Source of the DNA: an uncultured virus (IMG/VR IMGVR_UViG_3300011741_000001)
Lineage: Duplodnaviria > Heunggongvirae > Uroviricota > Caudoviricetes
Direction: 5' to 3' (one strand)
Length of the DNA stretch: 53,534 nucleotides
Virus record (IMG/VR): IMGVR_UViG_3300011741_000001
Span: 186,001-239,534 of that record
Part shown: positions 1-53,534 of the stretch, in pieces
Position numbering within the stretch: position 1 is the first letter of the stretch
Layout of the letters: each line of letters begins with the position of its first letter
Made by a program: the position numbers and the translations under genes
The notes under the pieces: generated by a model
What the model saw: only the letters and a program-made list of their open reading frames with translations
The model's database searches: none
Told to the model about the DNA's origin: nothing

Positions 1-990
1 CTTGTCGTTGTCGTACGCCAACCCGTACTCTTTCGAGATAAGGTCTGCGGTGGACACCAGTGTCAGGTCACGACCACTGTCACGTTCTTTGTAGTTGAGC
101 GATTCCGCGTACCCAGTGGGTTTCGGTACGAGGTCAGCTTCTTCCCCGGTGGACGGGTCATGAATCAGCTGCGACACGTTATACGCCACCGCCGGCATAC
201 TCCAGCCCGTCAGGAAGGCATCCACCATGCTGTCGAAGATGGTTTGTTTGCCGGAGTTACGTTCCCAGTAGCGGATGTTCCGGTACAGAATGAACTTCTG
301 CTTCTGAGTCAGGTACGGGATGAATTCGTGTAGCGACTGGTGCGAGGCCAGGAACTCGGTCACGTGGAACGAGTGGGTTTCCACCGTGTGCACTTTCTTC
401 TGGCGCAGGAACATCAACTGGCCGGGAATCGCCGGGAACAGTTTCAGGTAGAAGCCCAACACGAACGCATCGTTGTGGACTTTCCACCCGTCGGCCATAA
501 AGCGCACGTGCGTCATGTACAACCAGCGCTCGAGGTCACCAATCAGTGCCGTCTCCTGCGATTCGACCAGTTTCGCATCGTAATACAGGACAGCGCAATC
601 ATTTGCAGGTACCGAGACCGACATGGGAATTGGCCAGAACACCCCTTTGATATAATGGACGTAATCCAGATTATCAAGGATGAGCTGATCGATGTACGTA
701 TCGGGGTCGCTGCGATAAAGATTCGAGGTTTTCTTATGACGGGCGAGGTTCGCTATAGTCAACTCGATGTCTTGCTTCGTATCTAATGACCTTATTAACA
801 ACGGCTTGTCTGTTTCATGACGAATCCCCGCAAGGTGTTGGTAATAACGCCATGTGCTACGATCATCAAGAACGCTTTTGCCACTCTCAATAATGGCCAG
901 ATTCATTTGCTGCGCAATCGTATCGGATTTAAAGATGAGCGATTTTGCCAGCGCTATGTTCTGGTCGCGATAAATATTGAACCTTTGCAT
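1..990 (-). CDS. Virion structural (probable baseplate) protein, phiKZ gp128-like; 5' part only, runs off the window
   Basis: Not in the ORF track. Manual reading gives an open minus frame from ATG 990 to position 1 (MQRFNIYRDQNIALAKSLIFKS...WRYYQHLAG...SLDT...YLTQKQKFILYRNIRYW), divergent from the portal as in phiKZ-like phages. Confidence 0.7.
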   Translation of the reverse strand, partial: MQRFNIYRDQNIALAKSLIFKSDTIAQQMNLAIIESGKSVLDDRSTWRYYQHLAGIRHETDKPLLIRSLDTKQDIELTIANLARHKKTSNLYRSDPDTYIDQLILDNLDYVHYIKGVFWPIPMSVSVPANDCAVLYYDAKLVESQETALIGDLERWLYMTHVRFMADGWKVHNDAFVLGFYLKLFPAIPGQLMFLRQKKVHTVETHSFHVTEFLASHQSLHEFIPYLTQKQKFILYRNIRYWERNSGKQTIFDSMVDAFLTGWSMPAVAYNVSQLIHDPSTGEEADLVPKPTGYAESLNYKERDSGRDLTLVSTADLISKEYGLAYDNDK

Positions 991-1004
991 TTACGGAGAC
1001 CCCA

Positions 1005-3788
1005 ATGGATGATATCAAAAAGCTGGCGTCACGCGACCCAGCCGTTGCCGCATTGTTGCGCAAGGCAACCGGGCCCAGTGCCGGTCAGGAGCGTGGTAAG
1101 CGAGAAGAGGGTGGTACAACCCCAACGCGTACTGAATTAACCAGCTTAGCCAGTGCACGTATCCGAACTATCCGTAACTCGGAGAAAATCTTTCAGGCAC
1201 TGCCTGAGTTAGAGACGATTATCACCATTGCGGTATCGACCTTACTCTCTACAAAAGATTTGATCAACACGTCAATTGTCTACGACTCCAAAGCGGATAT
1301 TCCGTTGGATTTGCTGGCTGACCTGATTGAAAACGTGCGTGATTTCAATGACCACGAACGTGGCTTGCCGGGCAAGCTCTATAACTGGATGTACGATGCT
1401 TACCGTTCCAAAGGTGCCACCCCGGTACTGTTCATCTCTGATGCGGGCTTCGATGAGTTGTTTAAACTCGAAGGCGTAAAACCGGATGAAGCACTCGGTG
1501 TAGGCGGGCTGGATGCGAAGGTCGCGCAGGAGTCTACCCGCCGTACCCAACGCTTTGCCAACTACTTTGAAGCTCAGCAGGGCCATCTCGGCTTTATCGA
1601 CAAAAGCGATAAACCGCTGGTCGGTCTGGAAAGCATCCTGCGTCGCAAAACCAGTAAGCCGGCGGGTCCGCAGAAACTCAATCTGGATCTGAGTGAACTG
1701 TTCGAATCCGGTAAAGGTGATACCTTAACACTCACGGTGACCGACAACGCCCGCATTTATCTGGCCGGTGAAGCCTTCCGTCGTGTGGCACACGAAAACG
1801 CCCGTAGCAGCCTATACGGACAGTTGGAACAGACTGCATATGAACAGGTGCATGGTGGTCTGGCTGAGCGTTTTGACGGGGATAAATTCCAGGACGCCAA
1901 CGACAAGAAACAGAAGTGGATGAACATCTCGGATCTCAATGAGACCTACCGCACCACGCCAGAACAAATGGCGTACGCAGAGATTCCTTCACTGTCCATC
2001 ACAGATGAAAACCACCTTGAGTTTACCGAGCGTGTGTTACCGGCAGAATCAACCCTGCCTGTGATTATCGCGGGGATGACACAAGACCCGATTGGGTATC
2101 TGGGGATTATCGATGAGATGGGGAACTTCATTAACACGAACTCCTCGCTCTACGGTGATGCGAACTTCATGAATTACCTGAATAATGACGGGGCGTCGGA
2201 TTCTGTTGTGAACCGTGCTAACCTCGGCATGGGTAATGGTCAGAAGGTCACACCTGAAATCTCCAATCGTCTTACTGCACGCTTTGGCGAGTTAGCCGAA
2301 GGTCAGTTAGCCGATGCGCTGTCACAGGCGTTGGGCGGTGCTGAGCTCGATATCGGCATCACCGAGATGTTCTCTCGCGTGGTACTGACCCGTCACTTGG
2401 CGAAACGTTACACGCAGGTGGTGTACATCCCAGCTGCGAACCTGTGCTACTTTGCCACGGATTTCGATGACAACGGTATCGGTGTGTCGATTACCGAGCG
2501 TTCGTTTGTTATCTCGACCATCCGTATGGCGCTGCTGTTTGCCCAGATGAATGCCGCGGTACTGAACTCCTCACGTCACATGCAGTACGACATTCAGTTG
2601 TCACCGGATGCGATGAACGGGAAAGAAGCAGTTGACCGTATCAAGTCCGATATCCTGAACTCCTACAACCGTCGTATGCCGATGTGGGGGAACATGGAAG
2701 ATGCGTGGGCGATGGGGGCAAATGCCGGTATCTCGTTCAACGTGGAAGGGAACGAATACTACCAGTCGCACAAAGTGAGTGTGTCGGATAACACGCCAGA
2801 CTATAAAGAGCCGGACATGGACTTCGACAAAGAGTTACTGCGTCGTACCTGTCAGATTGCAAACGTTGACCCGGATTTAGTATTGACGCCGGACGCCATT
2901 GAGTTCGCTTCGCAGATTTACTCGAAGTCCTTACTGGTGACCCAGCAGATTTACAAGAAGCAGGAAATCCTGAAGAAGCCGATGACCAAGTACGTGGTAA
3001 ACGGTTGCTTAGCGTCACCGCGTCTGCAGTCGCGTATGATTGAAACCATTGCGAACTTCCTGAAAGCCACTGGCGGTGAGAAAAACGCCGTGGAGCTCAC
3101 GAAAGAAATCAATGAGATTCTGCGTAAGTTCATCAACGGTCTGGCTGTGAGCCTGCCACCACCGGATACTTCTGCTGCCAGCTCGCAGATGGACCTGTTC
3201 GACAAACGTGTAGAGTTCTTCGACAAACTCGCCGACATGGTTGTCACTGAGGATTTGACCAACAGCCTGAACAACGCTGGCATTAAGATGGACGCCAACG
3301 ACATGAAGACCATGGTCAAAACCTACTACGTCCGTCAGTGGCTGCGTAAGCAGGGGATTGAGAACGACTTCTTCGATCTGGTGTACGACAAAGACACCCG
3401 CGAAGATACCATTCAGGCCATCTCGAACGAAGTCAAAGACGCGACTGAGTTCCTCATGGGTCTGGCGAACCGTGCGGCCGGTAAGATTGATACCGTGGCC
3501 AAACAGAAAGGCGACCCGAACGGGGGTGGCTTTGACGGCGGTGGAGGCGGAGACGGGGACTTCGGTAGTGACGATGATGGGTTAGGCGGTGACAACGAGT
3601 TCGGAGATGACGATCTGGGCGGTGATGAAGGCGACACAGGAGGTGGCGATGGAGACGGTCTCGGAGGAGACGGTGACGACGGTTTAGGTGGGGACGGAGA
3701 CAGCAACGACGGTGACGGTGCAGCATTAGCCGACGGCGACGACAATGCTGGGGACGCCAACCCGGACGACGACGAAAACCAAGTCTAA
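1005..3788 (+). CDS. Portal protein (phiKZ gp129 / SPN3US gp81-like), 927 aa
   Basis: Size, synteny near capsid and RNAP genes, GGAG SD, VAQES protease site, acidic Gly/Asp C-terminal tail. Confidence 0.75.
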   Translation: MDDIKKLASRDPAVAALLRKATGPSAGQERGKREEGGTTPTRTELTSLASARIRTIRNSEKIFQALPELETIITIAVSTLLSTKDLINTSIVYDSKADIPLDLLADLIENVRDFNDHERGLPGKLYNWMYDAYRSKGATPVLFISDAGFDELFKLEGVKPDEALGVGGLDAKVAQESTRRTQRFANYFEAQQGHLGFIDKSDKPLVGLESILRRKTSKPAGPQKLNLDLSELFESGKGDTLTLTVTDNARIYLAGEAFRRVAHENARSSLYGQLEQTAYEQVHGGLAERFDGDKFQDANDKKQKWMNISDLNETYRTTPEQMAYAEIPSLSITDENHLEFTERVLPAESTLPVIIAGMTQDPIGYLGIIDEMGNFINTNSSLYGDANFMNYLNNDGASDSVVNRANLGMGNGQKVTPEISNRLTARFGELAEGQLADALSQALGGAELDIGITEMFSRVVLTRHLAKRYTQVVYIPAANLCYFATDFDDNGIGVSITERSFVISTIRMALLFAQMNAAVLNSSRHMQYDIQLSPDAMNGKEAVDRIKSDILNSYNRRMPMWGNMEDAWAMGANAGISFNVEGNEYYQSHKVSVSDNTPDYKEPDMDFDKELLRRTCQIANVDPDLVLTPDAIEFASQIYSKSLLVTQQIYKKQEILKKPMTKYVVNGCLASPRLQSRMIETIANFLKATGGEKNAVELTKEINEILRKFINGLAVSLPPPDTSAASSQMDLFDKRVEFFDKLADMVVTEDLTNSLNNAGIKMDANDMKTMVKTYYVRQWLRKQGIENDFFDLVYDKDTREDTIQAISNEVKDATEFLMGLANRAAGKIDTVAKQKGDPNGGGFDGGGGGDGDFGSDDDGLGGDNEFGDDDLGGDEGDTGGGDGDGLGGDGDDGLGGDGDSNDGDGAALADGDDNAGDANPDDDENQV

Positions 3789-3790
3789 CC

Positions 3791-3853
3791 AAAAAAAAAT
3801 AAGTAGTGGCGAAGTACCTACCTCCTGATGGAGGTAGGTTACTTTTATTTTTC
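3791..3853. terminator. Bidirectional intrinsic terminator
   Basis: Stem acctacctcc-tgat-ggaggtaggt (3816-3839) with an A-tract before and a T-tract after, between convergent genes. Confidence 0.8.
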
Positions 3854-4042
3854 GGGGTCGAGCAGCCAATCGATGGTATCAGCATCACGACGACGCACTT
3901 TAGATGCGCCAATATGCCGCGTCTGCAGCTCTCGTGTACGTGATACATCATTGACAAACCACGAATGTTCTTTTTCAAACTTGCGTTTCAGGAACCGCTC
4001 GAGACCTTTCTGTTTCTTACCACGGTACTGAGCCTTTTTCAT
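3845..4042 (-). CDS. Small basic hypothetical protein, 65 aa
   Basis: Last ORF of a tightly packed minus-strand cluster; GGA SD; K/R-rich. Confidence 0.6.
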   Translation of the reverse strand: MKKAQYRGKKQKGLERFLKRKFEKEHSWFVNDVSRTRELQTRHIGASKVRRRDADTIDWLLDPEK

Positions 4043-4274
4043 TCAACTGTCCTATTTTCTTAATACGGATAGGCATATCCACTTCGTCATCGAAAAAGAT
4101 AACGCTACTGGTTTCAACATAGCGAACAACTGAAGGGTCAACCACAATTGGACCGCGGTGTTTTCCGCGGTTAATATACGGACTTGTCAGATATCGCTTA
4201 CTGACCCGCAGACCTTTCTTGCGTTGGAGCTTCAGATACGCGTGGTGTTTACCACGCCATTGTGGACGTTTCAT
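4017..4274 (-). CDS. Small basic hypothetical protein, 85 aa
   Basis: ATG directly follows the upstream TAA; AGGA SD; K/R-rich N-terminus. Confidence 0.6.
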   Translation of the reverse strand: MKRPQWRGKHHAYLKLQRKKGLRVSKRYLTSPYINRGKHRGPIVVDPSVVRYVETSSVIFFDDEVDMPIRIKKIGQLNEKGSVPW

Positions 4275-4379
4275 TTAACTTCCTACCGTGATATAAAGCA
4301 TGGTGCTTGCCCAACCCACAATCAAGATTACCGCAGCAATATAACCGCCACCGAGAAAGAGTTTATCGATTTCGTTCAT
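4275..4379 (-). CDS. Membrane microprotein, 34 aa (MNEIDKLFLGGGYIAAVILIVGWASTMLYITVGS)
   Basis: ATG 4379 preceded by GGGGA; one hydrophobic segment; tiles between neighbours. Confidence 0.5.
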   Translation of the reverse strand: MNEIDKLFLGGGYIAAVILIVGWASTMLYITVGS

Positions 4380-4506
4380 GATCGTCCCCGTGCACGAGTT
4401 TATCCATCCGTTTGAACCAACCGACTTCCTGCCAAATCCACAACATCCCTGCCAACGCAACCAACACACAAAACAGTATCAAGAAAAACTTAGTGACCGG
4501 GTCCAT
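4363..4506 (-). CDS. Membrane microprotein, 47 aa (MDPVTKFFLILFCVLVALAGMLWIWQEVGWFKRMDKLVHGDDHERNR)
   Basis: Manually translated, below the ORF-track cutoff; AAGGA upstream; clear TM helix; fills the gap between genes. Confidence 0.6.
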   Translation of the reverse strand: MDPVTKFFLILFCVLVALAGMLWIWQEVGWFKRMDKLVHGDDHERNR

Positions 4507-4702
4507 TCTGCCTATCCTTCTGCCATTGCAGACAATTCATCATAGCGTCAGCTACCGCCATTTCGATTAAGTGTTTTTCACGTGCACGTCGACTGGTACG
4601 TCCGATTTTGATATCACTGTAGATTGTGAAAATCAGTCCAGCGAACAATGCTAACGTAAACAATACTGAGAGTAAGATGAAGGTATAATCGGCTTCGCTC
4701 AC
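4490..4702 (-). CDS. Single-pass membrane protein, 70 aa
   Basis: AAGGAG SD, GTG start overlapping the upstream TGA, N-terminal TM helix. Confidence 0.65.
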   Translation of the reverse strand: MSEADYTFILLSVLFTLALFAGLIFTIYSDIKIGRTSRRAREKHLIEMAVADAMMNCLQWQKDRQNGPGH

Positions 4703-4815
4703 TGGTACTCCTTGATAGCCTCATCAAAGAGCTTGACGGCACGGTGAGTTTGTTGTTGACGTTTCTTACGCAGCTGTACACGACGTAATGTTGCACCTTT
4801 AGAATTCGTTTTCAT
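4699..4815 (-). CDS. Basic microprotein, 38 aa (MKTNSKGATLRRVQLRKKRQQQTHRAVKLFDEAIKEYQ)
   Basis: Manually translated; AAGGAG SD; stop overlaps the next start (GTGA). Confidence 0.6.
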   Translation of the reverse strand: MKTNSKGATLRRVQLRKKRQQQTHRAVKLFDEAIKEYQ

Positions 4816-4818
4816 TTC

Positions 4819-5148
4819 TTATTTCTCCTTACGTTTAAACCATTGATGTTCTTGCCAGCACCACGCCATTCCGGTTAAATTACCTAGTTTGCGGAGCTGA
4901 CGGGCTTCATCGGAATCGTACAAATCTTCGTGGATTTCCCATTCATCAATTGCATCCCACGAACGCTTGTGGAGGCCCACCACACACTGTTGGCGCAGTG
5001 ACCGTGAAAAAGCACGCCCCTTTCTACGGTAAAAGCGGGCAACGAACTCATCGAAGAAAAAGTAACAACACAATTCCCACGTTATCCACAGTCCCCAGAA
5101 AGCAAACAGCGCCAGACAGGCATCGCCTATCTGATACACCACTGTCAT
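4819..5148 (-). CDS. Hypothetical membrane protein, 109 aa
   Basis: ATGA overlap with the upstream gene; hydrophobic N-terminal segment. Confidence 0.6.
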   Translation of the reverse strand: MTVVYQIGDACLALFAFWGLWITWELCCYFFFDEFVARFYRRKGRAFSRSLRQQCVVGLHKRSWDAIDEWEIHEDLYDSDEARQLRKLGNLTGMAWCWQEHQWFKRKEK

Positions 5149-5588
5149 GGCATGTGTCTCGCTATGTGGTGTTGGTTACGGTAGAACTTGGCCAGCTTCT
5201 TCTGCTGGGCTTTACGTTGACGTTCAGCTTTGTGACTGCGATCCGGCTGAGGGTTAAAGGTATTCGGCATGTGCCCAATACTGTCAATCACGGTCACGCG
5301 GCCAGATGCCTGATGCTCGCGGAGCTGCTTTGCGTATTCCTGCGGGTCAGGTGGCGTCCACTCCCCTGATTCACTGAGGTGGCGGATCGCTTTCTCGTCA
5401 CGTTCACGGTAACCTTCGGTGTCAACACCCATGTCTTCAGTGAAGCGTGGGGCAGGGATTTGACCACCGTCTTCAAACTTCCCTTCGTTAAAACGTGCTA
5501 CCGGTGATTCGACAGCGACCGGCGGGTTTTCATGCATTCTTTCCAGATGCGCATTCACCTTCTGGAGTTTACGATCGAACTTGGTCAT
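5145..5588 (-). CDS. Hypothetical protein, 147 aa
   Basis: GGGAG SD; first gene after the terminator at 5616-5635. Confidence 0.7.
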   Translation of the reverse strand: MTKFDRKLQKVNAHLERMHENPPVAVESPVARFNEGKFEDGGQIPAPRFTEDMGVDTEGYRERDEKAIRHLSESGEWTPPDPQEYAKQLREHQASGRVTVIDSIGHMPNTFNPQPDRSHKAERQRKAQQKKLAKFYRNQHHIARHMP

Positions 5589-5603
5589 CAGAGTCTCCCT
5601 AAT

Positions 5604-5635
5604 AAAGAAAAAGAAAGGGAACCCGAAGGTTCCCT
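5604..5635 (-). terminator. Intrinsic terminator with UUCG loop
   Basis: Minus strand agggaacc-ttcg-ggttccct followed by a U-rich tract. Confidence 0.85.
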
Positions 5636-5642
5636 GTTTCGA

Positions 5643-7265
5643 TTAGTAACGAATCGCCGAAGTCACTTCGCCATTAGACAGCAGGAGATGTGATTTGGAC
5701 GGTAGGCTCATCATCACAACCACGTGTGCGGCTTGTGCGTAGAACTCTTCGTAGATTTCGGTTACCGGCTCAGAGGTGGCACCCAACGCATTAATGCTGA
5801 CGTGGTTGTCTTTATCCACTGAGGCATAGTTGCCCGGAATCACGATAGTAGCAATAGAGGCGGTGGTCGTTAATGCCTGACCATTACCGTCCATGTTCAC
5901 CATCAGTTTACGCAGGGACACGCCTACGGTCAGGAACAGGTCACGGAACCAGTCTTCGTGCTCAGAGATACCGTTGGCACCGGTCGTGGCTGCATACACG
6001 TTCTCTGCGAAGTATTCCAGATCTTCTGCTTTACGTTCCAGCGTCACCGTTTTACCGGTTGGCAGGTTGGTACCGCGGTTGGTGACCAGCGCGATCGCAT
6101 TGTGGGTTAACACATCGACCAGATACAGGTAGCTGTTCACGAAACGCACCGTTTCTGCGGCGAAGGTTACGGTGGAGAACTTACCGTCGTTAACCTGCTC
6201 GTGCAGTTTCTTAGCGCCGTTACCCAGTTGCTTGATGATGCTCATCACGGTTTCGATAAGCTTCTCAACGTCTTCAATATCAGACAGCGTCCTGAGACGA
6301 CCCATCGCATCACGGTGGTTCTCAAAGAACGTGCGTACCATTTCGAAATCGCTTTCCGCCATCCCCACCAGATAGGAGTTGCTGACTTCGTTCATGCGCA
6401 CACAGATGTCCGCATCTTCGTAATACACCAACGTGCTTTCGCCGTTGAAGATTTTCGCCAGTGGTGTACGCCAGTCATCGGACTCACGATACAACTTCAC
6501 ATCACTGTTGGCTTTCTTCGCAGATTTGGTGGTGTGCTCAGTTTGTACAACGAGTTCGTGCTGATCGTAGCTTTCCATATTCGGGTCCATAATGTTGATG
6601 ACAGGAGTGTTCGGGTTATCGTTCACGGTTTGCACCAGAGAGGTCACCACGTCGTTGTGGCTGTTATCCGGTACAATCTGCTGACTGGTACCCACAAACG
6701 CGTTAGCTTGCGGTTGAGGCGCTGCAGGGGCCAGAATAGAACTGGTGGCCGCACCTGACGACATACTGATGCCACTTTGTCCGGTGTTGGTGTCTGCATT
6801 CACCACCAACGGCACGTCCTGCACCAGAATACCCTGACCCGCGGAGTTACCGAGGATACTGCTACCCGTGTTATTGTTGTTGCCGCCACCCAACAATGAA
6901 CCACTGTTGTTACCGCCACCTAACAGGCTACCGCTGTTGTTCTGCGACTGGGCAGCTTTCAATGCTTCGACGGTTTTGTTCCACGTTGAAATCAGGTTGT
7001 CATGACGACCGTCCGGGAAACGTTCACCGCTTTTCACCAACATGGCGTACGCAGCCGCTTTGAAGGAGTCTACCATAGTGGCGATGATAGTCTGTTCGGC
7101 GACACTACGGCCGGCAAGCAGGGTACCAATCGCGGCGGCAATTTCTGCCGGCTCCTTCAGGTTGAGACCTTTGGTGTTCGCAGCCTGTTGGATAGCACGC
7201 AGTGTCTCGTCATTGTTTTTGGCGTTGGCGAGAACCTGCTGAACTTGATTAATAGTGATAGACAT
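5643..7265 (-). CDS. Hypothetical protein following the nvRNAP beta gene, 540 aa
   Basis: Long ORF, AAGGAG SD, low-complexity N/G/S linker. Confidence 0.8.
   Translation of the reverse strand: MSITINQVQQVLANAKNNDETLRAIQQAANTKGLNLKEPAEIAAAIGTLLAGRSVAEQTIIATMVDSFKAAAYAMLVKSGERFPDGRHDNLISTWNKTVEALKAAQSQNNSGSLLGGGNNSGSLLGGGNNNNTGSSILGNSAGQGILVQDVPLVVNADTNTGQSGISMSSGAATSSILAPAAPQPQANAFVGTSQQIVPDNSHNDVVTSLVQTVNDNPNTPVINIMDPNMESYDQHELVVQTEHTTKSAKKANSDVKLYRESDDWRTPLAKIFNGESTLVYYEDADICVRMNEVSNSYLVGMAESDFEMVRTFFENHRDAMGRLRTLSDIEDVEKLIETVMSIIKQLGNGAKKLHEQVNDGKFSTVTFAAETVRFVNSYLYLVDVLTHNAIALVTNRGTNLPTGKTVTLERKAEDLEYFAENVYAATTGANGISEHEDWFRDLFLTVGVSLRKLMVNMDGNGQALTTTASIATIVIPGNYASVDKDNHVSINALGATSEPVTEIYEEFYAQAAHVVVMMSLPSKSHLLLSNGEVTSAIRY
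6882..6941 (-). repeat. Tandem 30-nt coding repeat (NNSGSLLGGG x2)
   Basis: Two identical decapeptides with synonymous codon differences, followed by a degenerate third copy (NTGSSILG). Confidence 0.85.
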
Positions 7266-7295
7266 GCTGAAATGCTCCTTACTGGGGTATATGGT

Positions 7296-9065
7296 TTAAC
7301 GACCAATCTTGGCAAGATCTTCTTCTGCTTTACGGATGGCCGGGTCTAATTTCGGGTTACGTTCCATGACCAGAGTACGTGAGGTTTTCATGTACGGGTT
7401 CAGGATGCCGTATTTGTACGGGCTGGACTTCGGTATGTAATAGATGTTACCGAGTTCCGCGTGCGACGCACTCGCGTGTTTCGTACGGTCATTCAGGTTA
7501 ACGGTCTTGCCGGACTTCTTGTTCTTGGCATCCGTTTCCGTTTGTGAGATAGCGTGGGTTGAAACTGCCAACACCATACTTTCACTGGCGGCATTAAAGA
7601 AGCTAATCGCACCGTTCGCTGTGATGTTACGCGTGACCAGATTGAACGACACCTTCTTATTCAGGTTATCGCGAATCGTGTCCGCACAGCTGGCAGGCGA
7701 TTTGTTGTCTAACCCTTCGAGCTTCCAGCGGATTGAGGAGATCGTACTGGTGAACCCTTGTGGGCCGAGCAACAGATAATCCACCACGGTGAGGCGTTTG
7801 CCATACATCGACGGGATGTCATCCTGTCGGGTCAGACGCGTACGAATCATCAGTTTGGTGGTGTACATCAGGAAGTCAAACATGTCCATGTCCGGGTCGA
7901 CATCCGGATCGTTGACCATCAACTCCCCACGGAACGTATCGTTAACATAACGGCCACACTCGATAAAGTGCGTGGTCATGCTACGATGCAAATCCACATC
8001 CGAGGTTTTGGTGCCCATGATACTGCGGCCCAGAATCTCTTTCCAGATCTCCGGTGAGTTCAGGTTCTCGAGATCCTCTTCCTGCGCGAATTCATCGAGA
8101 CGACTGAACAGCGGCGACAGGCTGGCACTTGGGCCACCACGGGCATTCTGTTTGGTGGCATAATGGTGCGCGGCTTTAAAGAACGCCCCACACATCACCA
8201 GCAAGATATGCTCGTCTTGTTCCCAACGCGGTTTGTCCATGTTCGGGAATGCCGACATCGGAAGCTTCAACGCGTACTGAATCGTACGGGAGACTTTCGG
8301 ATCAGCACCGCTCGAGATAACCACGTTGTTCTGCAGATCCATTTCCGGGATTTTATACGCCGGAATGATTTCGACATCGACACCCGTATAGCGTTTGATC
8401 GCTTCACGGAACCCGTATTTACCAAACAGCCAATAGACCAGCGGCTTCTCATCCGCATCGTGACCGGTTGGGTTCTTCGCCGAATAGAGGTTCAACGTAC
8501 CCGGCAGGTACAGTTCCTCTTTACGGCCATTCACCAGAATCTTGACGGAGCGACGACAGTTCTTCAACGACACCTTACGGGTGAAGTCAAAGTTGACGAA
8601 CAAGCCACCGTGCTCACGACAAATCCCCGGCTGGTGAATCACCGGAGCCACGTGATAACTGGTACCCCAATAGTTCATTAATCCACCGCGTCGGATAAAC
8701 GGCAGATACAACGGACGGTTAACTTTATACCCTCCCGGCAAACGGAACATCGCCGAGATCATATACGTGTCCGTTGACGCAATCGGAATGGCGCTGCGCC
8801 CTTTCCCATTACGTGAATCCTGACGGTGTATTTTGAAGACATACGCTTCAAACGGTGACATAAAGCGATAGCCCAGATAGGCCAAGCCTTCAGGCAATCG
8901 AGGATTCGACTCGCGGTCGTGGGTCAGCTCACGTTTGAGGATAGTGTTCACACGTTGGTGAATCCCGTCCTTCGCCTGTGTATAGCCCACACCCTCTGCG
9001 ATTGCTCGGTTGAACTTAGGAATACGCCCCGACTCTTTAAGTCGTTTAATGGCATCTTTAAACAC
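7296..9065 (-). CDS. rpoB: Non-virion RNA polymerase beta subunit, N-terminal part (phiKZ gp123-like), 589 aa
   Basis: LYLPF...G..Y...PV, GKRL, and C-terminal HASHAELGNIYYIPKSSP motifs echo RpoB conserved regions; position near the capsid gene. Confidence 0.8.
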   Translation of the reverse strand: MFKDAIKRLKESGRIPKFNRAIAEGVGYTQAKDGIHQRVNTILKRELTHDRESNPRLPEGLAYLGYRFMSPFEAYVFKIHRQDSRNGKGRSAIPIASTDTYMISAMFRLPGGYKVNRPLYLPFIRRGGLMNYWGTSYHVAPVIHQPGICREHGGLFVNFDFTRKVSLKNCRRSVKILVNGRKEELYLPGTLNLYSAKNPTGHDADEKPLVYWLFGKYGFREAIKRYTGVDVEIIPAYKIPEMDLQNNVVISSGADPKVSRTIQYALKLPMSAFPNMDKPRWEQDEHILLVMCGAFFKAAHHYATKQNARGGPSASLSPLFSRLDEFAQEEDLENLNSPEIWKEILGRSIMGTKTSDVDLHRSMTTHFIECGRYVNDTFRGELMVNDPDVDPDMDMFDFLMYTTKLMIRTRLTRQDDIPSMYGKRLTVVDYLLLGPQGFTSTISSIRWKLEGLDNKSPASCADTIRDNLNKKVSFNLVTRNITANGAISFFNAASESMVLAVSTHAISQTETDAKNKKSGKTVNLNDRTKHASASHAELGNIYYIPKSSPYKYGILNPYMKTSRTLVMERNPKLDPAIRKAEEDLAKIGR

Positions 9066-9076
9066 GCGTCACCTCG

Positions 9077-10081
9077 CTATAAGAGCATCCCTAGCACGGC
9101 TACGCCGGCAGTAATAAATGCAGGGATTGCTTTCAATGATTCGGAACCGTCTTTACGTACGAATGAACGGCTCTCATAGTGGTCTTTCCGCTTCTCTACT
9201 CGAAGTTTCTCTTGGTTCTCACGCTCCCGCCAATACGCGCTCGTTTGCTCCTTGTCAATAGCCAGCTCTTGCAGGCGCAGTTTGTGTTCCAGTTCGAGGG
9301 TGTTCTTCCGACGGTCATGTTCTTCCTGTACCACCGCGATTTTCTGCTGCAGTTCAGTTTTCAATGCCGCCACTTCCGGAATCGCGTTCCGCCACTCGAA
9401 AGCACGGGCTGCTGCTTCGTCTTCAAATACCCGAAACGGCGAGATCAGGTCATCGAACCCGAACATAATGCCCTTGCCACCTTCCACACATTCTGCTTCG
9501 CGGATTATCATGTACACACCCGGCTCGTAGAACTTTGACCGCATAGGTTCCACTTGCACGAGGGTTGTATAATACCGCACCCACCGGAGACTTCTTTGGT
9601 CATCGTGCCGTTGCACGACCACCACACCCAGTACCAACGCATGGTTATTGCGCATCGATGTTTTGATCGGCGTGTTATCGAGCTGCACCGGGGCGATGGA
9701 GAATGCCAGACCCAGCTTTTGCACCACCAACAACTCACCGTACAACAGAGCCGTCACATCGTCGACCACATACATCAATGTACATTCACCACGACTCTTC
9801 AGGTCGTTTTCCAACTGCGGTTTCAGCTTCGCATTTACCGCATCCAGTAGCCCTGTAAGGTTACCGCCGCGATACCGCACCCGATAGGTCACGTAAACCA
9901 CAATGCCCTGTAAGGACACGCTACGCTCTTCAGGATTGACCACCACATGTCCACCACTGGGTTCTGTCACGTAGACAGGCACACCTGTGTTGTTGATGTA
10001 GGTAAAGCTTTTACTGACACCGCCGTGGTTGACCGGATAAGGTACAATGCTCGGTTCCAAATCTAAATTGATACGATTCAT
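9077..10081 (-). CDS. Conserved hypothetical protein (phiKZ gp122-like) with coiled coil and C-terminal hydrophobic anchor, 334 aa
   Basis: ORF directly upstream of the RNAP gene; E/K/R-rich helix, ends FITAGVAVLGMLL. Confidence 0.7.
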   Translation of the reverse strand: MNRINLDLEPSIVPYPVNHGGVSKSFTYINNTGVPVYVTEPSGGHVVVNPEERSVSLQGIVVYVTYRVRYRGGNLTGLLDAVNAKLKPQLENDLKSRGECTLMYVVDDVTALLYGELLVVQKLGLAFSIAPVQLDNTPIKTSMRNNHALVLGVVVVQRHDDQRSLRWVRYYTTLVQVEPMRSKFYEPGVYMIIREAECVEGGKGIMFGFDDLISPFRVFEDEAAARAFEWRNAIPEVAALKTELQQKIAVVQEEHDRRKNTLELEHKLRLQELAIDKEQTSAYWRERENQEKLRVEKRKDHYESRSFVRKDGSESLKAIPAFITAGVAVLGMLL

Positions 10082-10121
10082 CGGCTAATCCAGTTTTTAC
10101 TAGCAACAGACTTCACCTTAA

Positions 10122-10133
10122 TAACATCTATCT
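10122..10133 (-). promoter_or_regulatory. Putative phage early promoter, AGATAGATGTTA variant
   Basis: One mismatch to the 12-mer found at 11638, 19982 and 29160; flanks also resemble the 19982 copy. Confidence 0.6.
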
Positions 10134-10176
10134 CAAATTACTTCGAACGCGGGCACATAGAGACAGATGTAAATGT

Positions 10177-10210
10177 AAAAAAGAAGAACCCTCCTTTATC
10201 GGGAGGGTTC
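10177..10210 (-). terminator. Intrinsic terminator
   Basis: Stem gaaccctcc...ggagggttc with a U-tract on the minus strand. Confidence 0.8.
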
Positions 10211-10218
10211 ATCAGTAT

Positions 10219-10908
10219 TTATTTGTCTTTGAATGCCAGTCGTAACACCGCGGATAACTCCGCCAGTTGGTATTTATCGAGACGGGCGAGTTCTACTTGA
10301 CCACTCGGCCACGTCACGTTAAAGGCGATATCGCGGGTGCTGATAAAGCTCGAGTTGGTTACCTCATCGAGTTTGCCGGCAAGCTCCCCGATCGTGCTGC
10401 TGGTTTTGGCCGTGATACGTGCGGTCGTAAACAACGAGATCTCTGCATCGAGTACAGCGAACCCACACTCCCAATCCCGCGCGTCGAATATCAGTGCGGG
10501 CGGTTCGGTACACGGTTCTCGCCAGTCCTGCTGCACGAATGTTTCGAAACGCTCACGCAGTCGCGAAGCCAACGAAGCACTGTCATTACCGTACTCTTCC
10601 GTTGGGGAGAATTTCAGGGTCAGGGTTTCAAGGTGTGCCACCCGTATTGCTTTCGTCCATGCCTTATCACCGTGACGGGTCAGCAACTGTACCAGACCAC
10701 ACAGCGCCCTATACTCTCGTTCGGTAATCCACACGTGGGCGATATCTGAAGAACGTGTATTACCCGCTATGGGTGAATGCTGATAACGGGGTTTAATTCT
10801 CGCCTCAATGTAGTGACTCTTTCTGTCGGTGTCGTAATACACCCGCCGGATATCAGCGATGTCGGTATCACCGCGGATGGCGGCTTCCATTATTGGGTTG
10901 GTCATCAT
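10219..10908 (-). CDS. Hypothetical protein, 229 aa, probable paralog of the next gene
   Basis: AGGAG SD; shares H.[IL]EA and E.E[YF].AL....LLT motifs with 10914-11594. Confidence 0.7.
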   Translation of the reverse strand: MMTNPIMEAAIRGDTDIADIRRVYYDTDRKSHYIEARIKPRYQHSPIAGNTRSSDIAHVWITEREYRALCGLVQLLTRHGDKAWTKAIRVAHLETLTLKFSPTEEYGNDSASLASRLRERFETFVQQDWREPCTEPPALIFDARDWECGFAVLDAEISLFTTARITAKTSSTIGELAGKLDEVTNSSFISTRDIAFNVTWPSGQVELARLDKYQLAELSAVLRLAFKDK

Positions 10909-10913
10909 GGCTC

Positions 10914-11594
10914 CTAGCGAATCAAGTCTTCAGCGATGCGGGCTAAACCTAAGCGGTCAGCCTGCTGTAATACGTTCAGGTCTCCAAGCCCATTACGGAG
11001 CTGGAGGTCGTAACCACCGTCTGGGGCACTGCCCATGGCGATAATACCCAACAGACGGTCTGCCAGTACCACAGAGGCAGGGGCCAAAGCATGGAAGGCC
11101 GGGGTTTGTTCTAACTGGTATTCCGAAACGTAGTGACCCCGTTGTTCGTCTAACAGTGGTGCCTTGGTAAAATACCAACGCTCGCTGGCGTACTCTGGCG
11201 AGCGGCGTAATGCTGTACCATACGGCCCTACCCAACAGTTCTCATCGCCACCCTTACCAAAAGGTAGTTCTACGCCAAAGCCAAGTTTCTGCCACATCTG
11301 GGTAGCGCACTCTGCCACGGTACGCTGTTCACCACTGAAGTAGGTCTGAACGGTAAAGATGCGATCGCCCAGAAAGAGGCGCGGGTGACTTATCTTGTTT
11401 TCGGTGTCGGTGGTCAACAGTTCTAACCACTTTAACAGGGCGTGGAATTCGACCTCACGTAGATAGAAGTTCAGACGACCGCGTTCGTCTTCGCGATTGG
11501 CTTCGAGGTGGTGTATTTTACCACCACACACCGTGGTGTGAAACGTCATCGGATTCAACTCCGCAACCGGTGGATGGGAACGTTCGACAAACAT
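10914..11594 (-). CDS. Hypothetical protein, 226 aa
   Basis: Start reassigned to ATG 11594 (MFVERSH) behind AAGGAG and the promoter motif. Confidence 0.7.
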   Translation of the reverse strand: MFVERSHPPVAELNPMTFHTTVCGGKIHHLEANREDERGRLNFYLREVEFHALLKWLELLTTDTENKISHPRLFLGDRIFTVQTYFSGEQRTVAECATQMWQKLGFGVELPFGKGGDENCWVGPYGTALRRSPEYASERWYFTKAPLLDEQRGHYVSEYQLEQTPAFHALAPASVVLADRLLGIIAMGSAPDGGYDLQLRNGLGDLNVLQQADRLGLARIAEDLIR

Positions 11595-11637
11595 GTTGAT
11601 ACTCCTTATAAAAGAAAGAATGCGTAGTACACAGAGA

Positions 11638-11649
11638 TAATATCTATCT
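11638..11649 (-). promoter_or_regulatory. Putative phage early promoter AGATAGATATTA
   Basis: Exact 12-mer repeated at 19982 and 29160, always intergenic and upstream of minus-strand accessory genes. Confidence 0.65.
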
Positions 11650-11651
11650 CT

Positions 11652-11690
11652 AAAAAAATAAAAGTAAACCCACACCCCGAAGGGTGTGGG
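11652..11690 (-). terminator. Capsid gene terminator with UUCG loop
   Basis: cccacaccc-ttcg-gggtgtggg then a U-rich tract. Confidence 0.85.
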
Positions 11691-11712
11691 ATACTTCTAC
11701 AACCGTGACTGA

Positions 11713-14073
11713 TTAAACAGTCTGGTTAGCGTTAGGACGGCTAGCCTGGTTGTTTACGTTAGCGCTGGTCGGTGCTGCGCCGGTAGAAGTGGTCTGGGTA
11801 TTACCCGCGCCAGTAGTACCGTTACCTGCACCTACATCGCCTACATCAGAACCCGCTGGAGTAGCTTCTTCAGTAACCACGTAGAACGCCAGACGCTGCT
11901 CGACGTACTTAGTGATACCTTTGATCCAGATGATGCCGGTGATTGGGCAATGGCAGATGTGCGCGTTACGTGGCTGTACGGCCAGTTCTTTAGACGTCGC
12001 ACCGTTACGCTGGATGTTGATGTTGGTTACCATGATCGGAGACCAGAAGTGGTTACCCCAGTTCAGAACACAGTAAGAGCCATCTTCAACAGAACCAACT
12101 TTCAGGAACCACTGCAGACGACGAGTCCAGCTACCGTCAGCTTCGTTCTTGATTCTCCAACGGTCATCGTTGGTGGTGATGATGTCGAACTCGTAGCGGT
12201 CGCCCAGCAGACGCTGGTCACCCATGTACAGCAGCAGCATTGCAGCAGTCGGTTCGTCGGTCGCGATGATGATACGCGGCAGAGCATCCGGGTTCGCGGT
12301 CAGCAGGCGCAGAGCCGGCATGTAGCGGCTGTCCTGAATTGCACGGGTTACCTGGTCGCCCAGACGCTGCATCAGACCCTGACGGGCGTTGATCAGCGCG
12401 TCTTTAGTTTCCATTGACTGGATAACTTTGGACACATCGAAGTCAGTCTCATCGTACCACGCGCCAACCCAGTGACGGCCCAGACCACGGATAGCAGGTT
12501 TATCCCACTGAGTTACCATGGTTTTGTAAACGTCACGCACGGCTTCAGAGTAGTTGATGGTCTGGGTGATGGCCAGCATTTCGTTACGGATGTTCACCGC
12601 AGAAACGAGGTCGTCCAGACGCTCAGCGTCGTCATACTCAACACCGACCGGAGATTTGGTCAGGATTGGTGAACCGTACTGCAGCTTGTAGTTCTCTTGC
12701 TCCCAGACTGGGTCCAGCAGCAGGCCCTGAGTACGACGGTTCTCGTTGGTACGAGTACCATCGAAACGCCAGCCAACCAGCTCGATTTTGATGTTGTCAA
12801 GAATAGTCTTAACAGAACCCGTTTCGATCGGCAGGTAAGTACCAGTTGAGTCAACCACCGCGTCAACGCGCAGAGATTTACCGCTGATTTCAACCTGACC
12901 AGAGCGCTGACCGTTGGTGAACAGGCTCATGCTGATGTTGATAACGTACTGCAGGGTGTAGTCGTTCTGATCCAGAGCTTCCAGAGCTGGGATGGTATCA
13001 CCTTTCCAGTCCTGAGAGCTGCCGTTCATGGAGAAGCGAGTGTGACGGAACTGGAGCACCAGCTCACGGCCATCACCTTCAGCAGGACGCTGGAACGAAG
13101 CGAACTGCATGTCACGGGTCTGCAGTTTGAACAGAGAACCGTCTTTTACTTCTTCGCCGGCTTTACGCACAGACAGCAGCAGTGAACCCATTGCCGCGCC
13201 CGGTGCGATTTCGTCGGTTTCGTCGTAGCCTTCAGCCACGATACCTGGGTGAGCAGACAGACGGAACAGGTTCAGGTTGTCTTTCTCAAAGCTCAGGTAG
13301 TTAGTCGGGTACGCAGGTACGCGGCCCAGACGAACGGTTTCGTTAGCAATCACAGTTGCTGGCACGAAGAACTCAGCGTTGCCGCCGTCTTCCATCACGT
13401 AAGGTACGATGCGGATGGCGTCATCCTGCAGCACTTTGTGGTTGGACAGGGCGTTATGCAGCGGCTGACGATCATCAACCACACTGTCTTTAGACAGCAG
13501 CGCGTTCAGAATACCACGGGTAACGGTGGTGATTTTGGTGCGCACGGTAATACCAACATCGTTGTTTTCAACGGTGATGGTTGGGAACAGGGTTTCTGCG
13601 AAGCGAGACTGGGTTTCCAGCGCGCGAACGTTCAGAGTCCAAGTCAGACCCAGGTTTTTATCCAGATCTTTGTTGGTGTAATACTCGGTCGCTACCAGCG
13701 GCGTTTTGCCGTAGTCAGCAGACATAGAGGCTGAGCCCGGGATGTCAGCAGACAGATAGTTAGCGTACTTCGGATTAGACGACTCTTGTGCTACTTTGGT
13801 CATGTAGCCATCAAGGTCACCTGCTGCTGCCAGAATCATGGCAGAAGCTACTTTCGAGGCGTGGCTCATTTCGCGGCCCGCGAACAGTTTGCCAAATTGC
13901 GCCTGCGCACTGTCAGTCACTGCGCCGAATGCGTGGTTGTTGGTACGGATGGATTCACCCGCTACAACGGTTTTCCACAGATCAGCAGCATTGGTGCCGG
14001 AAGCGCTGTTTGCAGCCAGAGTATTACCCGCGGCAATCATCTCTTCCAGTTGGGAGATTCGAGTATCTTTCAT
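11713..14073 (-). CDS. Major capsid protein (phiKZ gp120 / SPN3US gp75-like), 786 aa
   Basis: Strong high-expression codon bias; propeptide with AGE-40, AQE-97, ATE-130; FAETLFPTI and N.RR.QGLLLD motifs; synteny with the helicase. Confidence 0.88.
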   Translation of the reverse strand: MKDTRISQLEEMIAAGNTLAANSASGTNAADLWKTVVAGESIRTNNHAFGAVTDSAQAQFGKLFAGREMSHASKVASAMILAAAGDLDGYMTKVAQESSNPKYANYLSADIPGSASMSADYGKTPLVATEYYTNKDLDKNLGLTWTLNVRALETQSRFAETLFPTITVENNDVGITVRTKITTVTRGILNALLSKDSVVDDRQPLHNALSNHKVLQDDAIRIVPYVMEDGGNAEFFVPATVIANETVRLGRVPAYPTNYLSFEKDNLNLFRLSAHPGIVAEGYDETDEIAPGAAMGSLLLSVRKAGEEVKDGSLFKLQTRDMQFASFQRPAEGDGRELVLQFRHTRFSMNGSSQDWKGDTIPALEALDQNDYTLQYVINISMSLFTNGQRSGQVEISGKSLRVDAVVDSTGTYLPIETGSVKTILDNIKIELVGWRFDGTRTNENRRTQGLLLDPVWEQENYKLQYGSPILTKSPVGVEYDDAERLDDLVSAVNIRNEMLAITQTINYSEAVRDVYKTMVTQWDKPAIRGLGRHWVGAWYDETDFDVSKVIQSMETKDALINARQGLMQRLGDQVTRAIQDSRYMPALRLLTANPDALPRIIIATDEPTAAMLLLYMGDQRLLGDRYEFDIITTNDDRWRIKNEADGSWTRRLQWFLKVGSVEDGSYCVLNWGNHFWSPIMVTNINIQRNGATSKELAVQPRNAHICHCPITGIIWIKGITKYVEQRLAFYVVTEEATPAGSDVGDVGAGNGTTGAGNTQTTSTGAAPTSANVNNQASRPNANQTV

Positions 14074-14074
14074 T

Positions 14075-14617
14075 TCACAATACCTTGTTAAGTAAATGAC
14101 ATGCGTAAATTTGCGTCAGCACTTCATGGGCAGCAAACTGCGTTGATGTACTATACGAATCATCCACGACACGGGTCTTGGTACGCACATATTTAAAAAG
14201 TTCTGCGCAGAACGTCTTCTTTGCAGCCGCATCATCGGTTACGGAGAAACTCGCGGACGAGTGGTGGGGTTTCGCAACTGACAACGAAGCTACAATCATA
14301 TCATCACGTTGGACGAAGACCCAACGTAACGATTCATCGCATGCTGCCCCATATAAATCAGCAAGACACGCTTCTGAACCTGACTCAACCAAGTTCAACA
14401 CTTGGTCATAGTATTTACTAGGCTCTGACGGCGTGGCCATCAGGGCACGGAATAACGTGACGGGCGCAGACTCAGGCAGAATCTTCGAGCTGAATCCTTG
14501 CGGGCAGTCATATAACCAGTTAAAGAACTCCGCTTGCAGCAAATCTAACTTTTTACTGGCTGCCACTTTATCTATGTTAGGCAGAGTTTCCCACATTGGG
14601 GTAAAACGAATTCGCAT
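14075..14617 (-). CDS. Probable virion protein upstream of the capsid gene (phiKZ gp119-like), 180 aa
   Basis: Start reassigned to ATG 14617 (GGAG 9 nt upstream); stop lies 1 nt before the capsid ATG. Confidence 0.65.
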   Translation of the reverse strand: MRIRFTPMWETLPNIDKVAASKKLDLLQAEFFNWLYDCPQGFSSKILPESAPVTLFRALMATPSEPSKYYDQVLNLVESGSEACLADLYGAACDESLRWVFVQRDDMIVASLSVAKPHHSSASFSVTDDAAAKKTFCAELFKYVRTKTRVVDDSYSTSTQFAAHEVLTQIYACHLLNKVL

Positions 14618-14630
14618 TGAAGGATGCTCC

Positions 14631-16199
14631 ATGAATAGTAAAATGATGTTGATAACAGCCTTAGCCACGCTACACGCGGAGAGCCTTCTGAACGACCCGG
14701 TCACTGACCATGACGTCATAAGAAGAATGCTGCTTGAGGCCAAGCTACCGGAGTACGTCGAAGAAGGCGACGAACGGTCAGCGTTAGTCGAGATCAAGGA
14801 CATTATCACATCCATCGTTGACAGCGGTGTCGAGTACAACCACACCAATGTCATGAAGCGCCTCAAATTGGCCACGACGCAAACACGTCCTCTATACGAT
14901 ACGATTATCACCTATCTGGAAGACGATAAAGAAGTACCGGAAGAACCGGAAGCCTTACGTGATTATCGTCAGAAGCTTATTGGCTCGTATTACTTCCAGA
15001 TGCGTCAAACTATCCAGGCGGTGTCAATCAAGCAACAGCTGGGCCGGGCATGGGGTGCGGTTAACGGCACCGAGACACGCATAGACACGGCCACAGCCCT
15101 CAACGAACTGAAAAACACACTGTCTGCGTTCGGTGAACGCGCTCATAATAAGATTCCAAGCTTAGTGGGCGAATTAATCACCAACAACACGGCACCGTTC
15201 GTAAAAGTCTTCAACGACATTAACCGTAAAGCGGCGGGTAATGGATTGAAAACCGGGTGGCAAGATATCAATACCATGCTGGGCTGTAACAAAGGGATTA
15301 CCAACGAGCTGTGGTTAATGCCAGCGTTACCGTTTAACTGTAAGTCGCTGTTCAGTATTCTGCTGTCACTCGGGATTCCGTTATTCAACAGTCCTGATGA
15401 AATCATGCGTGATGTACCGGGAACCTTAATCCCGACGATTCTCGACTTGAGCTTCGAGAATGAGCTGGACGTGAACACCGCGTACGGCTACCAACAGATT
15501 TACGGTCACTACGAAGGGGTTGCCCCGATGTTGACTATGCCTGAGAATGCCACCGAGGAAGAGAAAGGTGCGCACACTCAGAAGATGGCGGACTACCTGT
15601 GTGGTAAGATTCGTCAGAACGGTTGGGAGTATGCTTTCCAGAAGCACACGAACACCGACTTTAAAGTTCATTACCTCCGTGACATTATCTCTGACCTGAA
15701 GCAACGCGGGTTCCATGTCGTGGGGTTACGTGGCGATTACTTCGGCACAATCAACAAAGCTGGACACGGCAACGGTATTGCGGGCACAGACATCAAAGAA
15801 ATCTATCGCATCGTCCGTAACATCATGGTTGTCGGCCAGAAAGGTTTTGCATTAGCGCCCCATCAGATTTCTCCAGCCGGGAAACAGGCGAAAGCCTTAG
15901 ATCCCATCGGGTTCTGTAAGAGCCTTCCAGGTCGTGGTCTCTACGACAACTGTACCAGCCTTGACAACGAGGCTGATGGCGAAATGTTTTTCAACAAGCG
16001 TGTGGTTAACGGCCACAGCTACCTCGAGGTGCAACGAGGGAAACACCGCACCATTATCGATACGCCTGAGAAGCATCACTACACAGTGCTGCCCTTCGCT
16101 GACGTTGGCATCCTACCATGGGATGTAGATAGAGAAAACAAAGTCTCCGCCTCCTCAATCAACCACTTTACCGGTGGCATGGGCGATGATTTGTTCTAA
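14631..16199 (+). CDS. dnaB: Replicative DnaB-like helicase (phiKZ gp118-like), 522 aa
   Basis: GLKTGW..IN.MLG, diverged Walker A (ALPFNCKS), SFEN, DY Walker B, HQIS, RGKHR. Start set at ATG 14631 after AAGGA. Confidence 0.85.
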   Translation: MNSKMMLITALATLHAESLLNDPVTDHDVIRRMLLEAKLPEYVEEGDERSALVEIKDIITSIVDSGVEYNHTNVMKRLKLATTQTRPLYDTIITYLEDDKEVPEEPEALRDYRQKLIGSYYFQMRQTIQAVSIKQQLGRAWGAVNGTETRIDTATALNELKNTLSAFGERAHNKIPSLVGELITNNTAPFVKVFNDINRKAAGNGLKTGWQDINTMLGCNKGITNELWLMPALPFNCKSLFSILLSLGIPLFNSPDEIMRDVPGTLIPTILDLSFENELDVNTAYGYQQIYGHYEGVAPMLTMPENATEEEKGAHTQKMADYLCGKIRQNGWEYAFQKHTNTDFKVHYLRDIISDLKQRGFHVVGLRGDYFGTINKAGHGNGIAGTDIKEIYRIVRNIMVVGQKGFALAPHQISPAGKQAKALDPIGFCKSLPGRGLYDNCTSLDNEADGEMFFNKRVVNGHSYLEVQRGKHRTIIDTPEKHHYTVLPFADVGILPWDVDRENKVSASSINHFTGGMGDDLF

Positions 16200-16358
16200 C
16201 CGATACCCGAGAGCTACGGCTCTCGGGTGTGGCAAACGGTCCGTCCTGACAACGTTGGTATGGCAGAGGCAATGTCGCCCTGTCTAACGTGAAAATCGAC
16301 TGTCATGTTCTAGTTTTTACCCTGCCTACGGACGGGCAGGGTCTTTCTTTATTTTTTG
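16200..16358 (+). ncRNA. Candidate structured RNA or 3' UTR element ending in a terminator
   Basis: Three hairpins in about 160 nt (16205-16228, 16252-16290, 16319-16342 plus T-tract); no ORF. Confidence 0.35.
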
Positions 16359-16440
16359 GCAAAAAAAAAACAGCGGTGGTGTATTCTATGTGGGTAGACT
16401 AACCCGGTGTTACAGCACCGGGTTAGAGAGTGGCTACCTA

Positions 16441-16590
16441 TTAGTTTTTGTTGAAGATAATCTCACCTCCAAGTCCTTTTAGTACGTTGCTGTTACGTTG
16501 GGTTGGGCCCTGTTGTAACTGCTGCACCCGTTGCTGATAAGACTGCTGTTGGTTGAGCGCACGTTGTAAATGTTCTTTAAAGGATTGCAT
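16441..16590 (-). CDS. Gln-rich microprotein, 49 aa (MQSFKEHLQRALNQQQSYQQRVQQLQQGPTQRNSNVLKGLGGEIIFNKN)
   Basis: Manually translated; GAGG SD; long hairpin (16392-16440) directly after the stop. Confidence 0.55.
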   Translation of the reverse strand: MQSFKEHLQRALNQQQSYQQRVQQLQQGPTQRNSNVLKGLGGEIIFNKN

Positions 16591-16618
16591 AGTTGAACCT
16601 CGGTTCATGTTGTGATAC

Positions 16619-16652
16619 GTTCTCCCTTCGGGGAGAACACCTTTTATTTTTT
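16619..16652 (+). terminator. Plus-strand UUCG terminator with no plus-strand gene directly upstream
   Basis: gttctccc-ttcg-gggagaac followed by ttttatttttt. Confidence 0.65.
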
Positions 16653-16671
16653 CGCAATGAAAAAATAAATT

Positions 16672-16697
16672 AAAAAGGCACCCCCGAAGGAGTGCCT
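16672..16697 (-). terminator. UUCG terminator
   Basis: Minus strand aggcactcc-ttcg-ggggtgcct-tttt. Confidence 0.8.
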
Positions 16698-16702
16698 GTT
16701 GT

Positions 16703-17353
16703 TTACGCTATCCAGCCGAGCTTGCGACCATTGGCTCTGAACTTCTCCAGACCCAGCTCTAGCCCTTCCTGATAATGTTCGTCCCAACCAAAGCTTTTCG
16801 AAAATGACAGCGACTGGTCGTCCACACGAATATCCGTACTAAATGATACCTGGCGGTTTGTGTGGTCTAGCATGCAATGGAATGTCATTTTTCCATCGGT
16901 AAACGTGTAAAGTGGTACACCACCTAAGAAGCACACGCCCTTGGAAAACTTATCTGCAAAGGTGTACCCGCTCTCTTTGTCAACAATCTTCTCTAGCATT
17001 GCGTCCAGCTCCATGGACTTGTTGTAGCTGCGGTTCACCTGTCTGACCAGATCGAACAGCTGCTCTAAGTATTTATAACGGTCGGTTGCGTTCCATGTGG
17101 TGGCGATAAGCTGACGCATTCCGTCGGCCAACACACGTAGCATTGTGTCCCCTAAACGTTCTTCATCAGCTGTCGTGGAGAGGCAGAACGTGGTGTCCTC
17201 GAACACCAACCCAACGACAATGATGCCGTTATTTTGCTTTTCGTGATGCAGTTCCCAGCGCTCATCTGGAGAGATAACACAGTGACCCCACTCATCAAAA
17301 GCGTGAGTGTCAGGGGTGGTAGACCAGAATTTCAATAAGTCGATGCGTGTCAT
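16703..17353 (-). CDS. Hypothetical protein, 216 aa
   Basis: AAGGAG SD; flanked by terminators; weak similarity to 17417-18448. Confidence 0.75.
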   Translation of the reverse strand: MTRIDLLKFWSTTPDTHAFDEWGHCVISPDERWELHHEKQNNGIIVVGLVFEDTTFCLSTTADEERLGDTMLRVLADGMRQLIATTWNATDRYKYLEQLFDLVRQVNRSYNKSMELDAMLEKIVDKESGYTFADKFSKGVCFLGGVPLYTFTDGKMTFHCMLDHTNRQVSFSTDIRVDDQSLSFSKSFGWDEHYQEGLELGLEKFRANGRKLGWIA

Positions 17354-17374
17354 GAATAAGACTCCTTACGGTTT

Positions 17375-17408
17375 AAAAGAAAGAACCCCTACTCCGATGA
17401 GTAGGGGG
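17375..17408 (-). terminator. Intrinsic terminator
   Basis: Stem cccctactc/gagtagggg with a U-rich tract on the minus strand. Confidence 0.8.
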
Positions 17409-17416
17409 TATAACAT

Positions 17417-18448
17417 TTATTTGTCGTTGTCGGACGAAGGTGTCCACGGTACCGGCTCAGAGATTTTGCGGGTATCCGGGAACGGGGTTTTGTTGTTAGA
17501 CGCATCAGCGAACCGCTGGATAGAAAGTTTCTCCTCCAGTTCAGCCATCTCTTCAAGCTGCTCCAGCGACGGCCCTTCGATGTCTGACAGTTCCAGATAA
17601 CGGTTCATGTCGACCTCTAGGCGTTGCACGCCTTCTTCGTTAACCTGCAGTTCCACCTGCTCTCTTGAGTCCATCTTCTTGATGTAACCGGGGATGTTAC
17701 TGTAGGCGAAACGGCGCTCTGCTTCACGCTGAATACGTTCGTTCTGAGTCGTACGGTAATCACGCTTTGGAGCCAGCCAGTTAATCGCTAGTAAGTCCGC
17801 CACGAACTGTTGTTGACGTTGAGTGACATCGGCACCCCAGTCGGTTTGCAGGTTGTACTTGTAACCATACGTCAGCTTACGTTCAACCCCTTCATCGGTG
17901 GTTTGTTTACAGGTGAAGGTGAACGCGATGTTGTTGGTGCCCCAGTGGATGTGCTGGTCGATACGCAACCCATTCGGGCCTTCCCACACGTTAATCGGTT
18001 CCAGCTGGAAGCCCATGAACGCATGATGGAGCTCGTCAGCGGCTTCGTACGGACTGTTGAAGTCACGCTTAGCCCATTCTAAGAAACGACCCTGATAGAG
18101 CTCAGGTTGGCTTACAGCGAGCACACGGGCCATGGTGTTCAGAGCAGCCAAGTCCTGACTGCGTGTGACGGTGTCTGCGTTACCGCAAAGCACACGGGCC
18201 TGACTGCGAATGATAGCGGCGAGTGGGGTGCGATCCATATCAGCCTGGCGATATTCCCAACCGAAAATCCACAGTTGTCCATCGCGACGGATGCGGTTGT
18301 GAACACGGCTACCTTCTTTCGTGGCGTCCAGTGCATCGGACTCCAGCACCCACGTGACGTCGTCCACTACGGTGGCCAGTACCGGCAACTCTAAATCGGT
18401 TGGCATGTTTTTGCCAATCACGGTTTTCAATTCAAAATCTGGAAACAT
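17417..18448 (-). CDS. Hypothetical protein, 343 aa
   Basis: GGAG SD; long ORF. Confidence 0.78.
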   Translation of the reverse strand: MFPDFELKTVIGKNMPTDLELPVLATVVDDVTWVLESDALDATKEGSRVHNRIRRDGQLWIFGWEYRQADMDRTPLAAIIRSQARVLCGNADTVTRSQDLAALNTMARVLAVSQPELYQGRFLEWAKRDFNSPYEAADELHHAFMGFQLEPINVWEGPNGLRIDQHIHWGTNNIAFTFTCKQTTDEGVERKLTYGYKYNLQTDWGADVTQRQQQFVADLLAINWLAPKRDYRTTQNERIQREAERRFAYSNIPGYIKKMDSREQVELQVNEEGVQRLEVDMNRYLELSDIEGPSLEQLEEMAELEEKLSIQRFADASNNKTPFPDTRKISEPVPWTPSSDNDK

Positions 18449-18462
18449 GGTAGATACTCCGT

Positions 18463-18492
18463 AAGAAAAAAAGAAGCCACCCGAAGGTGGCT
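18463..18492 (-). terminator. UUCG terminator
   Basis: agccacc-ttcg-ggtggct then a U-tract. Confidence 0.85.
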
Positions 18493-18499
18493 GTGATGA

Positions 18500-18712
18500 T
18501 TATTTGTTACGACTGGCGAAGTAGTCGCCGAACCGTTTCTCCAGACGCGCTAACTCAGCAGCACGTTTAGACGGTGGGAGTTTCATCGCTTCGGCTTTTG
18601 CGGCTTCGTACGCTTGGCCCGTCGATCTCGGGGTTGGTCGGATAGTACCCAAGTCTGCTATCGATGATGACAGCGTGACGTTCGGGTCGTGGATATCAAT
18701 GCGCTTATTCAT
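18500..18712 (-). CDS. Hypothetical protein, 70 aa
   Basis: ATG 18712 behind AGGAG; overlaps the upstream stop. Confidence 0.65.
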   Translation of the reverse strand: MNKRIDIHDPNVTLSSSIADLGTIRPTPRSTGQAYEAAKAEAMKLPPSKRAAELARLEKRFGDYFASRNK

Positions 18713-19007
18713 GACGTTCTCCTGCACGGGCGATTAACCCATTCATGACGTTACGGTACTTCTTAACCTTTGGTGATTCGGCTTTGCGCTTGCGGGTATT
18801 AACCCGGAAATTTTTAAGCATCTCACCAACCGTTGCAGAGACGTGATCCAGTCTTTCGGATGCGGTGACGGGTTCTTGCGATTCCAGTAACCGTCCCAAC
18901 GCCTCTATACGGGCAGTGGGCATCGGACGCCCCATCTCATCTATCGGGTTATTCATGCGATGCCACTGTGATTCCAGAATACGTTGTTCGCGTTCACGGT
19001 CAGTCAT
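18705..19007 (-). CDS. Hypothetical protein, 100 aa
   Basis: ATG 19007 behind GGAG. Confidence 0.65.
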   Translation of the reverse strand: MTDREREQRILESQWHRMNNPIDEMGRPMPTARIEALGRLLESQEPVTASERLDHVSATVGEMLKNFRVNTRKRKAESPKVKKYRNVMNGLIARAGERHE

Positions 19008-19188
19008 TGTAAGACTCCATTGCGGATACGTTACCATTGCGGTCAACCATCAACACCTGTGCGTTGACGTGAACCGCTTCATCTTCCTGCTGACGGCGAT
19101 GACGCACGCCGTTTGACAGGTTATCCCATTCACGCTTCATGCGTGGGCTATTAATAAACTCGGCAAAATCAAAATCTTTAAAGCTCAT
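19000..19188 (-). CDS. Hypothetical protein, 62 aa
   Basis: ATG 1 nt after the upstream TAA; tiles the operon. Confidence 0.6.
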   Translation of the reverse strand: MSFKDFDFAEFINSPRMKREWDNLSNGVRHRRQQEDEAVHVNAQVLMVDRNGNVSAMESYND

Positions 19189-19189
19189 C

Positions 19190-19336
19190 TTAGCCGCGTC
19201 CTGTGCACATGGCTTCAGAGTTACCGTTCGCACGGCAGGTGTTGTAATCATTGTTCAGTACGACATACGCGGTGGTGAACAGGAAAGCCAGAACGGTGCT
19301 AATGATAACTTTCTTAACGTTTGATTTCTTAGACAT
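19190..19336 (-). CDS. Membrane-anchored or secreted microprotein with a Cys pair, 48 aa
   Basis: GGAG SD; basic N-terminus, hydrophobic helix, then CRANGNSEAMC. Confidence 0.6.
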   Translation of the reverse strand: MSKKSNVKKVIISTVLAFLFTTAYVVLNNDYNTCRANGNSEAMCTGRG

Positions 19337-19352
19337 AAAGGACTCCACTAGT

Positions 19353-19535
19353 TTAATTGAGTGCGCCGATAGCGGCGCTAAGACGTTCGATTTCAGCCAC
19401 ATCGCCACGAGCACGAGCGGCAGCTAGGTCAATTGCTAAATGATTCATACGGGCCATACGGCGGGCGTGCAGCTCCTCAGGAGTCACACGTTTCATTTCT
19501 TGCTGATACGATGAACCGACTCCTGAGATTTTCAT
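19353..19535 (-). CDS. Hypothetical protein, 60 aa
   Basis: GAGG SD. Confidence 0.6.
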   Translation of the reverse strand: MKISGVGSSYQQEMKRVTPEELHARRMARMNHLAIDLAAARARGDVAEIERLSAAIGALN

Positions 19536-19544
19536 ACAGACCTC

Positions 19545-19925
19545 TTAGATGTTTTCGATGTTATTTTTGATGTGTGCCATATGGGCGTGGTAACCTTCGT
19601 CCTTACGGGCTTCGATTAATTCCGGTGCATTGTTTACACGGTTCATGAAATCGTCAATCATGTCGTGCAGCGTTTCACCTTTCAGTGGCGTAGCGTTGAA
19701 TTCATCGCCGGCAATATAACGAATGAACGCGTTGTCTGAGCCTTCGATGTCCGGGGCAGTGCTACCGACCTGACGACGGTCAGCCACGTACTCCACGAAC
19801 TCTTCATCCGTGAATGTGCGAAAACCGCAAGAGATTTCACCGAGGATTAATACGCTGAAAGGATTAGCGCGCACGGTGTCTTTGATGCCAGTGGTGATAT
19901 CGCGTTTGGTGTTGTTGATATTCAT
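19545..19925 (-). CDS. Hypothetical protein, 126 aa
   Basis: ATG 19925 behind AAGGAG; first gene after the promoter motif. Confidence 0.7.
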   Translation of the reverse strand: MNINNTKRDITTGIKDTVRANPFSVLILGEISCGFRTFTDEEFVEYVADRRQVGSTAPDIEGSDNAFIRYIAGDEFNATPLKGETLHDMIDDFMNRVNNAPELIEARKDEGYHAHMAHIKNNIENI

Positions 19926-19981
19926 TAGAAGCTCCTTAAGGGGTAGTTGAGTTAAGAGATTAATGTATTCTCTCACCTTAG

Positions 19982-19993
19982 TAATATCTATCT
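19982..19993 (-). promoter_or_regulatory. Putative phage early promoter AGATAGATATTA(C)
   Basis: Repeated intergenic 12-mer; its 3' end resembles the phiKZ early consensus TATATTAC. Confidence 0.65.
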
Positions 19994-20118
19994 GAAATAA
20001 AATCCAATCAAACTACCCCTCTCAGACGCGCTGTAACGCATTCTCCCGCGTTTTGTCGTTCCACGGTACATCGTTTCATCTTACCCCTGCTAATACCCGT
20101 ATAATCCCACCCAGACGT

Positions 20119-20156
20119 AAAAAAGAAACAAACCTCCCTACCCGAAGGTAAGGAGG
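20119..20156 (-). terminator. UUCG terminator
   Basis: cctccttacc-ttcg-ggtagggagg then a U-rich tract. Confidence 0.8.
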
Positions 20157-20163
20157 GTATGTC

Positions 20164-20964
20164 TTAGACGCCAGACATGATCGTTTGGTATTCCGGCTGC
20201 ATTTCCATGCCACTGGCCACCGAAATCATCACCGGTTTTTCAGAGGTAGGGATAATGGCATCCTTCGCCAACAGATCGTATTTGGTCGCCGCCGGCAGAA
20301 TGCACTCGTTCGAGTACGGGCCGAGAATCTGCGCAGAGTACGGCACGTACGAGTTGAACGTGATGTACGGGCCGGCTTTGAACACGGCAAAGATTTCATT
20401 GACGTTGTTCGAGGTTTCTGGCCCCACGCTCAGCGCGGTATAACGCAGAGTGACCGCCAGTGCTTCGGTGTGGTCGTCAGTACGAGACTGACCCACGAAC
20501 GCAAAGCGATACAGGTCAACCTGATACTCTTCAGACTCCTGCACCATCGCCGGCGTGATACGTTTCTCGTACTTCGGATAGGTATCAATGTCACCGGCCA
20601 CGATACCCACCGCCAGACGCTGTGCAAAGGCGTAAGCGTTCGCAAAGCCGTACTGCGCTGTCAGTGCGGCATCACACGGTGCCGTGGTGTAGCAGTGCAG
20701 GAACAGCAAGTTGCCCAACGTACCCGGTTCCGTGATCGGCAGGGTCTTACAGCCGTCTTCTTCACCGTGTTTGTAAATGATACTGATGGTTTTGTCGAGG
20801 CTCGACGCCATCACATACATCAGACCGACTTCACCGGACTGAGGTAAGACTTTCGTGATGCGCTCCATCAGCTTCGAGGCTTTCGCGAAGTGATTGGCTT
20901 CAAACGCATCGATGTTCATGATGGTTTGGCCTGACATGCGCATGACGTGTACGTTGTTGCTCAT
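20164..20964 (-). CDS. Hypothetical protein, 266 aa
   Basis: ATG 20964 behind AAGGA. Confidence 0.72.
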   Translation of the reverse strand: MSNNVHVMRMSGQTIMNIDAFEANHFAKASKLMERITKVLPQSGEVGLMYVMASSLDKTISIIYKHGEEDGCKTLPITEPGTLGNLLFLHCYTTAPCDAALTAQYGFANAYAFAQRLAVGIVAGDIDTYPKYEKRITPAMVQESEEYQVDLYRFAFVGQSRTDDHTEALAVTLRYTALSVGPETSNNVNEIFAVFKAGPYITFNSYVPYSAQILGPYSNECILPAATKYDLLAKDAIIPTSEKPVMISVASGMEMQPEYQTIMSGV

Positions 20965-21005
20965 TAGATAATCCTTCAGTGTGGTTTTGGTTACATATAA
21001 CTGTA

Positions 21006-22310
21006 TTAGCTTGTAACTTTTGTGGTAGACAGCCACAGCGTGAGTTCTGCGACTGTGTTATACTGCGACGTCCCCATGGTCTGACCATCGGTTGCCGCCT
21101 GAAACACTTCTGCCGCCAGTGTGCCGTAACGGGTGTAAATCCCGACGTCGTTGGCGTACATAAACTTCACCCCCATCCCCGGTGCAAGGATACCCGGTAA
21201 GGCTCCGTTCCACGTGACCTTCAACGTGTTCCCGGTACGCATCGCCAGTTCGGATTTAATGGCTTTGTCATCGTCCGTGTAGTGCTTCTTCTGCACAGGG
21301 GCGTTGACCATCCCGGAGGCGTGGGTGTTGGGGGCAGCTTGTGCCACGAACTTATCCGGTGTGGTGCTGGAGAGTTCACCCGGTGTAAAGGAACTGGTAC
21401 GTCCGTCCAGTGCACGAATCGACCCCACCCGATAACCGGTACCGTCGTTTAACGCAGCCGTGTCCTGCTGGAGCATCGACAGGGTGTCACCGCCGGTGAT
21501 GATGTAGATAACGTTCCCGTCGATGTGCACGGACTTATCCAGATGCGCGGCGCGTTCTTTCGGCAAGTTCATCACCACCAGTTTTGCGGGGGCGTTGGCG
21601 AACTTGTCGACATCCCACGGACGGAAGATGTGCCAGTTGTTGAAATACTGGAACACCCCCAGTCCCCGCTCATACACCCCGTACCGGTTTTGCAGGAAAT
21701 CAAAGGCTTCGAGGAAATCCACCGAGTCAGGAATCGAGATACACTCGTACTTACGTTGCTCTTCCCGGTCATACTGCACCGAGTGTACCGTTCCCACCGG
21801 TTTATCACCGCGTTCCGTGGTCGCCGTTAACAGGTCACGGATAATCGTCAGGCAGTCGGTGCCCCGATAGATATCCCCAACCTGCTTTAAGCGCTGATAC
21901 CACACCGAGGCGTCCATCAACTCCAGTTGCACCACCGCCATGGCTTTGTCGTTTGACTCCGCCGTGAACATCGTGCTGGACTCCATGTCCGGGTCACGGC
22001 TATTCACCACCACCCCGTTGTAGTTCATGGTGTTCAGCAGCGTACTGCCGTTACGGGTCATGATTTTGACTTTCATGTTCCCGTTAGCCGCGGTGGTCAG
22101 TAAGCGCATCTGTGACGTCGGTACCGCCAGCGTGATGTGCGTGATCGTACAGATGTCGTTAATGAAGTTACTGGAGTTAATCACCGACATCACTTTCAGT
22201 ACGGTTAATGGAAACCCTTTGATGGTGACCATCGCGTCGTATCGCAATGCAGGCGCGCCGAAAGCACGAGCTAAATGGCTATTGACGATAGCCTGAAAAC
22301 GATCATACAC
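21006..22310 (-). CDS. Virion structural protein, possibly baseplate hub-like (phiKZ gp101-like), 434 aa
   Basis: YGVY..GLG.F and W......L.PGM motifs; synteny. Confidence 0.6.
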   Translation of the reverse strand: MYDRFQAIVNSHLARAFGAPALRYDAMVTIKGFPLTVLKVMSVINSSNFINDICTITHITLAVPTSQMRLLTTAANGNMKVKIMTRNGSTLLNTMNYNGVVVNSRDPDMESSTMFTAESNDKAMAVVQLELMDASVWYQRLKQVGDIYRGTDCLTIIRDLLTATTERGDKPVGTVHSVQYDREEQRKYECISIPDSVDFLEAFDFLQNRYGVYERGLGVFQYFNNWHIFRPWDVDKFANAPAKLVVMNLPKERAAHLDKSVHIDGNVIYIITGGDTLSMLQQDTAALNDGTGYRVGSIRALDGRTSSFTPGELSSTTPDKFVAQAAPNTHASGMVNAPVQKKHYTDDDKAIKSELAMRTGNTLKVTWNGALPGILAPGMGVKFMYANDVGIYTRYGTLAAEVFQAATDGQTMGTSQYNTVAELTLWLSTTKVTS

Positions 22311-22851
22311 GACGGGCTCCTTGTGACTGATGGAATCGGTGGAAGTTTTCCAACCGCGCGATGAGGGTGTCGTTGAAGCGGTGGGTTTCCACGTTGGTTT
22401 CTACCCGGCCGGTGAACAGTCCCTGTAATGCCGAGGACATGGTCACTTCCGGTTTCTTGTAGTAGCCGTAACGGTGTGCCACCGGGAACAGTTTATTGGC
22501 GAGCTGGTTAAACTGACGCAACCCTTCAATCGGCAGTGAGCGCTTCATGAGTTGAGGTTCGTTCATGTGGGTTAACCAATCCGCCATGTGCTCCATTATC
22601 CACCCGTAGACGCGCTTGGCGTCCGTCGGGTCGTTAATGGCCAAAGGCATCCCAGTGCCCAGATACTCTGCAACCTCGCAGGGATGGGCGAAGATAGTTT
22701 TCTGGTTCAGGAGGATCGCCTGTGCCTTCTTCTTATCTTCGGGCAAAAACAACCCGTGTTCACTGGTGGCGTAACTGGTCAACGTGGCGTATTCCGGTAC
22801 CCGCCAACCAATCCACGTGTGAAACAAATAAAATGCCGCTGATTTTTCCAT
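22303..22851 (-). CDS. Conserved hypothetical protein (phiKZ gp100-like), 182 aa
   Basis: GAGG SD; overlaps the next gene; synteny. Confidence 0.65.
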   Translation of the reverse strand: MEKSAAFYLFHTWIGWRVPEYATLTSYATSEHGLFLPEDKKKAQAILLNQKTIFAHPCEVAEYLGTGMPLAINDPTDAKRVYGWIMEHMADWLTHMNEPQLMKRSLPIEGLRQFNQLANKLFPVAHRYGYYKKPEVTMSSALQGLFTGRVETNVETHRFNDTLIARLENFHRFHQSQGARRV

Positions 22852-22858
22852 GGTACCT

Positions 22859-24184
22859 CTAGCGTGCGTAACGCAGTATCACGTAGACGAGTGGAATGTA
22901 ATAGAACTGCGCATCCCGTGGGAGCTTCGCCGCCAACTCCGCCAGTCGCAGCGCCGTCGCTGACGAGACAGCCTGTTGGTGAATGAATTGCTGCAGGCCC
23001 CATTCCAGCACGCTCTTGTAGCTGCCGTTGTAGAACTCTTCGGAGAGAACATACGGGTTCATGGTGGGTTGAATAAACGCCACCAAATCTTCCCCCGGAT
23101 TTCCTCGGTAATTGATGGTGTCTGTGCCCACCGGACTGAACTTCATCGGTTCACCGGGGAACACCGTGTACTTATTGTCATCCCCAAAAAACAGCGTGTA
23201 GTCAAACTTCGAATACCCGATGGTGTTCTTCACCTGCAACGTGCGGAACGTCTGCACCGCAAACGACCCGATGCGGCGGTTGGTGTCCCGCAGGTACGTG
23301 GCCGTCTGGTACACCATGGCATCCCAGAACGATTCAATGTCCTGCACCAGTTTCGGTGGATGGGGATAGATGCGGATATCTTTGCCCGGCACGTGTAACC
23401 CGATAGCACGGATAAAGCGGGCCAGGAACACGTCGTAGATTCGGTAGCGTTCTTCCGGGAACCGCAGGGTCTGCAACTCGTTATCGTAGAAGCGTTTCAC
23501 GTAAGTCGCTTCGATATTGAGGATGCTGTCACCGATGGCGAGGAAGCTCCGGTACTCGGGAGCCGTCAGCATGGTGTCTTCGCCTAACCACGCACGGTCA
23601 CGCACGAAGTAGAACTCACGCACCGTACAGGCTTTCATGATTTCCACCATGAAAGGCGTTACTTCAAACAGTAACGTGTACTCAATGTCGTAAGTCGCGA
23701 TTTTGTTGTACCCACCACGCTGGGAGCTCGTGATGTTGTACAGACCCACACGGTTGTCACCGAGGTCAGCGGTAAAGAAGTCGTTTACGTTCGGTGGAAT
23801 GGAGTTCACCACCGTGGCCGAACCGGACACCGTGAACTGACGGGTCTGGCTGTCTTGCGACCCACTCAACCCGTCTTTGACACGCAGTTCCAGATTGTTG
23901 ATTTTCTCGAACTGTTGCGTCGGGTTCACTATCTTCGGATCGAAAATCACCATTGGGTCATTACGACCCTTTAACTGGCGATAGAAATCCACCGACCACG
24001 ATGACCCACTCGCATACTGCAACAGATGCTGTTGCGGCACACGCTCCAAATCCGTCACGGTGGTACGTAACGGTTCGGTCACCACGTTGGTTTTGACTTT
24101 AATGCCGTCTTGTGCTTGTGACAATTCCGGCGTCGGGGGTTCGATGGGTACCCATGCAGCACCCGCTTTCTTAGAGGTCAGCAC
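22859..24184 (-). CDS. Virion structural protein, probable neck/head completion (phiKZ gp99-like), 441 aa
   Basis: G..W.V..Y.Q, P...D.F.ADLGD and C-terminal FYYIP motifs; GTG start with AAGGAG. Confidence 0.6.
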   Translation of the reverse strand: MLTSKKAGAAWVPIEPPTPELSQAQDGIKVKTNVVTEPLRTTVTDLERVPQQHLLQYASGSSWSVDFYRQLKGRNDPMVIFDPKIVNPTQQFEKINNLELRVKDGLSGSQDSQTRQFTVSGSATVVNSIPPNVNDFFTADLGDNRVGLYNITSSQRGGYNKIATYDIEYTLLFEVTPFMVEIMKACTVREFYFVRDRAWLGEDTMLTAPEYRSFLAIGDSILNIEATYVKRFYDNELQTLRFPEERYRIYDVFLARFIRAIGLHVPGKDIRIYPHPPKLVQDIESFWDAMVYQTATYLRDTNRRIGSFAVQTFRTLQVKNTIGYSKFDYTLFFGDDNKYTVFPGEPMKFSPVGTDTINYRGNPGEDLVAFIQPTMNPYVLSEEFYNGSYKSVLEWGLQQFIHQQAVSSATALRLAELAAKLPRDAQFYYIPLVYVILRYAR

Positions 24185-24185
24185 C

Positions 24186-25673
24186 TTATGCTCCTTTGAT
24201 GGTCAGGATACCGGTGTTGAACACCGTCAGGTAATAAGGGCGGTCTTTCTGGCTACCGACCTGCTCCACGATTTTATCCCAGATGCTCGGGGGTAACTTA
24301 TCGTACTCCCACCACGCATCCGGGGTTTCCCATTGCGGGAACAACCACTTCACCAGTATCTCGGCAGCCTTCGGGTAGAGATGCAGCGGATACAGGTCAA
24401 TCCCTCGCCAGTCGTACAACACCTGTTCGATGAGGAAGTAGTTCTTCTCCACGAGGATGTCGTATTTCAGGTGGAAGGCGTTGCCGTCCCATGCGTAAAA
24501 TTTCGGGTCAACCAGAATCCCGTTCTGGTACGCGGACATTCTGAACAGTCCAGTCATCCCCGTGGGGTCAACTTTACGACAGTGATTGATGTACGGTAAC
24601 AATGCCGGGTTCCATTCGTACGGCAGGTCATCCACGGTCATCACCTGTGGGTGTGACATGTTGTCCGCATCAAACGCCACGTCAGTACCAAAGATAGGCA
24701 ACGCGATTTTGTTCCACGGGGCATGCAGACGATGGAACTGTTCAGACGGGCACAACAGATACGGCAACTGAATCAGTCGACGTTTCTCGTTAAGGTACCA
24801 CGTGGCATCCTGTTCCGCCTGCTGCTGTGAACGGCGCACGAACTCTTCGTTGTTCACCCACGGCGGGTCAATCTCTGGCCACCATTTCTCCGGCAACCCG
24901 GTTTGATTGATGATGTACGGATACGTCACCACCACCTCTTCCGGACACTGGTAATAGAACTTGATGGTGAACGTCGCTTCGTAATGGTTCTCGTCTTTGT
25001 CCCATTCCGGTTCCGTGGTGTCGTAGGTCACCTCCACCCGGGTGGGAGAATAACGTACCGCTAAAGCGACTTGGCCGCCTGCCACGTTCGCGGTGGTGAA
25101 CACCGACTGCGAGAATCCCGCTTCCATGTACTCACGGAAATCCGCATAGCGGGGTACACGGGCTTCTGAGGCGTGGTAGCAGTCCTGTAACAGCTCTAAC
25201 GCCGCCGCAGGAATAAAGTAGTACCCCTCGGCTTCGGTCACCAGTGAATAGCGACCCATGTCGATTAAGGAGTTCAACCGGTTAATCCAGCGGTTGAGTT
25301 CATCACTGGATTGGTTGTTGCGCTTGAGGGTGATTTCCACGTCGTAACCGGTGCGTACCGGACGCGCGTTCACCTCGTCTTTGCGGTTGTCAAAGAACGG
25401 CAGTTCAACATTCATCCCGACCTGACGGTTAATGCGGGCAAACTCTTCACGCTTTTCATTGACCGTCACGTACGTGCGGTTGGTGGCAGCAAACGCCACA
25501 GGGGTCTCTTCCCCTTCCGTTGACCCGACCTGATGTGCGGTGTTGTATTTATCCCCGAAGATAACCTCGGAGTCTTCGATGCCGGATTCCGCCAACACAC
25601 GGTAAGTGATTCCATCGAGGATTGATTTGCGCACGGTCTGGTCTAACGAAGGAATCTCAAAATACTGTTGCAT
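24186..25673 (-). CDS. Virion structural protein (phiKZ gp98-like), 495 aa
   Basis: AAGGAG SD; YP.IINQ motif; synteny. Confidence 0.6.
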   Translation of the reverse strand: MQQYFEIPSLDQTVRKSILDGITYRVLAESGIEDSEVIFGDKYNTAHQVGSTEGEETPVAFAATNRTYVTVNEKREEFARINRQVGMNVELPFFDNRKDEVNARPVRTGYDVEITLKRNNQSSDELNRWINRLNSLIDMGRYSLVTEAEGYYFIPAAALELLQDCYHASEARVPRYADFREYMEAGFSQSVFTTANVAGGQVALAVRYSPTRVEVTYDTTEPEWDKDENHYEATFTIKFYYQCPEEVVVTYPYIINQTGLPEKWWPEIDPPWVNNEEFVRRSQQQAEQDATWYLNEKRRLIQLPYLLCPSEQFHRLHAPWNKIALPIFGTDVAFDADNMSHPQVMTVDDLPYEWNPALLPYINHCRKVDPTGMTGLFRMSAYQNGILVDPKFYAWDGNAFHLKYDILVEKNYFLIEQVLYDWRGIDLYPLHLYPKAAEILVKWLFPQWETPDAWWEYDKLPPSIWDKIVEQVGSQKDRPYYLTVFNTGILTIKGA

Positions 25674-25714
25674 TGGCTTCTCCTTACGTCAGCTCATATC
25701 ACAGGCCGAATATG

Positions 25715-25746
25715 AAAAAAAAAAAACAGAGGCCCGAAGGCCCCTT
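25715..25746 (-). terminator. UUCG terminator with a 12-nt U-tract
   Basis: aggggcc-ttcg-ggcctct then poly-T. Confidence 0.75.
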
Positions 25747-25752
25747 ATTTTT

Positions 25753-26379
25753 TTAATCCTGACGGAAGAAGATATTTGCGCGGGGATATCTCTCCCCGTC
25801 AATGATGAACCACTCGTCACTCACGGTGGCGTCGACTTCGCGCATAAAGTTGATTTTACCCTCAACGGCAGTGAGGGCACGCACCACCGGAATCATATTC
25901 CGCTGGAGGTCAAACACAGTACCCGGGAAGCGCGGGTTGTTAATGAGTATCACTTCCGCATCCGGGAAAAGGTACATCGCTTTAAAACGGTTACCGATGT
26001 CTTTAAACTCATCCCGTATCGCTTGGGTCAGTTCTATCTGATAACCTTTGCGCACATAACGATTATCATCGTCAGTTTGTGTTTTAAAGTCCCGTAGGGC
26101 TTTCATGCGGATGTCACTCTGCAAGCCGATTAGGGCATCACCCATTGCCAACTTCCCATTCGGCATCACGACCGAGACTTCTTCTGGCTCGATGTGGTAG
26201 AAGGTCTTTAGCCGGTCCAGGAATGTGGTGAACCGCGCTGCACTGGTAATACGTCCAACGTTGCAACCGCCGTTGTATTCGTGGTATTGGCGAATACCGC
26301 CTTCACGACGGAGGTTGATACTCACCCCTTCAACTTCTTCAATTTGCTTCAGGAATTCTTGTTTAGTGTAAAGCGTCAT
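25753..26379 (-). CDS. Hypothetical protein, 208 aa
   Basis: ATG 26379 behind AAGGA, downstream of a terminator. Confidence 0.72.
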   Translation of the reverse strand: MTLYTKQEFLKQIEEVEGVSINLRREGGIRQYHEYNGGCNVGRITSAARFTTFLDRLKTFYHIEPEEVSVVMPNGKLAMGDALIGLQSDIRMKALRDFKTQTDDDNRYVRKGYQIELTQAIRDEFKDIGNRFKAMYLFPDAEVILINNPRFPGTVFDLQRNMIPVVRALTAVEGKINFMREVDATVSDEWFIIDGERYPRANIFFRQD

Positions 26380-26394
26380 TTGATAATCCTTACG

Positions 26395-26423
26395 AAAAAA
26401 GAAAAGGGAGCCGAAGCTCCCTT
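26395..26423 (-). terminator. UUCG terminator
   Basis: aagggagc-ttcg-gctccctt then a U-tract. Confidence 0.85.
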
Positions 26424-26428
26424 GGGTA

Positions 26429-26866
26429 TTACGCCACACCCTCAATCATGGCGTGGGTGCACTCTTTGTACACCCGCACTTCAACGGGGTGGTGGTCTGC
26501 GTGCAACGTTTCACCTTTGGGTGTCACCAACTGCCAGCGTTCGCCATCACCCCATAGCGGGTGCTTACGAATGGTGCTGGACACCAGTGTGCCTTCTTTC
26601 ACGAAGTCCAGTATCCAGCTCAGTTTATTAAACCGTTCCGGTACCGGGATTTCGATACTCGGGCCTTGGCGATGCAAACACAGCGGCAAGTGCAGCTTAC
26701 CGTGTTTGTTCATCCGCAGCCATAACGCCATACTGAGAAACTGCGCCTCGGTCAAATGGACTTCTGGCACCGACGTAAAGTGGCGAATCACCTTCTCGGT
26801 GAGTAGCCCGCTTTCAATCATGAAGTAGTCCAGAGACGTGCCTAACAGCGGTTCAGGTTGATACAT
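26429..26866 (-). CDS. Hypothetical protein, 145 aa
   Basis: GGAGG SD. Confidence 0.7.
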   Translation of the reverse strand: MYQPEPLLGTSLDYFMIESGLLTEKVIRHFTSVPEVHLTEAQFLSMALWLRMNKHGKLHLPLCLHRQGPSIEIPVPERFNKLSWILDFVKEGTLVSSTIRKHPLWGDGERWQLVTPKGETLHADHHPVEVRVYKECTHAMIEGVA

Positions 26867-26894
26867 GGTTCACCTCCTCAGGTGTCGCATAGTA

Positions 26895-27416
26895 TCACTC
26901 GGTAATGCGGGTGTATTCCCAAATGTCAAAGGCGTGGGCGTGCTTCTCATCCGGCGCGTGACTGGCCACCAAACGTTGGGTGTATTTGGTGACATCGAAC
27001 TGCGGGAACTTCGCATCCGCGCCGTCAATCGTGGTGTGTACCGTGGTCAGCAGAATCACGTCCGCATGCTCCAGATACATCTCGTAGATTTCACCGCCAC
27101 CGATGATAACGACTTCTTTTTCTTTCCAGCGGTCTGCCACAATCAGCAACTCGTCCGGTTTGGTCAGAATCGCCACCCCGAACTCCACACCCTTACCCGG
27201 CACCACGTTTTTGCTGTCGCGGGTCACCACCCAGTTACGACGGTTCGGCAACGGCTTTGAACCGATCGACTCAAACGTCTTGCGTCCCATCACCACCATC
27301 TTGCCCATGGTCTGTTCTTTAAACCACTGGAAGTCTTTGGGTAAGTGCCACGGCATAGCGTTGTCTTTGCCGATGTTCCAGTTACTGTCTACTGCTGCGA
27401 TGACGGTGATTTTCAT
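26895..27416 (-). CDS. folA: Dihydrofolate reductase, 173 aa
   Basis: IGKDNAMPWHLPKDFQWFK, VMGRKTFESIG.KPLPNRRN.V, IIGGGEIY, D..FP: canonical DHFR motifs. Confidence 0.97.
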   Translation of the reverse strand: MKITVIAAVDSNWNIGKDNAMPWHLPKDFQWFKEQTMGKMVVMGRKTFESIGSKPLPNRRNWVVTRDSKNVVPGKGVEFGVAILTKPDELLIVADRWKEKEVVIIGGGEIYEMYLEHADVILLTTVHTTIDGADAKFPQFDVTKYTQRLVASHAPDEKHAHAFDIWEYTRITE

Positions 27417-27757
27417 TTATGATATTCTTCCATAACTTTCTTAAAGATACTGAGGATACGACGACGTTCGTACGACTGCACCTGAATGCGATCGCTGAAA
27501 TCGATAATCTGGATATAACGCGCCTCGACTTCCAGGCTCAGGGCGTGGACTTCCACGTGGGCTAAGCGCCCGGTACCGCGTACCGAACGATGCAGGTGCA
27601 CCGTAATCTGGCCACGACAATCCGGGTCGGTGATTTTCTCAATGGCATCAGCTACGTCTTCTGCAACCAAATCGTAGGTGATGTCACCGATTTTCAGGGT
27701 AATCCCTTTGGCACGGTAAAGGGATTCGACGTTGTACTCTAATGATGGGCTCTGCAT
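27413..27757 (-). CDS. Hypothetical protein, 114 aa
   Basis: AAGGAG SD; stop overlaps the DHFR start. Confidence 0.7.
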   Translation of the reverse strand: MQSPSLEYNVESLYRAKGITLKIGDITYDLVAEDVADAIEKITDPDCRGQITVHLHRSVRGTGRLAHVEVHALSLEVEARYIQIIDFSDRIQVQSYERRRILSIFKKVMEEYHK

Positions 27758-27774
27758 AAAAGTGACTCCTTAAG

Positions 27775-27801
27775 AAAAAAAGAAGGGGCCCGAAGACCCC
27801 C
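27775..27801 (-). terminator. UUCG terminator
   Basis: ggggtc-ttcg-ggcccc then a U-tract. Confidence 0.75.
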
Positions 27802-27807
27802 ACTGCA

Positions 27808-28404
27808 TTACATCTCTTGACCAGCGCGACGCATGATGCGAATCGGTGGCAGAGTTTGTACTTCAATGGAGCGACCGCGTACTGGCATACGGACAACCGT
27901 ATCCGGTAATACACGCGCTGCGCCATTGCATTCGTCAAGCAGTGTGTCGTTAACGTAATGGTGCTCGATATCCAGACGCATCTGCATATCGTTCAGGTCA
28001 AACGCCGTTTCCGTTACCACGGTTTTAAAGCCGTTGATAACTTCAGGCAGACGTTGTACCTGATGACGGAAGAAATGCTCGTTCTTGCTGTAGTCACGAC
28101 TGGAGACTTTCTGCATGTAATCCATGCCCGCGTCCAGTGCCCACTTGTACAGCGGTTGGAGTGTCATCAGAACATCAAAATCGCACGGCTTACCAACGGT
28201 GAAGATTCGCCCGTTATAGTGCAGTTCTGCGTGTTGTGTCTGGCGACCAAAGCAGGCTTGAGCAAACGTCGCTAAGCCTTGCATCACCGGACGGGGAACG
28301 GTCAGGGTTTCACCGTTACTAAATTGTAGCTCGAACGTTTGTGCATGACGCAGGTCGGTGGTATCACCAGTAACATTGCGCAGAGCCAACAGATTGTAGT
28401 TCAT
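27808..28404 (-). CDS. Hypothetical protein, 198 aa
   Basis: ATG 28404 behind AAGGAG. Confidence 0.72.
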   Translation of the reverse strand: MNYNLLALRNVTGDTTDLRHAQTFELQFSNGETLTVPRPVMQGLATFAQACFGRQTQHAELHYNGRIFTVGKPCDFDVLMTLQPLYKWALDAGMDYMQKVSSRDYSKNEHFFRHQVQRLPEVINGFKTVVTETAFDLNDMQMRLDIEHHYVNDTLLDECNGAARVLPDTVVRMPVRGRSIEVQTLPPIRIMRRAGQEM

Positions 28405-28449
28405 CAGAATCTCCTTACGTTTCATAGACAGTCGGTTATGTGTAAAAAC

Positions 28450-29100
28450 TTAGTGGGTACGCAGTTCTACCAAATCCAGCGTCGTGCTCGCCACTGGGGT
28501 CAGGGCACTCACCGCTTCCACCGCTTGGGCAGTGGTTTCGTTGAGGCTATCTGCCAGCTCTTTCGCTACACGCAGCGCGTTCGCGGTAACCTGCGCACGT
28601 TCGAACAACGGCTGCAACTGCTGCATGGTGAAGCGGGCTTGAGCAATACCCATTGCCCAGAAGCCGGTGATTTCCGGTTCACGCATCGCTTCACGTGGAA
28701 CCTCTTTAAAGTACACGACGTTCGCCAGCTCGGTTTCTTTGTCCGGGCAGACGAACACGGTGCTGTCGTAACGGCCCATGTACGTTTTACCGTCACGGGT
28801 AAAGGTCACGGTTTCTTCCGTTTTCAGTGGTTGGTCATTGCCCACAATCAGCAACGAGTTCAGTTGGGTGGCCACCTCTTCGCTGTACTCCAGACCTTCT
28901 GGAATCACAAGACGGTAGCTGTTTAAAACCAGTGGGGCTTTAGCGGCACCGGCTGCAGCCATCGCTACCCACATCTGGTAGACGTAAACTTCTTCTTTGG
29001 TCAGTTCCATTGACGGGCCTTTGGTAGGCTTCACTGCTAAGCCGTATGCGCTGAGGTTAGTTTCGGCACCGACCAGATTCATAGCGTTGATAGTTTTCAT
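28450..29100 (-). CDS. Hypothetical protein, 216 aa
   Basis: AAGGAG SD; first gene after the promoter motif. Confidence 0.75.
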   Translation of the reverse strand: MKTINAMNLVGAETNLSAYGLAVKPTKGPSMELTKEEVYVYQMWVAMAAAGAAKAPLVLNSYRLVIPEGLEYSEEVATQLNSLLIVGNDQPLKTEETVTFTRDGKTYMGRYDSTVFVCPDKETELANVVYFKEVPREAMREPEITGFWAMGIAQARFTMQQLQPLFERAQVTANALRVAKELADSLNETTAQAVEAVSALTPVASTTLDLVELRTH

Positions 29101-29159
29101 GTTGAGACTCCTTACAATTAATAGAATGGGGTAAGAACTATTGGCTTAGTTCATGAGAA

Positions 29160-29171
29160 TAATATCTATCT
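29160..29171 (-). promoter_or_regulatory. Putative phage early promoter AGATAGATATTA
   Basis: Third exact copy of the intergenic 12-mer. Confidence 0.65.
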
Positions 29172-29193
29172 GAAAGTTTTTTGAGTCCAACGC

Positions 29194-29231
29194 AAACAAA
29201 TAAAGTAAACCCACTCCCCGAAGGGAGTGGG
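29194..29231 (-). terminator. UUCG terminator
   Basis: cccactccc-ttcg-gggagtggg; near-copy of the capsid terminator. Confidence 0.85.
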
Positions 29232-29241
29232 ATACCACAAC

Positions 29242-30510
29242 TTAAGACTGCTTACCGTGCGCCGCGATACCTGCAGACAGGTAACCGTTCACGCCGCTGA
29301 CCAGAGACTTCAGGACAGTGGCCGCGATACGGTCAAGGAAGCCGACCAGAGAGTTGATACCGTTGATCGCAGTGCGAGCACCACGAACCGCTTCAACCAG
29401 CTCTTTGTTGTCGTCAACTTTGACTTTATCCAGACGAGACAGCAGTTTCTCAATCGCGTTCTCATACTTGGTTTGCGCAGCATCGACCTTGCGGTAGTTG
29501 ATGGCAACCTGCTCGATATCTTTACCGAGTTTGTTGTAGAACGTGTTGACGTTGTTCAGCGTACCGGCGTTCGGAGTTTTCACTTCGGACGGCACGTCTG
29601 CTTCGGTCGCGATCAGAGACATAGTGGTAACCACCATGCCTTCGCCGTCAGCGTCGCCAGCTTCCACTTTGATAGCGTAGCCGCCAACCAGCTGATGACC
29701 GTCTTTGAACGGACGTTTGGCTTCTGCGTCGATAGCTTTCAGCTTGCCGTTCAGGCCCGCTTTACCGATGCTTTCCAGAGTGTCAACGCCTTTAGCGATG
29801 TCATCCAGAATGGTTTCTTTCGCCGCTTGTGACGCGCGCAGACCGGTCAGCTCTTCGTTCAGTTTCGCAGTGTTGTCACCAACGAAAGTAGAACCCTGAG
29901 ACAGCTGCTTCACGAAGCTACCAGAAATGGTGTCTTTCTTCTGCTGACCCATTTTACGGATCGCAGCGTCAAACGCCTTAGAACGTTTCTGGATAGATTT
30001 ACCCTGGTTCTGGAACTTGACCCAGCGGTCTTTCACTTTACGGCCCTGCTCTTTCAGCCATTCCCAGATACGCTTCAGGAAGGCTTTGATGTCGTCCCAC
30101 AGTGACTCACGAGCCACTTTACGACGGTTCTTAGAACCGTAGCTTTCTTGTGCGACAGACAGGCGGTTGCCCAGGTTCCAGCGCTTACGGATAGATTCCT
30201 GCGCCACGTCCAGTGCTTCGGCCGCTTCGTCAGGCATGTCTTCTTCCGCTTCCATGGTGTCTGCTGATTCGTCATCAGAATCGGCAGCCGCATCGGCTTC
30301 GTCCAGCGCAGTCAGCTGATCGTCAGTTTCCTGAGCATCTTCAGCCAGTACCGCACCTTCAGCATCGGTCTGGTCGATGGCTTTGGTATCGTGTTCGATA
30401 TCAGCCAGTACGCCTTCTACCGAATCCGCTGGCAGTTCCAGACCGTCTGGAACAACAGTGCCGACGCCTTCGATAGACTCACGCGCGAGATTACGTTGTG
30501 CAAAGTTCAT
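29242..30510 (-). CDS. Abundant inner-head/ejection protein (SPN3US gp54-like), 422 aa
   Basis: Start at MNFAQRN behind GAGG; acidic propeptide with several AQE/ARE sites, then an amphipathic W..IK.F...IW helix; paralog of the neighbour. Confidence 0.78.
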   Translation of the reverse strand: MNFAQRNLARESIEGVGTVVPDGLELPADSVEGVLADIEHDTKAIDQTDAEGAVLAEDAQETDDQLTALDEADAAADSDDESADTMEAEEDMPDEAAEALDVAQESIRKRWNLGNRLSVAQESYGSKNRRKVARESLWDDIKAFLKRIWEWLKEQGRKVKDRWVKFQNQGKSIQKRSKAFDAAIRKMGQQKKDTISGSFVKQLSQGSTFVGDNTAKLNEELTGLRASQAAKETILDDIAKGVDTLESIGKAGLNGKLKAIDAEAKRPFKDGHQLVGGYAIKVEAGDADGEGMVVTTMSLIATEADVPSEVKTPNAGTLNNVNTFYNKLGKDIEQVAINYRKVDAAQTKYENAIEKLLSRLDKVKVDDNKELVEAVRGARTAINGINSLVGFLDRIAATVLKSLVSGVNGYLSAGIAAHGKQS

Positions 30511-30587
30511 CTTTTCTTTTCCTCTCGGGAGTGACATCCTCACTCCCGTTAATTTTTAGAAACCGGGGTACCGCTAACTAAGGAGAA

Positions 30588-31859
30588 TTACTTCTGCTTA
30601 GCGTACGCGCCGATACCAGCACCGATGTAGCCGTTCAGGCCAGAGATAACGGTGTTAGCAACGTAAGACACTGCGCGATGCAGAGTCTGGTAGTTACGCA
30701 CAGCCTGGTCAGCCGCAGTACGGGCGTGAGACAGTGCAGTACGGTCACCTTCGTCGGTTGCTTTATCGAACGCGGCAGAAGCTTTCTCAGCTGCTTTCTC
30801 CAGCTTCTCAACTTCGCTGTCGTAGCTGCGGAAATCTTGCAGCACTTTCTCGAAGCCTTTACCGATCGCTTCCAGACCAGATGCAGCGCTTGACAGTTTG
30901 CCCACGTCAGGCGTCGGTGCATTTTTCTCTTCTGCACTGTCGCCAGTCGTCATGAAGCCAACCGCAGTGAAATCAGCTTCGCCGATTTTCTTGCTACCAG
31001 CCTGAATGTAAGCGTTGCCCGGCAGCGCGTGCAGAGTCTGAGACTCGCCGTTTTCGAACTGTGGCAGGTTGCGCAGTTTAGACGCAGCAGTACCGAACAG
31101 ATCAACTTTGGTGTCGCCTGCAGATGCAGTTGCGTCGCCTTCAGCCGCTTTAGACATCTGAGTCGCAGCGTTACCCGCCTGAGTGCTCAGTGCAGTGATA
31201 GCAGACTTGGCTTTGCTGCCCACGGTCACTTCTTTCGCCAGTGCGATAGACTGATCCGGGTTGAACTTGCCTTCGATAGAGAGCTTGGTGATGAAGCCGC
31301 CGCTGATCTCTTCTTTGTTGCGTTTGCCCAGTTTCTTGATCGCTTCCTGGAATTTCTTCGCACGCTTCTGAGCAGTTTTGCCCACGTTGAAGTATTTCAG
31401 TTTGATCTCTTTGATCTTGTTGATAACCGCTTTGCAGAATTCGATGAAGCGCTTATACAGATCCTTCAGGGTTTCTTTCCAGCCTTCCTGAGCGGCTTTG
31501 GTCATACCGCGGCTACGGCGATATGATTCACGCGCCAGCTTAGTACGCTCTAAGCCCCAACGACGACGGATAGACTCCTGAGCCACTTCAGAAGCAGCAA
31601 CGGCTTCTTCCGGCAGCTCTTCGCCGTTTTCGATTGGCTCTTGCGCCTGATCGATAGCAGCTTCGGTACGCTCGGTGTCGGAGGTCAGGGTATTCTGGTC
31701 GCCGTCCAGCTGATCCAGTTGACCGTCGAGAGAGGCCACTTCGGTCAGCTGTACGTCCAGGTTGTCCTCGCTGGATTCGATATTGCTCAGACCATCAATC
31801 TGATCGTCTGCCGCGCCTTCGATGCTTTCGCGAGCAAGATTACGTTGTGCAAAGTTCAT
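30588..31859 (-). CDS. Abundant inner-head/ejection protein (SPN3US gp53-like), 423 aa
   Basis: Acidic propeptide; AQE-95, ARE-111, AQE-125; high-expression codon bias. Confidence 0.8.
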   Translation of the reverse strand: MNFAQRNLARESIEGAADDQIDGLSNIESSEDNLDVQLTEVASLDGQLDQLDGDQNTLTSDTERTEAAIDQAQEPIENGEELPEEAVAASEVAQESIRRRWGLERTKLARESYRRSRGMTKAAQEGWKETLKDLYKRFIEFCKAVINKIKEIKLKYFNVGKTAQKRAKKFQEAIKKLGKRNKEEISGGFITKLSIEGKFNPDQSIALAKEVTVGSKAKSAITALSTQAGNAATQMSKAAEGDATASAGDTKVDLFGTAASKLRNLPQFENGESQTLHALPGNAYIQAGSKKIGEADFTAVGFMTTGDSAEEKNAPTPDVGKLSSAASGLEAIGKGFEKVLQDFRSYDSEVEKLEKAAEKASAAFDKATDEGDRTALSHARTAADQAVRNYQTLHRAVSYVANTVISGLNGYIGAGIGAYAKQK

Positions 31860-31916
31860 GTCACTTTTCCTGTTTGGTTATAACCAATACCAACACGCCC
31901 CTAGTAAGGGGCCCCC

Positions 31917-32459
31917 TTAGGGACGTGCGATTTTCAAAAAGACTGCGAGCGAGGAGAACATGTCAGAGACTCCATTGACGCGTGTCATCCACCGCGCAAG
32001 CAGTTCGTGGTCTGCATAAGATATCAAGCGTGTGTCAGCGACCAGAGATTGGTGGGCGGTGCCCAAGTTCCGTACCTGACCTGACTTGCCGTATGACGCA
32101 GCAATCATGCGACTACCGAGACTGCCCGTTTCACGGACGTTCTTGGTTCCACGCACATCGTTCATATATTGCTGTATCAATACTGACCACTGCCCGACAT
32201 TCATGTCGCGACGCTTACCATCCATCAGGAATGCCACGGTCTCGTTATAGAACGTATTGAACGTGAACCCGATTTGCGGGTAATCATCATATAATACTTG
32301 CTGCAAAGACTCCGCGCCCATCATCTTGAAATACGGGAGAATAACCGCGGCAGCCTCGAGCGTGGTGTGAATCAGCTCGTCATCGTGGACACTCACGGGA
32401 TTCTCAGTGAGTTTCGCCATGTAGTCTTTGATGAGGCGCTCTGCGTTATTGAAGTCCAT
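31917..32459 (-). CDS. Probable head protein (SPN3US gp52-like), 180 aa
   Basis: ATG 32459 behind GGAG; synteny in the head cluster. Confidence 0.6.
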   Translation of the reverse strand: MDFNNAERLIKDYMAKLTENPVSVHDDELIHTTLEAAAVILPYFKMMGAESLQQVLYDDYPQIGFTFNTFYNETVAFLMDGKRRDMNVGQWSVLIQQYMNDVRGTKNVRETGSLGSRMIAASYGKSGQVRNLGTAHQSLVADTRLISYADHELLARWMTRVNGVSDMFSSLAVFLKIARP

Positions 32460-33381
32460 ACTTCTTCTCCAGACGCTCACGAGAACGTTTGAGCTCGCTC
32501 AGACGCTTCTCTTGTACTTCGATGAGACGTTCGATAGCCGCATCCCCGTTCCCTTCGGCCTGCTGCTTTTTCCACAACAGGATACGGTATTCGGTGGCTT
32601 TGGCCGCAGCCACGACTTCATCGTACTGATCCATCTGACGTTCTGCCCAGTTCAGGCGGACACGGTAGATGATGCTCAGCGGGAAGCCGACAGATGCCAT
32701 GCCCAGCGGATCGGTGTTTTTGGAACCGAACGACTGCACCAATTGTTCGTAGGTTTCTTCGTCGAATATCGCTTCCGGGATTTCGGCGTAGTCCGCTTTG
32801 AGTTTGGTGATAGGCGTGGCCAACACACGAACCGCAATCCCGAACGTAGTACGGCGGGTTTGCAGGTATTGCAGGTCATTCGGCCCGATACCTTTTGCGG
32901 AGATGTTCGAGTCGCTCACCGCCATCAGCTCTTCAGCTGTGATGTAGTTCAGCAACACACCACCGTACGTCACCGTGAAGTCGATGATGTCCAGCAGTTG
33001 CAGCACGGTCTGTTTGTTGAACGTCATGCTCGTGGTGACCATCGTTTTACCGATGTCTTTCTCGATACACTGTTCTAAGAACGGACGTAACGCCAGCACG
33101 TTCTGGAACGAGGCGATGATGTACTCCAGCATACTCGCTTCGCGAATCCCGGAGACTTCCAGACGACTGGATTTCATCTGCGCCACGAACTGGTCAGACA
33201 GGTGTTGCACGTCTTTGTTCAGAAACGCTTTACCCTGCTTAGAGCCAATCAGCGTCTGCAGGTTTTCAAACTGAGGTAACAGTGCGTTTCCGATGGAGTC
33301 GCAGTTGCTGCTCAGCTGGTTTTTCAAGTTGACGGCTTCGAAGTTCGGCAGAAGCACAGACAACATATTTGGAATCGGCAT
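32446..33381 (-). CDS. Inner-head protein (phiKZ gp90 / SPN3US gp51-like), 311 aa
   Basis: DPL motif followed by a C-terminal coiled coil; synteny. Confidence 0.65.
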   Translation of the reverse strand: MPIPNMLSVLLPNFEAVNLKNQLSSNCDSIGNALLPQFENLQTLIGSKQGKAFLNKDVQHLSDQFVAQMKSSRLEVSGIREASMLEYIIASFQNVLALRPFLEQCIEKDIGKTMVTTSMTFNKQTVLQLLDIIDFTVTYGGVLLNYITAEELMAVSDSNISAKGIGPNDLQYLQTRRTTFGIAVRVLATPITKLKADYAEIPEAIFDEETYEQLVQSFGSKNTDPLGMASVGFPLSIIYRVRLNWAERQMDQYDEVVAAAKATEYRILLWKKQQAEGNGDAAIERLIEVQEKRLSELKRSRERLEKKYGLQ

Positions 33382-33391
33382 TGGTTACCCC

Positions 33392-34549
33392 TTAAAGCAC
33401 CGGTTGTGAGCCGGAGCGGTAGGCTTCGATGATTTTGCCTACGTCAGCGCTGCCTGCTTTCGATTTCGAGAAGTCAGACTTATCCAGCTCCTGCTGGCCA
33501 TTCTGACCGCGGGTGTAGATAGTGACTTTGTTCCACTGCGAGTCCACGACCACGTAATACTGGGTCAGGGTTTGCTCGAACACGCGCTTACGCACCGCGA
33601 AGTCGTCGAAGTCTCCACCGAGTTCTGCCGTCAGACCGTCGATGGTGTCCTGCGAGACAATCATTACCGCGGAGGCGTTGTTGATGGACGGAGACAGGCT
33701 TAACAGGCCAGACAGCCAGTTGCCGTTGTTCTTGGTCATCATCTTCGCGTAGTAACCGGACTTGTCGCGGAAACGGTTTTTGCGGTATTCGTCGATAAGG
33801 TCGTTTTGCAGCGTGATGTCTTTCGCGGCACGCATCTTATCAATCGCGGAGCTGCCACCGTTCTTGCCGGTTGACAGACGAATCCAGCGTTCCCACAGGT
33901 CACGGTTCTGCGCACCCATCAGCATGATATTGCGGATAGACGGCGTGTCAGTGGATTTCACATCCAGACGCAGACGCATCGGGACATCCACCTTATTACC
34001 GTTACGTTCAAAGGTGCAGGTGAACTGCTTACCGGTGCTCAACCCTTCCTGATCGGTCAGGCGCTTGGCCAGATCGTTCGGCACGGTGGTATTGCTGGCT
34101 GGCGCACGGTCACGGGATTCACCCACGGCTTTGCGGCGGGTAGACTCACCGGCTGCGATAGCGAGGTTATCGTATGACGGCAACTCGAAGCGAGAACGAC
34201 GTGTGCTTTCGCCTGCCGCCATGGTCACTAATGAGTGGGCACTGCGCGCGGCGTTGTCCAGCGTATTACGACGGTTAGACACTTTATCGAGTGTACCGAT
34301 GACGTCAACGTCCGGTACCCCGGTCAACAGCGATATCGCCGTCAGGGTGTTACCCGCAAGCAGCATCTGAATCTTTTCCAGAATACCCGGCAGATAATCC
34401 AAACCGACCAACGATTGTTCAACCAGCGTGGTGTACTCGTTGTACAAGATGGAGTTAAACTCCTCCAACGAATCCGCTCGCTGCCGAAACAGGTCGGGGA
34501 AGCGATGCAAGAAAGAGACGACGCTCGTCTCCAGTGTTTTTTCTGTCAT
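33392..34549 (-). CDS. Inner-head protein (phiKZ gp89 / SPN3US gp50-like), 385 aa
   Basis: Repeated AAGESTRR protease sites; DLIDEY and S.NNAS motifs; synteny. Confidence 0.65.
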   Translation of the reverse strand: MTEKTLETSVVSFLHRFPDLFRQRADSLEEFNSILYNEYTTLVEQSLVGLDYLPGILEKIQMLLAGNTLTAISLLTGVPDVDVIGTLDKVSNRRNTLDNAARSAHSLVTMAAGESTRRSRFELPSYDNLAIAAGESTRRKAVGESRDRAPASNTTVPNDLAKRLTDQEGLSTGKQFTCTFERNGNKVDVPMRLRLDVKSTDTPSIRNIMLMGAQNRDLWERWIRLSTGKNGGSSAIDKMRAAKDITLQNDLIDEYRKNRFRDKSGYYAKMMTKNNGNWLSGLLSLSPSINNASAVMIVSQDTIDGLTAELGGDFDDFAVRKRVFEQTLTQYYVVVDSQWNKVTIYTRGQNGQQELDKSDFSKSKAGSADVGKIIEAYRSGSQPVL

Positions 34550-34555
34550 TTCTAC

Positions 34556-34571
34556 TTAACTCCGGAGTTAA
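34556..34571. promoter_or_regulatory. Perfect 16-bp palindrome TTAACTCCGGAGTTAA giving a GGAG SD on both strands
   Basis: Lies between the divergent starts 34549 (-) and 34571/34574 (+). Confidence 0.7.
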
Positions 34572-34573
34572 TG

Positions 34574-35824
34574 ATGAGTAACGAGACTGAAAACGATCCG
34601 GGATACGATCCCAACACCCCGGAGGACACTGGGTATAGCAATCCGAACAATGCGGATGCTGTCCCTTCAGTCGCGGGGTATTTTGACCAACGTCAATCCA
34701 CGGTGGTGCCAGCCACACCTTACAATTTGAACGATGAGCTGACTGCGTGGAACAACCGTATTCGTTTAACCGTCGGCATGGGGTTGGCTGCGCAGCGCTT
34801 GACGAACCCCCTGATGGGGTTCAACCATAGAATGGCATCCAACCCGGTTCCGATTAACCGGGAATACGGGGGCTTAACGTTTATCACCCGACCGGATTTT
34901 AATCTGGACTTCGACAATATAGCGAACTCTCGGCGTCTTTCGAACATGGCTGCGCAACCGCGCTCGTCACTCGATTATTCCATATTGGCGTCGCTTGACC
35001 CTGACTTTGAGTTAGGGTTTTCAGATAGCGGGCGTAATTCCGATGGACGACGTAAGAATCGCCTCGGCACACCGTTCCTGCCAGAGATCCCGTTCGATAA
35101 CCTGCAGGCATTCATACCATTACTCAGCACGCAATTGGTGAGCCTCAACGGTATCCCGGATGAATCGGTGGACGTGTGGACGTCGCAGGAAGGGTTGATG
35201 CGTGAACAGTGGGGGATGGTCGATTCCACCCACGAAGTCAACAACGCTTACGGGGCCTCCAGTACGTTTAACAACCCGTACGGTGACCCGGTCATGAAGA
35301 TGATGTCAATTTGGCTTGAGTACATGTCTGGCGTGAAACGTGGGCAGTTCAAGCCCAAGATTCGCAATTCCATTCAACGCCGTATGGACTATTGGTCGCG
35401 GGTGTACGGACTGCGTTACGATGCGCTGGGGAACATCAGTCGCTTCTGGACGATTTGTGCTGCCCTCCCGACCAACAACAACTCCGGTGCCATGACGTCG
35501 GTGGACAACTCCAAACCCCAGTTAAACGATGACACGCAAGTCAACATCAACTGGCAATGTATCGGGGCGCGTACCAACGACCCGCTCTACATGGAGATGT
35601 TTAACCGCACGGTGGCCATGTTCAACCCGGACATGACCCCGGACCCGCGGTCGTCCACCTTTACCCCGATGGGGGGTGATTCACTGGTGCCGATTCCCGC
35701 TGAACTGTTGCCGCTGTTCAACTATTACGGTTACCCGTACATTGACAGTATTCGTCGCCGTATCACGTGGTACGTGTATCAGGCTGACTATCAGAACATC
35801 CTGAAAAAAGCAGGCTTAATTTAA
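34574..35824 (+). CDS. Virion structural/baseplate protein (phiKZ gp88-like), about 416 aa
   Basis: GLTFITRP..NL motif, FIPLLS, NYYGYPYI; start at 34571 or 34574; TAATG coupling to the next gene. Confidence 0.65.
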   Translation: MSNETENDPGYDPNTPEDTGYSNPNNADAVPSVAGYFDQRQSTVVPATPYNLNDELTAWNNRIRLTVGMGLAAQRLTNPLMGFNHRMASNPVPINREYGGLTFITRPDFNLDFDNIANSRRLSNMAAQPRSSLDYSILASLDPDFELGFSDSGRNSDGRRKNRLGTPFLPEIPFDNLQAFIPLLSTQLVSLNGIPDESVDVWTSQEGLMREQWGMVDSTHEVNNAYGASSTFNNPYGDPVMKMMSIWLEYMSGVKRGQFKPKIRNSIQRRMDYWSRVYGLRYDALGNISRFWTICAALPTNNNSGAMTSVDNSKPQLNDDTQVNINWQCIGARTNDPLYMEMFNRTVAMFNPDMTPDPRSSTFTPMGGDSLVPIPAELLPLFNYYGYPYIDSIRRRITWYVYQADYQNILKKAGLI

Positions 35825-38781
35825 TGGATACTTACAACACGCTTAAGAACAACATGCTGCTGCTGGCGCACAATCCCGGGGCCATGTTGATGTTACAGTT
35901 AAACCAGTTGCAAGCGGTGGAGAACGACACCACCATTGAATTGCGTGACCCGACTGACCCGGTGGTGTTTCTGGCAGAGATGGGTGTGGTGATGGGACAT
36001 GCCACCATTCAGGGGAACCGGGAGATTCTCCCGAAGATGTACCCGAGCATGGCCAAAGACTACGACGACCTGTTCCGTCACATGTCAGACGTCGACTACG
36101 TGGATGTGTTTGCCCAGCCTGCCTCCACGGAACTGCTCCTCTATATTGACGTCGACTCGCTCATCAGTAAAGCGATGCCGTTGGTTTACGAGGGTGTGCG
36201 TAAGGTGGTGATTCCACGTGACACGGTGTTCACGGTCTCGGGCTACAACTTTGCCATTCAGTACCCGATTGAGATTCGTGTGTTGCCGTACGGTACCACC
36301 GAGCAGCCGGCGTTTCAGGTGGTCTGGCTGACGGACACCCAGTCGCCGATTACCCCGGTCTCGACCAACGCCCTGGAGTGGTCAGTCACGTCTGCCCCGT
36401 CGTACGGTTCCGCCATTCTGGGGATTAAAATCCCGGCGTTGCAGTACAGCGTCAGTTCGGAGAACAACGTCGACACGATTGCCGGGGATACCCAGTTCGT
36501 GATGACCCGTCCGTTCAGCAACCAGTTCTTCTACGCAAGAATCTGGATGATGGCCTCCGGCAGCACCAAGTGGACAGAACTGAACCACACGCACTCGCGT
36601 GACGTGTACGACGTCACAGTCCCCACAGCGTTGGTGCAGGTGCTGGATGGGTCGATTCGCTGCGTTATCCCGTCCGTGTATTTGAAGACAGGGTTAATCA
36701 GTGGCACGATTCGCATGGACATCTATACCACGCTGGGGCCGTTGAACGTCGACATCTCAGGCTACCCGGTGGACGAGTTCACCTTTGCCCTGCGCGACTA
36801 CAACGCGGAGATTGATGCCACCTACTACAACCCAATTGAAACGTTCGCCGTGAAACAGCTGGCTGCGCAGACCGGGACGTTAGTGAGTGGGGGTCGCTCA
36901 GCACTGACGTTTGAACAGTTACGTGCCCGTCTGATTGATAACTCGGTGGGTACCCGTAAACTGCCCATCACGGAGAAACAAGCGGCTGCCGCTGCGAATA
37001 ACTCCGGGCTCCAGTTAACGGTGCCGGTGAGTTACGTCACAGGCCGTATTTTCCACCTGAGCGCGCCTCTGCCGGCCTCTACCGTGAAGAACGTCAGTTC
37101 ACCCATGGGTTCGGTAACTGCCCCGCTGTTCTTTACGTGGGACGAATTAGCAGCCCTCTCCACGGTGCGGGTCAATGGGAATCGCCTGACGGTGCTCCCG
37201 ACCACGGTGTATAAGTACAGCGGCACCAGTCTGACGGTGGATGCGAGCATGACGGAACTGCGAACGGCACTGAGTGCAGACGACCTGATTAACCAGGCGA
37301 ATGCGGCCCAGTACATGTTCACGCCGTTCTACTACGTGATTGACATCAACAACCAGGCCATCGATGCACGTGTCTACCAGTTGGACAAACCCGAGGTGAC
37401 CGGGAAACGCTTTGTGGTGACCAACGTCTCGACCGAGCTCAGTGTGGTGTCTGACTCCTACGAGTTCGAACAGACCGAGAAAGGGTACGTGTTGCGTGTG
37501 CTGACCAAATCCGAGAGCTCTTACCAGAACCTCGATGACAGTCAGTGCTTTGCGCAAATCTCGTACACACCCCGCAACTACGTTGACCAGTACGCGTACA
37601 TCAACGGTACGCTGGTTGGGAAACGGGATAACGAGCGTGTCTGGGAGTTCCTGCTGGAAACCAACCTCGACGTTGACCGTAACGACGAACTGGTGCTGAC
37701 CAACACCCGTATGACCTCAGCAAACATCACGCCACTACCGCTGGCGCTGGATGCGGAAGTCAACCTGTTCTTTGGTGTCACCGGTTGGAACCCGAAGAAC
37801 TACGAACGTGCGACGATGGATACCGTGATTGTCCCGCCTGCGCGTGATGCGATTGGTGTGACGCACGAAATCTTCAGTGTGCGGTGTGGGAAAGCGTTAA
37901 CGGCTTACTGGCGTAAACCGCGTCCGGTGACGGACAGTATCAACTACAAATACTACCAGGCTGATGAGCTGGCGTACTACGAAGAGGATGTGTACAAACT
38001 CAACCCGACCACCGGGGTGCCGATGTATACCGTGGACAACAGCACCACGCCACCGACCATCAACTTTGTGTACGAACACCGTAAAGGTGATCCGGTACTC
38101 AACGACGATGGGACGCAGAAGGTTGCGCACCGTCAGGGTGATTTGGTACTGGACAGCTTAGGCCAGAGTATCATCGATAAGCCGCGCTCGTTGATGTTCC
38201 GTAACGAGATGCCGGCGTACGATGCCCGGTATATGTTTGCTGATGCGCCTGCTGTGCAGAGCTACGTGCAAAGTGTGGTGGACTTCATCGTGAACAAAGT
38301 CACGGTGGTGATTCCTACCCTGACCCCGGACTTGATTGACCAGACCGACGGGTTCTTTGTACCACTCACCACGATGGGGTACATCAGTGCGCGTACCGAA
38401 GACGGTGCGGTGACACCGATTCCTGCGGAGAACCGCTTCACGGTCTACTACTACATGACCGCAGCGAACCGTAAGAACACGGATCTCATCAAAGTCCTGC
38501 GTACCAAAACCTCACAGGTCATCAACGATTATCTCCACAACAACATCACCGTCTCTGCGACGGCGTTGGGCAAAGCGCTGGAGAATGAGTTGGAGTCGAG
38601 CATCATCTCCGTTGAGATTGGCGGGATGGGGCCGGATGAGGATTGGCGGTTGTTCACCGTGGTAGGTGATGCTTCACAAGCCACCATTGGGAAGAAACTG
38701 GAGCTGTTGTCCGATGGCACGATTAGCCTGAAAGACGATATCCTTATCAGTTACAACCGACACGACACCGACGCCAGCTAA
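35824..38781 (+). CDS. Baseplate wedge-like structural protein (phiKZ gp87-like), 985 aa
   Basis: DP..FLAE, YP..A.....L..H and SGG....TFEQLR motifs typical of baseplate J/gp6-like proteins. Confidence 0.7.
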   Translation: MDTYNTLKNNMLLLAHNPGAMLMLQLNQLQAVENDTTIELRDPTDPVVFLAEMGVVMGHATIQGNREILPKMYPSMAKDYDDLFRHMSDVDYVDVFAQPASTELLLYIDVDSLISKAMPLVYEGVRKVVIPRDTVFTVSGYNFAIQYPIEIRVLPYGTTEQPAFQVVWLTDTQSPITPVSTNALEWSVTSAPSYGSAILGIKIPALQYSVSSENNVDTIAGDTQFVMTRPFSNQFFYARIWMMASGSTKWTELNHTHSRDVYDVTVPTALVQVLDGSIRCVIPSVYLKTGLISGTIRMDIYTTLGPLNVDISGYPVDEFTFALRDYNAEIDATYYNPIETFAVKQLAAQTGTLVSGGRSALTFEQLRARLIDNSVGTRKLPITEKQAAAAANNSGLQLTVPVSYVTGRIFHLSAPLPASTVKNVSSPMGSVTAPLFFTWDELAALSTVRVNGNRLTVLPTTVYKYSGTSLTVDASMTELRTALSADDLINQANAAQYMFTPFYYVIDINNQAIDARVYQLDKPEVTGKRFVVTNVSTELSVVSDSYEFEQTEKGYVLRVLTKSESSYQNLDDSQCFAQISYTPRNYVDQYAYINGTLVGKRDNERVWEFLLETNLDVDRNDELVLTNTRMTSANITPLPLALDAEVNLFFGVTGWNPKNYERATMDTVIVPPARDAIGVTHEIFSVRCGKALTAYWRKPRPVTDSINYKYYQADELAYYEEDVYKLNPTTGVPMYTVDNSTTPPTINFVYEHRKGDPVLNDDGTQKVAHRQGDLVLDSLGQSIIDKPRSLMFRNEMPAYDARYMFADAPAVQSYVQSVVDFIVNKVTVVIPTLTPDLIDQTDGFFVPLTTMGYISARTEDGAVTPIPAENRFTVYYYMTAANRKNTDLIKVLRTKTSQVINDYLHNNITVSATALGKALENELESSIISVEIGGMGPDEDWRLFTVVGDASQATIGKKLELLSDGTISLKDDILISYNRHDTDAS

Positions 38782-38836
38782 AAAAAAAAAAGAAAGCCCC
38801 AACTCCTTTACGGGAGTTGGGGTACTTTTATTTTTT
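38780..38836. terminator. Bidirectional terminator
   Basis: ccccaactcc...ggagttgggg with A- and T-tracts, between convergent genes. Confidence 0.85.
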
Positions 38837-40519
38837 CACCAATGGGTTCTTGCTGGCTGAATTCAACACCGCCTGCAACGACGCTGCGCCTAAGCACAGA
38901 CGACGCACGAGGTTCAGGTTGTCTTTCATCCCGCCCACAAAGTCTTTGCCGTTGCTGAAGAAAATCAACGCAAACTCACGACCGTGACCTGTACCGTGAC
39001 GACCGGCTTCCAGCTGTTTGATGACCGCATCGGTCAGGAAATCAAAGTAGCCTTTGTCCGCATCTTTCACGGCCTTGCCCCAGCGCTCGAGTTTGTCCAC
39101 GAACACTTCGATGTTCTTCTGCAACACGGTGTACCCGTCCAGACGACCTTTGTACTTGTGCTCGGTGAACGTGTCCGGGCCCAAACTCACAATCGCCTTC
39201 AGAATCCCACGCATATCCACATTGGACAGGCTGGTTTTCTCGGTCATCGTGGCAAACGAACTCTGGGTAAGGAACGCCCCTTCCTGCGCGGTGGCGATAA
39301 CCTGCCCACCGGGGATTTCCACGCCTTCATCGTAGCCGATGAGGTTGCGGGCTTGTGCTGGCGTTACAGTAACACACGGGCCGTTATCAAACGTGAACTG
39401 GCGAGTGGCATCGTCAATGGCAATCGACACAATGTTGTTGAGCATTCCCAACGCTTCCGTGAACGGTTGGCTGGCGACTTCCCCTGCTGGGAAAAGCACG
39501 CGCTGACCCCGTTGTTCGATGGAACCCATCTTGCGGAAACTTTTCATCAGATCCGCACTGTTCAGCGCTTCAAAGCCTTTGGCCATCCCGCCGAAGAACT
39601 GCGTCAGTTCCCCGACCATCCCGGCGTAACGCACGTAGGTGAGTTCACACGGGAAATGGATACCGGCTTGCTTCACAGAAATGGGTAGCGCATCGTAGGC
39701 CACTTTACAGGCACCGGCTTTGTAGATGCCCGACGTCAGACGGAGGTTCAACAGCGCATCAATCATATCGCGCAGCACGGTGTTTTCGTCACGCTTGCCT
39801 TTGCTGGAGTAGCTTTCAAACAGCGACTTCCACGGCGACACACCCAGCACAGAAGCCACGGAGTTCATGTACTTCTCTGCACCCAAATCCTGAATGACTT
39901 TATCAACCTGAGCGACGCCCATGTTGAAGCTGTCTTTATCAGAAGCCGCAGTGAAATACTTGCCGTAGAGTTCTTTTACGGTTGCTGACTTCAGCGAGTC
40001 GTAAATCGCGCCATCGGGCAACGACGGCTTTTCCTGACCGTCGACGTCGTCCTTGTATTTGTCCGGGTCTGCATCCCCGCCCCCGCCAAACGGTTTCCCG
40101 TTGGCGATAATCCAACCGATGATTTTCAGCAGTGCCGTTACCAGCAACACCACCAATCCCACACGCCCGGCTTTCGCCCAGCTCTCCAGAGCCACGACCG
40201 TCTGTTCCTGACCGGTACGGCTGTAGTTGGAGGTGAGCATCTTACGCACAGTGGGTGGGATAGTGCCCGGACGAATTGATTCCGTGGCCACCGCGACATC
40301 GGTGTTCAGTCCGTTCTTCTTGATCTCTTCCAGAATGGATTCAATCTGCACGAGGATACGGGCACCGTAAAGCATGTCGGCGTCGTTACGCTGCATGTAC
40401 AGATTGAGCTGGTCGAGTGTATCGACCTTCTCGTTCATGCGCTCACGCAGCAAAGCCCCAATCTCCCCGAGTTTCCACTTGGAGTTGGTGTGGCCTGCTA
40501 ACCCAGTAATTGCTGTCAT
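38828..40519 (-). CDS. Head/ejection protein with a hydrophobic segment (SPN3US gp47-like), 563 aa
   Basis: VATES and VALES protease sites, then a TM-like helix (VGLVVLLVTALLKIIGWII). Confidence 0.65.
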   Translation of the reverse strand: MTAITGLAGHTNSKWKLGEIGALLRERMNEKVDTLDQLNLYMQRNDADMLYGARILVQIESILEEIKKNGLNTDVAVATESIRPGTIPPTVRKMLTSNYSRTGQEQTVVALESWAKAGRVGLVVLLVTALLKIIGWIIANGKPFGGGGDADPDKYKDDVDGQEKPSLPDGAIYDSLKSATVKELYGKYFTAASDKDSFNMGVAQVDKVIQDLGAEKYMNSVASVLGVSPWKSLFESYSSKGKRDENTVLRDMIDALLNLRLTSGIYKAGACKVAYDALPISVKQAGIHFPCELTYVRYAGMVGELTQFFGGMAKGFEALNSADLMKSFRKMGSIEQRGQRVLFPAGEVASQPFTEALGMLNNIVSIAIDDATRQFTFDNGPCVTVTPAQARNLIGYDEGVEIPGGQVIATAQEGAFLTQSSFATMTEKTSLSNVDMRGILKAIVSLGPDTFTEHKYKGRLDGYTVLQKNIEVFVDKLERWGKAVKDADKGYFDFLTDAVIKQLEAGRHGTGHGREFALIFFSNGKDFVGGMKDNLNLVRRLCLGAASLQAVLNSASKNPLVKK

Positions 40520-40959
40520 GCGGCTTCACCTTTTACTTCACGGACATAGAAGTCCACGGCTTCGAGGAAACGACCGGCCCACAGGGTAATGGTTTCCCAG
40601 CACGAGTCGCCGTACACGTCTTCCACGATTTGGCGCGGACGGAACGATTCCAGTGCACGGTACTGACCCCAGGCGTGTTCGTAGCGGTTCACGTAGAACG
40701 CTTCGGTCATGGCGATGATCTGACCCAAGTCAACCATCATCAGTTCGTTCACGTCAGAGATAACCGTGTTCAGAATCGGACGCAGTAAGGTAGACGAAGC
40801 TTCCGCAGCGCCGTTACGGCCATTGTCCGGCAGCTTTGCCGAGTACGCCAGTGAGAAGGCCACCAAACAAGTCAGTGCGTTGTTCGCCAACACACCTTTA
40901 CCTTCGGCGGAACGTTTGTAGTCAATCACCAGTGAGTTCAAAGATACTTTGTGAGTCAT
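40516..40959 (-). CDS. Small probable head protein (SPN3US gp46-like), 147 aa
   Basis: AGGGG SD; ATGA overlap; synteny. Confidence 0.6.
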   Translation of the reverse strand: MTHKVSLNSLVIDYKRSAEGKGVLANNALTCLVAFSLAYSAKLPDNGRNGAAEASSTLLRPILNTVISDVNELMMVDLGQIIAMTEAFYVNRYEHAWGQYRALESFRPRQIVEDVYGDSCWETITLWAGRFLEAVDFYVREVKGEAA

Positions 40960-40982
40960 GGAACGAATTCCCCTATAAATGA

Positions 40983-42338
40983 TTAAGCACTGGCGCGGAG
41001 CTTGTGCATGGCGACGGTGAGATTGTTGTTCAGGTACTTCTCAACATCACGCTGGAAGTCCACGGCTTGTGTTTCACGACGGCCAGATGGCAGGATGTTT
41101 TTCTGAATGAACGAGTAGACGTTGTCTTTGTCTTTCACGGACTTCAGTAACTCATCCACCTGTGCGATACCGGCCAGAATACGGGCACGGTGTGCGTTGG
41201 CGTCTTTGGTGTTCTTACCTTCTACGGTTTTGAGTTCCGCAACCAGCGTACGGCGCATGGTCTCAAAACGTTCCTGCGGCGGATCGTAGATGGTCGTGGT
41301 TGGGTCAGCTATCATGGTGCCCAGCAGCGCGTTCAGGCCGAAGCACAGCACACCCAGCGGCCCACCGGTTACCGCAATCCCAATCATCCACAGCACGTAG
41401 ATGGTTTCAATCGCCGTGTGGACACCGTAATTCATGTACGAGGAGTTGCGGAAGATGTACCAGCTTGACGTTTCGAGTTTGTACAGCCCGGTGGCCAGTT
41501 CCTGCGCCGCGCCAAAGCGGGCAGCGTAGTCATCCGCCATACGTTCCCAGCTGCGGTTACCGAAACCTTCCCCGCCGGTCAGGTTACCACGTTCCAGCAG
41601 GGTAGCGGTCACCAGATGCACATAAAGGTTTTCCTTTTTGTACTCTTTGACGATGGTTTCCGGTTGGGCGATTTTGGTGTTCAGCATCCGCTCAACATCT
41701 TTCACCACCCGCAGACGTTCGACGTCGGATTCCATCTTCATCATCTGGTTCGCTGCCGCATCGGCAATCATGTTCACCACCACACCACGCATCAGGGTGC
41801 GGAAGTAGTAATAAACGTGACCCACTTCATGCAGGATAATCGCCGCCAGCTCGTACGAGGTCAGGTCGAGTTTCTCCTCGAACAGCGGAGGCGTCATGTA
41901 CAGCGGAGAGGCAATCTTTGACAAATCCCCGGAAATTTTCCCGGTCTCGTCATTAAACTCACCGTTGAGCTGGTTCTCTTTGATGAACTTGGTGTAGATG
42001 TCGAGGTCTTCATTGCCCTGATAGAAGCGACGATGCAGGTTCGACACGATCGGGTTGTTGGCATCAATCTTCGGGGGCTCTACGCCGGCAAAGGCAAAGA
42101 GGTTATAGCCGATTTCGTGCCCGTTACGGAACAGCACAGTGATGCCACAGTTTTCGGAAATCCATTCAGCGATACCGCTTGCGATATACGCTTCAGGTGA
42201 GAAGTCACCGGCCAGCCGAAAGGTTTCAACCAATTCCGCAAGCGTAGCAAGCTTCTTTTTGTTCTGGAATCGAATTGACTCCTGAGCCACGACTTTGTAT
42301 TCCGCGGCTGTTTTGGCACGTTTAGACCAGTAACCCAT
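40983..42338 (-). CDS. Head protein with HExxH zinc-metalloprotease motif and TM region (phiKZ gp84-like), 451 aa
   Basis: VAQES site, AIILHEVGH, E.MADDYAARFG, long hydrophobic hairpin. Confidence 0.7.
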   Translation of the reverse strand: MGYWSKRAKTAAEYKVVAQESIRFQNKKKLATLAELVETFRLAGDFSPEAYIASGIAEWISENCGITVLFRNGHEIGYNLFAFAGVEPPKIDANNPIVSNLHRRFYQGNEDLDIYTKFIKENQLNGEFNDETGKISGDLSKIASPLYMTPPLFEEKLDLTSYELAAIILHEVGHVYYYFRTLMRGVVVNMIADAAANQMMKMESDVERLRVVKDVERMLNTKIAQPETIVKEYKKENLYVHLVTATLLERGNLTGGEGFGNRSWERMADDYAARFGAAQELATGLYKLETSSWYIFRNSSYMNYGVHTAIETIYVLWMIGIAVTGGPLGVLCFGLNALLGTMIADPTTTIYDPPQERFETMRRTLVAELKTVEGKNTKDANAHRARILAGIAQVDELLKSVKDKDNVYSFIQKNILPSGRRETQAVDFQRDVEKYLNNNLTVAMHKLRASA

Positions 42339-42412
42339 CTTCGGCTATCCTTTTGAGATTTTTACGTCTCCCTCGAATGGTATAGAAGCCCTATACGCAT
42401 CGAGAGACACCC

Positions 42413-44185
42413 ATGGAAACCAATAACTATTTTCACCCCGATGACGTCGTCGGCCGTGAATGCAAGCACATTTCGTACGCGCATGACGAGGCAAAAGAAA
42501 ATGATTGCGTCCTCGTGAAGGAGGTCGTCCATACTAAAGACGGGCGGCAGATACCGTGGATTCGCATCGCCGAGAACGTTAAGCGTCCGGTTTACGTTAC
42601 GCAAAAGCAGTACCAGAACCACAAAGAAAAGAAAGAGTACGAAGAGCGTGGCAAGTGTCAGGAAATCATGACCACCGACATTAACCGCTCTACGGCTATT
42701 CAGTTGGGGTTAGGTTACCGTTTCCCTGACCCGAAACAATCCTTGCGTCGGGTGTGTACCAGTCCTTACGTCTACTGGGCGGATTTGTCGGTCTGTACGT
42801 ACCTGAAACAGAAGTACATGAAGAAATGGCCCGAGGCGATTTCCGAGAACCGTCTGTGTGTTATCGACGTCGAGACCAACGAACGGGAAGGCACCAAAGA
42901 ACCGAACATCATGAGTTTCATCTTAGACGATGAGATTCACTTCTTTGCTGACAAAGCGTACATGGACCGCATCCCCGGTGGCGAAGACACCATCGTCAAG
43001 AAAGCGGTTGAGTTACTGCGTAAGGTACCGTTCCGCAAGAAAGGGGATGACGGGTCATTCACGGACGAGATTGAAGAGCGTGATGTGCTGGGTAACTACA
43101 AACTGTTTACCTACACCTGTGCGACACCCGGTCAGTGTATCGTCCGGATGTTCCAATTGATTCACGCTCGCTTGCCGGATCTGGTTGTCGCATGGAACCA
43201 CCAGTTCGACCACAACAAAATCTTAGGGCAGTTGAAAGCCGAGGGGATTGACCCGGCAGACGTTTACTGTCATCCGGATGTCCCGCCACAGTACCGTAAG
43301 GTGTGGTTCAAAGAAGACCAGGCCAACAAAAAGACGGAGTCCAAGTCACTCACCAAATCCCCTGCAGACCAATGGCATGTGATGTACTGCATGGCGTCGT
43401 TCTACTGCGTAGATGCGATGTGTGTCTTTAAGAAAATCCGTACGCATGAAGGTAACCGTCCGAACTACAAACTCTCGACCACACTGTCCACCGAGATAGG
43501 GATTACCAAACTCGATATCCCGGGTTTACCTTACACGGATAACCTGCAGTGGCACATTGATGCACAGGAGCGGTTCCCAGCGGAATACGCGGTGTACAAC
43601 ATCATGGATAACCTGTTGATTATCCTGCTCGACCAAAAGAACAAAGACTTAGCCTCAGCACTGTCGGTGTTGTCCGGTGTGTCGATGTTCGATATCTTCC
43701 CGTCTCTGCCGAAACGTATCTGTGATGCCTTTACCTTCTACCTCGAGAAACAGAATCTCGTGATAGGGTCAGTGGGCTCAGCGATGCGTAACGAGAAAGA
43801 CGAAGAGGTTATCGGCACCGACGGATGGATTGTTACGTTACCTGCTCACATGAACCAAGAGAACGGGTTACGGAATATCCTCGCCGAGATACCGGACTTT
43901 TACAGTGCGTTCCGTGGTCAAACGGCGGATGCTGACTTAACACAGGCATACCCGTCCGCGACCAACATGATGAACCAATCACGTGAAACCACGTACATTG
44001 AACTCATCTACGTGAACGGGGTGGATGAACAGGTACGTCGTCGTGTGGGGGTCAACCTAACCGCCGGGCGCGTCAACGCCATGGAGATTGCGACGGACTT
44101 CTTCCTGCTCCCCGATAAAGAAATCGTCCTTGACAAATTCATGCAACGCATGACTGACAAAGGACTCCTGACCGTGGAGGTATAA
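42413..44185 (+). CDS. Split family B DNA polymerase subunit: 3'-5' exonuclease plus motif A (phiKZ gp82-like), 590 aa
   Basis: ExoI IDVET, ExoII WNHQFD, ExoIII YNIMD, Pol motif A DLTQAYPS; no motif B or C before the stop. Confidence 0.85.
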   Translation: METNNYFHPDDVVGRECKHISYAHDEAKENDCVLVKEVVHTKDGRQIPWIRIAENVKRPVYVTQKQYQNHKEKKEYEERGKCQEIMTTDINRSTAIQLGLGYRFPDPKQSLRRVCTSPYVYWADLSVCTYLKQKYMKKWPEAISENRLCVIDVETNEREGTKEPNIMSFILDDEIHFFADKAYMDRIPGGEDTIVKKAVELLRKVPFRKKGDDGSFTDEIEERDVLGNYKLFTYTCATPGQCIVRMFQLIHARLPDLVVAWNHQFDHNKILGQLKAEGIDPADVYCHPDVPPQYRKVWFKEDQANKKTESKSLTKSPADQWHVMYCMASFYCVDAMCVFKKIRTHEGNRPNYKLSTTLSTEIGITKLDIPGLPYTDNLQWHIDAQERFPAEYAVYNIMDNLLIILLDQKNKDLASALSVLSGVSMFDIFPSLPKRICDAFTFYLEKQNLVIGSVGSAMRNEKDEEVIGTDGWIVTLPAHMNQENGLRNILAEIPDFYSAFRGQTADADLTQAYPSATNMMNQSRETTYIELIYVNGVDEQVRRRVGVNLTAGRVNAMEIATDFFLLPDKEIVLDKFMQRMTDKGLLTVEV

Positions 44186-44397
44186 TGTTTGGACTTCTGG
44201 AATCAGCTTTGGAAATTGCGCAAGCAATTAATCCGCAACTTGGTGGCTCGACTCCTGCGTCGGGCACCGTCTACTCCACCGGAGACTGCACCGAAGCCTG
44301 TGCCGTTGAGCCGGAGGAAGAGAGCGAGAATGCGCAGGCGCAAATCGATGCGGCGTACGCCATCGGACGATTAGTCGGTGAACGACTGATTAAATAA
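44185..44397 (+). CDS. Small acidic hypothetical protein, 70 aa
   Basis: GGAGG SD and TAATG coupling to the polymerase gene. Confidence 0.65.
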   Translation: MFGLLESALEIAQAINPQLGGSTPASGTVYSTGDCTEACAVEPEEESENAQAQIDAAYAIGRLVGERLIK

Positions 44398-44438
44398 AAG
44401 TACCCTACTACTCCGCGGAGTAGTAGGGCTTTTTCTTT
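44395..44438. terminator. Bidirectional terminator
   Basis: ccctactactc-cgcg-gagtagtaggg with A- and T-tracts. Confidence 0.85.
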
Positions 44439-44968
44439 TATGCCGCGTTGAAGGCATGCGCCAGCAGACCGCGCAGGTCTTCATTGACCACGCGGTTCAC
44501 CAGACGGCTGATGTCATTACGTGATGCGAAGTTCGCTTTGTCGGTAGACTTGGCGAAACGAATCAGGTAGTTAATGAACACCATGAACGTACCGGCTTCA
44601 TCTTTGTCCGCGAAGGTGTCGATGAAACGGTTGACGTTGGTCTGGCTCAGGATGCCGTTCTTGTACGTCACAGCGGCTTTCACAAAGATAGTGAAGGCGT
44701 CAAGGAACGCTTCGCCGCGCAGTGAGAACAGGATACGGAACGCGTTGTGCAGTTTCTGGTAGGCGGTTTTCTCAGCCGGGGTACCCGACGGTTTGCTTTT
44801 ACCGACAGCATTACCGGCTTCTTCCAGCAACTGACCGATCATCGTGACGTTGTACTGCTCGTCTGCGGTGTACGTCGCTTTCGCTACGACCGAAGCCGTG
44901 GTTTTGGTGGTTGAGGTAGAACCTTCGCTGACACGGGCAGCGTTGGTGTTGGTATCTGAACTGGCCAT
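44438..44968 (-). CDS. Hypothetical protein, 176 aa
   Basis: AAGGA SD; follows the vRNAP subunit gene. Confidence 0.72.
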   Translation of the reverse strand: MASSDTNTNAARVSEGSTSTTKTTASVVAKATYTADEQYNVTMIGQLLEEAGNAVGKSKPSGTPAEKTAYQKLHNAFRILFSLRGEAFLDAFTIFVKAAVTYKNGILSQTNVNRFIDTFADKDEAGTFMVFINYLIRFAKSTDKANFASRNDISRLVNRVVNEDLRGLLAHAFNAA

Positions 44969-44977
44969 GATTGGTCC

Positions 44978-46282
44978 TTACGTGATGTGGAGGAATGGGT
45001 CGAACTCTTCAACAACTGTTTCACGGCCGTGCATTGCACCCATGGCATTCAACATGACGTTGGAGAACCCGGTGGCAATATCAGCGGCGATAGCGCGTTC
45101 TTCTTTGGCTTTCTCTTCGGAAGCACAGCCCGCACAGCAGTCTACGTGACCCTGTTGACATAACAAAGGTCTGCGCAGGTTGATGAATTTCCCCATGTTA
45201 GCTTTGACAAAGTCCGCGGTGACTTGCTGAATATTACCGTTGACCATGTGGTTCATGCCGAGGTAACGCTTGGCGTTCACCGGACTGAGTTTGACCTGAT
45301 GGGTGAGTTTGGTACCGCAGTCGTCATTCAGGATACGGTGGTTCTGGAAAATCATCTGGATGATTCGAACCTGTTCACCGCCTTTTGCTGTTTCGGCACC
45401 ACGCATGAACGAGCCTTCGCGGGTCGAGTTGTATTTGTCAACCAGATGCGACAGTCCCGAGGACTTCTCTTCCACCAACGCTGTCGGTATCAGGGTAAAG
45501 TCCGCACCTTCTTTAAAGGAGGTTTCAATCCCGTACATCAGCATCAGTTTACGACGACGCATACGCGCTTTCTTCGAGGCGTAGAACTGAATCGACTGGT
45601 CACCGGATAACCACTCGGTATCCAACTCATCCAGCGCCTTTTCAATCATCACAATGACCGCCGGGTTATCCAGCTCGTCTTTGTGCTTCAGTAACAAGGC
45701 ATCACGGATTTTGTAGGTGTCCGGGTGTACCGTCAACGAACGCAATGTCCCGGTCGGTGCCACCGCAATGGTCATCGGGGCAATCTCACTTAACCCCTGA
45801 ATGAATTTCCCAACCATGCTCGGGCGAATCGCGTCCACGTTATCCGGATCGTCTTCTTCATTATCCAGACAACGGGCATAGATTTCCTTCTGGTACACCA
45901 TCGGACTACCGCCTTCCTCGAGGAAAGGTAAACGGGTACCGAACGCGTAATAGATGACAATCCAGTTGAACACGTAACGCCCTGCGCCCACGCTCACAGT
46001 CTTCGCCAAGCCCGGGTACATGTCCGGGGTGACGTCAAACCGGTCTTCGGCGTAGAACAGCTCGCGGTCTTTCGGTACATCGGTAATCCGAATCCATTCC
46101 GCAGGAGAGTCTTCGTCACTCTCTTCGTAATAGTGCGGGAAACCGTCAATGTAGGTGATGTCGTACTGCTGCGGTTGTTCGTTCGCAGGGAACTGACACA
46201 CGTTAAACACGCTCAGTCGCCACACCAGACGTCGCCACGCTTCACTCTTGCACGCGGCGGCTAAATACTCAATCCTGTTCAT
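44978..46282 (-). CDS. rpoC: Virion RNA polymerase beta-prime middle subunit (phiKZ gp80-like), 434 aa
   Basis: Bridge helix-like REGSFMRGAETAKGG, DDCGT, Zn site R.P..C....CC..C, trigger-loop-like AMGAMH. Confidence 0.82.
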   Translation of the reverse strand: MNRIEYLAAACKSEAWRRLVWRLSVFNVCQFPANEQPQQYDITYIDGFPHYYEESDEDSPAEWIRITDVPKDRELFYAEDRFDVTPDMYPGLAKTVSVGAGRYVFNWIVIYYAFGTRLPFLEEGGSPMVYQKEIYARCLDNEEDDPDNVDAIRPSMVGKFIQGLSEIAPMTIAVAPTGTLRSLTVHPDTYKIRDALLLKHKDELDNPAVIVMIEKALDELDTEWLSGDQSIQFYASKKARMRRRKLMLMYGIETSFKEGADFTLIPTALVEEKSSGLSHLVDKYNSTREGSFMRGAETAKGGEQVRIIQMIFQNHRILNDDCGTKLTHQVKLSPVNAKRYLGMNHMVNGNIQQVTADFVKANMGKFINLRRPLLCQQGHVDCCAGCASEEKAKEERAIAADIATGFSNVMLNAMGAMHGRETVVEEFDPFLHIT

Positions 46283-47117
46283 CGGATTCGGTCTCCGAAG
46301 GGTAAATGGTACGCAGTGCTTCTACCCCGTGTTGCAGAATCGGGAGTGGACTGATACCTTCGTTGTTAATAAGCTCCAGAGAGCGCTCCAGCTGCGCGTA
46401 GGCGGCGTCAAAGTTGTCAGCCACAGCAACACTCATCCCCACGCTGTAAACCAGCAGAAGCTCATCTGGGGCCACTCCGTTGTCTTCCTCGAAGTCCAGT
46501 GACTTCACCAACGTGGTCAGGTCAACCTGTGGTGGCAAGTTCATGAACGTCCACGCAGACGGGTTCTGTGGGAACACACGCAGGTACTGCGCAATACGGG
46601 CAGTCCGTGGGTCGGTATCCCCGGCTTGGGCATCCAGTGACGCAGCAGACAGGAAGTTACGCATCACCGTCATCACACGCGGTTCCACGTTAACAATCAG
46701 GTCTTCCATGTGCAGGTTGTCATCACCGTACACATAGCGAATCATGTTCTCCAGCACAAACATTGGTGGTTCACCTGACAGCACAATCCCGTACAGGGTG
46801 TCCATGTCTTCGAACTCTTCAAAGGCGGAGGTCAGGCCCTGAATGATGCGCACCATTTCACGGGGCTTATTAAAGCTCACCTGTGGGTTCACAGCCACAC
46901 CCAGTTTAGCGGCTAACGCCACGGCGCAGTGGTTCACCAGCATCTCATAGCGGATGGTTTCGTCGTTCTGGTCAGGCAACGGATTGGCATAAATCTCGGT
47001 CATTGCGACGTCATAGCCGAACTCGAGAATCAGGGCAGTTAGGTCTAGCATCGGAGCCGCACGCGTCTCATGACGGTACATGGTGATTTGGTCGGCTACG
47101 TCGTCGTAAATATTCAT
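46269..47117 (-). CDS. Conserved hypothetical, probable virion protein (phiKZ gp79-like), 282 aa
   Basis: AGGA SD; overlaps the vRNAP gene; synteny. Confidence 0.65.
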   Translation of the reverse strand: MNIYDDVADQITMYRHETRAAPMLDLTALILEFGYDVAMTEIYANPLPDQNDETIRYEMLVNHCAVALAAKLGVAVNPQVSFNKPREMVRIIQGLTSAFEEFEDMDTLYGIVLSGEPPMFVLENMIRYVYGDDNLHMEDLIVNVEPRVMTVMRNFLSAASLDAQAGDTDPRTARIAQYLRVFPQNPSAWTFMNLPPQVDLTTLVKSLDFEEDNGVAPDELLLVYSVGMSVAVADNFDAAYAQLERSLELINNEGISPLPILQHGVEALRTIYPSETESDEQD

Positions 47118-47154
47118 GGGGTTATGTCCTAGTCGGTGTCATAACAACCGCGAC

Positions 47155-47185
47155 AAAAAAGAAAAAGGGAGGCCGAAGCCTCCCT
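47155..47185 (-). terminator. UUCG terminator
   Basis: agggaggc-ttcg-gcctccct then a U-tract. Confidence 0.85.
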
Positions 47186-47189
47186 CAGG

Positions 47190-47669
47190 TTACTGACTCT
47201 CGCGCAAATGCTTTTCCATCTGTTCCGCTTCGTTCTTGCCTTTGTTCATGGCGCTTTGCACCGCGGTACGTAACCGCTGGAGTGTGCTTAGCATCATGCC
47301 TATCTCCCACCGGGGGCGATCCAAAAACTCATCGAAGTTCAGATGGAAACGTTCACCGACTTGTTCGCGAATGTACGTATCGAGCCACAACTGATAGAGA
47401 GAGCCGTGTAACGGGTCATCGAAGTCCGAGACGCCGACGTGGTCATTGCCCACAAAGTGTTCAATAGCCTCATCGTACGCCTCGATCAATTCGTCATGCG
47501 CTTCCTGATACGTAATGGGTTTGCCCGACCGGTTTTTGAACAGGGAGGACAAATCCAGTTTCAGTGTCGCGATCAGCGTCTCGGTGTTGACGCTGGCATG
47601 ATCTAACCAATACTTTCGTATTGAAGTTGAATGACTTTCTGTATTTCGGACACCGCACGAGAGAGCGCG
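47190..47669 (-). CDS. Downstream -1 frame ORF, probable frameshift extension of 47603-49609 (159 codons after the slip site)
   Basis: Frame open from about 47720 to 47190; first possible start is a TTG at 47552 with a weak SD; contains F.EFL..PRWE..MM. Confidence 0.6.
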   Translation of the reverse strand, partial: RALSCGVRNTESHSTSIRKYWLDHASVNTETLIATLKLDLSSLFKNRSGKPITYQEAHDELIEAYDEAIEHFVGNDHVGVSDFDDPLHGSLYQLWLDTYIREQVGERFHLNFDEFLDRPRWEIGMMLSTLQRLRTAVQSAMNKGKNEAEQMEKHLRESQ

Positions 47670-49609
47670 AAAAAAAGTCTGTCCGGGGAGATGGTCACAA
47701 TCCCGCGGAACGGGCCATCTTTAATCCCCTCCTGCGCTTTCGCACAGTGTGGACATTTACGACCCATGTAACCGAACACCGCCACGCGGGTCGCTTCGGT
47801 ATACGCAGAAATCGCTTCTTCGAACTTCGCCACGTACACACGATCCGAAGACAGGTCGGTCAGCAGCTTTTTAATCTCTGCCGGCTTGGTCTCCGTGGTG
47901 ACTTTTGCGTTGTCTTCGCCAGCTTCGTGAATCGAGATGGACTTCACGGTGTGCAGGTAACGAGTCAGGCGACGAGATTCGGCACCCACACGCATGTGCT
48001 GCTCACGGTCTTTCTCGGTGGCGTAGTCGGTCAGTGCGGCTGCAGTGGTGTCTGCAATCTCACTCGCCCACTCTTCGGTCACGTCGAAATAATCACCCAG
48101 CGTTGAACGGCCAAAGGTCACAACGATGCCGTCTTCTTCAAAGCGTTCTGCCGCAACTGCCGGGTGCGCCTGTCGGAAGGCCAACTGGTCAGCTTGAGAC
48201 AGGATGTTCTCTTCGCTTTCCGTCTGACGTTCAAACATCGCCCGCTGCTCTTCGGTGAACTGGCTGTTGCCCAGACGTGTGGCACGAATCAGGTTCAACT
48301 TCACGTCTTCCGAATGGTCGCACTCCGGGTTCATACAGGTCAGTGTCCACGGTACCCCAGATGGGTACTTGGCGGTCAACATCCCGATAATCACCACCCA
48401 GTAGTCGTCTTTGTCAATTTTATCAATCAACACCGACTTCATGTCCCCGCCCATCAAATCGAGGGAGGTTGAGGTCACGAACTTCAGGGCAAACTCCACC
48501 ATGTGGCGCAGGTACACACCGGACGAAGCGGACATCAGCAACCCGTAGGTGCTCATGCCAATCTTCGCGGTTTCCATGGCGAACTGGATATCGAAGTCAC
48601 AGAAGTCACGTTCGTGTGGCGCGGCAAACTGCAGATAGAAGCCCGATGCCGGCAGCCACTGGTTAACCGGGTTACCGGTCTTACGGTGACGACGCAGCGC
48701 AGACAGAGCATCCGTACCGGAGTTGTCTTGACGCACCCAGCCTGCATTACGGCCAGACTTAGTGGTCAAGTGTTGCTCCCATGCCACCCCTTCACGACGC
48801 AGTGCGCCTTGGAAGGCGGCTACACCGTTAGGCGATGAAGGACTGGTCAGACTCAACGCCGAGTAGATACGCCAGTAGGTCAGCTCTTCGTGCTCGTTAC
48901 GGAACAGGGGCTGACCGTTGTCGTTCTGCGGGATACTGCGGAAGAAGCGGTTAACCTGACGCGCCGTTTCTTCAGACGACTGCATCGGCCCGGTTAGCGT
49001 GTTCCCGGCACCCAGCAGAATACGATCCGGGTCGTTCTGATCCAGTGGACTGATTTCGCTGCGGGGCGCTGCGGCTCCCAGATTCACTTCAACCCGCTTC
49101 TCTGCTTCAGGCTGCGCCGGCGGCGGAGTAGGTGCAGGTTGTGGTTCCGGTGCTGGTTGCGCCGGTGCCTGTTCGTCAGACGGCAAAAAAGAAGGGGCCG
49201 CGGCAGGTGCTGGCTCTACCCGTTGCTCAGACAACTCTTCCGCATGATGATGGTGAGTTGTCTGGCCGCGGATTGGCGTATCCGAAATATGCTCATGGCG
49301 CGGTTGCACCGGCTGTTCATTCGCGTGGTTGTGCGCATCCAGCTCCTGATGGTGATGCGGAGACGGGGTGTCGTCGTGCTTCACCACGTGTTCAGGGCTA
49401 CCGGCACTGGTCGGTTGAGTGCGGTTAAACGATTCGTCTGCGGTTTCTTTTACCGCAGGTTCCGGTTGAGACTGACGGCGGCGGTCGTATTCGTGACTGG
49501 CCTGACCCATCCCCCACGACGGGTTCTCTTCGAGAATCTTCATGATCTCGTCACGGCGGGCGTTGTCTGTGTTCTGACGACCACCGGCTGGGCGTGCATC
49601 ATTCGACAT
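47603..49609 (-). CDS. Conserved protein (phiKZ gp77-like), candidate tail/baseplate assembly chaperone, 668 aa
   Basis: Disordered H/P/E-rich N-terminus; D.....I.M....YP.G......C....C and CPHC motifs ending near LFF, a layout resembling T4 gp26/gp51-type proteins. Confidence 0.6.
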   Translation of the reverse strand: MSNDARPAGGRQNTDNARRDEIMKILEENPSWGMGQASHEYDRRRQSQPEPAVKETADESFNRTQPTSAGSPEHVVKHDDTPSPHHHQELDAHNHANEQPVQPRHEHISDTPIRGQTTHHHHAEELSEQRVEPAPAAAPSFLPSDEQAPAQPAPEPQPAPTPPPAQPEAEKRVEVNLGAAAPRSEISPLDQNDPDRILLGAGNTLTGPMQSSEETARQVNRFFRSIPQNDNGQPLFRNEHEELTYWRIYSALSLTSPSSPNGVAAFQGALRREGVAWEQHLTTKSGRNAGWVRQDNSGTDALSALRRHRKTGNPVNQWLPASGFYLQFAAPHERDFCDFDIQFAMETAKIGMSTYGLLMSASSGVYLRHMVEFALKFVTSTSLDLMGGDMKSVLIDKIDKDDYWVVIIGMLTAKYPSGVPWTLTCMNPECDHSEDVKLNLIRATRLGNSQFTEEQRAMFERQTESEENILSQADQLAFRQAHPAVAAERFEEDGIVVTFGRSTLGDYFDVTEEWASEIADTTAAALTDYATEKDREQHMRVGAESRRLTRYLHTVKSISIHEAGEDNAKVTTETKPAEIKKLLTDLSSDRVYVAKFEEAISAYTEATRVAVFGYMGRKCPHCAKAQEGIKDGPFRGIVTISPDRLFFALSRAVSEIQKVIQLQYESIG
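47669..47675 (-). other. Slippery heptamer T-TTT-TTC, candidate -1 ribosomal frameshift site
   Basis: Codons CTT TTT TTC (Leu-Phe-Phe) in X XXY YYZ phase; the -1 frame joins the downstream ORF with no stop. Confidence 0.6.
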
Positions 49610-50300
49610 GTTCGTTATCCTTTACAGCTTCGTTAACAATCAGCTTAGCCGCTTCACGGGCCACCGCCGGTGGCAGTTCCAGCTTTTCGCCATTGCCAGC
49701 GTACGACACGGCAGCCTGCGCTTGTTCTGCAGCCTGCGCCGCAATCGCGTCTTGTTCGGCTTTCTCGTTTTCAGCCGCGATATGCTTTTCGAGATTGGCT
49801 TTGGCCATCTCCAGCGAGCTACCGGCTTCCAGATCACGTTTCACGAATTCCACGTTACGGAAATACGTTTCCATGATTTCCAGCGCCAGACCGGTGTACT
49901 TCTGACCGGCGATGGTCGCTTCAGTGGAGAGCTCTGCCATGCGCAGCTCAACCGGCAACACAAAGTCTTTCACCGCATCCCACTTCTCGTTTTCGAGACG
50001 GGTCAGCAGTGGACTGCCCACGCTATCCGCTTCAACGATGATTTTGTTGAGTTCGGTTTTGATGTGGTCAGCCAGACCCAGATACCCGGCTTTAGCCAGC
50101 GCAATCTGGTGGTCGTTATACACTTTCAGATCCCCGGTACGGGTGTCTTCGTTTTGCAGTTCATCCAGCGCATGGGCGAGTTTGCCCGACTCAATAATGA
50201 ACATATCCTGCACGTAGAAGATTTCACCCAGCAGGCGGCGGAGTTCATCACGGGCCACTTTACGTGGATTATACGCGGGTTTCTTTTTGCGTTGGGACAT
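49599..50300 (-). CDS. Hypothetical protein, 233 aa
   Basis: ATG 50300 (MSQRKKK) behind AAGGA; helical, coiled-coil-like. Confidence 0.72.
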   Translation of the reverse strand: MSQRKKKPAYNPRKVARDELRRLLGEIFYVQDMFIIESGKLAHALDELQNEDTRTGDLKVYNDHQIALAKAGYLGLADHIKTELNKIIVEADSVGSPLLTRLENEKWDAVKDFVLPVELRMAELSTEATIAGQKYTGLALEIMETYFRNVEFVKRDLEAGSSLEMAKANLEKHIAAENEKAEQDAIAAQAAEQAQAAVSYAGNGEKLELPPAVAREAAKLIVNEAVKDNEHVE

Positions 50301-50359
50301 GGAGATATTCCTTACGGGGTTACGGTGGGTTATATACACAGCATATAGCCCGAATGTGA

Positions 50360-50752
50360 TTAAGTGTTGTGTGGTACCGTCACCCAGTCGTGCCATTTTT
50401 CGGAGAACAGGCGATAGGCGACTTTCGGGTTCTGGCCTACATTCCCGGCAGGGTTGTCATTCCACAGTACCCAGCTGTACAGTTCGTACGAAGCGGTGCT
50501 GCGGATGGAACTCTCACGAGTCAGGTAATAGGTTTTGCCTCGCTGCATCACCTGCATCCCTGCAAAGTGTTCAGTGACCATGTAGTAGTGGAGCGCTGGC
50601 TTAAGCACCGTGTCTTTACACAGAGCAGCCAGCACCACACTAACGTCTTCGTCTACGCCGGGATACGCTCTTAGCACCTTTTCGAGGAAGCTTGCGAGGG
50701 TTAGTCCCGCGTACGGCGGTTGAGGCAAATTGGGAGTTGGAGGTGTTAGCAT
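50360..50752 (-). CDS. Hypothetical protein, 130 aa
   Basis: AAGGAG SD; overlaps the helicase 3' end by 113 nt. Confidence 0.6.
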   Translation of the reverse strand: MLTPPTPNLPQPPYAGLTLASFLEKVLRAYPGVDEDVSVVLAALCKDTVLKPALHYYMVTEHFAGMQVMQRGKTYYLTRESSIRSTASYELYSWVLWNDNPAGNVGQNPKVAYRLFSEKWHDWVTVPHNT

Positions 50753-52337
50753 TGTTGCTCCTTACCACATAAGGCGAAAAGGCAATTTGGAATGACTTAA
50801 CTTTCTCGCCCAGCGATTGCTTGCGGGAGTTCAAGTACACACCGTGTTTAGGGATATCGCTGCAGTGCAAGAACCAGACTTTCGGGTCCATCGCCCAACG
50901 TGTTTGTGCACGGGGTCGACCGGCTATCTGTTCGTTCAACTGCTGATCGTCAATCGGGATGGTGACATACGCCTGCATCAATCCCGGGATGTCAATTGCG
51001 GTACCGGCTTTGCCCGGTGTGGAAACACCGATGTCGGCCGCAATAAACTCGTCATACGAATCCCCGGCGTTATACTTAAACACCATGAGGTAATCCCACT
51101 CGCTCATGATCAGCTTCTGACGAATGAACTCGACAAAATACTGACACATGTCAACGGTGGCAAAGAACACCAAGGCTTTCTGTCCCGGCTCGTACGTTTT
51201 GAAATAGGTGCGTTGCATCAAATCCCACACCATCTCTGCGTACGACTCCTCCGCGTTGTTCTTGAAAATCCCCTTCTCGAACATCTTGTGGTTATACGGC
51301 GTCATTTTCGAGCCGTAGGTCACGAGTTTACGGTTCTCAATGCTGTAGTACAACCCACGGGCATCAATCACCGGGATAAAAGGAATACTCAGGCGGGTGT
51401 GGTTCGGGAAGCGTTCCAGATAACGGTCAGCGATGAACAGCTTGTTCTTACCCGGTTGCAGCGTTGCCGACATCCCCACCTCACACGGCGGGTTCAGCAG
51501 GATACCGGCCAGAAACACCAGATAGAAGTGTTCGTGGATTTCATCGGCACCCACCAACCCAATCCCGAGGTCGTTGTAGAAGTTCTCCAGCGACACGGGG
51601 TTCGAGTGCGCGGTGTTGAAATACTCCTTGAGGAACAGTAATAAGGAGGTGGTTGGGAAGATAATGATTTTGATGCCGCGACGGTCTAACTCTCCACTGC
51701 GTCCCATCTCAATCGCTTCGTAGATACCTTCCACCCCTCTACACACATGCACGTGTTCACGATCGACACGTAAACCGGTAGGGTCTTCGCAGCAGTCAAA
51801 CAGCCACTTATCCACATAACCCGGCCTGTGCAGGAGTCCCGTCCGGACCCCTTTCTTTACCATCACTTTTTGGAAGCTTTTCGTTTTTCCGCGACCGGTT
51901 TGAATCTCGAAAATCGTTTGCTCGCGCCCTTCCGTGGTAGCGGTATCAACAACTTCGTTCTGATAAAAGAAGCGTGACTCCGGATCGTCCACCGTCATCG
52001 CGAATCCGTAGTTATCGAACGTGCAACGATACGGCTCCCGACGACTGACTTGGTGGTCACGAATCTCGTAGTCAACCTTATACTCTACACCCACATTGTT
52101 AATGATGGACAGAATACGTTGCAGGTTGGCTTTGTGGAAATAGAAGGTTGTCAGGGTAGGGATATGGACATAGAACCCATCCCCTGCTTCTGTGGTCAAC
52201 CGACCTTGGTCTTTGCCCATCTTAGGGGCGTGCAGATTTTGCGTAGCCCAGTCCAGTATGGCGATTTCCATTTGCCGGACGGGTACTTCTACACGAATAC
52301 CCATCATCGTGTGGGTAATGTGAATCGTATAGCGCAT
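50640..52337 (-). CDS. Superfamily 2 DExH helicase (phiKZ gp75-like), 565 aa
   Basis: QTGRGKT, DEIH, MSAT, GTAIDIPGL, Q..GR.R; start ATG 52337 behind GAGGGG. Confidence 0.88.
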   Translation of the reverse strand: MRYTIHITHTMMGIRVEVPVRQMEIAILDWATQNLHAPKMGKDQGRLTTEAGDGFYVHIPTLTTFYFHKANLQRILSIINNVGVEYKVDYEIRDHQVSRREPYRCTFDNYGFAMTVDDPESRFFYQNEVVDTATTEGREQTIFEIQTGRGKTKSFQKVMVKKGVRTGLLHRPGYVDKWLFDCCEDPTGLRVDREHVHVCRGVEGIYEAIEMGRSGELDRRGIKIIIFPTTSLLLFLKEYFNTAHSNPVSLENFYNDLGIGLVGADEIHEHFYLVFLAGILLNPPCEVGMSATLQPGKNKLFIADRYLERFPNHTRLSIPFIPVIDARGLYYSIENRKLVTYGSKMTPYNHKMFEKGIFKNNAEESYAEMVWDLMQRTYFKTYEPGQKALVFFATVDMCQYFVEFIRQKLIMSEWDYLMVFKYNAGDSYDEFIAADIGVSTPGKAGTAIDIPGLMQAYVTIPIDDQQLNEQIAGRPRAQTRWAMDPKVWFLHCSDIPKHGVYLNSRKQSLGEKVKSFQIAFSPYVVRSNNANTSNSQFASTAVRGTNPRKLPRKGAKSVSRRRRRR

Positions 52338-52351
52338 AAGGCCCCTCTGAG

Positions 52352-52377
52352 AAAAAAAGAGGGGCACAAGGCCCCTC
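52352..52377 (-). terminator. Terminator-like hairpin overlapping a direct repeat
   Basis: gaggggc-cttgt-gcccctc then T7. Confidence 0.7.
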
Positions 52378-52381
52378 ACGT

Positions 52382-53534
52382 TTACTTCGGTACGGTAGGG
52401 AAAGCCCCATCGTACAAACTGGCTGGACGATGACGTCCCACCCAGAAGCCTACCGCGTTCAGGTTATCCTGCTGACCCTGGAAGAGCAGCATCGGCGCAC
52501 CGGAACGGATACCTATCAGGGTGTTGTGATCCACGAAACGTTTACCGTTAAACTCATTGGCCTCCTCACTGTCAAAGCCCACGGCCGGGAAACTGTTGGT
52601 CGGGGATTCTACACGGGAGATGGCGAGCATAATCGCCACGTGGGTCATCGGGACACCTTTCAGCTTACGGTTGATGTAACGGAAGGTATCGAACATGGCG
52701 TACGTACACTGTTTCTCAGTGGAGCCGCCCATCTCTACCAGCGTCAGGGTCTTCACTTTCCCTTGACGTTTGTTCATCTTCACGTTGCTGTTGACGTTAA
52801 TGATTTCATTCGCGTCTTCGTTCTTATCGGCAGCAATTGAACGCAGCTTGGTTTCTAACCCGGCTACGAACTCGGCCATCGATTCCGAACGGTTGGTGTA
52901 CGTCAAGATAGGGTGCTTGCTGTTCCACGCTTTCAGAGGCAGGTACACGAACTTCTTGTCATGTACCAACGTCTCACGATTACGCAGGAAGAACTGCAAG
53001 AAGGCTTTCGAGAAGTTTCCGCACACGCCCATACGGACATCCACAGGTATCTCGTCCACCACTTCCCCATCCTTGTCCAGCTGTTGGAAGGTCAGGTCAT
53101 TGATTTCCGGCAGCGCTGTTTCATCCACATCATCCAGCGATTCATGATAAGCAATCTGCGAGATTTCGGAATGAAGTTTGTCGGTCAGCACCAGCCGGTA
53201 ATCGTCCCACGTGCCACGCAACGGTTTCGGTAACAAGGCCAGACCCTTCTGGGATTGGCGGTCATAGTTACAGAGGAAGTCACGTTGTGCCCCGTGAATC
53301 GCCAGACGCAACAGTTTGCGCAGGAAGTCAAGGTGCTTGGTCGACAGAATCCCCTGCGATCCCTTCTCAGAAATCGAGGTGGAGGCTAAGTGACCCGGCG
53401 CGGTTTCTTCAGAGAGGTTGTAAATCAAATCTCCCATACAGACCGCACACACCCCTTGCTTCGCCATGTGGCGACACGTCATCGCACTGCGGAAGACCAG
53501 TGGTTTCCCAATCAGTCCTTCGTAATCGGCTTTC
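52382..53534 (-). CDS. rpoC: Non-virion RNA polymerase beta-prime C-terminal subunit (phiKZ gp74-like); 5' end outside the window
   Basis: FRSAMTC......VCAVCMG Zn site and SEKGSQGILSTKH trigger-loop region; frame open to the window edge. Confidence 0.82.
   Translation of the reverse strand, partial: KADYEGLIGKPLVFRSAMTCRHMAKQGVCAVCMGDLIYNLSEETAPGHLASTSISEKGSQGILSTKHLDFLRKLLRLAIHGAQRDFLCNYDRQSQKGLALLPKPLRGTWDDYRLVLTDKLHSEISQIAYHESLDDVDETALPEINDLTFQQLDKDGEVVDEIPVDVRMGVCGNFSKAFLQFFLRNRETLVHDKKFVYLPLKAWNSKHPILTYTNRSESMAEFVAGLETKLRSIAADKNEDANEIINVNSNVKMNKRQGKVKTLTLVEMGGSTEKQCTYAMFDTFRYINRKLKGVPMTHVAIMLAISRVESPTNSFPAVGFDSEEANEFNGKRFVDHNTLIGIRSGAPMLLFQGQQDNLNAVGFWVGRHRPASLYDGAFPTVPK

What the first reader, a model, noticed from the sequence alone, without database searches (positions are those of the whole stretch)
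47190..49609. Candidate -1 frameshift making a G/GT-type tail assembly chaperone pair in a phiKZ-like jumbo phage
Seen: 21 codons before its stop, the 668-aa gene reads AGA CTT TTT TTC, a T-TTT-TTC heptamer in X XXY YYZ phase (47675-47669). A -1 slip reads FFRALSCGVRNTESHSTSIRKYWLDHASVNTETLIATLKLDLSSLFKNRSGK with no stop into the 47190-47552 ORF, giving 647+159 = 806 aa. That frame opens only about 45 nt before the slip site, and its first possible start is a weak TTG. Established: long-tailed phages make tail chaperones G and GT by such a frameshift (lambda paradigm). Inference: the Cys-pair motifs ending in FF, and the F.EFL..PRWE motif downstream, resemble T4 gp26/gp51-type chaperones. The pair sits among RNAP and helicase genes rather than between tail tube and tape measure genes, which could explain it being overlooked. 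I do not recall this being described for phiKZ-like phages.
Basis: partly seen in the sequence, partly recalled or inferred. Interest (0 to 1): 0.85.

Follow-up and report, generated by a model that had tools for sequence, protein, structure and literature searches.

The report
Conserved -1 frameshift in jumbo-phage hub-assembly gene
A run of seven T's near the end of a conserved giant-phage gene, a distant relative of the phage T4 baseplate-hub assembly helpers, very probably lets some ribosomes slip back one base and make a second, 806-residue form of the protein that current genome annotations miss.

Summary
A T_TTT_TTC heptamer lies in phase 21 codons before the stop of the 668-aa gene, and the -1 frame is open from there to 47190 (647+159 = 806 aa).

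Comparative evidence makes programmed recoding the best reading.
- In 20 lineages sampled, from SPN3US-like phages and phiKZ (gp77/gp76) to Goslar and a Bacillus phage, all have a T-run at this spot.
- 16 of 20 have an in-phase T_TTT_TTN heptamer, and 19 of 20 have the downstream ORF in the -1 frame.
- No natural in-frame fusion was found.
- 7 of 17 close relatives have no start codon ahead of the conserved block.
- Codon-position variability switches to the -1 frame directly after the 0-frame stop.

The protein is not a lambda G/GT homologue. It is a distant, enlarged relative of the T4 hub-assembly chaperones gp26/gp51 (PF12322), so the G/GT likeness is in mechanism only.

Ribosomal and transcriptional slippage cannot be separated here, and no conserved RNA stimulator was found. 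No paper on this turned up in my searches.

The parts
47603..49609 (-). Gene 1, 0 frame, 668 aa (P0001). It is the orthologue of SPN3US_0039, phiKZ gp77, 201phi2-1 gp136, PhiPA3 gp074 and Goslar_00081. Stop TAG at 47605-47603.
   Evidence: phrog_8054 E 8e-235 and phrog_4585 E 6e-71. Orthologue names come from record notes.
49043..49609 (-). N-terminal ~190 residues: Pro/His/Gln-rich, poorly conserved, left out of the fold.
   Evidence: Sequence. The alignment consensus is mostly x in this part.
47651..48700 (-). Residues 304-653: the part that aligns structurally with a cluster in which 99% of members carry PF12322 (T4_baseplate, the family of T4 gp26 and gp51).
   Evidence: ESM Atlas structure row 5: TM 0.62 by target, 247 residues aligned. 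BFVD rows named 'baseplate hub subunit/assembly protein', E 1e-4 to 1e-1. These are leads from predicted models only.
47744..48337 (-). Span holding the four invariant cysteines: C425, C430 (48337-48320) and C619, C622 (47755-47744). Presumed zinc site.
   Evidence: Invariant in 25 of 25 aligned homologues. Metal binding is inferred.
47669..47675 (-). Slippery heptamer T_TTT_TTC in X_XXY_YYZ phase, inside the T7 run 47676-47670. Proposed site of the -1 shift after F647.
   Evidence: Exactly T7 followed by C in 17 of 17 distinct SPN3US-like junctions. T-run present in 20 of 20 lineages and an in-phase T_TTT_TTN in 16 of 20.
47603..47668 (-). Overlap zone read in both frames. The 0 frame gives the last 21 residues of the short form (ALSRAVSEIQKVIQLQYESIG), and the -1 frame gives the linker of the long form.
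   Evidence: In the first 30 nt after the heptamer, mean pairwise amino-acid identity is 0.80 (0 frame) and 0.78 (-1 frame) against 0.60 (+1 frame). Nucleotide identity is 0.87, against 0.78 upstream. Synonymous variability is damped.
47190..47669 (-). -1-frame extension: 159 codons (47669-47193) plus TAA. It is equivalent to SPN3US_0040 and phiKZ gp76, but begins about 40 codons upstream of any annotated start.
   Evidence: phrog_7580 E 3e-39. tblastn matches begin at the residue before the 0-frame stop. 18 of 18 lineages translate from the slip site to the stop without a stop codon. The model has a disordered first 25 residues, then helices, with a long terminal helix at 122-160.
47165..47186 (-). 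Intrinsic-terminator-like hairpin (9 pairs) with a T tail directly after the extension's stop. None lies between the two reading frames.
   Evidence: Consensus match only.

Best explanation
The 668-aa gene and the 'gene' behind it form one recoded gene.

**Mechanism.** Most ribosomes read AGA CTT TTT TTC in the 0 frame and stop 21 codons later, giving the 668-aa short form. A fraction slip back one base while tRNA-Phe occupies TTT (P site) and TTC (A site). They continue with CGC GCT... in the -1 frame and make an 806-aa long form, in which the last helix of the short form is replaced by a flexible linker and a ~120-residue helical domain.

**Identity.** The protein is a distant, much enlarged relative of the T4 hub-assembly chaperones gp26 and gp51 (PF12322). 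The two isoforms most likely act in assembly of the baseplate hub and tail-tube initiation complex, and are not major parts of the virion.

**Shown (sequence and comparison):** the site, its phase, the open frame, its conservation, the lack of a start codon, and -1-frame coding signatures.

**Inferred:** that slippage happens on the ribosome, its efficiency, and the assembly role.
For: 1. Anatomy is exact.

2. Conservation across a virus family. In 20 lineages (the window phage plus 19 records reaching phiKZ/KTN4, PhiPA3, 201phi2-1, Goslar, RSF1, EL-like, PCH45, Vibrio and Bacillus phages), 20 of 20 carry a T-run of 5-8 at the FF/FL codons near the 3' end. Lengths are T8 x3, T7 x12, T6 x3 and T5 x2. 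16 of 20 have T_TTT_TTN in phase, 19 of 20 have the second ORF in the -1 frame, and in 20 of 20 that frame is already open at the run.

3. The constraint is on nucleotides. Kc263 and AgentSmith encode F-L (TTT TTA) but keep the run, whereas T4 gp26 has FF as TTC TTT and no extension.

4. No in-frame fusions were found.
- 40 of the 41 hits other than the query cover the core (88% of the query or more) and are 534-705 aa. The other two cover 4-6%. None is near 800 aa, although lengths of 367-1169 aa were searched.
- 73 of the 82 hits of the extension profile are 59-146 aa, as stand-alone gene calls. Of the nine longer ones I read five. Three of 163-186 aa are extended or scrambled gene calls, one of 312 aa is a frame-shifted, error-ridden fragment, and one is the 165-aa scrambled entry. 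The other four (381-3846 aa) match as repeated short stretches and I did not read them.

5. No usable start. In 17 distinct SPN3US-like junctions the first ATG/GTG/TTG in the -1 frame wanders between +43 and +190. In 7 of 17 there is none before +187, which is after the conserved KLDTTSLFK..PITYQEAHDE block, and one has none up to +200. An SD-like motif appears once.

6. Coding signatures.
- Column entropy peaks at 0-frame position 3 upstream of the run (0.92 against 0.25 and 0.28).
- It peaks at -1-frame position 3 in the 45 nt directly after the 0-frame stop (1.49 against 0.95 and 0.52) and further on.
- Just after the heptamer both frames are conserved (0.80 and 0.78 against 0.60).
- One substitution class there is A/V/E in the 0 frame but CGC/CGT/CGA (Arg) in the -1 frame.

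7. In phiKZ-likes, a conserved -1-frame motif (SRL...D..GH....FG) lies 147-273 nt upstream of the annotated ATGs.

8. It is not an assembly slip. A relative's contig has no indel at the run.

9. Family evidence.
- The fold model has pLDDT 84.
- BFVD gives jumbo-phage orthologues at TM 0.7-0.8, then 'baseplate hub' proteins.
- The ESM Atlas gives a PF12322 cluster at TM 0.62 over residues 304-653.
- The T4 gp26 C-terminal motif matches.
- T4 gp26 and gp51 are listed as hub assembly chaperones in Table 2 of PMC3004832 (passages read).
Against: - There is no experimental evidence of any kind: no peptide, no transcript and no reporter. No RNA run holding this sequence was listed.
- No conserved stimulatory RNA structure follows the site. 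RNAalifold gives about 0 kcal/mol for +8..+60, and single-sequence z-scores are mostly insignificant in 16 lineages (Goslar -2.9 and Yong XC31 -2.4 are the exceptions). A TCTCG-N9-CGAGA hairpin 6 nt after the heptamer exists in many SPN3US-like phages but is weakened in the window and lost in Wellington.
- Runs of T7-T8 could also cause polymerase slippage, which gives the same protein.
- Four of 20 lineages lack a canonical in-phase heptamer: PhiPA3 has G_TTT_TTT, Noxifer has G_TTT_TTC, pVa-21 has A_CTT_TTT, and the RTH11 run is out of register as deposited. pVa-21 also has an ATG with a GAGG motif, so the second ORF can probably be made on its own there.
- SPN3US and the Machina-like phages do have an ATG at +118 and +112.
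- The 17 close sequences are not independent lineages. Dual conservation just after the run could partly reflect an RNA-level constraint.
- The link to T4 gp26/gp51 is weak by sequence. The Pfam HMM does not match at E<=1 in 25 of 25 members, and hhalign probability is 19% over 18 columns.
Confidence: 0.7

Rival explanations
1. Transcriptional slippage is the main route. The phage or host RNA polymerase stutters on the A7 template run and adds one U, and ordinary translation of the U8 transcripts then gives the same 806-aa protein.
For: The runs are homopolymers of 7-8 in 15 of 20 lineages. No conserved ribosomal stimulator was found. The RTH11 deposit is one T short of register, which would fit a length-unstable run. 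An insertion of one U gives exactly the predicted product (direct from the sequence).
Against: - Run length is not what is conserved (5 to 8), while two 0-frame codons TTT-TTN preceded by T are present in 16 of 20 lineages.
- T5 and T6 runs (5 of 20) are short for efficient stuttering. This rests on established knowledge of bacterial RNA polymerases and is recalled.
- The relative's DNA contig shows a fixed T7.
- Both routes may operate together.
Confidence: 0.15
2. These are two ordinary genes. The downstream ORF is translated on its own from a weak or non-canonical start, or by re-initiation after the TAG, and the T-run merely encodes a conserved Phe-Phe.
For: - All 20 GenBank records that I used for the junction survey annotate two genes.
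- Gene callers give 99-124 aa proteins.
- pVa-21 has ATG plus GAGG, and some lineages have an ATG near the conserved block.
- FF is also present in T4 gp26 without any run.
Against: - 7 of 17 close relatives have no ATG/GTG/TTG before the conserved block, and one has none within 200 nt.
- Annotated starts are scattered from -58 to +219 nt relative to the gene 1 end, with ATG, GTG and TTG all used.
- -1-frame codon periodicity and conserved residues lie upstream of those starts.
- Phe-Phe could be written TTC TTC or TTC TTT, yet the run is kept, even where the residues are F-L.
- The frame is always -1 and always opens shortly before the run.
Confidence: 0.08
3. The split is an artefact or decay: a homopolymer sequencing error or a pseudogenised fusion, with the true gene being one 806-aa ORF.
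For: - Homopolymers are error-prone.
- SEGD1 is annotated as one 795-aa ORF.
- The RTH11 deposit has a run that is out of register.
Against: - The same split occurs in 19 of 20 lineages sequenced by many groups, in 40 of 40 homologue clusters, and in an independent relative's contig.
- The 0-frame tail after the run is conserved as protein (0.80 identity) and ends at exactly the same distance (71 nt) in 17 of 17 sequences.
- The single ORF in SEGD1 comes from an odd 21-versus-20-nt divergent stretch before the run, not from the run itself.
Confidence: 0.01
4. One reading: the pair is a true G/GT-family tail assembly chaperone that coats the tape-measure protein and recruits tube subunits.
For: - It has the same recoding layout as G/GT.
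- One BFVD row for the extension is named 'tail assembly chaperone', at E 0.35 and probability 0.63.
- The HK97 chaperone 2ob9 appears at Z 3.1.

Both of these structural hits are at noise level.
Against: - At 668 aa it is far larger than the ~100-150 aa typical of G proteins (the typical size is recalled).
- The fold is an alpha/beta core with a Cys4 site.
- There is no TAC family hit in Pfam for 25 of 25 members.
- Its neighbours are a helicase, an RNA polymerase subunit and unknowns.
- The best structural kin are T4_baseplate-type proteins.
Confidence: 0.03

Closest known systems
Lambda G/GT (and P2 E/E+E') tail-assembly-chaperone frameshift. Paradigm recalled, not fetched here.
   Same: A -1 shift at an in-phase slippery heptamer a few codons before the stop of a phage morphogenesis gene. 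It gives a short major form and a C-terminally extended minor form from a start-less overlapping ORF. The layout is conserved while the sequences diverge. P2 uses a T-rich heptamer (recalled; also named in scan note e1-2012187).
   Different: Not homologous. The protein is 668 aa with an alpha/beta Cys4 core rather than a small helical chaperone. It does not sit between tube and tape-measure genes, has no TAC Pfam hit, and its partner proteins are unknown.
T4 gp26 and gp51, hub assembly chaperones (Pfam PF12322 T4_baseplate)
   Same: - Two Cys pairs, and the C-terminal CPxCG...RG[IL]..FF motif at the very end of T4 gp26.
- Predicted-structure matches to PF12322-type proteins.
- One GenBank record already labels an orthologue 'T4 gp26 like'.
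- T4 has a short (208 aa) and a longer (249 aa) paralogue, and both match PF12322.
   Different: - About three times larger, with a disordered N-terminal ~190 residues.
- The Pfam HMM does not match.
- hhalign gives only 19% probability over 18 columns.
- T4 writes FF as TTC TTT and has no extension ORF; gene 25 follows by a TAATG overlap.
- The extension shows no likeness to the gp51 tail.
phiKZ gp77 / gp76 gene pair (phrog_8054/4585 and phrog_7580/12109), a conserved pair of Chimalliviridae
   Same: Direct orthologues with the same T-run, the same -1 overlap, and the same three-gene order with the upstream gp78-like gene.
   Different: The SPN3US-like branch uses T7 followed by C, with a 21-codon 0-frame tail. 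phiKZ-likes use T7/T8 followed by A, with 8-16-codon tails. Extensions share only 10-24% identity with the window's.
E. coli dnaX tau/gamma -1 frameshift (A_AAA_AAG). Recalled.
   Same: A bacterial -1 shift on a homopolymeric heptamer that yields two isoforms of one protein at a set ratio.
   Different: dnaX has an upstream SD-like element and a downstream hairpin, and the shift shortens the protein. Here no conserved stimulator was found, and the shift lengthens the protein.

Membership tests
Canonical programmed -1 ribosomal frameshift site | Slippery heptamer X_XXY_YYZ in the 0-frame phase | tested here: met
   T_TTT_TTC at 47675-47669 in phase. In-phase T_TTT_TTN in 16 of 20 lineages.
Canonical programmed -1 ribosomal frameshift site | Overlapping -1 ORF with no start of its own, open from just before the site | tested here: met
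   The frame opens 44 nt before the run. The first start codon is TTG at +124, and 7 of 17 relatives have none before +187.
Canonical programmed -1 ribosomal frameshift site | Site and overlap conserved among diverged relatives, with coding signal in the new frame | tested here: met
Canonical programmed -1 ribosomal frameshift site | Stimulatory element (downstream hairpin or pseudoknot, or upstream SD-like) | tested here: inconclusive
   No consensus structure. A weak, non-universal hairpin starts 6 nt downstream. Rfam finds only the terminator hairpin. Not all known sites need a stimulator.
Canonical programmed -1 ribosomal frameshift site | Trans-frame protein detected | not testable with these tools
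   No RNA or proteome data for this phage. Supplements of the Goslar preprint are closed.
Lambda G/GT-type tail assembly chaperones | Small chaperone with the TAC fold or family signature | tested here: not met
   668 aa. No TAC family hit in Pfam at E<=1 for 25 of 25 members. The model is an alpha/beta core with a Cys4 site.
Lambda G/GT-type tail assembly chaperones | Gene placed between the tail tube and tape-measure genes | tested here: not met
   The neighbours are a helicase, an RNA polymerase beta subunit and proteins of unknown function.
Lambda G/GT-type tail assembly chaperones | -1 frameshift near the 3' end giving a C-terminally extended second product | tested here: met
   Met at the sequence level only.
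T4 gp26/gp51 hub assembly chaperones (PF12322) | Match to the Pfam T4_baseplate model | tested here: not met
   No hit at E<=1 in 25 of 25 members. T4 gp26 and gp51 score 8.8e-64 and 3.9e-52.
T4 gp26/gp51 hub assembly chaperones (PF12322) | Shared fold | tested here: inconclusive
   - ESM Atlas: PF12322 cluster at TM 0.62 by target, 247 residues aligned.
- BFVD: 'baseplate hub' rows at E 1e-4 to 1e-1, TM by target about 0.5.
- Both sides are predicted models, and no solved structure matched.
T4 gp26/gp51 hub assembly chaperones (PF12322) | Two Cys pairs and the C-terminal CPxC...RG[IL]..FF motif | tested here: met
   C425, C430, C619, C622, G636, F646 and F647 are invariant. The T4 gp26 sequence is. 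hhalign aligns the CPxCG..RG stretch.
T4 gp26/gp51 hub assembly chaperones (PF12322) | Needed for hub assembly, not a major virion part | not testable with these tools
   The only hint is that gp81 and gp82 have no mention in the main text of the Goslar virion preprint, assuming the paper numbers genes by locus tag.
phiKZ gp77 family (phrog_8054/4585) | Full-length profile match and conserved synteny with the gp78-like and gp76-like genes | tested here: met

The most novel reading that the evidence does not exclude
The frameshift is the single-gene counterpart of the T4 pair of paralogous hub chaperones. The short form would do the job of gp26 and the long form that of gp51 (a PF12322 core plus an extra C-terminal tail). 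In that case nucleus-forming jumbo phages set the ratio of two hub-assembly factors by recoding, where T4 uses gene duplication. This would also make gp26/gp51-type proteins the contractile-tail, hub-centred analogue of G/GT, and would give the first handle on what gp51 'catalysis' is.
Probability: 0.2. Interest if true: 0.75.

Novelty: new variant of a known kind. Interest (0 to 1): 0.64.

Why it matters
- If real, every genome of this virus family, including phiKZ, SPN3US, Goslar, 201phi2-1 and PhiPA3, mis-annotates a conserved gene pair. A conserved protein of about 680-810 residues is then missing from proteome lists, structure predictions and interaction screens.
- It extends the rule that a frameshift makes two forms of an assembly chaperone, known from lambda-type tails, to a different protein family acting at the baseplate hub of giant contractile-tail phages.
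- It offers a simple genetic handle (short-only and long-only mutants) on hub assembly, which is still poorly understood even in T4.
- The site is also a clean natural test case for ribosomal against polymerase slippage on U7-U8.

Tried and rejected
**Searches that found nothing informative**
- Pfam on the two parts and on 25 homologues.
- A PDB sequence profile search: only low-complexity noise.
- Foldseek against PDB.
- VIA-align against 48,161 chains: best Z 4.4 for the core. For the extension only single-helix coiled-coil matches, with Z no higher than 5.8.
- hhalign of the extension profile against T4 gp51 and gp26: probability 0.1% or less. My idea that the extension matches the gp51 tail therefore has no support from this test.
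- hhalign of the core against gp51: probability 1.5%.
- Rfam: only terminator-hairpin fragments.
- RNAalifold and z-scores: no conserved stimulator.

**Data that were not available**
- No RNA holder was listed for this sequence. The only run was a DNA run holding an ~88% relative, used solely to check the run length.
- The search for related loci reached only the SPN3US-like branch (8 and 16 loci), so distant lineages were taken one by one from GenBank records.

**Corrections and things set aside**
- In one search I mislabelled the frames: what is printed as '0' there is the -1 frame. The later scripts use the right phase.
- SEGD1's single ORF and database entry P0052 were examined as possible natural fusions and rejected as sequence errors.

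**Literature**
- Nine searches turned up no paper on this frameshift. The searches were: SPN3US+frameshift; phiKZ+programmed ribosomal frameshift; phiKZ+gp77; jumbo phage+tail assembly chaperone+frameshift; 201phi2-1+gp136; Chimalliviridae+frameshift; phiKZ+ribosomal frameshifting; SPN3US+gp39/gp40; gp26+gp51+baseplate hub.
- The 'gp77' and 'gp136' hits concern other genes of other phages.


Full report
**1. The observation**

On the minus strand, a 668-aa ORF runs from 49609 to 47603. Twenty-one codons before its TAG the sequence reads AGA CTT TTT TTC. That is seven T's (47676-47670) followed by C, so T_TTT_TTC sits in X_XXY_YYZ phase at 47675-47669.

The -1 frame reads FFRALSCGVRNTESHSTSIRKYWLDHASVNTETLIATLKLDLSSLFK... 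without a stop down to TAA at 47192-47190. That gives 647 + 159 = 806 residues. The frame opens 44 nt before the run, and its first ATG/GTG/TTG after the run is TTG at 47552. A terminator-like hairpin follows the second stop, and none lies between the two frames.

**2. Not an assembly error and not a private oddity**

PHROGs already holds the two parts as separate families. The first part matches phrog_8054 (and phrog_4585) to the very end of the profile, and the second matches phrog_7580 (and phrog_12109).
- blastn and tblastn found the pair in 61 and 67 phage records of the SPN3US/Erwinia group. The tblastn matches to the second part start at the residue that precedes the 0-frame stop and run across two annotated genes.
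- The junctions of SPN3US, Wellington and a Machina-like phage show the same GGAC...TTTTTTTC and the same stop position.
- In 17 distinct SPN3US-like junctions the run is exactly T7 followed by C, and the stop lies exactly 71 nt after the first T.
- A contig of an ~88% identical relative from a public run shows no indel at the run.
- SEGD1, annotated as one 795-aa ORF, owes this to an aberrant 21-versus-20-nt stretch just upstream of the run, not to the run itself.

**3. Depth of conservation**

tblastn with the folded core found 225 phage records, phiKZ-like phages among them. I took 19 records from different genera and analysed them together with the window, 20 lineages in all (analysis).
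- All 20 have a T-run of 5-8 at the Phe-Phe (or Phe-Leu) codons close to the 3' end: T8 x3, T7 x12, T6 x3, T5 x2.
- 16 of 20 have T_TTT_TTN in phase. phiKZ/KTN4 reads ACT TTT TTT ACT, Goslar reads CTT TTT TTT ACC, and the Bacillus phage AgentSmith reads GTT TTT TTA.
- The four exceptions:
  - PhiPA3 has G_TTT_TTT.
  - Noxifer has G_TTT_TTC.
  - Vibrio phage pVa-21 has A_CTT_TTT, and also an ATG behind a GAGG motif.
  - In Xanthomonas phage RTH11, the deposited T7 puts the body of the gene out of register with both tails, and one more T would restore the usual layout.
- The second ORF is in the -1 frame in 19 of 20, and that frame is already open at the run in 20 of 20.
- In 18 of 18 lineages tried, the -1 frame translates from the run to its stop without interruption, and the products align from FF[YR]P to a shared C-terminal [ML]S.DE[FY][LI]..P...LE motif.
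- Where the residues are F-L rather than F-F the run is still kept. T4 gp26 has F-F written TTC TTT and no extension. The constraint is therefore on nucleotides.

**4. Evidence against two ordinary genes**

- No natural in-frame fusion turned up.
  - 40 of the 41 hits other than the query cover the core and are 534-705 aa, in a search open to 367-1169 aa. The other two cover only 4-6% of the query.
  - An exhaustive profile search with the extension gave 82 hits. Of these, 73 are 59-146 aa.
  - Of the nine longer ones I read five. Three of 163-186 aa are extended or scrambled gene calls, the 312-aa one is a frame-shifted, error-ridden fragment, and the 165-aa one is a scrambled entry.
  - The remaining four (381-3846 aa) match as repeated short stretches, and I did not read them.
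- Annotators and gene callers pick ATG, GTG or TTG starts from -58 to +219 nt relative to the first gene's end. For the window itself the caller chose a start that gives 99 aa and cuts into the conserved part.
- In the 17 close junctions the first possible start in the -1 frame wanders from +43 to +190. Seven have none before +187, which is after the conserved KLDTTSLFK..PITYQEAHDE block, and one has none within 200 nt. An SD-like motif occurs once.
- In phiKZ-likes, a conserved -1-frame motif (SRL...D..GH....FG) lies 147-273 nt upstream of the annotated ATGs.

**5. Coding signatures**

Column entropy by codon position changes along the junction:

| Region | 0-frame pos 1 | 0-frame pos 2 (= -1-frame pos 3) | 0-frame pos 3 |
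|---|---|---|---|
| Upstream of the run | 0.25 | 0.28 | 0.92 |
| First 30 nt after the heptamer | 0.00 | 0.41 | 0.43 |
| 45 nt after the 0-frame stop | 0.52 | 1.49 | 0.95 |
| Next 66 nt | 0.24 | 1.25 | 0.41 |

Upstream of the run the pattern is 0-frame coding. Directly after the heptamer all variation is damped. After the 0-frame stop the peak moves to -1-frame position 3.

Mean pairwise amino-acid identity tells the same story:

| Region | 0 frame | -1 frame | +1 frame |
|---|---|---|---|
| Upstream | 0.84 | 0.56 | 0.56 |
| First 30 nt after the heptamer | 0.80 | 0.78 | 0.60 |
| After the 0-frame stop | 0.31 | 0.46 | 0.25 |
| Conserved block | 0.42 | 0.80 | 0.39 |

One substitution class right after the run is A/V/E in the 0 frame but synonymous Arg (CGC/CGT/CGA) in the -1 frame. 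The 17 sequences are related, so these figures describe the clade and are not independent events.

**6. Mechanism**

The common denominator across lineages is two 0-frame codons TTT-TTN preceded by T, not a given run length. This favours tandem tRNA-Phe slippage on the ribosome. However, I found no conserved stimulator.
- RNAalifold energy is about zero for the first 50 nt.
- z-scores in 16 lineages are mostly unremarkable.
- A TCTCG-N9-CGAGA hairpin 6 nt downstream exists in many SPN3US-like phages but not in all.

T7-T8 runs could also make RNA polymerase stutter, which would give the same protein. I therefore rank ribosomal frameshifting first and keep transcriptional slippage as a live rival or co-contributor.

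**7. What the protein is**

Sequence searches against Pfam and PDB are silent. A model of residues 190-668 is confident (pLDDT 84, pTM 0.85).
- It has no solved counterpart.
- In BFVD it matches jumbo-phage orthologues at TM 0.7-0.8, and then a long series of 225-290-aa proteins named baseplate hub subunit or assembly protein.
- The ESM Atlas structure search aligns residues 304-653 with a cluster in which 99% of members carry PF12322 (TM 0.62 by target).
- T4 gp26 and gp51, fetched from the T4 record, both match PF12322.
- T4 gp26 ends ...KCPECGKTHAHVIRGLKEFFELL, which is the same CPxC...RG[IL]..FF layout as the window protein's KCPHCAK...FRGIVTISPDRLFF. The four cysteines, G636 and F646-F647 are invariant in the jumbo family.
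- The 2010 review of T4 tail morphogenesis lists gp26 and gp51 as hub assembly chaperones and says gp51 is absent from the particle (PMC3004832, passages read).
- The main text of the Goslar virion preprint builds a T4-like hub and never mentions gp81 or gp82, the pair's locus-tag numbers (10.64898/2026.04.21.720040, passages read).

In the model, the slip site lies inside the last helix (model residues 453-476, which is P0001 642-665). The long form therefore loses that helix and gains a linker that is predicted disordered, followed by a helical domain with a 39-residue terminal helix. That domain matches only its jumbo-phage counterparts.

**8. Comparison with the known**

The layout works like lambda G/GT. 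Family membership fails on size, fold, family signature and gene position. The nearest protein family is T4 gp26/gp51, which is supported by motif and predicted fold but not by the Pfam model. I tested whether the extension resembles the C-terminal tail that distinguishes gp51 from gp26. It does not in hhalign, so the attractive idea that the two isoforms stand in for the two T4 paralogues remains a hypothesis.

**9. Novelty and verdict**

Nine literature searches found nothing on this recoding event. All 20 GenBank records that I used for the junction survey annotate two genes. An earlier, unchecked note of this scan (e1-2012187) reports the same T-run frameshift in the phiKZ gp077 family from another genome. 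My survey, made independently on this window, agrees with it.

I rate this as a real, conserved recoding site with probability about 0.85, and as ribosomal -1 frameshifting with probability about 0.7. It is a new variant of a known kind.

Noticed in passing
L002 (SEGD1, KU726251) about 3160-3181, against L001 (SPN3US) 3160-3180: SEGD1 differs from SPN3US by a scrambled-looking 21-versus-20-nt stretch just upstream of the T-run. This puts the whole gene into one 795-aa ORF and looks like a local sequence error in that record.
   Followed up: partly
L036 (Xanthomonas phage RTH11) 2214-2220: The deposited T7 run leaves the gene body out of register with both the usual short tail (FFTLLGQ...*) and the extension (FFYPSRP...). 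One more T would restore the family layout. This is either a homopolymer miscall or a run of unstable length.
   Followed up: partly
L045 (T4) 3803-4429 and 4480-5229: T4 gp26 and gp51 both match Pfam PF12322 over about 200 residues, so they are paralogues. gp51 carries about 48 extra C-terminal residues. Gene 25 starts in the -1 frame of gene 26 through a TAATG overlap.
   Followed up: partly
window 49599-50396 (-): The upstream 265-aa gene (phrog_8045, unknown function) overlaps the start of the 668-aa gene by 11 nt. The three-gene order (gp78-like, gp77-like, gp76-like) is kept from SPN3US to phiKZ, Goslar and a Bacillus phage, which suggests one functional module.
   Followed up: partly
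window 49043-49609 (-): The first ~190 residues of the 668-aa protein are rich in Pro, His, Gln and Glu and hardly conserved among homologues. phiKZ-like orthologues (507-581 aa) are shorter.
   Followed up: no
proteins P0052 and P0054: Two database entries look like artefacts. One is a 312-aa fragment that reads the zinc-ribbon region in the wrong frame. The other is a 165-aa protein made of pieces of the SPN3US extension in reversed order.
   Followed up: no
window, 10 places: T7-or-longer runs are about three times commoner than in shuffles (25 overlapping matches against 8.8 expected). Nine of the ten places are on the minus strand, and the one after 47190 is part of a terminator. I did not classify the others.
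   Followed up: no
L004 (Vibrio phage pVa-21) 3385-3510: In this lineage the run is broken (GTA CTT TTT ACG), and the second ORF has an ATG six bases behind GAGGAA. This is a possible case of a frameshift replaced by independent initiation.
   Followed up: partly
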